Shown here: piece by piece, positions 1 to 64,000 of the stretch
Numbering within the stretch: the stretch's first letter is position 1
Layout: each line of letters opens with the position of its first letter
Assembly (NCBI GenBank): GCA_964304625.1
Contig: OZ199840.1
Span: forward strand, 9,470,882 to 9,534,881
Direction of reading: 5' to 3'
Length of the DNA: 64,000 bases
Origin: Kudoa neothunni
Taxonomy: Eukaryota > Animalia > Cnidaria
The notes under the pieces: model-generated
Database searches by the model: none
Told to the model about the DNA's origin: nothing
Seen by the model: only the letters and a program-made list of their open reading frames with translations
Position numbers and translations under genes: made by a program

Positions 1-3000
1 GTAATGCGGGTTCTGATTCATCCAATTGATCTATTACGTTGCTGATTTTTATGATGAATTCGTGGATTCAGATACCCTTGGTTTTTGAAACTCCAATAGT
101 CTTTCTTACTTTAGCGCTGGGATCTTTCACAAAACAAGCAATAAAAAATCCTCCTGTATCTTGTAGATGAGGGTAGATTCGACGGCTATACAACATCAAA
201 TTGATATTGAATAAATATATTTCGGGAAGTGAAAATATTTTTAAGTATTTAGTATCAATTAAAAACTTCATAACAACATAAAACAGCTTACCAATAATGA
301 ATGTTGAAGTTTGAAATTTCTTCCGGGGTTAAACTGTCCTAAATAAATATTAATTTCAATCCAAACAATTTATGTACGGATTGTAAAAATATACTTCAAT
401 ACAGCTTTTAAAATTGAAATAAATTTAATTGTTTACGCAAAATTCACTGCGAACTAAAATATTTATAAATATAAAAAATATTATAACTTGTTTCATCAGA
501 ATTTCATTTGACAGATATTACCTATAGCTATTCTATGTTCAAATTATATACAATAGGTGGTGATCGACTTTCCGTGCTTTTTTTGATGCGAGCGCAAACA
601 ATTAAAATATTTTGTATTGAAGTGATATAATAAAGTTCATAATTATAAATTTGTAGAAAAAATGTTATCCTCTTAACATAAATTTAAGAAAATCTGGCGG
701 CTATGTATTTAGATCGCTGTCATTTTCAATAATGCAATTTTTAGTCGAAATACTATTGTAGTTGGACTTTGTAAAATACATAAATTATTCGTTGATTGAG
801 AGATAGTAATAAACTTGCAGAAGTTTTTTTTTTAAATATGAGAATGATGTTATATAATTTAGTTTCATGATGAAAAGTTAAGCTACTGAAATATAGATAT
901 AAATTTTAAATAGTGTTTATGAAATTATTATTTTAACAAATTAAGTATATTTTAAATGTTTCATCATCACTTTGTCTTTCTTTATTTACTCAAATTGAAC
1001 GGTTAAATTTTTTCAGTCGTTAAAAACCGTTAATTCTTGTGATGGCAAATCAAAGGATGATATAAACAACCCCTAGAATTGGACATATAAAATTAGCGCA
1101 TCAATCATTTTAGATCTCTTTTCTGGATGTGAATTGGATTCCAGGCGCAAATCAAAGTTTACTTTAGAAAATTTGTACATATTAAATAATCTGCATTGTT
1201 TTGTTGAGTGCATAATATAGTTTAATGTAAATTGTACAAAAAAAGGCGGTAGAAGATCTTGCAGCAATATCACTCAATTTGGTTTACCATTTATGATAGC
1301 AGTTTTGAGCGGATAAATGACCACTCAAGAAAATTAACCATTTTTAAATTAAGGCGCGCTGTATTACCATAAAATCTGATAAATGTAATAATTATTTTGA
1401 ATTGAATTTTTTTACACATTTAATTGTCAATTTTTATTTCATAGATTTTTAAAAGTCAATCGATCCTAATTAAAAAAATATTAATTTTATGATCAAAATA
1501 GCTATTGGACTCAATTTCATGAAAAAAAGCCACGTAACCTATGAGGAAGCCTCACAGAAGTTAAACTTCCCTCACTCATTAGTCAAAATTCTTGATTCAA
1601 ATAAGTTAATAGAAATAAGAAAGTGAAACCATAATTCTCATAGAGGTTAAAATTATTAAAAATTCAATCAATTAATTTTTAAAGCGAAACGAGATCCTTG
1701 CATATTGATTTTAAATTAAATGGAACTCGCTTCATTTATTCAATAAACATTATTATTTTATTTCAATATTGATATCCTAAACAAATAATTCCAAAAACAA
1801 AGAGAGAAACTCTCGTAGTTCCAGTCGAAATCACTCAACAAGATATTTATTAATGCCTTACCTAATTTTTAAACCATTAATTTGGCAATTATCAAAAGTA
1901 AACGAAAATAATCTCTGATTATACAGAGTAAAAAAAACTTTTTGAAATTTTAAACTGGATTAGAATAAAATTTAAATACAAAATTATTAAAATATTGTAA
2001 ATATTATAGGTGGGTCTAATAAAAATGCTGACGACGAAATATAATCATTCGAAATAAATATTGGTACTTTGAGTGAAGGTGGAATTATTCCGGGCTTGCA
2101 TTTTAGATTTGGTAAAATATCCGACGTATCAACTAAATTTATTTGACCTTTATCACAAAAACAATATTATTACAGATATAAAAATTAAAAGCAATCAAAT
2201 ATGGGATAACATTACCAGCAAATGATTTCAGAGCATACAAAACAACAGCCTCATTCTCAACAGGATTCATTGAACATGTCGAATATATTAAACGACCTCC
2301 TGGATTAAGCAGTTCGATCCCTCTCTTCAGGATTTGACACTGCAATCTATATCGATCAAATATAAAGAAATAAAAATAACACTTGGTTTAATTTTTCAGT
2401 GGGATTACTTTTGAAGACCCTTAGCCATAGACATTTTCCAATAGTTACTAGCGTGAATATTCTTTCTGATGGTGCCATCTCCACTAGATAGAGAAGATCA
2501 ATTCAGTTGGGTTCAAAGTTGCAAGAGAACACCAACCTGCAGGGTACGTCACATAAGATTCGATCAAACAATAAACGTTCGTTGGTTTCTTTGTTCAACA
2601 ACAGATCTGGATATACAGATGCATCATGCGATGTCACAATAAAGTTGGGCGAAGGTATTCTTTTTGTTTGATGAATGAGGGTGAAACAACGTGGCCTGCT
2701 GTCATCATTGGCTATCACAAATCCATCTAAATTGTACGTAGAAATAGATTATCAATAACAAAAATGTGACCAGGCGGGAATTCTATTGTCTGATGGTCTC
2801 CATCTTGTACAGCAAGACCATTCGCATGAATCAACTCAATTAGTTGAAGTGTTTTGGATCCAGGAGCTGCACACATATCCAAAACCTATCAAATGAACAA
2901 CATAAACATTAAAAAACTGAAATTCAGTCACAACTATTAAAACTACTTTATGATGTGGTTTCACATCAAGCAATAATGGTGGTATCATACTAACCGCTTC

Positions 3001-3509
3001 CTGTCTACTAAGAAGGCCCTACAGAAAACTGAAAACATCATTCCCATAGGCCGAACATACAAGTTCAGTTGCATTCATTAAAAACTTTCGAAATTTTCCA
3101 TAGGGCACAGAATTTTTTAACGATTTTTTGTTCATTTTTATCTCATAGCCATTGTCAAACCTTGGTGAGAATGTGATTTTGTTGGGGGATACAATGATTA
3201 CCATGGAATTTTTGTAATTGCACCAGACAATCCATCAATATATTTGTCTGTTAGTGGTTTGATTTCGTCGGTATAGGATTTGATCGCCGAATAACGAAAT
3301 GAAACAGGCAGTTCGAGCTTTAAACTTTCACAAAAATCGTCCCATTCGTTAGGTTCAATTAAACTCTTCAATATAAGCAGTTTAATATGTTAGTTACAAT
3401 AATCTACTTCGTAGTAACTAAGAAATGATTTATTTAATTGGAAAGCTTCTCTAGAAGAATTTTTTCGCTTTCTGTTGTCTGGATCGAGGGATTCATTAAA
3501 AGTCTCCAT
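1..3509 (-). CDS. NSUN2: tRNA (cytosine-5)-methyltransferase NSUN2/Trm4, multi-exon; 3' end runs off the window start
   Basis: Spliced translation gives the NSUN2 motifs [58 protein letters not shown] and [15 protein letters not shown]. Introns are GT-AG. ATG at 3509 is the most likely start. Confidence 0.93.
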
Positions 3510-3839
3510 GGTGTACCTCTAGACCACGTGGTCAATAAATGACATTTTATTTGATATCCTTTTTTTACGTTGTATCATTAATAACGCACGCGTCCAACGA
3601 TTTTTGTATTCTTTAATTTGATTGTAGATAAATTAATACTAGTTTTATTCATTAAATTATAGTTGAAAATGCACAAATCTACTATGAGGTTTCATGAATC
3701 GATGCATCAGAACTGATTTTTTATCTCATTTTGTCTGAGTTTATTATCACAACGCGTTAATTAATAGAGAAATACTCACAATTTATAATAATACAAAACG
3801 AGATCCGATTATAATATTACAAAACTATATGAGTGTGAA

Positions 3840-4451
3840 TTAACGACGTCTCTTTTTATTTTTTTTCTGCACAAGAGAATCCGTCGATGTTGTAGACGGT
3901 TTGCTTGTCGTACTATTCACTCGACATTTTAAATTAGGTATTGATTCACCAAGCATGTTGAGAATGATTCCTAAACCTCCACATAAAACTCATTTGTGAC
4001 AAAATTAATCAAACTTTTAGCATTTCTCCCGGGGTTTTTATTCTCAAGTTCGGTTAAATCAACTTTCACAAGCCCAATCATAGGATTGTCAATGTAGCTC
4101 CCTTTGGGATATTGTTTAGATCGCTATATTATATACAACCAATAACTGGCTATATCCAATAAAAACACGTACAACAACTGCAAATTCCATATTCAATGAT
4201 TTGAGAACTTGAGCTATCTCATCAATATTTGGATTGTGAACCGCCTAAAAGTCATTTTACAGTAAACTATGCATCATCCGAGTAATACTTTCGACGCTGG
4301 AACCCTTCTACCCATCGAAATTGACCTATCCCTATCAAGATAAGCCGGATAAATTGTGGTATATCTATTCGTTGGGTAGCGTATAATTTATTTTATTAGC
4401 TTAAATGATGTACGATTTAATTTTGTCAAGATCCACTTCAAACTGACTCAT
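3840..4451 (-). CDS. SRP19: Signal recognition particle 19 kDa protein (5 exons)
   Basis: Manual translation: IYPAYLDRDRSISMGRRVPASK / AVHNPNIDEIAQVL / KQYP / IPNLKCR, ending in a basic tail KKNKKRRR*. Not in the ORF track because the exons are short. Confidence 0.9.
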
Positions 4452-5454
4452 GTCTCACGATTAAACGCGAAAACAAACGAATAGATTAATTCCGATCTTT
4501 TTGGGGGACAAACAATTTTTCTCTGCGGAAATTTTAGGAAAAAATTAATTCAGTACTTGGAATATGTGTGTAGAATTATTTAGTATTTTTATCGTGTATG
4601 ATAAACTATTATTTCAGCATAACTTTATTTACCACCTCATTAATATTTATTAACTCATTTTGTTTGGCGTGGGCGTAACTTTGTTCTAAGACATTTTTTT
4701 TATATATCTAAAAAACTGGAAATTTTCGACTTTTATAATGAGGACCATAAAATAGGATTGGGCATAGTAAATTTGAAGAAGATATATGGAATATATTTTT
4801 ATAAATTTCCCAATAAACCTTATTTTGTTGCCTCGTGTATTTTTGTATCATAATAAGACAGGAAGAGTTCCTAGAATAAATCATTTTGAACAATAATTGT
4901 TAATTAAATGTTTATTTTTCTCAATAAATATTTTTAAAATGATTCCACCAATTAAAGAAATAAAATAAATTAATAAATATTCATGAATAATAACCTGAAG
5001 TTTAATTCCATTATTAAGTATTATATTTGATCGTCTAATGATATAAATTATTACTATTGTAGAACGGGTAGGTATGGTTTATTTTAATTACTCATTATAT
5101 TGTGTAGGCTTTCCTGTACTCCTAATTCGAAATTAAATAGGAAGGCTATAATAATCGCAAGGATCTTTGACGTATCGTGAACTTTCTTGCAGTTTGGAGG
5201 GGAACCTGACAGGAAGGTAGATCTCAGGAGCTCATAAACGTGGGGGTACGGGAACGAAATGAAACCCAATGGGAGGTTTCCGTAGAACCGACGCCCGCAT
5301 TCAGGTGACTCTCTCAGATTAATTCTGGGTTAATCCAGGGTATAGTTGAGGATGTTTACTGGATTAAAATTCCACAGTGCCGCGTAAACGTAAATCGCCT
5401 TAATATGACGCTGCGTTGTTTACAGCGAAAATGAAGAAGGTCTAACCAACCCGA

Positions 5455-5508
5455 AATTCACAACCTAACAAGAATTCACAACCTAACAAGAATTCACAAC
5501 CTAACACG
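5455..5508. repeat. Tandem repeat, 3 x 18 bp (AATTCACAACCTAACAAG)
   Basis: Directly visible; the third copy has one mismatch. Confidence 0.9.
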
Positions 5509-6346
5509 AAAGTTGCGCCAGGGGTTTGACCCTGTAAACAAAAAAATCACTTTAATGTAAAATATCTTGAATTAGATAAAAATAACAATAAAATCTAATT
5601 AAAGTAGCTTTATCAATTAATTATACCAATAATTAATGTTGGTTAGATAATTAATTTCATGTTATTGATACATATAGAATTTTTGTGGATAAAATAATAA
5701 ATACGTAAATATTAATTTAAACTATGAAAATTCTCTCCAAGTTTCGCAGTATTAACTCATAATTTCATGAAAAAATAAGCAGATATATGTATATATTATA
5801 TGCTCTTTTATTTATTTTATTAAAAAACTCCATATCCATTTGTCGCATAATAATGTTACATCTGCGAGAATTCAATCTTCTCTCATGTAATATAACGTGT
5901 TCATTAAATTCGACGATAAAACATTGAAATATTTTTATTTTAATTGAATAACTTTTATACCGACATTTTTTTACGTTAATTTTAAGGTCTAATTTTTAAT
6001 TGACGATTTTTTACCTCTTTATATATTAAATATCGATAAAATTTTAAAAAAAACTTTTCTGCGCATATTAAGAATCTATATTTTCTGTTTAGTTAGATTC
6101 AACTTAAATTTTTTTAATTGCCGATTTTTACATACAAGCTTGGCTTGAGAAACTCGTGAAGCAAACAAGCATTAAAAACAGAACCATTCAGTCCATTTGC
6201 TCCTATATAGTTTGATCTGAAATTTCATAGTACATATCAATATATCAATTAATAGATTGCATTTATTATCTACGTAAGACCGTTGATATGCTTAGAGGTC
6301 AATAATCAACGAAAATTACATCCATTTCACCTATGCAATTGATGTA

Positions 6347-6575
6347 GAGCACATGGCTCAGCTGTCATGGCATTGGAAAGCCAAGCCTGGGGTAGCAAGT
6401 TCAATCCCAACCTTCGTTAGACCACTGCATCTGCGCAGTTCTTCGCTGTTTGTAATAGAAATTGTGATTGCAACGTATGTTCATTATTATGCGTGATGTA
6501 CATGTATTTATAGAGAGTTTCCCAAGAGAGGGTTGGAGTAGGCATTAAGCATCTTACAATACTGATTCTGATTCC
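6347..6575 (+). mobile_element. tRNA-derived SINE-like element
   Basis: A-box-like TGGCTCAGCTG and B-box-like AGTTCAATCCC at tRNA spacing, no good acceptor stem, followed by a non-tRNA body ending in (CTGATT)2. Confidence 0.55.
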
Positions 6576-7139
6576 TAGCATTTTTTTTGAATTCGTGTAG
6601 TTAAATTGAATTTAGACTAAAAATCTTCATTATGTAAGTTGAAATTTTGTCTTATCAAATTACTAAAATTATTTAAGTTGATATTAAAAAACTGCGCGGT
6701 TGTTAATAGGAACGAATGTATTAAAATATACGTCGGATAAAAGGATATTAATTTGAACAATAACAATTTTTCATATCTATATTCTCAACCTAAATAATGT
6801 AATTTAATTTTTGGTTTCGCTTAACCAAGTCTTTAAGAGCATGACACTTCCAAAAATGAATAACGCATCTACTCAAGTATGAATCATGGAGGAATTTGGA
6901 ATAATTTTTCATGATTTTGGTTGGATCGTGGATAAGTAGCCCATCGAAAAGGAAAGTTTTCGGTTTATAAATTTTTAGCACACGCCAATGCAAAAAATAA
7001 AGATTATAGAATAAAACAACAAAATATTTAGTTCAAGTTCATATAATAAAGCTGGTATTTCTCAGATAATAAATTTCAAAAGTCAATGGTTTTCATCGAT
7101 TAAATAGGAGGAGGAGGAGGAGGAGGAGTCGATCTCCTC

Positions 7140-7473
7140 ACGTAGACATATCCTTTGCTCAGCAGTTATGGTATCGTGGTAAATTTTTTCATCGTTACTT
7201 TCTATTTTTTTAACCTCCCAAAGAATATCATCTTCGCTCCCATCTATTGAATTTGATATGTTGCATTTTTTGAATGACCTTTGGATAATTTCTGAATTTA
7301 TTTATTTCCCTCGAATTTTACAGTTAAATTAGAAAACTAAATTATTACGAAAAAATTATATACTTTACTACCAGCTATCCTTATTCTTAAGCTTGCACCA
7401 CTTGTATAAGTCACATGCGGACTTTAGAGTTATTTCTTTTAAAAGTGCGGCCTATATTCGAGTATATACGGTA
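7140..7473 (-). mobile_element. Internally deleted pogo/Tigger-like transposon remnant
   Basis: Minus-strand peptide IIQRSFKKCNISNSIDGSEDDILWE resembles pogo transposase C-termini. The terminus reads ...CGAGTATATACGG|TA. Confidence 0.55.
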
Positions 7474-7829
7474 ATTAGATTCTTTTAACAAGTTAATTGA
7501 AAGGATTCATATACACGTCCTTATTTTTTAAACACGTGTTATGACCAAATACTCCTCAACCCTTGAAAAGCTGAGCAATTCGCGTTAGAAAAGATTTAAT
7601 CGCGCATCCACATCCCTAAAATTGAAGGGTGAAAGGTTTGCGAGGGTAGATATTTTAGTTGTGATTGTTTCAAGGCTAGGATGTTTAATTTTCAACTACC
7701 ACAAAAAGATAATCAATCCCACCACATATATAAAGCTTAAATAATTAAAAGCTCACAGCAAACGTCAATCAAAATCAAGATATACACAGCGAATAAAACC
7801 AAGCGTAAAAATTTACAACATGAAACAAG

Positions 7830-9922
7830 TTATTGAATTTTATGAAAACGAACAACATTTTGGTTAGGCTAGAACAGAAACAATGAGATACGAACAAAAA
7901 ATCCGAATTTACAGTGCTATCTTGATTTTCTTCATTTTCATCAAAAAGTGTGAAGGCGTCTCTACTAAAAATTCCCTTATAAAAGCACTCCAAACAGTGG
8001 AACATACATTTCTTTGTTGCTTCTTTGGATGTGAATATTTGCGCTCTACACAAATAAAAGTAAATTTTAAAATGACATCAAAGACATACGCTCAATGGAA
8101 ATTTATTGACGCTCCCAGTGTCATCTTTGGGCAATTGTGAATAGTTGAAATTGAGCGATCCATAGATTTCAGTTTGAGCATTAGGATGAAGTACAATAAG
8201 CAAGAAAACGGCAATAGTGCATATGAGTGCGTGAAGTATCCAAAAAACTTCAAACAACGTCATTTTGTACACTCTACTGCAAGAGCTATATTTGAAAAGT
8301 TCAAGCATTTGCGGAAGAGTGAATGCTATCAGAATGAACGCAAGCAACACAACCACATATCCGAATCGTTTATAGAAAATGCCAATGTATTCCATTTGGG
8401 GAGATCTTCGTTGGAGTGAGTGGTTTACGGTGTTTCGTACATACACAAAACACAGCAAATAGATCAACACAGTGAACAGATTGTTGAATAGAAAAACAGT
8501 GTAGAGTGAAAGTCGACTTGCAGAGGTCGAAACATGGGTGAATATAGTGAGTGATGAGAACAACACCGCATAACAGGAGAATATCAATAGCGGTCTTCGC
8601 ATAGATAGATTTTGACTAAAATATTACACGTATTCAATCAAATGTTAAAAATCAACTACAAAAGTGTATACATTGGCAATATAGTGTAACCAACGGCCAC
8701 CAACAAAACAGTCACATCAATAGCAATACGTCGTAGAGAGGAGAGAATAGCAGCAATAACCATCACATTTCTCATCTCATAAATGGTGGACACATCACGA
8801 TTGAGACTTTCGTATGCTGAGATGTAGAAAAAACTCGCGAGCAACCCAGCCAACAATGAAATTCCAAGTATCGACTACAACAACAACAATCATGTTTATT
8901 TTTATACACAAAAACCTAAAAATCACATGCAATTTGTTTGTATTACGTCGGAGATAGACAAAATACACCGCACCCGTCAACACAATAAGAAAATAAAAGC
9001 AACATAGACACACATGAAACTATAACAACCAAAATTATGATTTGTTGTCAATCCCTCTATTATATTATATCTACTTTATAGACTGAATAATCGACAACTG
9101 TCAATTGGCCATGATCCGACTCAAATTCCACAAGCACTTTACCAAGTTGTTAAATCCAATCAATCAAAATATCCTGTTATTAATATAGATGAGAGAACTC
9201 ACTTTCGATAGAGACATTTTTTATGGGTTTTTCTGCATTGGTTGAAGGTTTCAATTGAATACTCAAAAAGTGAGAACCTTTATGTGAATTTTTTAAAATG
9301 AGTAAATCCTTTTTAGGGGCTTCTTTTTTATCATCGGCTTCTAGATCACACTTTTCTTTGGAAATATCACCATTTGGGAGTAATTTGTAAGAGGTGGACT
9401 CAAAAGATGAACCCTGATAGGTGTCTTTACAGGTGACTTTAACCGAACAATTTATAAGTTTATCTAGCTCCAACCTTACTCTAGGATCCTTAATCAATCC
9501 CATCCAATAAATCTTTCAAAACACAAATCTCACACATACTATCGATAAACATTCGTTGAATCCATAGGAAAATTGCATATAGAATGTATTGGTGGTGGAG
9601 TTGTCATCGGACTTTTTGCTATCGTCTTGAGCTTCGTTGCTGGAACATTTGACTAATTTCAATTTATAATCACACACTAATTTAAAAGCCGGCCTAATAT
9701 TACAAGACACCCTGAATTCATCATTTTCATACGATGTATGATTGTATACAGCTACGCTCTCCGATAGAATCTATTCGTATTCAATTGTGGAACAATTATT
9801 CCACCACAAAATACCATTTGTCTTGTATCTTTTAGGGGCAGTTCATAAAATGAATGAACATAATCCAGCTGGTTAAAAACAAGCATGCCCCACACAACAA
9901 TATGATAGGGTGAAAAAAACAT
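7830..9922 (-). CDS. TMEM87/GOST-family (lung seven-TM-like) membrane protein, multi-exon
   Basis: Signal peptide, luminal domain, then HGQLTVVDY followed by multiple TM helices. Segments LRRIAIDVTVLLVAVGY, LQRR..FYKRF and LIVLHPNAQ..YSQL parallel TMEM87. Acidic tail ends FHKIQ*. Confidence 0.7.
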
Positions 9923-11931
9923 CCCAGCTAATAACATCTACCAGCCTTATTGATAAATCCCTTTGATGGCCGCACGCATGCTTCAATACTATGTTAATGT
10001 TATAGGTATGTTCAACAATTAGCTTATTGCTCGTCAATACGTTCATGAAAAGAGGATTGTCATGTATAATTGTATAGATCACAGTTGTTCCGATTAAATT
10101 TTATATAATTAAAATTCTTATCACCATATTACACTACTTTTCTAATACAGATACACATATACACAGATCTCATAGATCCATAGATTACGACCTCGGCCGT
10201 TCAAGGAAGATTATATTCACTAAAAAATTGTTTATAGAAGAAAATAATCCTAAAGTTGCTAGTCTAATCGACAAATAACTATTTTAACCTTATTTACTTA
10301 TTTATTTATGATAAATTATAAACTCGCTTATACGGCATTTGTTATAAGATTTATATTTAAATGCGTTCATCCAATTATACTTAGATAAGGATGAATACTA
10401 TGCTAGTTGAATTATCACCTTTTCAAGAAATCAAAATAATAAAATTGTAAATCGCGTTGTTGTAATAATTTAGAATGATTCATAATAATTACTAATGAGT
10501 CATGATAATCTTTACGATTTATTATTTTAATATGTTATATTATATCACATATTTTAAGAAATTGGCGTAAAAACCTAGAGAATATTAAGTTGGGTTTGAA
10601 GAAGCTTTCATTAAAAAAATTAATGTTTACTGAGGTTATAATTTATAAATATCCAGGTGGATGCAATTTTGATTGAAGTTATTATTTTCACTTTTAACTG
10701 GAAAAGTGATGACTGAAAATAATTATATACAACAGATTGTGGAAAATAAGTTTTAAGTTTCCACTGTAAATGCCATTTAGAAGGGATTAAAAATGGATGT
10801 CGCGCGTGCGTATTCGTCATTTAGGATTAAAAATATCCGTGTCAATGGTCAGTGCTTACATTAAATCGAGAGCAGATTTTATGTTTAATCTGTTTATTCT
10901 GAGTTGATAGTTGATGTGAATTATGTATGATAATGTTTAGCTCAGGGCCCCCCCCCTTCTATTAGTATTGGGTTTGACACCCCCTACAACTGTATACTGT
11001 ATCGGCAAGAGACAATGCATTTTCGCGTTCGTGTTTTCACGAATTAAATACCATGCCGAAATTTATTTTAGCCATAAATCTCGGGTAAGGAGCGCGAACG
11101 AAACCATACTCATGGGTTTTGTATTTATGACTCCGTAAAGTTTGTACTAGTAATAAACTGATCCTTAAGAAAACAATAATAAATATTTTATGCTATTTAC
11201 ATTACGAAACCGTATTCTTAATAATTCTCCTCACTCCGAATTATATATTACATTCAAATCGATCTATTTGATTCTAGAACATAGAAATTTTTTATCACAA
11301 TTTCTAAAAATCGTGGACGTGGACGTGAACGTAATGAAAAATATAATGCGTGATGACGACAGATTTAAACGATAAAATAGTGGGATTTCCTAAGAAAAGA
11401 AACTTCTAGTGCTTGTTACTACATAACAAATGTTACTGGTTGATAGGAACTTAATTATTATGAGTTTATATTTCAAAAAATGTTCGAATTATGTGTTTAT
11501 TTTATTAAAGATATCGAAAAATATAGCTTAATGAGAACAAATTTTAATATTGATGTAAATTTGAATTTTCGGTGAAATATATTCTGGTTGATGGGTTGAC
11601 GATTGCCACCCATACATTTATGATTTATGATTTATATATAAACGATCTATTGAATTTTATACAAATAATTAAGTTGAGTAGGGAGATTTCGCCTCCATCT
11701 TTGGTAAATATGGATGGAAAATTGTCTCATTCTTTGATCTTAGTGCTGAACATCTTCCACGAATAGAAAGCACCATTATCTAAACTTTTTTTCACATCGC
11801 CAATATTTCAGAAAAACATCTCGAATAAAGGTTTAAAAATGCGAGTGTCGAGATTATTGAATATTCGAAATTTTAATACTGAGGGAGTCATTCAAATTTC
11901 GTGGGATTAGCTAAAACAGCGTGCATTTACA

Positions 11932-12646
11932 TCTATATATATAAAGTAGAAGTGTCCGTGTGTGATGTACGCATTCTTCATTCTTTATAGAGAGACGTAT
12001 CTCTCCATTTAAGCACACATATGGAAAGATAAAATTTTATTTTAACACAGAAAAATACGTAAAAAATTATGAAAGATTTACATCCTACAAAATGACTAAA
12101 AACATTTTCACGTGTTATAATTCGAAGATTTATGCAAACATATCGATTATTTCGTTATGTTTTAAAAAGTTTATTTTACTCCAAAATTTGTTTATAACGA
12201 ATAACAGAGACCTACCAGATAACTCATTGATTGCCGCGTTTTATATATTAATGCGTTACAAAGTTAAAATAAACTCATGTGATATTTATGTTTACTTTCT
12301 TAAACGTACATTTTTGTGAACTAACTATGTAAAACGTAACGATTAACGGTAAAGAAAACTAAATAGATCATATATTCACATATCAAACTTTGGTATTTCA
12401 GTAGATTATAAATACACGACGTAATATTACACTTCATAATCAAAAACTAATTAATAAATGTTTATTTTTAGATTTTACACCATTTTTATATTAGTTGAAT
12501 AAATCCAACTTTATTTGTGTAATCTTTGTTCTATTTGTCCAAATACTCTTAATTTACACTAAACTAAAAATATCCTTGGCCTACTCAAGGTTTTTGGGTA
12601 CTTGGCCGGGCAAGAAAGCTTACGCGAAGCGGGTCTTTTACGCCAG
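11932..12646 (+). mobile_element. Non-autonomous Helitron-like element A
   Basis: 5' end A|TCTATATATATAAA...GTGTGTG; 3' hairpin GCTT-ACGCG-AAGC followed by CCAG|T. A second copy of the 3' end, ending CTAG, lies inverted at 38066-38123. Confidence 0.6.
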
Positions 12647-12647
12647 T

Positions 12648-14274
12648 TCATATATATATATATATATATATATATAACTCTTATATCTGTCGGTGTATGT
12701 GTTTGCAGCAGCACGCATGTGCCATGGATAAACATTTTTTAAATACAACTTCTAGTTTGCATTTTAATAGATGATACCATTAATAAAAATAGTTCAATTA
12801 CTTAGAAGTATAAGTATAATAAATACTGCGGTCAGAACTTCTGACTCAGAAGTAAGGTATTTTCTGGTTGTTTACTCAAATAGCAGATTAAAAGTACCTG
12901 TATAATATTTAATAGTTGTTTACTTCAGAGTGATACTCAATTAGAATGAACTTTTACTTGCGATATACTAGGTAAATCCGTTAATCTTGGTATAGAATGT
13001 TTCAAAAATGTTATATATGCCTGTTTAGAGTAATTCTAAGACAAATAAAACACATAATTCAAGATTAAAGATGTGTGAAGAGTTCTCAAATAATTAAATT
13101 TTTGTGAAAATTTCTTTTTATCAAATATATCGATTGAGATTGAAACTATATTCGTCCTTCGATAAGTTTTTACTCATTTTTTGATTTTCCTAAACTCTTT
13201 TGAAAAACAGCTGACATCACTAATTCGATAAGTTTCTATACTTGATGAGATAATTTTTTAAATAATGTTTAAGTTCATAATTACCTAATTATTCCTTACC
13301 CTCAGACTTTAAGGTTAATATTCAAATCAGTATAATTGTTCTTTTCGCTAAAACTAATTCATTATGATATAAAAGCTGCATGAAAATATGCGACACCACA
13401 TTCTATACGTAGTTTAATAATTTATATTCACGATGACTTTTGCACAAAGTACAGTCCCCCTTCTATACGTGTCATATAAGTTAATACGAAATTATTGATC
13501 TATTCGATTAAACCGATATTATCACAAAGTTTTCGTTAATCCATGAATAGTTCAATACACAACGAAATTTTTTTTGGGGCAACCAAACAGTATGTTTATT
13601 TTTAAAGGGGTGCACTCCTTCGAGAAAACCAGTTTAAATTTAAAAATTTAAACATTACTGTAATTTTTCAAACCAAAAACACCTTTACATTTCAGGTTTA
13701 GATTTAATCTTATTTTGTTATTAAATTTATACATTTTTGAACCAATAAATATTATTGATAAAAAGCAAGGTTGGATTTATTTATAAATCGGGAAAATACG
13801 TTAAAATAGTGAATACGTAAGTTACCGCTCACAGCTTTTAAAAACCTTAATAACATCCTTTATAAAATCACAAAAAAGGAGTAACAATTAATATTTTTAT
13901 TTCTGACGCACGTTACGTCGATTTTATTTTTTTTATCGCAAAATTTTGAAGAGAACTGCAAGTCTTATTTAAGTTACCTAATGATTTTGTTTAATAAATA
14001 AATGAATTTTATCATTAATTAAATTGCTCATAAAATTAAGACCATTATTTTTTGGTCAATAATTTGTAAAATAAGCTTAAAAATACTCATTAATTTCTCT
14101 CAATACCTTTATTTATATTCGAATGGAAAGTGCGTACATAACTTGGTGTATCTAAATCATCACATTGCAAAAATAATGACAAGCTTTGAATGCAATAATT
14201 AAAATAGAAAAATTAAATTAAAAGTTAAAATTTTCCATCACACAGTACCAGGAAAAGCTGGGCCTTAGCGCTAG
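12648..14274 (+). mobile_element. Non-autonomous Helitron-like element B, directly head-to-tail with A
   Basis: Starts TC(AT)n...GTGTATGTGT; 3' hairpin CCAG-GAAAAG-CTGG followed by CTAG|T. The segment at about 13940-14274 recurs inverted at about 38142-38546. Confidence 0.6.
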
Positions 14275-14726
14275 TTATTAACATAGCTAAATCTATTAAA
14301 ATTAGAATTATTATAATTCTCGTATTTCTCTTGACGTAGAATACCTTCGGCAAATACAGGAAATAACATGATAAACGAGCCAGAAAATATTTGTAAATGG
14401 GATTTGTATTCATGTGGAAGTACGAATTATCGTAAAGCAATATGTACGATTACCAAGTATAACAAAATTTGATTATTAAAAAATAGCTTTGAGAAGAATG
14501 AGATGGAAAATACACATACATTGTACAATTTTGTCATCCAACCAAAGGAAAATTATTTTTATCGCATGCTCAACGTAATAAAAATAAAATCGGGATAAAA
14601 ACGTTTTGCCGGCTTAAAATTTCACAAATATTATAACAAAAAGGGAGTTTAATGATTCCTTGAAAATTAGAATCTTTCTAAAGCGTTTATTGTAAAATTT
14701 CCAAAAATGGGAAAAATCGGTTAACT

Positions 14727-14809
<83 letters not shown>

Positions 14810-14815
14810 ACTACT
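14727..14815. repeat. (ACT)n microsatellite
   Basis: Long, almost perfect trinucleotide run. Confidence 0.95.
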
Positions 14816-14857
14816 GTATCCGCATCCCCAATAGGGAAGGAAGCCTGTGCTAGACGA

Positions 14858-15070
14858 CATTGGCTATTGTTACACGGATGTTTTTGATCCAAAATGGCAA
14901 CTATGCTTGCGTACTTTCCATTCTTAATCCCAACTACCCCTATTTACAACTAATCTATAAAGTTAATTTTTAGAATCTGCTATATTTAACTATTTTTGGT
15001 CAAAAATAATTAAATACAGTCCAAACTATACCTGTCCGGCCGGGTATTATGATCGGTGTCAACAGTCACT
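14858..15070. mobile_element. MITE of about 210 bp; related copies at 59269-59439 and (partial, inverted) 10780-10857
   Basis: Imperfect TIRs of consensus TGGCTATTGACAC(G/T)GAT. Shared internal sequence TTTTTAATCC...ACGCTTGCG...TTTTAATCCC...TTTTTAGAATCTG. Confidence 0.65.
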
Positions 15071-15276
15071 TCCTTAGTGTTATTGTAAGATTTCCGGCCG
15101 TCCTCACGAAACCTCGATATATTCATGTTAGACTGTATATAGATTGTTATAACAATAATATAGAGAGGAGCAACGGTATTACAGCATAAATGAAAAAGAA
15201 ATTTAGAACATTTATTCAAAATATTTAATATTTCATAAATTTTTCACGTAAATAGTGATGTACTACAACAACCACA

Positions 15277-17017
15277 TTAACAGTAACCGATGGCAAACTC
15301 ACATTCATTATTTTTGTACGTACGAGTGGCAACAGCGGCGGCTAGTGCGGCTCCTTTACCGGAGCCATCTTCAGCATCGATAATATGGAAACGCCTGCCT
15401 CTTACTAAATGTTTGATCATTTTGTTAACATAAGACATGTAGAATGGATTTTTTTTAAACATGGAACCATCAACTGCAACAGTGCAATTAAATCGGTTGA
15501 TTCTCTAAAACAAAGTGAGTATAAGTAGAAGCACAATTACCACCAGTTCACATACCCTAATAAGAACGGCGAGAGTGGATGAAATTAGTTGAGCAGATCT
15601 AAAGACGACCACATCGAACAGGCTGGAAAGTATGTCTGCATCGTTCTTCGATAGGGATACGTTGAAGTTGGATTTGAAAGATTCCACCATTTCGGGGATG
15701 TTACTGAAAGGTTACAATCAAAATAATGACTAATGTGGTGTAATTACTAGGCTTGAGAAATAAAGCGTGTGTCCAGCGAGTAAGGCTTGTTAAAAATCGC
15801 TGGGAGTTTTCCTTCAAAAATCACGCTATCATTAGCCAGATGGACCATAACGAAGCGAGCAATCTCTCCGAGATACATACCGGATATCATTTTTTCGTAC
15901 CTAAAAGCAACAAAACACATCCATCGGTCGTCAATCGAGAGCCAAATCACATACAGATGATGTCCAGGTCCTGATTGAATCGGAATCGAGTTGGGCATCA
16001 TATATAGTTTGCAAGTTTTTGATCTCTCCATTGTTGCCAAGACCACCCCATTCGGTATTGATAAGAATTTGGCTGTTTTGGGAGATGTCGGGGTCGCTGA
16101 ACTTGGACACTCGTTTCAAATCTTCGATGTAGCACGCATTGGTACCGGTACCATTAATGATACCGATGGCACAATGAGAGTCATGAAGAGCTCCCGAAAG
16201 TAGAGTGCCTGTGGTGTCGTTGATTAGCACATAGTTGCCAATGTTTAACTGGAAGCACTCACTTAAACACACCTCACCAACAAACAAATACCCCAATTTT
16301 TGCTGATGCATCTTTCATCAATTCGGATATATCGTTACCTTCTACACCTGAAGTGGTGAAACCTTTGGTCCAAGTGATAAGGTTGCCGTTGAACAATGAG
16401 GTCTGTAGAACCGGGAAAGAAAACGTGAAACCGACAAAGGGGATGTATTCGTTTTCGATGTTTGTTCTGTTTGAGTCCTTCTTTGAGTGCTTGGGCAATA
16501 AAGCCGAATAGTTCATCTTTTGTTCCATGCATACAGTCGGGAGGAACGGGGAATTGGTTGGAGGAAAATGAGAATTTATCACCCATTAAATCGATTATAA
16601 AGAAACGCAAGTTGGTCCCACCGAGATCAAGTGCCACATAGCGACCTTTCTGTGTGGAGTTGGGCACATCATGCAAAATGTTGGTATCATTTTCAATGAC
16701 GATCTCATAACAACCTATATTTTTGCATTGAGGAGTGAGATTGGATGTGTGTTGAATTTAATCATTAAAACTCACGTTGGATTCGGATGACAGACCATTA
16801 TCAAGACTGTATTGAAATTTGTGCATCAATTCCACAATTTTATTTTTATCGAGTATAAAGTCTTTCACATATTTTTGAATACTTGGATGCTACTCAATTA
16901 AAACATAATTAATTCCGCACACCTCACACAGTTATGTTTTATTACAACTGAAATGATAGGGCGTTCAATTTTCATCTCTTTTATATCCGAAAATCGAGAA
17001 TATAAGGTGGAGGACAT
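15277..17017 (-). CDS. HK: Hexokinase (single-domain type), multi-exon, with three apparent 1-bp frameshifts
   Basis: Motifs SLKMIPTF, ALDLGGTN, GFTFSFP, WTKGF, INDTTGT, GTGTNACY, INTEWG, YEKMISGMYLGE and DGSGKGAALAAAV. Confidence 0.92.
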
Positions 17018-19910
17018 GTTGCTGTCGTCTTCAAGGTTCTACACCATGAAACACATTAGAAATGGTGGTTAGATGGTGGTTACACACTAGAAACGCATTT
17101 AACTAGGTATGCGCACCATTTTATTTGCCAACATCAAACAAAGGTTTAAAAAATTAACTAGAATCACCTAATTTGGTATATATAACCTGAAACACATCAC
17201 AATTGTAACTATAACCCAACTGGGAATTAATCTAGGTAATATTTACATGTCTCATAGGACATTATTCAATCTATATTACACGTAGTACACATACACGCGT
17301 TATTTATTGTAGCTTAACAACATGGAACTATCAAAACGGTGGTTTGTCTCTGCTGGAGATATTATCATTGTCCCCCCGCATTATAATTGTATTCCTACTA
17401 ACAAACAGGTACTACAATGAACCCACGGAGTCATTCACCCACCGATTGTCTATCGTGATTAGAACTCATTATTAAAGCTAACTATTATGTTTAATTACAT
17501 AATTAAAGCAATTAACGCACCACAATAACGTGACAAAGAAAATAACTAAAATTACTTGGTCAGTAGAATCTATACAATTCATCGTAAAATAGAATGATAA
17601 TCAGATTAAACCGCATATATAACCGTACAATAGAGGATGTAAACTTGTATTATAAAGTAATTATATAACCCATTGGTAGCATTACAATAGCCAATTAAAC
17701 ATTTATAAATATAATTATTAAATCTATTGTTTATTAGTTGTTAATTACTTGGAGAATTTTCTTGTGAGACACACGACTTGCTCAGATTGAACTGATTAAC
17801 TGATTGTAGCTTTAAGACGGCTATACATGTCGAATGTGGGATCAACAGTTGAGCCAAAAAATTCCTGGATTATCCAATTCGGGGGCGATTACATTTTACA
17901 TTCAAATTCATCAACTATCGAATCAACCTCTAATTCCACTCCCCGCAATAAGCAAATTATTAACGAATTCGAAGTAGTATTATCACCATATCAATTGGAC
18001 GATTAAGTAATCCATCCTGTGATCAACTTTATTAATTGGTCAACAGGCACAACCACGCATGACCTTACATCAGGTCTTATAATATTCTCACACATGGATG
18101 AGATTTGATTTTTTAATACTTTAACATAAAATTCTAAGTGGTATGGTCGATTTGACATATATATATTTTGGGTTGGTACTAGCGTGCACAATCTCGTTCT
18201 ATGTACACATCCTATCGTTGACGAAAATTAATCGCTTACTGATATCGTTTTCTCGACCCTTACAATAGTAGTCTTTGTAAGTATTATACAAGTAATCGGA
18301 TTAGCAGACGTTCCATTTATTTTCCTATCATAGTTCTTACATTATAACACCTAGGTTAGCACTCATTAGCTTTAGTGTGGTGCATTATTTTTTGGTTAAT
18401 TAAAAAATTCAAGATTTTAAGAATATTAGTGGAAATATTTGTAGTAAATAAAACTGTAAAATTGGGACCAATTGTTAATTGAAGAACGCGATTACATTTG
18501 CTGTTATTCGATTAATCTTCTCCAATCAAAGCACCGACTGCTGCGATGACCGATTATCCTCCACTTATGAATCTATCGCATAAAGCTCCTTACGAAATAT
18601 GAAATTCATTTTTCGAACGTATGCCAAATATTTTGGCTGATTCAAATCGGCCATATAAGGCTATTCTCATTTTAATTGTTTCTAATTCATGTACTGCATT
18701 TTTTTGGTAGAGTTTCAGAAAAGTGTGAACGTGATGAAAAAGCATGATGCATCTCACGCCCAACACACCATAACGCGCGTGACGTGACACGCGTAGAAAC
18801 TCTAGTTATTGGGCATCATTGCTGGCAGACTTTATACTGTTTGACCTGCGCAGAGATTTTTGAATGAAGTGTGTGATTAAATCTTGACATTTTCTACAAT
18901 TTTTTGTTATGACAAAGATGTGTAAGCGTAGCGTAGTAGATTAAGAGAGTGATGTTGGTCCAAAAATGAGGTTGAAAACGAAAATTATATAATTACCGTC
19001 GAGATTAGAATACTGCGCGATTCCAAAATTTCTAGGTTTCGTTTTTTTAGAGAGAAACCAAGTTTTCTGATATTGTTATTATTTTATCATTTTGTTAACA
19101 TTAAAAATTTTTTTATTTATATATAAAGTCTCGTTATTGCGCATTGCGAGGTTTTAGTAACCCATCTATTTAAAAATAGAAGTATTTTCTTCATTATATA
19201 CCGTTAAAAGTGTAATAAATAAGAGAAATCGTTGATTATTATAATTCAATAAAATTATTGAGAGTAGTCGAAATGATGACAATTTCTAAATTTAAATTGA
19301 GTGATATGGTGATCTATGCTGAATATTAAAATATTGTCATGTTTTAGGTCATTTAACAATCGATAGATTTGTTCATACGAAGATAAATTCAAAAATACGG
19401 ATATTGAAACTAAAAGGGAGACATTTATGGGAAAATTAAAAATATAGATGGTGAGCTGTATGATTTGATTCGTTAAACAATGGTCGAATAATAATGTTCT
19501 GCTGAGATGTGTTATTATCGAATTTGCTTTATATATTGCAAATAACAAAGAAATTTCCAATTTAAAGTATATTTAAAGGTGGGGTTTCAGAGTCCACGTC
19601 AAAATATGGGATAGCTTTCAAAATGTTTCATGATGAGGAGACTGCGAATACAGATATCTCATCTGTTGAACACACTAATTTGGATATAATCCTAAAGACG
19701 TTATAAATATTGATGAAATTGTTGATAATTTTATGAGCAGTCACAAAACATTAGTTATGTTTTAGAGGATGAAGTCGGAATATAAGGCGAAAAATATCAA
19801 AAAAAAGAAGTGAATGTTTTGCTTTCACTTTTTTTTTAAATAAGCGTAAATTCCTATCTATTTTAATTGGTAAATTTCCAAATCCTAGACGTTTCAACTG
19901 ACTGAGTTAA

Positions 19911-22444
19911 CCCTCGAATACCTGGGTTGGACCAAGCTGATCCACGAGAGATAAAATTTTTAATATCTCTTTGCATACATTTTTTTAAACTTTTTTATGT
20001 ATTCCTATTTTATGCTGTAATTGTGATTGATTACCACTTTAAAATAATAGAACTGTAGGTTTTGAGAATTTCTGTAAAAATAAGTTACGTAAATACCTGA
20101 GAGATAGAACATTCCGGTCCGCGTGTAATTATTAACGAAATTAATATTTTGTACTATAATTATCATTCTAAATTTAATATTGTATTTCATAAGCAATTTA
20201 AAGTATTCTGTAACTATTTATGGCTAATTATATGTTTAATCGAAAATATAAATTGAATTTATTTAAGACAAGTTTGCGCAATAAACAAAACATTTGCTTA
20301 AAAAATGAATTCTGACAGAGAACATATTTTTTGAGGACGATTGTGAAAGTGCTGACGATGCACTTATACATTGAAAGTGGTTCGGAGGACTTGGATGAAA
20401 TAATTAATGAACCAGTCAACAATGACGACGATGATGATGCGAGCATTGAAGATATGATGCATGTCCCCTTTGTTGTCTCCAAAGATGGAGAAGAATGATA
20501 TAAAACTCCGACTAGGCTGAAAGAAGACCTACAATGGAAAATATTTATAATGTAAAAGCGGCGCATTCACAAATAAAGCTTTCCGGAATGGCCAAATTCC
20601 CATGAGGACTTTTAATAATTTTTTTTGGCAAATAATATGTTGGAACAGATCCAATATTGTACCAACTAATTTATTGAACAAGAAAAAACAAATATCAACA
20701 AAATAAATATAGCCGAGTTGAAAGTTTTTTTGGGAGCTATCTTATTAATTGGCGTAATGAAAGGCAAAAATGAAAACATCCGAAAATTTTGGACTGAAAA
20801 GTATGGCCTTTAATCACTAATTGCAAAAAATTACAAGAGAGGAACCAGGGATAGAGAGGATAAACTTCCCCCCATCAGATTATATATTTGATGAGTTTAT
20901 AAAGACGTGTAAAGAAAGTTACAACCCATCTTCCCCATTGACTGTGGATGAAACAGCTTGTCACATTCAGAGGTCGTTGCCCCTTCTAAATTTTCATTCC
21001 TTCCTAAGCCTAGAAAGTATGGGATAAAAATATGGGCGTTGTGTGATGCAACAAACGCATATCTATACAATGCAAAGATTATATTGGAAAATAGAACGGT
21101 GTTGTTGAAACCAAGATGAAAGGTGAAAATGTGGTAAAGGATTTAGTTACACCTTATTTAAAAAAAGGTCGTAATGTTACCACAGACAATTTTTTTTATC
21201 ACATTGTCAGTTGCGAGACACTTAATGTCTCATAAAACAACAATTGTAGAGATTGTCCGTAAAAATAAAAAATCTCTCATCCCTGAATTTCAATCATCAA
21301 ATGGAATACCAAACGATGTGAGATTTTTATTTCAGGATAAATTTACGTTGGTAAAATACAATCCCAAGAAAAATAGATCTGTGGTACTTTTAAGCTCCAC
21401 ACATCGAGATTGTGAATATTCATCCTGAGTCGAAAAAACCAGAGATCATAAATTATTGTAACCAAACCAAAGGAGGGGTTGATACGCTTGACCAAATTGT
21501 ACGCTGCTATTCCACAAAAATAGCCACTCGTCGTTGGCGATTTTCTTTAACATCATCGATATATCCGCCTATAATGCATATCTCCTGTATGTTTATCGAA
21601 ACCCGAAATTCAAAAATGCTCATAAAAAACAATCCCGAAGAGAATTTTTAAAAATGTTAGCGGAAGAGTTGCTAGGAAACGATGAGATCAATTTTGAAAC
21701 CATCCCAATAAAAAGGAAGGAACCTCCTTCTGGAAGAGGGACATGCCATATTTGCTCAAATTGCAACAAATTTGTCTGCGAAAACCATCGAATTGAAAAA
21801 TATAGAATGCGATTTGTGTAACAAAAATAAAATATATCGTATTATTTATCTACTTTATTTCGTCATATTTTTATACGCACTTGAATTTTTTTATTAAATT
21901 TAATTATATCTACAAAATATATCATAGTTGTGTAATTTACCTATTTAGATTTTAGACAAAACGATTAGAATTTATGTCATTATAATGAGATGGTATAGAT
22001 AGATCGGGCATGTAATTCAGTTTGATGTTGTAAAATATTAAATTATTTTTTATGTCAAGTTATCATTTTTAGTTATAAACAAAATAATTTACTGATTACA
22101 TTTTTATTATAATTATTTTTGTCAATAAATCAAAACACCATCTAAATTAAACAGCTAATTATAATCATAAAATAACAATTTTGAAAGTTATAAATTTATT
22201 TTAAATACAAACATTATATGAACTAATGTTATTTTGTTTCTTTTATACGATATCGATTTAATGTAAGTTTATATTTGCAAATTATTTATCTTTTTAATGC
22301 GCGCGCCTAAAAAATTTGATTTTAATGTTTTATTTATCTTTATAGTCATATAATTTCAAATATAATTATGCTACGATTAAATTGCATAGGTCCACAGCGG
22401 TTCTCTTCAGGCATTCGCGTAACTTTTTTGCAGGTATTCGAGGG
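19911..22444 (+). mobile_element. Full-length piggyBac transposon with a degraded transposase
   Basis: TTAA|CCCTCGAATACCTG ... CAGGTATTCGAGGG|TTAA, i.e. perfect 14-bp TIRs and a TTAA TSD. Fragments TVDE, KYGIK, RNVTTDNFF, YNQTKGGVDTLDQ-like and RRW plus a C-terminal Cys-rich domain, with many frameshifts. Confidence 0.95.
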
Positions 22445-22492
22445 TTAATATGTTCGCGCGGACCTTAGCACCCACGGAAATAATGCCAACCC

Positions 22493-25143
22493 GGTAATGG
22501 GATAGTGTGAAGCTTCCATTTTTCACCCTCCTGCACATGTCCGACAATCCCGATTTTATTTTAAATCAATTATTCACTATTTTAAACTTTTGGTCGAACA
22601 ACAATTAGTCCCATAATTCATTTCTAAAAATTTGACCAAAATTCACGTTCGGCTTCAATCGGTGCGTGTGTATGTGAATGCGCAAGGTAGTTCTGTTCTA
22701 TTTTCCACATGAATTTAACATATTAGCAAGGATTAAGCGTGATTTTGATTTGTTTTAAATTTAAAGTGAATGGTTGGAACGTCGCGGAAAGTAAAAATAG
22801 CTGTTTATAATTGCACGAAATTTTCTAGCTTTTTGCTTTTGAAAAGTCGTTTATCATAAATTTTTTTAGTTTATATGTTATTTTTAATATTCCAAACCAA
22901 TTTTAAAATAAGCTATTCCACAAATACGTCACATGTATTATTAATATTCTTTCAAAAACGTATTAACTAAGAATTCATTCACACAAACTTTTAATATTGT
23001 AGACGAAATCTATAAATTTTAAGTTTTATACGGTTTTTTTTAATTTTTGATAAGGTCGCTGGGAATTTGTAAGATGATTTAACGGAAACCCTTCATAATA
23101 TTTTATTCGATACAGTTTATTACAAAAATATTTTTCTTAAAAAAGTCACACATGGTAGATTTGCATGTTTTTAATTTTATCATTTTAATTCTATATAAAA
23201 ATTAAATTTTGAACTTCATATATTATTACATTCATATGAGGTTAAAAAGCTAATATTACAATAATCAATGATTCCGTTTAAAAATAATTCAAGAATATAC
23301 AGGAGATTATAAAACTCAATTTAAATATTATATTTATTTTCAATTTAACATTGCGCATAGAATAAGAAACAAATTTAAAAGAACAACAAAATGGAATTAT
23401 TCTTCAATTAATTCTAAGAGATAGGGTAGAGTGTATTTATCGAATTTAATATAAAATAGAAAAATTCCCATATATTGTTGAACTTCGATCGCATCCATTC
23501 TTCGTGAATATATGAATCGAGATACGCTCTGGAGACACCACTCATCTGTTGTAAAAATTTGGTCTTAAGATGGTGCCACACAACTTCCATTGTATTTGTG
23601 TGGTAACCTACTCTTGTGACGTATTCCTTGGGATGGTTAACACTTATATGGGTGAATCCATACATTCCAAGGGTTTGATATGCTTTCCATTCATTAATAA
23701 AGATCGTGGAACCAGGTTCAACTTCTTGACATATTAATAGTATCAATATATTCGCAGCCCTTCTTTGAACAATAAAAAATCTGGATTCTAATAGATTTCT
23801 TTTACTTTAAATATCGACGGAGCATTCGCATATCCCGACCTCCCAAGGCCCTTCGATACGATTACCGTAACGCTCAACAGTGTAGGAATTTTCACTGCTT
23901 TCGATTTCGCCATTCTCCGATTCAGATGGAATATAGGTTTCATTAGGGGCGCTTCTCCATCAATCATATGCCAAATATCGTCCACGATTATTTTTTCGCT
24001 TCCCCCTTAGGAGACATTTGTCAATATCGATAACTTTTTTAGGGCCACCAAATTTTGAACGCAAGTAAAACGATTCAGTTGAAATCATCCGAAATTTGGA
24101 AAACCAATATGTAACCGTTTTTCCAGATAATTGTGCCAAGCAAATTATTCTGCATCGCTATTCTTCGAAACTCCATAAATATACCATCTCAAATATTTCC
24201 TGAATTGTAAAATTTGAACAATTATTCCCGAGTACGTTAGTTATTGAACAGAACGTTGATGTCTGAGGAGAACAATGAGTTTTGCATTTTCTACTGTAGA
24301 AAAATAAAATATGTTTTATTAACAACATTTCTTGGAATACATATATGAAAATCTTCCAGCCAAGTTATTTTTTTGTCCACGCAAAGCATTATTACTTAAT
24401 TTTCTTTTAATAACTTTAAGTTTAAAACTATTACGTCTTCCGCAATTCCTGCATCTTGTAGGAATTCGGATGAGGTTTTTGTCAATTAACAGATTTATTA
24501 GTTTTTCGTCGCTGAGTAAAATGCTGTAAAATTGGCGCTGACTACTAATAAACACCATAACGAAGATTCAATAAATGTCGTGTTATCTACAATGAAAACT
24601 ACTCCGAAAATGTAAAAATGTGTTATTTATGTTTGGATACAAATAAAAAAATACATTAATTATTAGGGGTTCATAAAATAAATTATACATATATTTGAAT
24701 TTATTTTAGGTAAAAACAAAAATCTAAGAGAGAAATCTATTCAAAGTTTCTTCTTAATGGGTTCCCAAGAAATTGGCATAATCAAAGTGATGCAGTTAAC
24801 GCGAAAATGTTTTCCATTAGAGTCGACAGAAACATTAACACTTTGTTGAAATAATGGTGGTAAAAATATATTGGAAATTTAAAACAAGGCAAAGCCACTC
24901 TTAATCATGACTAATATGTTAAATCCACATGGAAAATAGAACAGAACTACCTTGGGCATTCACACGCATACGCACCGATTGAAACCGAACGTGGATTTTT
25001 GCCAAATTTTTAGAAGTGAATTATGGGGCTAATTGTTATTCTGCCAAAATTTTAAATAGTGAATAATTGATTTAAAATAAAATCGGGATTGTCGGACATG
25101 TTCAAGAGGGTGAAAAATGGGAGCTGCACACTCCCACATTACC
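22493..25143 (-). mobile_element. Merlin (IS1595/IS1016-like) transposon with about 270-bp TIRs and a degraded transposase
   Basis: 22493-~22762 is the imperfect reverse complement of ~24876-25143; termini are GG...CC. Fragments: CRNC zinc ribbon, GNRIEGPW and VEPGSTIFINEWKAY..HISVNH..GYHTNTMEVVW. No TSD seen. Confidence 0.9.
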
Positions 25144-25149
25144 AAATTA

Positions 25150-25500
25150 AAAGGATTTGGTAAGTTTTATTATAAAAAAGAACTGTTTCATCCTTATGCT
25201 TTTTTGGAATCTAAAAATATCTGTTGAGGGCACTCATTAAATCTTAAAGTATCGATGCTCCCAATCTCTCCTTAGAAGTTTATTGTATTGGTTTCCGTGT
25301 CTTTTTTAATCAACGAAGCCAGCCTCCACTTGAAGAAAAATTATTGAGACAACATTCCTTGTGGTAAGGATGGCCTTTCCATAATGGCATAACCTAGAAC
25401 ATATTTTTGCGTTGGAAGCCCGGGATATACTTTATCTTTTAAAAATTTAAAATATCCATAAAAAATGAGAATTTTTCAATTTTTATCCATTCGCATGTAT
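25150..25500 (-). pseudogene. pogo/Tigger transposase fragment (CENP-B-type HTH region)
   Basis: Frameshifted peptide FSSSGGWLR*..RHG..GEIGSIDT resembles FKASNGWL..FKKRHG..GES.S.D. Confidence 0.55.
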
Positions 25501-26109
25501 AGAATCCGATTTCGAATGGCCATACATTCTTGTGAATATATTTGAGAAAAAATATTCATAAACAATTAAATTTATTTGTATTTTTTTCTCCTGCCATGTC
25601 ATGGAATGATATATAAAAATTTATTATCTCGCTTTTTTCGCTAATAATAAACTGAAAAGGGGTCATTCTAAAAATTTGCTGTTGGGTCTCCGACCTCAAA
25701 AAGCAAAAAGCCACGTTATTTGATGGAACCTCGCAACCACTATAAGGGAAGTATCAATTTTTAAATTATTTAAAATTTCTTTAACTATATTTATACTTTT
25801 AAAAACGAATAAATTTGAAAACTAAGTTAAATAATTCAAAAATTAATAAATAGAACGTTCAATATCAAAACATCACTATATTCAGGTTCGACTTTGTATT
25901 AGTGATAAAATATTTATTAATCTAACAATCTTTACATTATACATATAATTAAAATTGCGATTTTGCGTAAATTAATTATAAAATATTGATTTAATTTTAT
26001 AAAACAACTCCACATTTGTTAATCGTAAATGACGACAATCACCAATACGTAAAACTAACTAATATTGATTGTTTAGTTAGACAAAAGTGTATATTTTCTT
26101 ATTTCCATA

Positions 26110-29100
26110 TTACAGATAGAGAGAAGGATCTTTAGATTTTCTTCTGAAAATAGCCAATAGTATCACCACTAGCAAAAGGAACATAATTGGTATCATCACG
26201 TATATACTAAACATAATTCAATATGAATCCACGATTGACTTTTACATGTATCTGGTAATAGGTCTATTTAAAATTTAAAAATACTAAAATTTCAACAAAA
26301 ATTACAGATTTCTATTTTTGGCTGCTTCATGCTCAACTTTTTCTTTACTATCTATGTTATATTATTTCAAATTTAATACATGTATTTTTATTAATTTTAC
26401 TAAATTAATTAAAGTTAACAAAAATTTGGTAAAATTTAATATACCCTTCCTTTTCTTTTCTTATTAGTTTTGGAACTATATCAAATATCTCAATATTAGT
26501 ATATTCACTTCCAAGATAATTTTCATCTACAAATTATTAATTTTATCTATTTTCATATTAATCATACTAAAATCATAATTAAAAATATATCACTATATTT
26601 TGAATACCCCAATAATTTTTTGATTTTTGAATCTTTATTTCGTAAAATACAATTATTGTAGATTAAAATAGTTGAATTTACATGGAATATCGTGGATTTG
26701 ATAGGTTGAATGGTCCTTCACTTTCACTGTTAATCTGTAATCCTTCTCCTTCAATAATCCATTAACATCAATGGTACATCCATTGGCTGAACATTCCTCC
26801 TCATCATTACACCAGGTAACTGCTGGCTCTGGAATGCCACTTTCAGTCTTCTCATGCATCATGAATGGACATTTATAAGTGTCACCTTTTCCGTTAAAGA
26901 TTACGTCAATTTTCATGTCACTTTCTTCGTCCAGTGTATAACTTATACTTGTAACAATATTAGCTAAAATCCAAGGTAATTAATTATATGGTCCCAATAT
27001 ATATATATATATTACGCGCGGTAATTTCAATATTTTTATTCTCGTAACCATCAGTTGGCTCAATGGTTACTCCATAAGTTACTCCGAATTGTAAGTTTGT
27101 AATCTTGAACGAACTGTGACATTTGTTCTCACAAGCCCCCAATCCTTCACATGTAGCCATGAATTTTGGGGACGATGCGCTCTTCTTTTTAAGATGAATT
27201 CTGCATAGTGACGATGAATCTCCATTGGCAAATGGTGTCAATGTGGTAGTTACACCATCCACTGTACTGTTAATATTTGAATCTATCAATACCATCCCAC
27301 CACCTAAAACTTTGTATTTTAAGTGGTTATCATTCATAGTTACTTGTTCTGAAAAGCATTTTTTTGATGTAAGACTCATTCACACCAAGATTAGTGATCG
27401 TCACTGAAATTAAATAATTTGTTCCAGCCGCAAGGTCGATAATGGAATATGACTCATCGCAACTGTCATTGCAACTATCGTTACTACATTTAGCTCTAGT
27501 TTCAGTATATAATGTATTAGCTCTTGATATTTTAATGGTGCATGTTCGGGCACTATTTTCTGGTTTAATTTGCTTATAATTATTGAGTCTGGAAAGTGTG
27601 ACGCCATTTCCAGTGATTTCACTCAAATAAAAACCAAGGTCACCACCTATTGAAACATAAATTATACGAATTTAATTATAAATTACTTGTGAAATATTGC
27701 TTAAATCCAGTGGAACCAAATCTCAGCTTAACAATCACTCCGATCTTTTGATAACTTCTAGATAAATTAATGGTACCATCTTGACAAAGTTGATAGCACC
27801 CATCCGCCAAAGTTCCACAAGCATTCAATACACTGTCTGTTTTATCGGAACCTTCATCATTCACCTCATATACTTTAATGTGGCACATCTCATCGTTATA
27901 TGGGCCTGGAGCGAAATTAATTTTTATTTGGTTATTGTTATTTTCAACAGTTGATACAGAATAAATAATTTGAGATCTTATAGTAATAGTTTTATTAAGG
28001 AATGTATTGTTTGTGTAATAGAATAATGCAGGCCACAAAAGGCTGGACTCAATTTTATAATAATTTATATATCTATCGACCGGGAGATTAGTATGTTTAG
28101 TTTCAACAGTGTCGGAAAAATTATTCACATTTAACTCAGTTTCCTTCGATTTGATAGTGGTATCTTCATTTCCATCTACATACACCTTCCATTCTGTTAT
28201 CGATGTTGTTTTGTAGGTAAATAGGATGTCATTTTCTACGTGATTTAATTGATAAGTATTATTTTGTATTGTTCCTAAATAATAATTAAAAAATAAATTT
28301 ATTATATAATATGTTATTTCTGCTATTTATTAGATATAGGAATAGAATGAATATTGAAATTACCCATTTGCACGACGAATACGTTCACATTTTCACAAGA
28401 TTTTGCTTTATCGTCAGTTTCACCATAGCAAACTGATAGATAACGATTAATTTTCGAATTTATATATCCAATCTCGATATCGGCTGATTCACATCCTACC
28501 AAGCAAAACTCAGTATCATTATCTTGAGCGCACGTTGGTTTGATAAAATCATGGTTAGCTTCAAAGTTGGATATTTTTATAGCGCATTTATAACCATTGG
28601 GAAATTCTGATAATGTTACGGAGAGTTTCCCAATATCATTATTATTTTGCTGACCAAATTTCTGTGTTAGTTTTCCAAATCCAGACAAGGCTACCAGAAT
28701 AATTAATAAAATAAATTATAGGGTTTCTCGATCAAACTCGACAACATGAAATTAAATTCGGCATTTAATGTTAAAAAATAAAGCTTATTTTGTATCCAAT
28801 TGTTTTTTAAATTTAAAAATTGTACATATTTTTATTATTAACAATATTTGAGAAAAATATACGCATAACAGAGAATGACTTTGTTTATGTTCTAATATAA
28901 CAGCCAAATTTGAGGTGTATATTCATTTTATAAACAAGACTAAAATTAGTTTTCAAAATATAATCTTCACATTTCTTTTCGCTTTTTTAACGTTAAATTT
29001 CTTATGCCGAATGCTCTAATAATATAAAATTGTATTGATTTATTAAGGGAATGAAATTTACGATTCTTAGAATTAATATATTACTTTAAAATATTGTTTA

Positions 29101-32100
29101 TTTTTCATGAAAATTAAATTTTAGAAATCACCGCCTTAAGATAAATTTGATGAATTTTGACATTCTATTTTTAAACCTTGTATATTTTAAACTAATCTCT
29201 ATCGTTATATTTACCTTTTAGTTTAAAATATATGAATATATTTATACTAAAAGTTTAAAGACTATGTTTGGTTACATTATATAAAAAATGAATTATGGAT
29301 TAAAAATTTAATTGTATATAATTATAACATCAAATGTATTATTCGCAACTAAAAAATTTATATGAATAATAAATAGGTAATATTCTATAGACTTTTGCAT
29401 ATTATTATTATTTAAAGCTTACAAGTTTGAATTTTGATTTAATAGATTAATTAAGTGAAGTAACACATCATAAAATTAAATAAATATTTTCAGTCTGGAA
29501 AACTTTCTTGATCGGAAATCAAAGAAAAAATCAAAATGAACTGAAGTTGACAATCACTCAATTTATCAACAAATCACTCCGTCTCACTGCAACAATTTAT
29601 ATTGAAAAATGTTGGGCTAGCTTTCTTGATCATTTTGGTGGGAGATAATATTAGAATCAACTAGATATATAATCTTTAATGATTATTTTTGGAAAATTAA
29701 TTGGTTTTTGGCTGATGTTTTATGTCGAGTTTGATTGCAAAAGTGGCGTGCTTGATAGAAAACCACCATATAATAATTATACCTGGAATCGCCATCTTGA
29801 ATGGGGGAGATTTTCCATCTACGTATATCATTAATCTGTAGTTATTCTTTTTGTTATATAAGGGAGATTCAAATTGAATATGATTGCATTTTTTAATATC
29901 CACACTTGCAGTTGCACATCCAACACATGATTGCAATATTTTAGTTGGTGAATCTAAATAATAATTAAATGAATAGAATTATTTTTATTACTGTCTCCTG
30001 TTTCATGCATATGAAGCTGATAATAGCAATTTTTAGTACTGGCCTCGTCAATATCTGTTTTTGGAATTATTTCGAGATTACTTTTTGTAGATTTTGTCGA
30101 AATTTCAAATTCAATAATCTTACCAGCTAAATTATTGTTTATTTAATGTTAAATAAATAATTTTACTTGTTTCTTTATTATCCAAAATTACAACATTGTA
30201 ATATTTACTTGGTACCACTTTTATATCATAGGTCCCACCAGAGTATAACCCAACAATGGTAAATTCCTGGTCGCATTTTTTTGCGCACAATTCATTTCCT
30301 GTGCATATAGCAGGATAATAATATAATTTATTACGTTCTCTCACATAAATGGTACATGTGATTGTTGTAACTATAGTATCAGGTGTAAATTGGAATCCAT
30401 CAGTGGTTTCACTAGCTGATATAGACCCACTAGGCAACATATTTGTGTGAGCTAGAATAACATAAATATTTTTTATTATAGTTAAATTATATACTTATTT
30501 TATGATAAAAGTATTTTCTTGGTGAATAATGCGGTAAACCGGTTATTTCAACCATAATATCGTTGGGTACATCAGTTGGATTAACTGGTATAACCATTTC
30601 TGCAAAGTTACAATTTTCTGAATTAGTAACAGTTTCTCTTTCATTCTCTTTAACCAATGGAGCATATATGTTCAACATTTGCAGAGAACAAGTTAGTTTT
30701 ATTGAACTAGTCACAGCTCCACCATTTTCATTCTTGATATTTGCAGAGATATCAATTTTGAATTTATTATCAGACGTAGTAGCAGAAACGTCATTTACGT
30801 GTTTCACTAAAATACTTAATTATATTTTATTGAATATAAATTATTACGTATGTAAATATTGTTTTGATAACCAATAGTGGGCTCCATTCCTAATTTGAGA
30901 ACACGCAATTTTACTGCTTTCACATCATTGGGAATATTGTCAAATGTAACGTTACTACACAGACTGAAGACACAGTTTTTATTATTCTCACAAATGTTCG
31001 AAAAAAATCTATTTTGAGATGACGCTGTAGCATCTATCCATTCAAATGTGCACATGTTAAATGGTTCTTCGTTAACCAGCTTAACTGTTAGGTTATTATT
31101 TGTTTCATCTACAGCTAATTCATAATAAAACCTGCTAAAAATTGGTGCAGTATTTTTAACAAAAGTATTATCATAAAAGTAATGAAAGTCGACATGTTTT
31201 GGGCAACTTATAAAATAATCTTCAACCAACTCATCGAATTGGATTGAGTAACTTCCATAAGTACACGTTTGTTGACCTTGAGTTCCCGCTATATGATTCA
31301 GTTTTTGTACATCCTTAAATCCTTCGCAGTTTAGAGAACATTTTTTCGTTTCTAATTTTATTTGATCTTCATGTAATGTTGCTACACGCGGTATCTCTTC
31401 GAAATAATCTTAACAACCTTAAATTTAGTTTGCATTTTAGTTTTACCTGTGTAGGATGAATAGACTTTTCCTACATAGTACATTTTATGTATATTGATTT
31501 TCTCAAGTGGTGTTATTTTGGTTAAAAAAACCTCGAAATCTTCCTTGTAATCACGCTCCATTATTACTTTCAAATTTTCTGTCATTTCAACCTCCTTTTT
31601 AGTTTTATCAGATGTGGCTTGTATTCCATATTCAACATTAAAATATCTAACGGAAATATAATTCAGTTTGTCTTCACTATTAAGATTAATAATCGATTCA
31701 GATGCAAAATCTTCACAATTTTTAGCTATTTTTTCATTATTTTCGTTTACATTTATATATGTAGATGATTCGGAATTAAATTTTCTAATCGAACACACTT
31801 TTTTTCCCTTAAATAGATCACTCGATAATTTCACATTGTATTTATTCAATGTTGTGTAATATTTTAAAATTAAACCATTCGCTGTCGCTTCCATACCTCC
31901 TAAAATAATTGAGGCTACATTATATATTTATTAAGTTACTTGTGATTATTAATTTCACTGGTTTTGCGGAATCTTTATTAATAATTATTAATTCGTAAAT
32001 CATTGCAACATCAATAGTATTCAATGAAATATCAAGTGAGATAATTTCCGGTGATGTTTTTACAGCAGGGTCACATACGCTATTTAAACAGTCCAAAATG

Positions 32101-33977
32101 GTTCTTTTAGATTCTTGCTCCAAAAGAATATATCCCCATAAACTTCCAAAAGAATCTGGCGTTGTAGGTGTGGTAGCGGTGATTTTCACTGCAGTATTAT
32201 CTTCTGTTTGTTCCATTGATACGTCGATCCCATTAGCTATTTAACATAATTACTACGCTATTACTTAAAAAACTACTGGAAATGGTCGAGCTAGTAACAC
32301 AAGTGAAACCCTCGGAGCAAACAGTTATCTTATAGCCTGTTTTGGGATCAAGATTTACAATTTTAAATGAGCTAGAACAGCGATAAGAGCAAAAACTTTT
32401 GTTATTGTCTGTCTCGCAGGTTGCAGGAAACTTCGATGGGTCGTCTCCGTCAAGTGAATAATATAATTCGCATGTAGCATCATTATTATTTTCGCCATCA
32501 AATAAATTGGACAGAGTCAGTGTCAGTTTCGTATTATCGGCATTAATGGCAGATGGTGAGTTTTTTTTAGGACTGTAAAAATCACTTCCTAGTTAATTAT
32601 TAAATAGTTTTTTTAATATTTTTTATTACCTTTAGTTTTGAAGAAAAAATATCTGTGATAATGTTTCACTTCGAGAGAATCTATAATTGTTAATCCAGTT
32701 ATTTTCACCTTTAGGATGTATTCAGTTGACGGTGAAAGTCCTGATATAGTTTTTGAATCGGAATTTCCACATTCATCATTACATGATTCATCTTCTCCAG
32801 TGCTTCCAATTCCAAGAAATTTTGGAATAATTTTAATTTCTGCGATGTTTGCTTGACCTTCGGCTACGTTATTTTCATTGTTCTTTAAACTTGTTAAATC
32901 TATCGTTACTTCGCTATTATTATTATTTGTACGGAAAACGTGAGGTTGATCAATACCAACTACAAAGTTAGTTAAAACTATAATGAAATTAAATAAATAC
33001 ATGTCACAGTTTGAATGAATTCTTTTGAAGTGGATTGAATGATTGATTTAACAAGTACTTGAGCGAATCCCAAATTACTATCATGTAACAATGTCGCTTT
33101 GTAGCAAGGTTGTAGGCATGGTCCAGCTTTATTCATATCTGAGCAATACGAAGAAAAGCGCGAATCATTAATTTCCTTTATACCAAAGTAACACAACTTT
33201 GATGGCTCTGGGTTCTGTAATTGTATTGTGTAATAATATTTGGAATTAATATCCTGTTTTGTTCCAGATGCAATAAACCAATCTTCAACTGGTTTTTTAG
33301 GATTGAGAAATATTTCGGGAGATTTATCGTTAAATTCAACAATATATTTTGGTTTATTTGATTTCAATTTAAGTTTCACCGATGATTCTGTGTAAAATGA
33401 AATGTTAGTTGCTTGACTTATTTCAATATCAGAGTTTTCTTTAAGAGTGAAACCCTTATTACTTTTACTTTTGACTTTAACGGTAAATTCATCATTTGCC
33501 TTTTCCACTCCAAAAATAGTTTTTATTGGAATGTCTATAATAATATATAATGGTTTTTATATACGTTAAGATTCAAATACCCTCGAATGAAAAAACTCTT
33601 TTAGCAGAACACTTTTTTATATCATCGTCATTTTTCCCTTGACACCATCTTAAATATTTAATTTTTTTAAATGCATCCCCACTAAACTTCAATTCTATTT
33701 TCTTGCACTCGTAAATGCACATTTCCGAAATTTGTTCATCACTGGCACCTTTTATATCCTTAGTGCACGTAGGAATGTTTTTAAACGTCTTATCGTTTTT
33801 ATCGTAAAACTGGATACCGCATTTTTTGTTACTATTTTCAAGATTGTATCCCGAAATGAAAAGAATATATTTTTCTGATGTTTGCGAAAAATGATATTTT
33901 ATCATGTTATTATCAATTTCCGACGTAAAAACACATTTTAAAAAGAAAACTAAAAATTGTTCATTATAAAAATACAT
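26110..33977 (-). CDS. Large orphan type-I membrane protein with tandem Cys-containing FN3-like domains (three 5-exon blocks); could alternatively be two tandem paralogues split at 28.7-29.7 kb
   Basis: N-terminal signal-like MYFYNEQFLVFFLKCVFT. Exons of about 100-190 aa are joined by phase-1 GT-AG introns. Recurring C-x-I...C...C...C...I..L...Y.I.V motif. C-terminal TM IYVMIPIMFLLLVVILLAIF followed by RRKSKDPSLYL*. A phase-compatible intron at 28691-29782 joins the two halves. Confidence 0.75.
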
Positions 33978-34477
33978 TGAAAAATACTCGAAAAATATAA
34001 AAGATGTATTGACTGGTAATTTCTCCATTTCCTCGACATTAATATCGTTGTTTATAATAAGAATAACGATTAATAATCTCTATAATTATTGATAATTATC
34101 TGTACTGATTTATTTGAATGTGTATTCTATTGATTTAATTCAACTGATTGATCAAGAGAAATGTATTTCTCTAAGGAACAATAGTATTCAAAAAAAATCC
34201 ATAATTTACGAAAAAATAGATATTCGTTTCAAAATAATTACATTTTCAAAATTTAAAATCTAGAATGACTGACAAAAAGCTGAAATCTTCAACTGAAAAA
34301 ATAATTCATCACTCAATCCTAAGGCGAAAGTTCGCCGATAATAACGCAAACGCAATTAAAAACGTGTTTTACATTATTTTATATGAAAAAACACACATTT
34401 TCAGTAACACCAAAATAATTATTCTAATTTCCAAGAATAAGTTTTAGATGTAACCCGTAATATTTTGTATAATCTTG

Positions 34478-35790
34478 TCAGATTAATTTTAATTTTTTAT
34501 GTTTTTCTAAATAATTAATGTTTTTATTGGAAGATTCTGAGTTATGCCTTAAATATTTAATGTCTTGATTTACAAGACTTTGAATTTCTTTTAATTTTTC
34601 CAGAAAAATTGTCATATCTGAATGACATTGATCGAATCGAGAATAAAAATGACGATGGAAAAGTTCTGCAGAATTCGTTGTAAGATCAATATTATTGATA
34701 ATTCTCTCGAAATTGTCCCATATCTCACGAGTATATTTGAACATTTTTATAAAAATTGTTTCAAAGTATTATATAAATGGAACAACATTAATGTTAGCGA
34801 ATTAGTTTGATTCATTTTTTAATTTAAGAAATTCGTCAGAAATACTAGAAATGGGTACAAACGATAACGAGATAAAACACATAATATAAAATTTAACATC
34901 ACTGTTGTGTAGATAAAATTCGGATTCGGTGACACCTAGATTTTGTATTTTTCTCCAAATACATTGGCTAAAATGAAACATGCAAAAATAGATATTAGTA
35001 TTTTGCGAAACATTTTTGAAAGCGCTAAAAGCTGACTGTTCTAGATTTATTATTACATTCTGGAGGAAACAGAGAGAAAATTTATTTTGTAAAATATTCA
35101 AAACTTTTTCATATAATGCTTGAGTTTTTACAGCCATTAAGACAAGTATTAATGGGAGGAATTTTTCCATCATTCTGTCACGGATGATATACAACTGAGA
35201 GAAAGCTTCAGGAACAGTATTAAATATACCACATGTCAACCATAAATTCGTTTTCTTCAGATGTATAATCTTATCAGTCGTAAACATTAATATTCTATCG
35301 TCGGCTAAAGACCTAGAATCATGAAAGCAAAAAAATTCGTTTCTTAGGTTAAGTAAGTTAGCGTTTTCCAAGTTGCTTTCGATATTAACATCTATTTGTT
35401 TTCTTTTACAAATATTCCGATTATTTTTGTAAATGGTTCCTTTATTATGGATCGGTAACTCAATCAGACTATTTTGAGTCGTACAGGTGGAATATATATT
35501 ACTTGTGGCGTATACTGTATTCTCGGACACGTTACGAATGTTGTTTTCAAATATGATTTTATTTATGTCCTCCTCTAACATTACATGATTATGGATTCCA
35601 CGTTCTTCAAGTTTATCAATCCTGTCAGCCCGAAAATTCCACAGACGTTCTTTAAAACCTCCTTTATCGCATCTCTTTAATTGATGGTCCCTACATTTTT
35701 TATCCCTGACATAAAAATTGCGGTTTAACAAGATTTTTTGCCTCAACGTTTTGTTTGGGGCACGACGAATGAGTTTTCTCTCTGTTTCAT
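34478..35790 (-). pseudogene. Mutator-like (MULE) transposase, inactivated
   Basis: W.TCGIFNTVPEAFSQLYII (DGTF motif with D lost), IINLEQ (DFE motif with D lost), CMFHFSQCIWRKIQ and TTNSAELFH. Frameshift near 34800. Confidence 0.88.
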
Positions 35791-36214
35791 GTTGAAGGTT
35801 ATGTATCTATATCCTGTCTTAAAATAATAAATATGGAGGAAAAATTAAAACGAAAATGATCAAACGGGGCAATGTTTTCCGACAACGAAGTTCCTCCGTA
35901 TAACGTGGCTTTTTGAAGTCCGTGACTTGGTTTAGCGAGGTTTCAGAATAACTCAAAAACAATTAATATTAGTTAAAATTTTACAAGATAATTAACTTTT
36001 TGAAGTCTAGAGAGGGCATAATCGGCACAAAAATGCAAATCATTAAAAAAATTGAAAAAAAAATTGGTCATTTATTATTTTTCTAATAAAAAATTGTTTT
36101 AGGTGATTTTTAGGTTTGGATACTTAAGTGTATGATTGAGTTTACAAGACAAGACATTTAGGAAATTAGTTCCTGATTAGGTCATTACAGAAAAAGCCAC
36201 GCTTACCGGAGAAG

Positions 36215-37560
36215 AATTTGGGCCCAACAATGTTTCCGCAAGCAGAGTATGGCTTTGTGGATTAAAGAAATTCCATGGACTCGGATTCAAAAGGCTGCTT
36301 GGAGAGGCTGGGAGCGTCGACAACTCAAAAATTAAGAATTGATCGAAAACCCCGTCACATTACAAAAATATGAGAACGAAAATATTATTAATATTGACGA
36401 GCCGGTTCTTTCGTTTGATAAGATAAAAAATATTCGTTAAAAAAAGTTCTCAAAGAATAAGATTGCAGTGTTAGTATCAGATTTGCCAAGCGAGAGAAAA
36501 CTTCTTTTGGTTGTGATTGAGAAGTCTAAAAATCCGCATTGTTTCAAAGGAATTAAGAAATTTTCTGTTGAGTATTACTCGTAGAATACCTCTTGGATGA
36601 CAGCTAGGATTTTCCATCAAATAATGTAAGATTTAAATAATAATCTTTTGGTTAAGAATCGAAAAGTTTTAATTTTATTAGACCAGTCATCAACCCCTTA
36701 AAAAGGTTTTGACTGTTTACCATGAATAAAATATCGCTTTTTACCAAAGAAAAATGATTCAACTAGTTGCACTCAACAATTAAACCTCGGGAAAATACAA
36801 TCTCTAGAACAGGGGTTAGCAACATTTTTGGGTGACGTATCATATTAATATTAATCCATACAAATTTAAAATTATTCTTAGTTAAAATTTCAGTTTAAAA
36901 TATATAAGAATTTATTAACGTCTTTCAAAATAGAAAAGTACGTCATACGATAGTATTATATTTTAATAATTTTCACTTCCAATGTAATCAACCTGTGTTT
37001 AACTTGTGAAAGAACGATTTATAGAACGATGTCAAATAACATGAGATGTACCTGTCTTTTTAAAAATACATAAAAATTTTATAGAAATAATTATAACATT
37101 ATTTTATCAATCATATTTATTCTAGCTTTTCAATTCAATGAAGTTGAATTTTACTTGGCTAAAATGTTTACATCGACAACATATAACATCTAGAAAAAAC
37201 TTAAAAATTATTTGGGCATTTTAGACAGTATAAAAAATTTTTATGCTGTTAATGCATGGCGGCCAGATATAGATAACTGATGGGACGAATTAGGCCCGTC
37301 GGGCGTAGGTTTCCGACCCCTGCTCTAAAATGGCACCCCCAAAAACTCTATGCGAACATTTATTAACATTTGAGGATTATACTGAGCATGATTACACATT
37401 ATTAGATTACATTACATCCAATAGAAATGTTTGGTACATATTACATGAACAACGGTCATCAAATGTTTCCATAAATCTAAAAAACTTTGTGACCGTATTG
37501 ATCAGGAATAAAATTTTTTAATGTGATTTGGAATTTAATATACAGTCCAAATAAAGTGAA
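36215..37560 (+). pseudogene. pogo/Tigger DDE transposase remnant interrupted by a hAT MITE
   Basis: SAS..WL..LKKFHG..GEAGSVD, NIDEPVL, KLLLVVIEKSKNPHCFKG, SWMT, KVLILLDQ, and QQLNLGKIQSL|LKWH (QPLD-like motif). Many stops. Confidence 0.8.
36810..37322. mobile_element. hAT (Charlie-like) MITE
   Basis: Ends CAGGGGTTAGCAAC ... GTTTCCGACCCCTG; 8-bp TSD CTCTAGAA/CTCTAAAA. Confidence 0.85.
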
Positions 37561-38065
37561 GCAAACAAGAGTATTTTAGAAAATTCTGATATGTTAATTT
37601 GATTATTTGTTCAAAGCGATTTTCTCAAAATTGGTTCTCTTAACAATAAAGTAAACCTCTGGTATCCGCAAAAGTACGTTCTACAACTCATCGTGGAGAT
37701 GGAAATTCACGGATTGATAAAACAGGATAATTTGCTTCTAATTAGATCAAATCATTTAATCCAGCGCTTCTCGATTAATTTTATTTCCCACAACCCCTAC
37801 CACCTATGAGAAGAACCCCGCATCCCTTTCCAATAAAAATATTAAAAATGGATTCTTTCTAGAAAGGAAAAATGTTGTTACTAAAATTATACCCGCAAGA
37901 AAAAACCCCGATTACTTTAACAAGAAAGCAAATGTAAATAAAATAAATACTACCGATTATTAATTTAAATGTTTAGAATTTTTTCTTTTCTTGTTTTGAC
38001 AAGAATAAAATCGATGCGAAGCCATTTATCAGATAAAGATATGCATAAATCATATTTATGATTAA

Positions 38066-38546
38066 CTAGCGCAAAAGCCCCATTTCGCGAAGGCTTCCTT
38101 GTCCAGCCGAGTAGGTTAAAGCCTTTTTGATTTTTAAGTAAATAGCGCTAATGCCCAGTTTGGCCTGGTACGGTATGATGGAAAATTTTAACTTTTAATT
38201 TTATTATTGAATGGAGAAATTCTACGTAGGATTTAACCTAATTAGCACGTTAAACTCTGTAAATTTTATTTTCCTATTTTAATTGTTGCATTTTAAAGCT
38301 TGTCATTATTTTTTCAATATGATGATTTAGATACGCCAAGTTATGTACGCACTTTCCATTCAAATATAAATAGAAATATAGGGGGAATTAATGAGTATTT
38401 TTAAGTTTATTTTACAAATTATGATCAGAAATATAATGACCTTCATTTTATGAGCAATTTATTTAACGATTAAAGTTCAGTTATTATTTATGAAACAAAA
38501 TCATAAAGTAACTTAAATAGGACTTTCAGTTCTTTTCAAAATTTTT
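38066..38546 (-). mobile_element. Helitron-like copy: element B body and 3' end, followed by the element A 3' end
   Basis: Reverse-complement similarity to about 13940-14274 and to about 12590-12646. Confidence 0.7.
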
Positions 38547-38559
38547 CTATAACAATTAA

Positions 38560-40873
38560 TCCTTCTAGTTATAAATTTTATTATTAGTCTATAGGCGAGG
38601 AAAAAAATAAAATAAACATTTAAATGCACGAATTATAATCACATCCATATTCCTTCATAGTGAAATATAGAAACCAGTGTTTAACATGAGGATTATGTTG
38701 TTGACTTCACCATCGTATATGCGATTAGAAGAAAAATTTATTTTTATAATTTTGGGAAAAATTTTGACGCGCTCAACATGAAAATCGCATATAAGATTTT
38801 TTAGAGCCGCTTTCGATGAAAAAAGTCGTAAAAAACGCTAAAAATAGGAAGCCACACGCTTCACAATAGTCAGGGAGTCTACCGTCAACATTTTTCAATA
38901 AAAGAATTAAAGAAATCTCAAGATATTTTTGGCTCGATGAAGTCCAAACAAGATCAACAAGGAGAGAAATTGATAAATTTTCTCTCATTCTATAGTTACG
39001 AAAAAATTCGGTAAAAACCCATAATTCTTTCTCCGAATCAAGACGTAATTTTTGTTGAGCAATTAGTTGCATTCCGTAGAAACATGTCTTTCAGACAATA
39101 TATGCTCCTTAAACCACCGAAATAAGGATTAAAAATCTTTCTGTGAGTGGGTACAATTACAAAATATGTCATAAATATGTCGATATCTTGTTAAGGAGGT
39201 GAAAAGCTCGAACATTAAATATTGGCGGGAATCTTGTATTGTCATTTTCCGAGTCATTGTTTGTTTGAAGAAATGTTGTCACAAACAACTTCTTCACATC
39301 AGTTCAACTTACCTCAAAATTATTAGACAAAAAGTTGATGTATAAAGGAATCATATGACACAAAAATAGATCTGACTTCCTCTCGTCAATTAGTACAACG
39401 AATACAAATATATTGAACGGTTCACCGGAGAAAAAATCTGCATTGGTTTTGTGTTGCATTCAGAATCATTGGAGATGTGGATTCTGTTGATCGAATGTTA
39501 GCGTCTGTTTCTGTGCGTAAATACAACCGAAGATGGCCAATGATCTTATTCTACAATATGGTAGGTTCAACGGATTTTGAATATATAAAAATATAGTTGA
39601 TTGGAAAATCAAACTTCGCTTTGGTTTATTGAAAGAAATTTCTGAAACATTATACCAGCTACTTATTGAGATTGAGAGAGACCCAAAGAACCATAAAGTT
39701 GGAAAAAGAAAACTCCTTCGTCTTAAATATCATAAAATGTTCCTAAAATGAATGACACGAAATATCGTTGTGATTTCGGTTGAAGAGAAAAGATAAAAAA
39801 CATCGTTCGATTGTTCAGATTGCCAAAAGTTTTGTTGACAACTCCAAGCAACAAATAAATGTCGTAACTTTGCTGAATAATTGATTATTTTACGTTTTGT
39901 TTATTTATACAAAAATATATTTTTCATCGATTTTATCTCTGTGGTAAAAAAACTTAATCTTTTTATACTTTACGACTTCAAGCGAATGGCTATCGAAATG
40001 GATTAATTTAAAAATTTTATACTATTTTGTTCCTAATTTTGACAATAGAAATGAATTATATTTAGCATATGTACATATTATTTTTTTATTAAATTCAACT
40101 AATAAAAATGCAGGTCCGCCAGACCCAAAAGCCCTTATAAGATAAACACTTTTTTGGATTAAACTTTCATGTTTTCCTTTTTTAACTTAAGTAAAATAAT
40201 CATTTAAAAAAAATTTAATTTATGGTAACCAAAATCAAAGTTAAAATAAGATAAACTTCCATTCGGGGTCCAATAGACTCTAAACTCTTTAGAACAGGAG
40301 TTCTCAACCGAGGGTGAATTTTTAATAACGGAGGGTAAATTAAGTAACATCAAAATTAGATAGGCTGATTTTTTTGCATAATGAGGTTAATGACGTAAGT
40401 ACTTAAGGATTTCTACGGAATTATATTATCCAGAGCTATTAAGATCAATAAAGAATTGGCAGAAATGCTTAAAATGTTTTTAGGAATAAGTATTTAACAA
40501 CTTTTTATAAAAATATAATCAGTATCTTTCATTTATGTCTAGTTTATCTTTTAGTGATATAGTCGAATAATAAATAATAATACTTAAAGTGACTATTTGC
40601 ATGCTAAATAATATTAGGTATCACTAATTTAATTTAGAAAAGTATAGAAAATTAAGTTTTTAGACAGTTTATGAGAAAAATAGTCATTGCACAAGCGTAC
40701 ATGCCTTTTATGATTAAAATTAACCCCATAAGTAGCCACTGCCATAGCTAACGTATTATAAAATCTTAAAGTAAATATGAATTTGGCTTTCAACTTAAAG
40801 GGAAATTTCATATTTACTATTAAGTCGAATGGGTAAATTTAGAATAACCGCTGGGAATCCCTGCTTCGGAAGA
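38560..40873 (+). mobile_element. Degraded piggyBac element
   Basis: EQLVAFR...FRQYMLLKPPK*GLKI, RNVVTNNFFTSVQL, GDVDSVDRML and RRWPMILFYNMV. Degenerate ends TTAA|TCCTTCTA ... TAGAAGA|TTAA (after removing the MITE). Confidence 0.75.
40295..40863. mobile_element. hAT MITE inserted in the right end of the piggyBac element
   Basis: Ends CAGGAGTTCTCAACCG ... CGCTGGGAATCCCTG; degenerate 8-bp TSD CTTTAGAA/CTTCGGAA. Confidence 0.7.
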
Positions 40874-41864
40874 TTAATAAATATCGATTTCGTAAAATAG
40901 TTCAGAATTTATTGATTAATCTAAAATTAACTACACAATTATGGTTTGTTTTTAGAAAATTGAAGAGAACAGGTACTCTATATTACAGGGATTATAAACT
41001 TGAGCTTAAATGACTAACCAATGGGCTAAAAAAGACACTGAGCGAGATCAATAAAAGGCGATAATTCTTTATTTAAATCATAATATCGATTTCTATCCAA
41101 AATCTCCCCTCAACATCATTCTCAATAATAGATTTAAAAATGTTGAATGGGCCAGAAAGTGCTGAGTTTGACAGCTAAAAGTATATACCACTACAGAACT
41201 TTTGCTCGTCCTAATTTTTCAATCCGCTCCTTTTTTACTCTAAAGAGCTAATATAACAAAATTCTATACTTATAATTATAAAAATACCCAATTTATCGCT
41301 GTGAAAAATCTGTGTAATTTAAAAATTAATCGATACCTGTCGTTCTCATAATGTTCCCACCCTTACTATTTATTATTATTATTATTATTATTATACGTAT
41401 TATTATTATTATTTATTATTATTATTATTATACGTATTATATGTAGTATGAGCGAACATATTTTTCACTTATAATACTCATAATTTATAATAATTAAGAA
41501 AAAGGCATGCAACATACAAAAAACAGTCATATTTAATGAGATTCTCCTTAATTCGGACGCAGGTAACAATAAAACAGAAAATCTTCAATAAAAATGATAT
41601 TTTTCATGTTTATCAAAATTGAATCAACCTACCATGACAATAATTAAGAAAATGCTATTCTTTACACCATTTGATTATTTGAACAATCAACTGAAGGATT
41701 TACGAATCACAAGTAAACACAAAGTTGGCAGTATTTTGAAGTTATGCGCAGGCAGGCACTAGACTTTATCCCCTCCAAGTAATAAACAATATTTCGAGTA
41801 TTCTCACAGTAGGTTGCGTCTAGATAAAAATTTCCTTGTATTCAGTCGAATTTTTCCAAAAAAT

Positions 41865-42913
41865 ATGTCTTTTTTATTTGGAAAGAAAAAAACACCCCAA
41901 CAAATGCTCAGAGCCAATCAAAGAGCATTGAATCGAGCTATTCGGTATGATGGCTGTTAAATATGCGCACTTTTAATTTGAACAAATCTAGTGAGCTTGA
42001 TCGAGAGCGCACTCGAATGGAAAATCAGGAAAAAAAGGTCATAGTTGATATCAAGAATATGGCCAAACAAAATCAGATGGAAGCGGTTAAAATTATGGCG
42101 AAAGATTTGGTTAGAATTAAACGTTTTGTGCGTCAATTCATTCTAATGAGAGCCAACCTTCAGAGTGTTTCACTTAAAATTCAGGCATATTCATAGATTC
42201 AACTTTGAAATAGATTTCACAACTACTGTTGTTATTGTAGACACTTAAATCTACCAATGATATGTCGATGGCGATGAAAGGAGTTTCAGTTGTATGATTT
42301 TCGATTTATTCATCCTCGTGTTGATTGACTTTTGGGTCGATCATTAAATAGGCGATGAAACGTATGAATAAACAAATGAATTTGTCTAGTACTCAAAAAA
42401 TTTTGATGGAATTCGAAAAAGAAGTATCCTTGTTGTTATTAGTTGTTTAATGTATTGATTTAAACCACTTTGATTTAGTCTGAAATTATGGAAGCCAAAG
42501 GTGAAATGATGGAAGACACCATAGATACAGCCATTGGCCAAGAAGAAGATGATGATGAATCCGAAATGGTTGTTAGTAAATTGCTGAATGAGCTGGGAAT
42601 ATCTTTAAACCAAGAAGTAATTACTAATTTTGAAATTGATTTTAAATTAACTTTTTGTTGTAGATTTCGGCTATCCCTGCGGTCAACAATGGTACACAAC
42701 AACAAACGAATCATGAGAAACAAAAAACCGCTCTTCCAGTTAGTTCAAATGCTGTATCATCTAAGGATGATAAAAATGCGGTTAATACATCTGATTTGGA
42801 CGAACTTGAAGCAAGGTATATTTGTGTTTTGTTTTGTTTTATTGCTTATTGTGTTGTTTTTTTGATTTAGACTCACACGTCTCACCAATTACGATCAACA
42901 TAATAATAAATAA
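41865..42913 (+). CDS. CHMP2A: ESCRT-III subunit CHMP2A/Vps2 (7 exons)
   Basis: MSFLFGKKKTPQQMLRANQRALNRAIRELDRER...AVKIMAKDLVR...SLKIQTLKS...AMKGV...; C-terminal MIM1-like DELEARLTRL. Confidence 0.95.
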
Positions 42914-43764
42914 TATCACTCTGCTTGTCACTTTTCTCGTTTTTATATTTTGATTGTGCTTGAGTTATCCAACATAGTTGCATTTTATGAATAAACTTTG
43001 ACTTCCCCATAACTTTCTGTATTATTATGACCATATATTATTTGTTGAATGTCTCGTTTGTTATGGTGCGCTATAATATGTTATTCTGTGTTGTGTTATT
43101 GAATTAGCTATTAGGCAGTTGTATGTTTTAGCCAGAATTGCAGTTTATAACTTAAATTATTGAATCTTCTTGTTTAACTTCCAAGCACGTCAAAATCGCC
43201 TAGCTTAGCTATCACGTCGTTTTTGGGGTCCAATGGAGCCCATTTTCTTGTTGGTTATTCTAATTTATAAAAGATCGTTTATACGCTGTGTTTATAAAAT
43301 GTAACGAATACACATTAAATATAATAATAAGAATGAAATATAGGATAAATATTTTTTGGTGTATACAATAGATTATAAAAATTTCTCTTTGGATGATAGT
43401 CGCACAATTTGATCCAGCGACCCTCCCTCTAGAATTTCTTTTCTTCACTGTTTTTTCTCCGGCTAGATTTGTTCTAAAAACCCCATCTTTATATATTTGA
43501 GCTTAAAAGGTATATATCGACAGTAATTCCTTTAAATCACGCCTATGACATAAATAGATATTTTTTATTATTATTAATGCATTTGATATAAATAAATTTT
43601 TAAAAGATCGTCTATATAAAATGGGTTTGCAATTTTCACAAACATTATGTGTTATCAATTAAATTCAATAAAATAATTCTCGAACGATTATGCAATATAT
43701 ATATCTCAATTAAGAATGGCAAAAAATAAATAATTAATTGAACAATTTAAATCTTTTTAAATTA

Positions 43765-44310
43765 CAGTCGTACCTCGATTATCCGGAAACCTAAGTAACT
43801 ATTTAATCATTTTTCTGGATAAAACTACCACCCATCACCGTACGACATATACTCTGTAGCATATATACCAATGCAATATTCAAAAAAAATATTTCTAGGT
43901 TATTTATTAATAAATTTTTTGTTTAACACTTAAGTTAAGCATCCAGTTTTTATATACATTTGTGCTATATCTAAGCGTATGCTTTTGTGTATATTAAACA
44001 AAAATTAATTATCAATTATTTAAAAAAATAGGTTACTCCTCTGTAGACGTGTAAAAACTGCCATAATTATGTACTGTTTTTCCTTCAAGTCTCCATATTC
44101 TTAGTTAATAGCTATGTCAATATTTTTAATTTAAATGGCAGAAGTTAAAATATTTTACTTAATAAATAGTAAAAAATTGTTTATAATTCAAGTAAACAAT
44201 CCATTAAGTAGAAATAAGAAAAAATACGAGCACAAGACATTGTTTATGCTCGCTATCTGGAAAGAAAATCGACGACCCCAAATTTTCCGGATAATCGAGA
44301 TTTTTATACC
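43765..44310. mobile_element. Tc1/pogo-type MITE remnant
   Basis: Left end TA|CAGTCGTACCTCGATTATCCGGAAA; a perfect 16-bp inverted copy TTTCCGGATAATCGAG at about 44284-44299. The right boundary is uncertain. Confidence 0.55.
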
Positions 44311-45622
44311 TATAAATAATAAATGCATTCGAGAAAAAATTAAAAAATATATATTTTATGATGATAATGTTATTTAAAAGAATGGTTTATACAAACAACT
44401 CGATTTTTTCTGACATTACGTGCGTTCTTGTTGATCAACTGTACGATCGACCGGAGTATAAAATGCTCCCATAATCATGAATAATAAGTATTCCAAGGAA
44501 TACTTATTATAATTTTAAATAAAATTAAAAAATAATTAATAAATGCCTGGAGGTTGTTCTTAGGGGGTTTAAATTTCCTGCGTTAAGTCATGGGTCTTAT
44601 CTCTGACTTATACAGGATATTTATTGGAGATTAAAAATGATGAGAGAGATTTATCATGTAGTACAAGAACAACAATTTAATTCATTAATAAATATATAAT
44701 TATGTATTTTATCATTTATATCCGTGCTTTAACCCCTCCAATTTTAGGATTAACCTAATTCTTGAGAAAAAATTCATAAATTGGGATTATTTTATCGTTT
44801 ATTTTCTTATTAATGCTTATTGACTGATTTTATTTTACTTAATTTTATATTCGAGGCTGCAATGTTTTCTTACAAAATTGGTATTTCATTTTCAATTCTA
44901 GTTTTTAAAAATCCTCATTCAAAATAGTATTTTATTTATAAAAATATAATATTTTAAACCATTTTTATAGTAGGAACAGAATAACTAATATTATATTATT
45001 AATAAATGGGCTCCTAGGAAAATCGTATATCTTGGGTGAGACACGGGATCAAAATGATATTATTAGGAGCATACATTATTTGACATTCTCCCCCCAAACG
45101 ACTAATGACTAATCGTAATATATCTATTAGATAATGTTAATCGTGAAATATTATGATATTGAGGATTTTTCATAGTCCGCGATGCCAAATTAAATAAGAG
45201 AGTTATTTGAGCCGATTGGAATTCGAAAATGAGGAATTAATAAAAAATTATTTTTCTCAATTATTTCATGCCTATTATAAGTTTTTACAGGGAGAATTAA
45301 TATACCTCTATTATCATACCAATAAAAATATAATGTTAAAATTGTTATTTCATATTCCGCTAAATTCATCTAAAATATATATAATAAAATTATTTAATTC
45401 AACGTTTAAAGAGTTGTTGGTTAATAAATATCATCAACTTTAAATATGATCGATAAATTATCGAATAATTTAAATAATGATTAAATTATTATCAGATCTC
45501 AGTTTTTTGACAAATATATCAATTTTAGACGTTCAGAATAACCGATAATTATTGAGATAACGTTCAAATCTAAAATAAAAAAGATAAATTTGGTATTCAA
45601 CACTTGTCAGTTATTTGCCAAA

Positions 45623-48600
45623 ATGCTAGCCGCGGTGCTCTTTGGTTTAATACTTTTTGTGGGTTCCGGTAATATTTATGTTAATATATTTATATACGCG
45701 CCAAATTTGAAGAGCATTCTACCTCTACAAACAAACAAAAGCAATGCCTCCTTTGTATATCACGATCAAATCGAAATTGGTGTGTAGATGGAGTAACCAT
45801 TTCTACTAAAATCTCATATTTAAATAATGGATATATATGTAGCGGAGTTCAAAGGAGGACCAATGTGTGTCAAATGAAACTAGCGAATGTATATCTTATG
45901 CTGAGAACAGAACTTTAGTAAACTTAAATGTATTAAAAAATTCAACAGTTTGATTACCTAAATTAAAATATTTTGGTTTGATTTTATATAGGTCCCACGA
46001 AAATCCACATCTAATTTGGATATTAGAGATAAAACATTGTTAAAGTTTCCTCGGTTATCTCCACGTAACATTTGCTATGTTTCCACTGTAAATATTGCAT
46101 ATACCAAAGATAAACGTAAAAAAGTTAAAACTACTCATAACGTTTCTCTGTTTCGCATGGAAAAAATTCAAATATACTTTATTATTGATATATCCTTGGC
46201 AGGGTCAGTGTATTGGCAGCGAGCAAAAGCGTTAAGTTAATTTCGGATATTTTAATTTTTTCTAATTAAAATAAATAGTATCAGAAATAAGATCCTATCT
46301 GGCGGTTGAAAAAGGTATTGGCTTGTTGTATAATAAAGTCTACACGTCACAAAAGTATAATATTTTGATGATGATGATGATGATAATACTTGTTTGCCAT
46401 TACATATCCTATATCCTATCCCGTAGGACGGTATATGATTTTAAGAATTTAGTTGAAATAACTGAGGACAGTAACAAAATCGTAAGTGTTTAGGAATCCT
46501 CATTTGATTATATGGGTTAATAGGAAAGAATCATTGGCGAACTAGATCAACAACCCAGACAGCAACATTCTACCGGGTTCAATACTCGCCAGAATGTGGC
46601 CATAGATACTATTATCCAAACTATAATATGTGATAAAAAGGTTTTAAACATGCATGTATATCAACTTAATTCACCCATAATAGATCAACTGGGATAGCAG
46701 TGTCACAAGTAGGAAGTATGTGGTTCTATTTTCCGACTCATTGCCATTGTCCGCGAGGAATCACCAGGTAAAACTAGAACTAAATATTGAATAGAAACTC
46801 AATAAATTTAACCTATAAAAACATACTCAGATGCCCATCTTCACGAAATATGAAGACTTAAAATGTGAAATATCAGACTTAGGACTATACAGAAATAAAG
46901 TAAAATAGTCGCATTATTTATCTGCCAGTGTATACATTTGTATGTAATGCATAAAGAATATTGTTAACGATGATCGAATATTCCATTCGATTCTTATCAA
47001 AAATAGGGTTGAACTATTTGTGGCAACATCTAATCACACTGTTCAAACAATATATAAAGTATTATTTAAAATAATGTTTGTAAGGTTGAGTTTATAAATT
47101 TGAAGAAACTTTTACAATACAATAATTATAACCTTGGAGAGGTGTTTATGTACAGCCCAACTTCCGCATTAATTCTCTCTTTTTCACAATTTATTAATGT
47201 GAGAAAAATTAAATTAATATATTTTAAATAAAACATCTTTATTTTTATCCAAGAAAGCAAACCAAGTGATAGTACTACCCCCACAAGACGATAACTATTT
47301 CTCTTTCAATGTGGTGAAGAAACAAATGTTTGATTTTTAATCATACAGCTGTTATAATATATAATTTTATAAATGTATATTGAATTTAGACCTCAACCCT
47401 GGGATTCTAACCTTGTTAGAATAACCATATCGATAGAAGTTATAAAGTGTTTACCGGGAAATCAACCCAAATTGTACTTACCATCTAACTATTAAAATAT
47501 TTTAAGACTTGAGATTTTTGTTCAGATACGATATCATTTTTGCCGGTTTTGGAGCTATAAAAATGGTGCTGAATACTTTCTATTGTTCATGCGACTGTGA
47601 AAATCCCGATCATTATACATACGTAAAAAATTATTATTTGGTTTTGAATAGGAAATTACTATATTTTTCTTATCTGTAGAAAATACTCAGTGAATTGTGC
47701 TCACTGAATGGAGACCATATTTGTGGGCATTGTAGATGCAATCTACACAGGTAAACAAATATTTGGCGCCAATTTAGTTGGATAATTTTTAGTTCGGGGG
47801 AGAAATGCGACACACTTAATGATAATTTACTAGAAAAAGGTGACAACAATTTATCAAAACATTGTGATGACATCAGCGAGCACAATTATGGCATTCAAAG
47901 TTATCTAAATGAAACAACAGTTTTGAGTAATCCTTGAATACTTGACGTGTTACTAAGAAATGCTCTTAATTAAACAGATAACTGTAATTTTCAACAATTC
48001 AAATCATTTATGCTAACCAGAAACTGTGTCGATCCTACCACCAACCAGGTTAAGCCACAAAATAATAGCAGTCTCTATTTTCATGGTTGTTAGAAATGTA
48101 ATAACAAAGGAGAATGCCCGTATGGGAGGTGCGACTGCTTCGTGGGTTATACAGGGGAATTTTGCAACAAAATTGTAAATTAATAATAGTGTACACTAGA
48201 ATTACTTAATTATCAATAATATCATTGCTAGGATAAATATGAGCTTTGTGATAGGGTCACTGTGTGCGTCAAGGAAAAATACAAGTTAAATAATGAAACT
48301 AAGCTTATACCTATCACGTTAATCCAAAATGAATTTTGTTTATCTTTGAAAGAAACTGCGATTGATTCATTTGACAACAAATTTGACTGTTACTTTGATA
48401 TACTTCCCTGTGTGCATAAGTATAGTGTGTTGATGAGTGAGGGCCGTTATTTTGTTAAACTTGATCGAAAAAATTGGAAACGTAAATTCGATTCGATAAT
48501 TGATTATTAACATATTTGAAATAGTGTGTAGAACCATTCGTCACAGAGATATGATGATATTAGGGTATGTTGGTGCAACGATTGGGGTTTTGTTTACGAC

Positions 48601-48808
48601 TTTTGTGGTGTACATATTGGCCAGCAAGAAATCAAAGGCGGTGTATCTATTGACTTAATTTCTCACTACTCATGTCTATGTTTGAGAACATTTTACAAAA
48701 TGCCTTTGTATTTAGCTCTTCAAATCAGAGTGGATGCCATTTTTACCCGAAACATTGCCCATCAGATTATTACATACTAAATCCGCCTCATGTGATGAGT
48801 TGATGTAA
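45623..48808 (+). CDS. Divergent integrin beta subunit (many micro-exons)
   Basis: Signal peptide; PSI-like CLLCISRSNRNWCVD; RLSPRNI; beta-I segments YDFKNLVEITED, IDTIIQTIICDKKINW..KYVVLFSD and LIKNRVELFVAT; I-EGF repeats CSLNGDHICGHCRC and CNNKGECPYGRCDCFVGYTGEFC; TM helix and a short tail. Confidence 0.8.
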
Positions 48809-51347
48809 TAGTTTAATCAATAAATAAGACATAGTAAAGTTATTTTTTATTAGCATGTTAGAAAATTATTGTTTCTTTATTGATGGATCAATCACTTTAA
48901 AATATAAATTATTTATCATAATGATTGGAGTGTTATACAGTAGGTAATCGATTATCTACTGTATTTCTGTTTTTTCCAATTTAAATATTATTAATACTGA
49001 CATTCATTGAAATATTCTGATCATTTATTGAGTTTATTATATGTCTCTCAATAGATTAAATTTATCCCTTCGCAGATTTCAGAAATGCGGGGGTTGTTTT
49101 CTGAGATGGAGTAAACTCTTTATTTATCAAGGATTGCAATTTTCGTAGCATAGACTGCTTTTTATATCTATAGATGATATAAAATTGATTTCACTTGCAT
49201 ATATATAATTTATTTGTTTAAACTATTAATGAATGTTTGAGACTTTATTACATTATACTAAAAAACAATGTATTTGGTTAGTTTTAGGATTTGTGATCTC
49301 AACCCAATCAAAAGAGTGGTTAGAACGTACATAACGTAACGTTTTTGGTAATGTAACTTATTTATTCGAGTCTAAAGCCAAATTTTCTAATAATATTCCA
49401 ATATTCATTTTAGTTAATTATAAATCAATATTATAATTTTCTTAACTGTTTCAACCCAAATTATGCCGTATAACATCATTTGATTAATCGCGTAATTTCT
49501 CATTTTCTGTCGTACTTAAAAGCTAATTATTCTCCGTATAAATATTATTTAAAAATGGTTTTATAAACGTTTAAACAATTTCATTATTTCTTAGGTTTCA
49601 TATGTAGAAAAGTATGGAGAAAATTGTGTAATTGAAGCAGATTAATTTTGAATTATTGTATCGGTTAATAAAGGTAGTGTAAGCTTTTATGCAAAACTAC
49701 CCAAATATATTTAATTATAAGTATTCGATACAATTTAAAAATAATATTTAATTCGAATTAGAAGCGACTGAAGACGCATTAATCAATAAACTGAACCGAT
49801 TAATTCTTAAAGCAAAAAAATAATAAAAATTATCTATTTTCTGCCAAAAGGCGCCTATATGCCCCACTTAGGTTAAGTTAGGACTTAAATCGCTAGATAT
49901 TAATTAAATGGTAATTTGGAATAAAGATTTAGGAAAATCATAATATTTGAATCCATTTATTGAATTATTTCATGATCAAAGTTGATTATTTTAAATAATC
50001 CTCAATTATTATAGTTATTTGATCACATGATCAATTTATATTCGCAAATTATCTAAAATCATCAACTAGAAATAACTATATTTTTATTTATTATGCGTAT
50101 AATAAATCTAAAGCTATTTTTGGATGTTGGATTTTCTCCATCCAAACCGACTTACCTCCGTCAAAACATAAAAAAAACTAGATGCTGAGAGAATTTGTTA
50201 GATAACTTAAGCATGTTTCTATAAACATTAAAATACCCACAAGAATTTATTTTTTGGGAGTCATTAAAATATTTATCTTACAATAAACAAACCAATATAT
50301 TAATGTCGTTTATAATTAATATAAAAACATTTGATTATTATTAATTGGATTAGAAAAAAAAATTTTAAGAAAAAAGCCAACAACTGCATCATATAATCAT
50401 AAAAAATCTAATCCGATATATATTTGTAGTATTTCGTGAATCCGTATAAATCCAATTACAAAGGTTCGTTGTTGATCGACCAAGGGCGAATATTCTAGTT
50501 TTAGAATATTTATTATTAGAATGTGCGAATAATATAAACTAGAGAGTAGATATTTTTTTCGAGGAGATTAATTAACACTGCTACCACATGTACATCAAAT
50601 CCTGCAACATACCAAGCTAAATGATATTTTTTTCTATTATATTTTAAGGCGATTAGTACATTGACTTAATAAATTATATTATCCAATCCTGTTTGATTAT
50701 CTAAATATTAGAGGGCTCACATCAAATATTTTTTTCACATTATCAACATATGTATTTTAGATTATTAATATTCGGCGGAAAATCCATCATATAAATGTTT
50801 CTAATAATTTATAATTATCCGAGTTTTACGAAGTATGGAATAGAATGAACGAACAAAATTCATTGAGATTATAATCACATTTATTGGTTTTTCTCTCAAA
50901 ATTCTATCCAAAACAAAACTAATTAAATTTTTTCAGACCTACTGATTTCATTAACTTTCGACTCCCTCCATTTTTTACATCCAAAGTTAACTACTGAGAT
51001 TGTTTTCGAGAAAGCAAGATAAAAAAAGTAACTATATCAAAAACTTTATTAATATTAAAGCTATATTATATTTTCATATTCAAAATTTGTTCATTTTGTG
51101 TATGAAAATAATATTTAAACGGCGCCATATCAAAAATAGTACAATAAAATATTTAAAATTTCATTAAATCGTGCACATATAGAAAGAAAAAAACTATGTA
51201 TATACTAAAAAATAACATAAGCAAACCATTAGATTTAAAGTAGTTCAACGGGATTCGTTAACAAGTAAGCAACTACGAAAAGTGTCAATAATATAGTTGA
51301 TAAGAACCAATAAAGTCTCATTGACAGTGAGCTCTTGTCAGTATAGA

Positions 51348-53247
51348 TTAAGACATGGTTCCAAAAACTGGGTTGTGACGACAGATAGAGGGACCATACT
51401 CATCATATTCCTTCTTGGTATGACAACATTTGAAGAATTCCGGCTAAAAATAAATCACACCGATTCCCACAACTCATCAACATCTTACACTAGAGGCTAA
51501 CATACTGCCACCAAACCATACAGCATAACGTTGAGTTTGATGAGAAATAACATTGACATCGATGGGTTTAGGCTAGATGCGAGATAATGAGCAACAAACC
51601 GACCACAAATGTAGTTGAATACTTTCACTCCTTTGGAGATTTCTCCAGCCATTTTGATTCTAGCGTCCACACTGCGTTTAACATCTCTCTGGATTCTTCT
51701 GCCCAAATCCTTAAAAATGGTGCTACCTCCACTGAGAGCGATCAAATTGTAGAGTCCTCTACGCGAATCGATAGGACAGCTTTGGATAGACAAATCAACA
51801 ATCTCAGACAAAGATTGGGAGAAATCAGAATTGGAGAACTAAATCCGAGCTCAGGCATTGCTAAATAAATACCATTGGATTGTTACCTCTGGAGAGAAGA
51901 AAATTTCAGGCGCAAGGAAACGTTCATAACCAATATCAAAATTAACTTCCTACAAACAGCAACATTTAGGCTCAATCTTATTGCATATGTGAGAATAACC
52001 TTTTTGGAAACTGGATGAGTGAAAGTGTGTTTCTTAAACCATTTGGCTGGTTCAGCATCATATTTGTTAAATTCTTTCACAATATCTGAACAAGTGTAAC
52101 TGTATTTTTCCTATATGTAATCGTATAATCAATCTCGAGCCGATATATATCTAAATATACCTTTACGTCTCTGGCGATTTCAAGAGCAAACTCAGGTGGT
52201 ACATTTCCTTCACGATCTCGCAACTGTTGCAGTATGAATCCGGTGATATCGCGACCGGCAATGGGCACATGTTTAATACAACTACCAATCACATATCCTT
52301 CAGCCTAGATGAAAGTTGATTATATCGGTCCATTGTATTTGATTAAAATTGTTATTGCAACAATTGTGAGATGCAACCGATGGTTGATAATAAAGTCGAA
52401 ACGACATACCACAGGAATAACATGAGTGACACCATCACCTGAGTCGATAACAGTTCCGGTGAGGGTTTGTTTTTCAACTTGTTTGGAGGTCCATGAAGCA
52501 GCCAACGCAAGCACAGCCTAAAATATAAAGTCAAATATTCGTACAAATACATATCAAATATATATATATATATATATATATCAAAAAATATAGATGGACG
52601 AAAAGTTGTTATATGTATATTTGGAAAAGTTGTTGTCCTCGGGTTTTAAAGTTCAATCTAAAATGCGCTACCTGCACAGCAATGTATAAGCCGGGCACGT
52701 TGTTAGATTCGAACATGATCTCAGCTAAGTATTCGCGATTTTCTGGAGGATTCAAAGGTGGCTCAGTCATCAGAAAGTAATGATCTTCAGGATTGCAACG
52801 TAGATATTTGAAAATAACTTGCTCAGTGTATCTTTCCATGTAGTCCCAATTGTCGATAAGTCCATGTCTTATAAAATACTATACGAGCGAATGGAGATAA
52901 AAATTTGGTTGACGGATAGGTTATAAAAAACTTTTGTGGTGTAATGAGGACGATCGATGGCTTCGTCACCGATGTAAAAGTCCAAATCTTCTAACCCTTT
53001 GGTTTGTTTACCACCCACATTAGTTCCTTCCTTGACGGCGATAGCTACGTATTTGATAAAATCAATTCACTGTCCTAGTGTCGGCTTGCAAAGATTCTAC
53101 CTGTTGGGAACATGAACTGTGGCTCGGCATTTCCTGCATAACCCATTTTGGTGTAGCTAACAGATGGGATTGTTGAAATTGTTTCACCCACTACACAAAA
53201 AATTACCCAGTTCCATTATCAACAACGCAAGCAGGAAGTGTAGTCAT
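51348..53247 (-). CDS. ACTR3: Actin-related protein 3 (Arp2/3 complex)
   Basis: [63 protein letters not shown] and [15 protein letters not shown]. Confidence 0.97.
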
Positions 53248-54205
53248 TTTAGGTGTGTGTTAAGACTGTCGTAATGCCCTAATTCCACTTCGTATTGATA
53301 TCCACCCTCCTAATTCCAAGATATACTAATAAGTTTTATACCTCAGAATATCTATTAATTACTAAATTTCCTCCCATACATATAGTTTATAGTTTTTGTG
53401 AGTGAATCGTTGGCAAAACTGTTTATGTTTTCATCCACAGAGGGATTAGATTGAAAGGAGAAAAATGATTAAATCTTTGTTGTTTAGATAAGTAAACCAC
53501 TCATTTACATTCTTATTAGTATATTAAACAACATCTGGGATGTCAACTTTAAAGATGGAGTCTACTCGATCACGCTTGCAACAAATATCAAGATGACGAC
53601 AAACAAACCAGATTAACAAAATAGAATTGTCAATTTTGGTATTATGAATACCGCACTTATTTCCCGTATTCAATTATTCTTAATTATTCTTGATCATTCT
53701 TAATCAAACTTAATCATTCTTATTTATGGGGGAAATTTTATTAAATCAAATCCACCCTTATTCCTTCGAATATTAATCCATATTAAATGAAGTCGACTAC
53801 AACGAAACTATTGCGAGATTACGCGAAAGGTAACGATACATATATACAGTCAGTGGAATGCAAGAAAATATTGATAATTTATTGTAACTTATTGTAAATA
53901 GTGTAGAGTAAACAAAGTTTGGTTCTCACAAGTCCAAAAGAATGATATATTTATTGTATAATAACAAACAAGAATCGCCCGACCTAACCCGAATATGATA
54001 GTAACTATAAAATACAGCAATCCTCTTGATAGGCTGACGTTAAAAAGACGAAGACAAACTCATACTAAAATATTATCAAATGACATTTATTACGAAACGT
54101 ACAGAGCAATTTTGCGCCAATATAAAGTGATGCTTATTCGATAATAATCATTGAGCATGCATGTATACAACAAAATAGTTTTAAAAAATATATAACAATA
54201 ATGAG

Positions 54206-56541
54206 TCATTCGGGGTTGGAATCTTTTTCACCATCAACGATTTTCTGGAACAAATATTCATTTTCGGTGGATAACGATTTGTCTAAAATTGGCGTGAATT
54301 TAAGTGATTGCAACATCAACAAAGAACCTACTCAAAGCTTTATCAATCAAATCCAAATGCATTTTTTCTTCAAATTTGAATTTTTTCTAATTACGTAGGT
54401 CATGTGACATTTTTTTGATAGTTAAGGTAGGTTGGATTGTTGGCACGAGCAATAATATTAGTTATAATTTAATCGAGTAGTTTTTGCTCTAAATTTAAAA
54501 GATACTAATCAATAATTGCATGTTTTTAAGATATGAACTGCGCGCACCTCCTACCTCTGTTAAGTAGAATGGAACGTTCTAATTTAACATATTTGCGCAG
54601 GCGCGCATATTAAAACTATATGAAAAGTTAAAAACGTTACAACTAGGAAGTAATTAATCCCGCACTAATATCAATAATTCCCTTTATAGCGTGGAAATAT
54701 AATTAAATGCGTTAGATCAAGTTGGTTTAGTTATACCGTAAAAACATTTCTGCTCTCAATGGAGTAGATAGATTACGATGTTTAATAATTAGATTGTATA
54801 TAACAAAGAATACGCTTTAATTAACTAAAATAAAATAAATAACGACAATATGGGATTATTTCAATTATTATTATTGTTGTTGGTATTATGCGACGCAAAT
54901 ATCAACGAGCATATCAGGATTTAATAAGACGACTAAACTCCTCATCTAATCCCCAATCTTCAATATTTACAAGCTCTCATTATTTTTAATGATTAAAATT
55001 TAATATTACGACTAATTTTCATTTAATTACAATAAGAAAGAATAAAAATGCTGCGCAGAAACAGTGACACACCATTATTTAAAATCCAGAATGGATCAAC
55101 AAAATATTAATGGAAATTTTCTGTGACACCACTCTCAAAATGACCCTTGTTTAGAACTAAATTGGTAATTGGAGGTTGAGGTGCCATATCGCTCAATTAA
55201 CAATCGCGCATATGCAATTAGTGAATCACATCCCTTATAATCCATAATTTTATTTTTAAGATGATACAAATTTCTTGATAAAACGAAAAAAGTTAACTTC
55301 AAACAAATTTGTAAGAATGTTATCGTTGAAACGATATATCGTTAAAATTTTGAGCAGTGTTAATTTAAATAAAAATAACGCGCATGCGCATTTCATCAAT
55401 CTTTTCAATTTGATATTCGATATCTAAAAATTAAATTGCGCCGTGCCAACAACCTCAATCTTCAAAATTCACAACCTTCACGGAATCACGAGTTTTACCG
55501 GGGAAAAATGTAGACATGGTCTGAAAATCAGCACCCACAACACTTAAAACTTGATAAAATCTAATTGTATCTGCGCAAATATCATAACATTAAGTTATTT
55601 TTATAAACACAAATACCCTCTATAGACCATTTGCTCCTGCATGAAGACTTATTCCGTTTAGTGTTGTATAACAAAGGGGCCTCATAAGTCACTTCATTTG
55701 TAATATCAATTGCTCTAATGGAATCAATAATTAATGATAATTATTGTTAACAATACATTAATAAAATATAATAGAGAAGATTATTAAATATTGTGGGTGA
55801 TTAGGCTGGTAATTTTGGAATTACTTTGAAGAACTTTTAAGTTTGTCGGGAGCAATCGAGCGAATAATAAGACTTTCCTCGTCAATGACAATATTTCCAC
55901 TGGCATCCAACTTTAATTGGGGAGCATCGATGCAACCGGTTGGTTGATGTTGATTTTCCTCTTCAATATCAACCAATTCTGGGTCACTTTTATGGTTTTC
56001 ATCGTTAGCATGGTGACTACACGTGACCATTATAATTTGAAACCATAACAACGTACGGATTACTCCACATCGTTGTCACTGTAATTAGATTTCTTATCAT
56101 AAATTGTATCTAGAATAATATCTTTGAGGGACTTGCGCGATAATTTCTTGTATTCGTCTTCACTATCATCGGAGTAGGAATCATCTTGATCACTTTCGGT
56201 GTATTTAGAGAAATATTTTTTAGCTTTCGATTTGTATTTTTTGCCTTTGAATATCAATTAATTTTAATTTAATTTAAATTGAAACTGAAATATTATGAAG
56301 AGCCCAGCTCAAAGCATAATACCTTTTTGTTGTTGTTTTCTTCGACGCTTAAATTTTTTCTTTGATTCATTCACCTAAGGGAATTTTAATCCAAACAGGC
56401 CATATAGACGCATGCGATTATATCATAACCACAATTTTTATCTACTCGTATGATACATGATTGTAAATTGGTTGGTAGGTTAGCAGCGGGAGTTCCATTG
56501 TCTGTCTTTTCGGCCGGTTTCAATCGTTTTCTACCAACCAT
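54206..56541 (-). CDS. BDP1: BDP1-like (TFIIIB B'') SANT/Myb-domain protein; core 55480-56541, 3' exons uncertain
   Basis: APQLKLDASGNIVIDEESLII followed by KWSIE-DTIRFYQVLSVVGADFQTMSTFFPGKTRDSVK, matching the Bdp1 extended-SANT pattern. Plausible further exons extend to a TGA at 54206. Confidence 0.7.
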
Positions 56542-59268
56542 TCTTGCGCTGTCTAATTTTCTGACAGCGTCACTGTATTCTATACTCGAGAATAAAACAA
56601 GATAGGTTCAACTACGCAAACCGCCTATTTAAAAGCACGGAGCTGTCAACTTAATCAGGTCCCGTGGCGAAGCTGCGCGAATCTGAACGAATATTTATAC
56701 ACATTGAAACCACTTTTTTGGCTTATTAAAATAGACTTTTATAAAATTATTATGGATTTCTAATATCAATTTATTGAAATATGTCCATTTAGAAATGATT
56801 TTATACATATACTTATATTTTCATAAAGTATTAACTTTTCCTTATAATATTAATATTACTATTAATATTAATATGGTGTATATAGTTGTTATTTGTTCGA
56901 ATAAAAATATAAAGTTAAACTATTATATAAACGAGTTTCATTGTGTAATAAATATTACATCTCATTTTAGTAAAATTCGTGCTTTTTTATTTCAAGAATT
57001 TTAATTGGAAAAAAATTATATTTCTTTTCAAATTAATGTATGTAAAATTTGGTCGAAAGAAATCTTCAACGTTTCAAGGATAGTCGAATTAATTTTTTTA
57101 ATTTGAATAATATTCCGTTATAAGTATTCTCTTTTGTGACAAAAAATGAAATATTATTTTAAATCCTTTGTATTGGAAGGAGAGGGTTATATTATGTAGG
57201 TGACCAATGACCAATAGGATAAATATTATTCAAATGATTTTCTATAGAATAAAAATCATGTTTATATGAGGTTAATTGTTATTTTAGAACTTTGGTTAGA
57301 AAAAACTTAAAGTATGCTTGCGTTTAGACACTCTCTGGTAATGCTTCGATTTCGATATATTTAATTTTACCCATTGTATAATTAGTTTATTTTAAAATTG
57401 CTTTAATTTACATCTAGATGGAAATGATAATTATCTTTTTTCAATTAAAAAATATTTATTATTGCAGAGTAACAAATTTTATTGAATAAATCTTATGCAT
57501 TTTTTCGAATTCTTTAATAATACAAAATAAGGATAAATAACATTAATTCATTTCATATTAATTAACCCTTCTTAAATTACAAAATATAATATTTAATTAA
57601 TAGAATAATATGTATTTATCATAGTATATTTGTTAGGACTCATTGTATTATATTTTTATTTTTTTTATAAAAGTGAAGTCCCCTACACAATTCTTGTATT
57701 CATATGGAAATAAATAGTGCATTCGGTATCAATAAACTTTTAGGTTTGGAATTTATTCACGAAAATGAAGAAAATATGTAAAAACTAGCTTGGAATATCC
57801 AAATAATGGGTATACAGTAGGTGACGACTCGTGTGTATCTGCCATGATTTTATGACTCACACAATATTGTTACTAATTAAAATGAATCGAATAAAAATCT
57901 AATTATAATAAATTATCAAAGCCTTAGTTTTTGTTTTAATTCGTTGTAAATAAGAATTGGCTCGAATTCACGATTCGTCTCTTTAAATTAGTTTTGGGGT
58001 AATAACGAATCCACTATGAAGTCTCGTAATGTAATGAAAATTACAAATAACCACAAAAAACTTTAAAAATTTATTATTTCTATTAATGATGGTCTAACTT
58101 ATTCGAGCCAAATGTACAAATTTTTCAAAAAACGAAATTATCGAATGTTGTCTACGGTCATAGATCCAGAAACAACGATTCACGATTCACGAATCAAGAA
58201 AGTCGGAGCTTTACCAGTAATATACTAATAACTTTTTCAAAACACAATCCAACTAATAAGTAAGATAAAAAATTTTAGTTACATTTTTTCGAGTGCATTA
58301 ATTAATTTTATAAAATTATACATATCAATATATATTAAATTTATCCTGATTATTAACACCTACTTCTCTTGAGTACAGAAAATAATTTATTTGTTACACA
58401 ACACTTCCTTAAGATGTAATAATTCATTAAGAAAGTCTTCTGCATGTTTTTATTTAAAATCGCCAAAACTCTATGATGAATATAATAAAATAATTTTGAT
58501 TATAATAAAATTGGATTTATGATTTGCATTTATTATTATTTTATAATTCTTGTTGACAGAAACCATTAGTATTATCATCACGTTGTCAATTTGTCACGTT
58601 GTCTCGTTGTCTCGCTGTCTAAATGGTTTGTTTCTACAAATTAAAGTCAAGGATCAACTAGATTAATCGCATTTAACCCTTACATCATTGTTATAAACAA
58701 ATTTTTTTATTAATATACTTTTGAATATAAACACAAATATAGTGATAAATGAGAGAGAGACTAAATTGCAAGAGCCCACATTAAAATTTTTCTTTGTTCG
58801 CATACGTCATGACGGCTCGAGGGCACCTCGAACCCAATTCCCATTTTAATGTCCACGACCCGTCACCTACTATATTTAGACTTTAAATAATATTCAATTA
58901 GATATGAAATGAAATCATTAAGCATTTTTTTCAGCAATTTAACACATATTTTCTAAATACAATTTAATTTAATGAGAATATTGAACGGTGGTTCTCTAAT
59001 TATCTAATCAGACCCGTATAGAATTTAATATGTTGATACATTTCAGTAGAGTTTGTAACAATAAAATTTCACAGATTTTTTTGAATTTTAATAAATGGAT
59101 TAATAAAAAATCAATTAATTGATCTCCAAGTAGTAATTGCATATAACTGAGTATATTTGTCAAATGTTGCATGATGATAAAATAAGCTTAAAGATGGTGA
59201 TAGTTTATTACAAATAATGACATCGGCCCCCTTTATATGTATATATATATGTGCGTATATATTGAAGG

Positions 59269-59439
59269 CATTGGATATTGACACTGAAGTTTTTAATCCA
59301 AAACTACAACTACGCTTGCGCGATGCTCATTTTTAATCCCATCAACTCCTATCTATAGTCTATTTATAAAGTTTATTTTTTAGAATCTGACGTATTTAAT
59401 TATACCCACCTTGATATTATGATCAGTGTCAATAGCCAC
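59269..59439. mobile_element. MITE, same family as 14858-15070
   Basis: TIRs TTGGATATTGACACTGA ... TCAGTGTCAATAGCCAC, plus internal similarity. Confidence 0.6.
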
Positions 59440-59510
59440 CTCATATATTGAACTTAACCAAAGATAACAAACAGATTTTAAAAATAATCTTTTGTTGATT
59501 AATCTGACCC

Positions 59511-60652
59511 ATGCGAGAGCTTATAATTAAAATCCAAGATATTCTAGGGTTGATCTATTAATCTTAAATTGCCAAGAGATTTTATCAATCCTGCAAACTG
59601 TGTATAGTTCGCAAGCTGATTCGTCGATATATGCGTGTACATATCTGAGGGGAAATATGAGCAAAATCTCAACATTATTTCGTTGGGAATATGGTGGATA
59701 CGATGTGTATATTTGTGGGAATTATGATGGTTGGATATCACTAACCCCAATGACCTTGAGGTAGGTGGAGCGAAGGTCAAATATCATGTTGTTTTCCAAA
59801 CAACAGATTACCCGATTGAATTAATATATATGTCACCTTAGTGGTGGAGAATTTTTGGCAATTATTGATCTTGAAGAAGGTCGTCATGAGTTTAAATTCT
59901 TCGTGGATGATGAATGGTGTTATGATCCCAAAGTAGTAAGTGTTAATGCCGCCAACTATTGTTACCATACTCCGATCGAATAATTTGTTTTTAGGAATAT
60001 GTGGCTGATCGCCATTTCGGCAATAGTAACGTCATCTATGTGAGTAGTAGAGATAGAGATGTGGTTGAATCGTTGGATTTGGATTGTATAGGTTGTGAGA
60101 AAGATAAAATATTCAATAGTAAATGTCTCTTTTTCAATCATCTTTTATGCTAGCTTTCGTCAATTTTAGCCTATATTGACAACAACAATGAGAACTTTGC
60201 TCAGAATATTCCAGATCTCAACGAATTGAATGATTTGGAGTTTTTTTGTCCAGTTTCCAACTCATGCACTGATGAGACTTCAATGGAAAATTGTCTTAAA
60301 AGAAATACCCTCTATCCTCCTATATTACCTACCCATTCACTCTCGTGTGTACTTAATGGTTATAAGAAATATCCGATTCCTTTTGTATTATTTTCCTCAA
60401 TGATGATTATCGCTCATTATTCGAATTGCTAATTGCTTTAGGAGGAATCCCTTGAGCTCGGTATACCAGATTCAACCACCCTCAGACATGTTTATACTAT
60501 GACATTAAATGTACTTGAGATTATAACTGGTTGGTTGTTTATGTTTCGTTCAGGAAGAAACTTACGCTCTAGCTTTATCTAGAAGATATCGAAATAAATC
60601 CACTACTACCTTGTTTATAAAACCTATTCCAACCATGCATGATAATGAATAG
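59511..60652 (+). CDS. PRKAB: AMP-activated protein kinase beta subunit, multi-exon (alternative start at 59657)
   Basis: CBM48 domain TLFRWEYGGYDVYICGNYDGW..FLAIIDLEEGRHEFKFFVDDEWCYDP; PPILPTH..CVLN; C-terminal RYRNKSTTTLFIKPI. Confidence 0.9.
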
Positions 60653-63514
60653 ATGAAATTTTTATATCTTTGTGTGCTTCTACTATATGATTTCTTATTT
60701 ATTCTATTGGCTCGTTTTAAATTATTACAATTTAATATAAATTCCCATTCAAAATGGCGACTCTATTTATTTTATTATGCTTATCAGTATTTTAATTCTT
60801 TTTTGTCGCTCAAACATAATAATAACGCAACAAATTTATTTAAGTATGTAATGTAATTGTACCAAAATAAGTAGAAAAAACATGTTTAATTTATTTTGAT
60901 AAAGTCTTCTATGGATGCACGATTTAGATGCGTTACTAATATTTGTTAAATTTTAAACTCATTGGGGTAACCTTTTTTGACTGGTGATATTATTCCATTT
61001 AAATATAGCGATGAGGTTATTACATCAATATTTTTTACCAAAAATATTATACTTTGGTTTTTTGATATATTTTATTGCAAGATGAATGCATTAATTTGAG
61101 ATAGAAAATTATATGAATAAATGATTAATTCTATATATTAATGTGTTAAATTATATCTTTCCAATATTTTAGTTAATATCTTGAGTTATTTTATAGATTT
61201 ATATATACATATGTATAAATTTTTTGTTTAGTTTTACGTATTTTTTTCCTGTATCACGTTAAAAGTAATTGAAATCTGTTTACATCGCAAACTCAGTTTT
61301 TTAAATTATATAATTCTAATAAGAAATATTAGTAGATTTATTTTTCTCATGATCGCACAGTAATTACACTTATTTTCAGCATTCCAAATTAATACTTTGA
61401 AATATTTATTTTTTGTAACTATCTGAGTATAAAATTTGAATATTTATAAGTGAAAATATTGTTTTAATTCGTTTCGGGTGATTTATGTATTAGACTTATA
61501 AGGCATCCCATGATCTACTTAAATCATCTCAAATTGAGTAAATGATTTCAATATGTAATTTATGTAAACTATATTACTATTAAATAATGAGGAATTTTTA
61601 AAATAAATCTTATTTTGCCTTGTTGCGCATGCGCACATTGATTGATTGTTTGGCAAAACGAAACCGACAATTTTTATATTTGTTTAGTTTTAATGAGACA
61701 ATATACACCTTGTTTATTCAAGAGAAAGACATATTAGTTATGTTTACATTATATTGATCTTATCATTTCTTATTATCGAAGCAATAACGTGTTAAAATGC
61801 GTTAATTTGTGTGGGTTTATGTATTTAACTGTTAGCAATAAAGATGATGAATTTTCGTTATATAAAATTTCCATTCATGATATTCATCATATTTCAAATT
61901 TTATATTTCATATTTCTGAAGCGGTTTTTAGGGAAATATTAAATAACTAAAATAAATTATTGATGTTCATAATAAATAGATTCTATCAATTGCGTGAATT
62001 TTGTAATTCATTTCTTTTAGCGAATTTAGTTCGTTGCCATTATTCACTTGGAGATTAGAATACGTTTATAGTTTATTAGTGTGTTTATAATGTAAAGCGT
62101 ATTTTAATAAAATTGGATATTACTATCTATTCGTAGATAAATTAAATATTAAATAAAATCGTTTTTTGTCGCAAAATGAAAATTGGAGGAGAAAATTAAA
62201 TAAATGAATTGATAAAATATAAAATAAGAACTATAACATTAATTTAAATCGTTATCTATTATACAGAATAGAAATGCAACATTAATATAATTATAGATTT
62301 TTAAGCGAAATTAATTTAATTTTGATAATTATATTTAAGCTGAAAATCATCAAGGCGTGACAAAGTTAATAAAATAACTATTTGAAGCATTAAATTTTAG
62401 TTAGTACAATGATTAATTCATTGAATAAATTAAAAACTGTTTAGAACATTCACTGAGTTTTTCTTAAATACCCCAAAAACCCTATGAAAACAAAAATAAG
62501 TAATTATTACTTATTTTTGTTTTCCTGATTTTATATTAATTGAAACGGATGCGTTCTAATAGATTTATTCTTCAAATTAAAGTAAAATGTATAAAATACT
62601 TCTAATGGATAGATTCCAGTGATTAATACCTCAAATAATTTTATGCAGTTATATATAAATAAATCAATCTGTGGTTATTACGACTATTCCATTTTTTCGT
62701 ATCAATCATTCTGAGCTAAAAAATTTCGTTATTGCCTCCTTTGAAGGAGAGATCTAAAGAAAAAAATGTGTTTCTCGAGGACAGGAGAAGCTTTTCATCC
62801 GTGAATTGTAAGAGTTTCTGATTTAGCTCTAAGGTTCAATATTTCGATCCGTATAATTCTTTATATAAATGTTTTTACAATTTATTTCTACTATTGAATA
62901 CTTCAAGTTATTGTAGGTTTTAATTAAAACAATTTAAAAAATACATTAATAATAAGTCAGAACTTGTGCAAATTTTTTTGAAGTTAAATGTCGGAGATAT
63001 AATACTCTTTTTTTAGAGATTTGCTAAATGAAAACAAATATCACTATAAAATCTATTAAATAATATAAGAACATCAATGATTTATCGAATAATTTTGCTA
63101 TATTTAGAGATTGTTTTTTAGGAGCTAAATTTAAAATAATTTTTTCTATTGAATCAATGGTTATATTGTATTATTTTAACGATGGTTCTTATATTTATTC
63201 AACAAATATTAAATTTTATGTAATTTAAATTTATAATAAAAATAATTAATCTCTACAAAAAGTTAAATCATCATATAAAAACCTTTGAAAACAATTGGAT
63301 TAAAAATTAGTGAATTTTAAGAAAACTTATATTTTGATATCTAACATGTAATATCATCAGCTAATTGAAAACGCTACATTTATTCTTAGGATGCTTGGTA
63401 TTTAACCAAAACTTTATTCTAAAGTAATATTCGAATAATTGATGATAAAAACAAAAAATTAATTAATTACAATTTAACACCATTCATTGATAATGTTTCT
63501 CCAAGGTTGATATA

Positions 63515-63844
63515 TCATACTTCATTTTTGTCACTACACATAATGCACCTCCCCCGATATATAATGAACACAGATAAATTTATACCATGAATAAATAAAA
63601 TTTTGTTTAAAAATGATAGAACTCCCAATAAATTTTGATCTAGACTGCTCTTAAAGTTTATTATTAATATGACATGACATTTGCAGAGTATGAAACAAAT
63701 TATACAAAAATGCGAGATGTAAGGGTAGTGATTATAAATCAATAATATAAACATGAGGAAAAATAATATTTTTGTATAATCATGTGTGCCCATAGTATCG
63801 TGGTATTTGAATATGCTAATAGCATTAGGAATTTTATCAACCAT
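63515..63844 (-). CDS. Possible small or partial spliced gene with a hydrophobic segment; product unknown
   Basis: 109-aa ORF with internal GT..AG intron-like stretches and a TM-like KILFFLMFILLIY. No family recognised. Confidence 0.3.
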   Translation of the reverse strand: MVDKIPNAISIFKYHDTMGTHDYTKILFFLMFILLIYNHYPYISHFCIICFILCKCHVILIINFKSSLDQNLLGVLSFLNKILFIHGINLSVFIIYRGRCIMCSDKNEV

Positions 63845-64000
63845 TCATTATGGCAAAAATCCGTATAACTTTAATGCATTTCGGCTTATAAATATAATCC
63901 AATTCGTCTCCATTCATATATTATAATTATCGATAGAAACCTGTCACACTCGTTGTACCAGAAAAAAAAATGTTACAATATGTTTATATTATTTTAGGGA

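What the first reader, a model, noticed from the sequence alone, without database searches (positions are those of the whole stretch)
26110..33977. Giant orphan surface protein built from a triplicated 5-exon cassette of Cys-stapled FN3-like domains
Seen: about 15 separate ORFs join through phase-1 GT-AG introns. A signal peptide occurs only at the upstream end (33977) and a TM with a 11-aa tail only at the downstream end (26110-26200). The 1.09-kb gap is bridged in frame (CCA G|GT 29782 ... 28691 AG|CC TTG). Three blocks (about 33977-31920, 31880-29783 and 28690-26660) share the same exon layout with a double-length second exon. Their fourth exons align: SKFPATCE..CSYRCSSSFKIVNLDPKTGYKITV / YYPAICTG..CAKKCDQEFTIVGLYSGGTYDIKV / PKFMATCEG..CENKCHSSFKITNLQFGVTYGVTI. 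The second exons of blocks 2 and 3 share a Y..NTF...T..I.S...Y......NN pattern. Known: L-x(4-5)-Y-x-I-x-V is the FN3 tyrosine corner, and phase-1 domain exons are typical of FN3 proteins, but ordinary FN3 domains lack this 4-Cys cluster. Inference: a lineage-specific rod-like adhesin, receptor or surface antigen with no signalling domain, and the best candidate for an undescribed system here.
Basis: partly seen in the sequence, partly recalled or inferred. Interest (0 to 1): 0.8.

Follow-up and report, generated by a model that had tools for sequence, protein, structure and literature searches.

The report
Giant FN3-array surface protein, Kudoa family
This is one intact 18-exon gene for a roughly 1,900-residue membrane-anchored chain of disulfide-braced fibronectin-III-like domains; it is not an orphan but one of about 60 copies of an undescribed gene family in the tuna-muscle parasite Kudoa neothunni, and a candidate for the parasite's unknown outer surface.

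Summary
On the minus strand, 26110-33977 is one gene of 18 exons (about 1,917 aa). Sixteen ectodomain exons are joined by phase-1 GT..AG introns of 38-52 nt (one of 89 nt), followed by a small stalk exon and a TM exon with an 11-aa tail. The 1.09-kb "gap" is an ordinary short intron that took in an internally deleted Tc1/mariner-like element. Distant paralogues have a 45-55 nt intron at the same junction, so it is one gene. Profile comparison supports an old triplication of a five-module cassette. The 4-Cys module folds as FN3 (pLDDT 80; PDB and Atlas matches are FN3). "Orphan" is wrong inside this genome: there are about 57 intact copies plus about 10 broken ones, and a wider superfamily. The genome matches the published Kudoa neothunni assembly. 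Outside it, only nine unnamed fragments turned up among 1.84 billion proteins, and no paper I could search describes the family. Selection is modular: dN/dS is 0.3-0.4 in the double-length modules and about 1 in single modules, and the gene is a mosaic relative to its nearest paralogues. There is no RNA evidence. This scan had already found the same family on other DNA of this genome.

The parts
33581..33977 (-). Exon 1: start Met 33977, weak hydrophobic N-terminus (MYFYNEQFLVFFLKCVFTSE), then module 1 of cassette 1 (4-Cys block plus 2 further Cys)
   Evidence: E1~E12 hhalign 92%
33001..33534 (-). Exon 2: double-length module of cassette 1 (177 codons; 4-Cys block in its C-terminal half)
   Evidence: E2~E7 hhalign 82%; dN/dS 0.41
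32630..32959 (-). Exon 3: module 3 of cassette 1 (2 Cys)
   Evidence: E3~E14 hhalign 83%
32277..32588 (-). Exon 4: 4-Cys FN3-like module (donor 32277; 32274 or 32265 also possible)
   Evidence: weak Pfam fn3 and Pur_ac_phosph_N matches; E4~E9~E15 97.4-97.5%
31940..32236 (-). Exon 5: module 5 of cassette 1 (2 Cys)
   Evidence: E5~E11 hhalign 62%
31447..31899 (-). Exon 6: module 1 of cassette 2, the most variable module of the gene (54-63% aa identity to the nearest paralogues, about 30% to distant ones)
30848..31408 (-). Exon 7: double-length module of cassette 2, the most conserved part of the family (76% mean column identity; 8 Cys)
   Evidence: dN/dS 0.34; no known relatives
30495..30806 (-). 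Exon 8: module 3 of cassette 2 (2 Cys)
30167..30451 (-). Exon 9: 4-Cys FN3-like module of cassette 2
29783..30126 (-). Exons 10 (30126-29992) and 11 (29953-29783): module 5 of cassette 2, split by a 38-nt phase-1 intron; the 4-Cys block spans both exons
28691..29782 (-). Intron 11 (1,092 nt): a short intron that holds an internally deleted Tc1/mariner-like element (about 28717-29771) with inverted repeats at 28724-28743 and 29723-29742
   Evidence: the same junction is a 45-55 nt intron in five distant paralogues
28364..28690 (-). Exon 12: module 1 of cassette 3. Its frame has no Met before the last residue of the exon, so it cannot start a separate gene
27687..28274 (-). Exon 13: double-length module of cassette 3 (acceptor 28274 preferred; 28322 possible)
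   Evidence: outside fragments link it to E7 and E2; dN/dS 0.38
27344..27646 (-). Exon 14: 4-Cys FN3-like module
   Evidence: weak Pfam fn3 match
27016..27303 (-). Exon 15: 4-Cys FN3-like module; this is the one that was folded
   Evidence: AF2 pLDDT 80, seven strands; PDB and Atlas matches are FN3
26682..26963 (-). Exon 16: last ectodomain module (4 Cys)
26445..26526 (-). Exon 17: juxtamembrane stalk (ENYLGSEYTNIEIFDIVPKLIRKEKE), phase 1 to phase 2; a proposed exon
   Evidence: Read from the sequence; 81% aa identity in the two nearest paralogues
26110..26206 (-). Exon 18: TM helix (IYVMIPIMFLLLVVILLAIF), 11-aa basic tail RRKSKDPSLYL and the stop codon

Best explanation
The region is one intact gene of the myxozoan fish parasite Kudoa neothunni. 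It encodes a type-I single-pass membrane protein of about 1,917 aa. Its ectodomain is a long chain of beta-sandwich modules, most of them FN3-like and braced by a conserved four-cysteine block. The modules are arranged as three copies of an old five-module cassette. A short basic stalk, one TM helix and an 11-residue tail follow. The gene is one of about 60 paralogues. Shown here: the gene structure, the single-gene status, the FN3 fold of the 4-Cys module, the cassette repeat, the family size, the modular selection pattern, the mosaic relationship to the nearest paralogues, and the transposon origin of the large intron. Inferred: the protein stands out from the parasite cell surface as a rod several tens of nanometres long and acts by binding rather than signalling. 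The conserved double-length modules (E2, E7, E13) would form a constant core. The fast-changing single modules, E6 above all, would form the diversified and exposed part, as expected for a host-facing adhesin or surface coat.
For: Gene model: every best junction is phase 1, GT..AG and 38-52 nt. One gene: nine paralogues are colinear from E1 to E16 and on to the TM, and the E11/E12 junction is a 45-55 nt intron in five of them. Exon 12 has no Met of its own. The large intron holds a TIR-flanked, internally deleted copy of a 2.3-kb element whose ORF matches DDE_3 at 1.7e-13; about 37 nt of intron remain without it. Fold: AF2 pLDDT 80, with all top PDB and Atlas matches FN3 at TM 0.6-0.7. C33, C51, C57, C61, L70 and Y76 are invariant in 33 modules. 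The 4-Cys block is present in 10 of 16 ectodomain exons, and Cys counts per module are even. Cassette: E4~E9~E15 97.4-97.5%, E1~E12 92%, E3~E14 83%, E2~E7 82%, E5~E11 62%, always at the same cassette position. Family: about 57 intact E7 modules and at least 150 E15-type matches. Constraint: dN/dS is about 0.2 against distant paralogues. Against the closest intact one it is 0.34-0.41 in the double modules, 0.28 in the TM exon and 0.95-1.31 in seven single modules. Mosaic identity pattern. Topology: a hydrophobic 20-mer followed by RRKSK. Organism: assembly size, N50, three chromosomes plus a mitochondrial genome, GC, intron length and a one-ended (TAAACC)n telomere all match PMC12239612.
Against: There is no transcript or protein evidence. 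Three RNA runs with the species label placed no read on the stretch, which is no test of expression. The N-terminus is a weak signal peptide. Distant paralogues carry a canonical signal peptide on a separate exon 0, which this four-member subfamily lacks. Two of the four subfamily members are frame-broken. dN/dS near 1 in single modules could be relaxed constraint rather than diversifying selection, and NG86 on one pair in an AT-rich genome is crude. N-glycosylation sequons are not enriched (16 against 26 +/- 4 in shuffles). Only one module type was folded with confidence; the E7 model failed (pLDDT 43). The stalk exon and several exact splice sites rest on conservation only.
Confidence: 0.72

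Rival explanations
1. These are two genes: a secreted protein ending near 29.7 kb and a separate membrane protein starting near 28.7 kb.
For: The 1,092-nt gap is over 20 times the usual intron length here. The open frame runs on past the donor for 27 codons to a stop at 29697-29699.
Against: Five distant paralogues have a 45-55 nt intron at exactly this junction, with the same module order. Exon 12 has no Met until its last residue and no signal peptide. The extra length is accounted for by a Tc1/mariner-like insertion, which leaves about 37 nt. The junction is in frame and phase 1, like all the others.
Confidence: 0.04
2. This particular copy is a decaying or non-secreted family member. Its subfamily lost the canonical signal-peptide exon and is drifting towards pseudogenes.
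For: There is no exon 0; the start is an internal Met with no basic n-region. The two C2:6.2 Mb members of the subfamily have frameshifts. Overall dN/dS against the nearest intact copy is 0.67. A transposon sits in intron 11.
Against: All 18 exons are open, with intact splice sites, over about 5.8 kb of coding sequence. dN/dS is 0.28-0.41 in the conserved modules and the TM exon since the last duplication. All conserved cysteines are kept. The N-terminus still has a hydrophobic core (Kyte-Doolittle 9-mer 2.56).
Confidence: 0.15
3. The protein is for the parasite's own use. It holds parasite cells together (primary and secondary cells, valve-forming cells) or builds spore structures, and does not face the host.
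For: Tandem-FN3 type-I proteins in animals are typically cell-cell or cell-matrix adhesion molecules (general knowledge). E7 is highly conserved across the family.
Against: About 60 paralogues with fast-changing modules and a mosaic structure are more typical of interfaces under conflict than of housekeeping adhesion. Nothing tested here separates the two readings.
Confidence: 0.25
4. The family is a programmed antigenic-variation system in which one or a few copies are expressed at a time and switched.
For: It is a large family of Cys-rich type-I proteins with a short conserved tail, variable modules and signs of sequence exchange. A preprint proposes variant surface families in another myxozoan (10.64898/2026.02.11.705288).
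Against: There are no expression data at all. The loci are dispersed along all three chromosomes rather than confined to the ends. No expression site or switching element was seen.
Confidence: 0.1

Closest known systems
Animal type-I membrane proteins with all-FN3 ectodomains (for example the receptor phosphatase CD148/DEP-1, whose FN3 domain 2 is among the fold matches)
   Same: Signal peptide, a long tandem chain of FN3-fold modules, one TM helix, and phase-1 module exons. CD148 FN3 (7u01_C), fibronectin FN3-6 and FN3-3, sDscam FNIII and contactin FN3 all match the folded module.
   Different: No sequence-level membership: fn3 scores 14.4 bits at best against a cut-off of 25. There is no cytoplasmic phosphatase or any other signalling domain, only 11 residues. 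A four-cysteine block is conserved in most modules. Double-length modules have no known relatives. The family is expanded about 60-fold.
Cytokine-receptor homology FN3 domains (class I cytokine receptors), which are FN3 domains with conserved disulfides
   Same: FN3 fold stabilised by conserved cysteines. The IL-5 receptor complex, prolactin receptor D2 and beta-common chain domain 4 appear among the weaker fold matches.
   Different: The cysteine spacing differs (C-x15-21-C-x4-15-C-x3-4-C). No WSxWS motif occurs in any exon (translations). There are 16 modules rather than a two-domain binding unit, and no Box1/Box2 tail.
Variant surface protein families of parasites (Giardia VSPs; the VSP-like and RIFIN/STEVOR-like genes reported in the myxozoan Sphaerospora molnari, preprint 10.64898/2026.02.11.705288)
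   Same: A large paralogous family of cysteine-rich type-I membrane proteins in a parasite, with a variable ectodomain, a conserved TM and a very short conserved tail. There are signs of sequence exchange between copies.
   Different: The fold and size differ completely (a chain of FN3-like modules of about 1,900 aa, against 300-700 aa CXXC-rich ectodomains). There is no evidence of exclusive expression. 'Fibronectin' and 'FN3' do not occur in that preprint.

Membership tests
Fibronectin type III domain (Pfam PF00041 / FN3 fold) | Seven-stranded beta-sandwich with FN3 topology | tested here: met
   AF2 model of exon 15 built from 33 paralogous modules: pLDDT 80, pTM 0.72, seven strands. Foldseek PDB top matches are all FN3, TM 0.6-0.7, probability 1.00, E 3e-3. 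Atlas nearest clusters are mostly fn3-annotated.
Fibronectin type III domain (Pfam PF00041 / FN3 fold) | Sequence match to the Pfam fn3 model at its gathering score | tested here: not met
   Best results: exon 4 at 14.4 bits (E 0.044) and exon 14 at 13.3 bits (E 0.1), against a cut-off of 25. The other 14 ectodomain exons give no fn3 match.
Fibronectin type III domain (Pfam PF00041 / FN3 fold) | Tyrosine corner in strand F (L-x(4-5)-Y-x-hydrophobic-x-V) | tested here: met
   L70 and Y76 are invariant in all 33 aligned modules.
Fibronectin type III domain (Pfam PF00041 / FN3 fold) | Conserved tryptophan in strand B | tested here: not met
   No conserved Trp column in alignment A1.
Class I cytokine receptor homology module | WSxWS motif and a two-domain unit with four cysteines in the first domain | tested here: not met
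   No WSxWS in any exon translation. The Cys block lies between strands C and E of every module type.
Kudoa giant FN3-array surface-protein family (unnamed; defined in this scan) | Colinear E1-E16 module order, then stalk, TM and a short tail | tested here: met
   Nine paralogues fetched from six regions share the order. A tenth, at C2:6.21 Mb, shares it with frameshifts.
Kudoa giant FN3-array surface-protein family (unnamed; defined in this scan) | The conserved double-length module E7 (DFHYFYDNTF...FSRFYYE...VKAVK.RVLKLGM) | tested here: met
   Alignment A2; about 57 intact copies in the genome.
Kudoa giant FN3-array surface-protein family (unnamed; defined in this scan) | Canonical signal peptide on a separate exon 0 | tested here: not met
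   Present in distant paralogues (MMMIRLSLRQRYASTIYLVILP|GT...). Absent or phase-incompatible in this gene and its closest relative, which start at an internal Met.
Programmed variant-surface-antigen system | Mutually exclusive expression and switching | not testable with these tools
   No parasite RNA reads were recovered. PMC12239612 reports that few host RNA reads map to the parasite.
Programmed variant-surface-antigen system | Clustering at chromosome ends or expression sites | tested here: inconclusive
   Copies lie in clusters along the whole length of all three chromosomes, some of them near the ends (C1 0.34-0.51 Mb, C2 11.9 of 12.04 Mb).

The most novel reading that the evidence does not exclude
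The roughly 60 giant FN3-array genes form a surface-variation system in an animal (cnidarian) parasite. A constant core (modules E2, E7, E13, the TM and the tail) would carry exchangeable, rapidly diversifying modules that are reshuffled by gene conversion, with few copies expressed at a time to evade fish immunity.
Probability: 0.12. Interest if true: 0.85.

Novelty: new variant of a known kind. Interest (0 to 1): 0.58.

Why it matters
Myxozoans are economically important fish parasites, and Kudoa spoils tuna and flounder muscle. Their host-facing surface molecules are essentially unknown, and most of their genes are unannotated "orphans". A family that takes up about 1% of a 40-Mb genome is an obvious candidate for that interface. 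The family has a recognisable fold, a clear membrane topology and a split between conserved and fast-evolving modules. The published annotation (5,316 proteins, median 348 aa, built on protein hints) does not mention fibronectin and is unlikely to have modelled these genes in full. The exon-level model given here can be used directly to design probes, antibodies and expression tests. It also documents a clean case of a Tc1/mariner insertion inflating a 37-nt intron without breaking the gene.

Tried and rejected
1. RNA evidence: the one read-laying run (X5-X7 and X14 on 26080-32079) placed no read. This is uninformative, not negative.
2. Pfam on all 16 ectodomain exons: nothing reached a gathering score.
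3. Rfam on the whole window: no match, so the repeated part of the intron is not a known RNA gene.
4. AF2 of the E7 module from 7 sequences: pLDDT 43, unusable. Both fold jobs were then spent.
5. E7 profile against PDB sequences: 0 hits at E<=10. E7 in the ESM Atlas by features: no usable hit.
6. Nematode hypothesis (40-Mb genome, three chromosomes, short introns): no SL1 leader within 2 mismatches. Dropped in favour of Kudoa, which fits on six counts.
7. An upstream signal-peptide exon for this gene: the candidate MEKLPVNTSFIFF|GTATTTTT donor is phase 2, but the only acceptor needs phase 1, and the upstream frame has a stop in the closest paralogue. Rejected.
8. P0002 as a spliced transcript: rejected. 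It is genomic DNA whose short introns happen to stay open.
9. N-glycosylation enrichment as support for an ectodomain: not found; sequons are mildly depleted.
Every search used single exons by reference. As a result, the search for homologous proteins with its length window was not useful and was not run.
Full report
**Observation.** The window is AT-rich (about 30% GC). Between 26110 and 33977 the minus strand carries a chain of open frames. I enumerated every frame-preserving GT..AG pair between consecutive frames. In each case the shortest solution was a phase-1 intron of 38-52 nt with a GTAA/GTAT donor and a TAG acceptor. The TM exon (IYVMIPIMFLLLVVILLAIF, then RRKSKDPSLYL and the stop at 26110-26112) has a phase-2 acceptor at 26206, so it cannot follow exon 16 directly. 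A 26-codon exon at 26526-26445 (ENYLGSEYTNIEIFDIVPKLIRKEKE) converts phase 1 to phase 2 and fits. The model therefore has 18 exons and about 1,917 residues, with 63 cysteines. Every search was done exon by exon, by reference.

**One gene or two.** No RNA evidence could be obtained. Three large RNA runs carrying the species label, plus one contig set, placed no read on 26080-32079. The genome paper itself says that very few host RNA reads map to the parasite, so this is no test. I used comparative evidence instead:
- Nine paralogues fetched from six regions are fully colinear, from E1 to E16 and then the TM.
- In five of them the E11/E12 junction is an ordinary gap of 45-55 nt. Only this gene and its three nearest relatives (C2:11.91, 6.21 and 6.25 Mb) have 1.1-1.5 kb there.
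- Exon 12 has no Met before its last residue.
- The stalk exon (81%) and the TM exon (90%) are conserved in the nearest relatives.

The extra intron length has a specific cause. Inverted repeats lie 33-40 nt inside both ends of the intron (28724-28743 and 29723-29742). Both ends match the termini of a 2.3-kb element at C1:7368434-7370770. That element's 285-aa ORF matches DDE_3 (E 1.7e-13) and paired-box/Sleeping-Beauty HTH domains. Removing the roughly 1,055-bp non-autonomous copy leaves about 37 nt, the normal intron size for this gene. The two-gene reading is therefore rejected.

**Start of the protein.** The N-terminus (MYFYNEQFLVFFLKCVFTSE) has a hydrophobic core but no basic n-region. 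Distant paralogues differ. Their first large exon opens directly after an acceptor with no Met, and about 40 nt upstream lies a small exon 0 encoding a canonical signal-peptide beginning (MMMIRLSLRQRYASTIYLVILP, donor GTAATTTT). This gene's four-member subfamily lacks a compatible exon 0. The only candidate donor is phase 2, whereas the acceptor needs phase 1. This is the main reason to keep some probability on a poorly secreted or decaying copy.

**The modules.** An alignment of 33 modules (exon classes 4, 9, 14 and 15 from this gene and seven paralogues) has C33, A49, C51, C57, C61, L70 and Y76 invariant. AlphaFold2 on exon 15 with this alignment gave pLDDT 80 and seven strands. All leading Foldseek matches in the PDB are FN3 domains: 10Fn3 monobodies, fibronectin FN3-6 and FN3-3, CD148 FN3-2, Tencon and sDscam FNIII, at TM 0.6-0.7 and probability 1.00, though with E only 3e-3. 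The ESM Atlas shape search mostly returned fn3-annotated clusters. At sequence level no exon reaches a Pfam gathering score. The best results are fn3 at 14.4 bits and Pur_ac_phosph_N, itself an FN3-like domain, at 18 bits.

The four-cysteine block (C-x15-21-C-x4-15-C-x3-4-C, followed by the E and F strands) occurs in 10 of the 16 ectodomain exons and across the E10/E11 pair. E3, E5, E6 and E8 keep two cysteines. Counts per module are even, as expected for intramodule disulfides in an extracellular chain. The C-terminal halves of the double-length exons carry the same block. Their N-terminal halves, and E7 as a whole, have no detectable relatives in Pfam, PDB sequences or the Atlas, and the E7 model failed (pLDDT 43).

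**Cassette triplication.** Profile-profile comparison of exon classes built from the paralogues gives:

| Cassette position | Match | hhalign probability |
|---|---|---|
| 1 | E1~E12 | 92% |
| 2 | E2~E7 | 82% |
| 3 | E3~E14 | 83% |
| 4 | E4~E9~E15 | 97.4-97.5% |
| 5 | E5~E11 | 62% |

These pairs all fall at the same position within the five-module cassette. E14 also matches the position-4 class (90-94%), so positions 3 and 4 are one module type. E13 is tied to E7 and E2 through outside fragments that hit all three (P0006, P0007, P0009). Because all paralogues share the 3 x 5 layout, the triplication is older than the family expansion.

**Family and organism.** Exon 15 alone has at least 150 matches in the window's own 40.26-Mb, four-contig genome. 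The single-copy E7 module has about 57 intact full-length matches and about 10 broken ones on all three large contigs. A further 75 or more matches at 22-31% identity point to a wider superfamily. The genome agrees with the published Kudoa neothunni assembly (PMC12239612): 40.2 Mb, N50 12.0 Mb (C2 is 12.04 Mb), three chromosomes plus a circular mitochondrial genome, 30.4% GC, and a median intron of 49 bp. The unusual (TAAACC)n telomere is present at one chromosome end only, the end of C2. A nematode origin was excluded (no SL1).

An E7 profile searched against 1.84 billion representative proteins found nine hits, all unnamed singletons on contigs of 0.6-2 kb; the four I traced came from four different samples. 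One of them (L026) is 69-74% identical in DNA to family members, so it comes from another species. P0002 keeps the E6-E7-E8 order at no more than 44% protein identity. Neither the Kudoa genome paper nor a 2026 preprint on lineage-specific myxozoan surface genes mentions fibronectin or FN3, and the literature searches found no description.

Earlier follow-ups in this scan described the same family on other DNA of this genome. I used their Kudoa lead and verified it independently. I also confirmed the neighbouring paralogue 8 kb before the window (s1-693015) by fetching it.

**Evolutionary pattern.** Against distant paralogues dN/dS is about 0.2 (dS is saturated), so the family is constrained. 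Against the closest intact paralogue (1,900 codons, dS 0.16) the overall value is 0.67, and it is sharply modular:
- 0.34-0.41 in the three double-length modules and 0.28 in the TM exon;
- 0.95-1.31 in E1, E3, E5, E6, E9, E14 and E15.

E6 is the most divergent module (54-63% protein identity where the flanking exons are about 71-88%). The nearest relative changes along the gene. In E3-E4 it is the C2:11.91 Mb copy (84-86% against 69-73% DNA identity). In E6 and E9-E12 it is the C2:6.2 Mb copies. This suggests gene conversion or recombination, in line with earlier notes. These are single-pair, simple-method estimates. They suggest diversification of exposed modules but do not prove it.

**Mechanism.** Shown: a type-I topology signature, a disulfide-braced FN3-type module chain, no cytoplasmic domain beyond 11 residues, and a conserved tail pattern across paralogues (…SK[D/E]xxY[D/E]L at the C-terminus in distant copies, RRKSKDPSLYL here). 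Inferred: an extended rod on the parasite surface that works by binding. It would have a conserved core and variable outer modules, and is most likely a host-facing adhesin or coat component. The rivals are parasite-internal adhesion, a decaying copy, and programmed antigenic variation; expression and localisation data would separate them.

**Verdict.** The kind (a tandem-FN3 type-I surface protein) is known. The family, its Cys signature, its double-length modules, its cassette history and its expansion in a myxozoan are undescribed in what I could search.

Noticed in passing
L029:1435-3771 (G000:C1:7368434-7370770); window 28717-29771: A roughly 2.3-kb Tc1/mariner-type element with a 285-aa ORF (DDE_3 at E 1.7e-13, plus paired-box/Sleeping-Beauty HTH). 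Internally deleted copies sit in intron 11 of this gene and its three nearest paralogues, and end fragments occur at several other loci (C3:5435567, C2:9694434, C2:9663629, C3:3836173, C3:866589).
   Followed up: partly
L022:2664-2800 region (C1:345.7 kb), L018 and L015 equivalents: Distant family members start with a separate small exon 0 that encodes a canonical signal-peptide beginning (MMMIRLSLRQRYASTIYLVILP or MKILSLKRYASTIYLVILT, donor GTAATTTT). This gene's subfamily has replaced it with an internal Met.
   Followed up: partly
G000:C2:6207320-6214850 and C2:6246000-6253400 (L024/L025, L013): Two subfamily copies about 38 kb apart show identical per-exon identities to this gene, so they are near-identical duplicates of each other. 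Both carry apparent frameshifts (split matches in E4, E12 and E13, or in E5, E7 and E9) and look like pseudogenes or very recent broken duplicates.
   Followed up: partly
G000, more than 75 loci, e.g. C2:8989970-8990398, C3:624012-624443, C1:14391739-14392167: A second tier of matches to the conserved E7 module at 22-31% identity, in open frames of 200-440 aa. This points to a much wider superfamily that shares this module.
   Followed up: no
window 26113-26145 and paralogue TM exons: The very short cytoplasmic tail is conserved across distant paralogues (R/K-K-N-S-K-D/E-x-S-Y-D/E-L at the C-terminus). A conserved Tyr near a hydrophobic C-terminus could be a sorting or PDZ-type signal.
   Followed up: no
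window 26110-33977, all exons: N-x-S/T sequons are mildly depleted (16 observed against 26 +/- 4 in per-exon shuffles) despite the Asn-rich composition.
   Followed up: yes
L020, about 3,750-3,960 (C1, about 480.8 kb): A run of about 200 N lies just upstream of the second family gene in the C1:468-487 kb cluster. It is either an assembly gap or a withheld stretch, and it hides that gene's exon 0 region.
   Followed up: no
I did not examine it, but it bears on the adhesion repertoire of the parasite.
   Followed up: no
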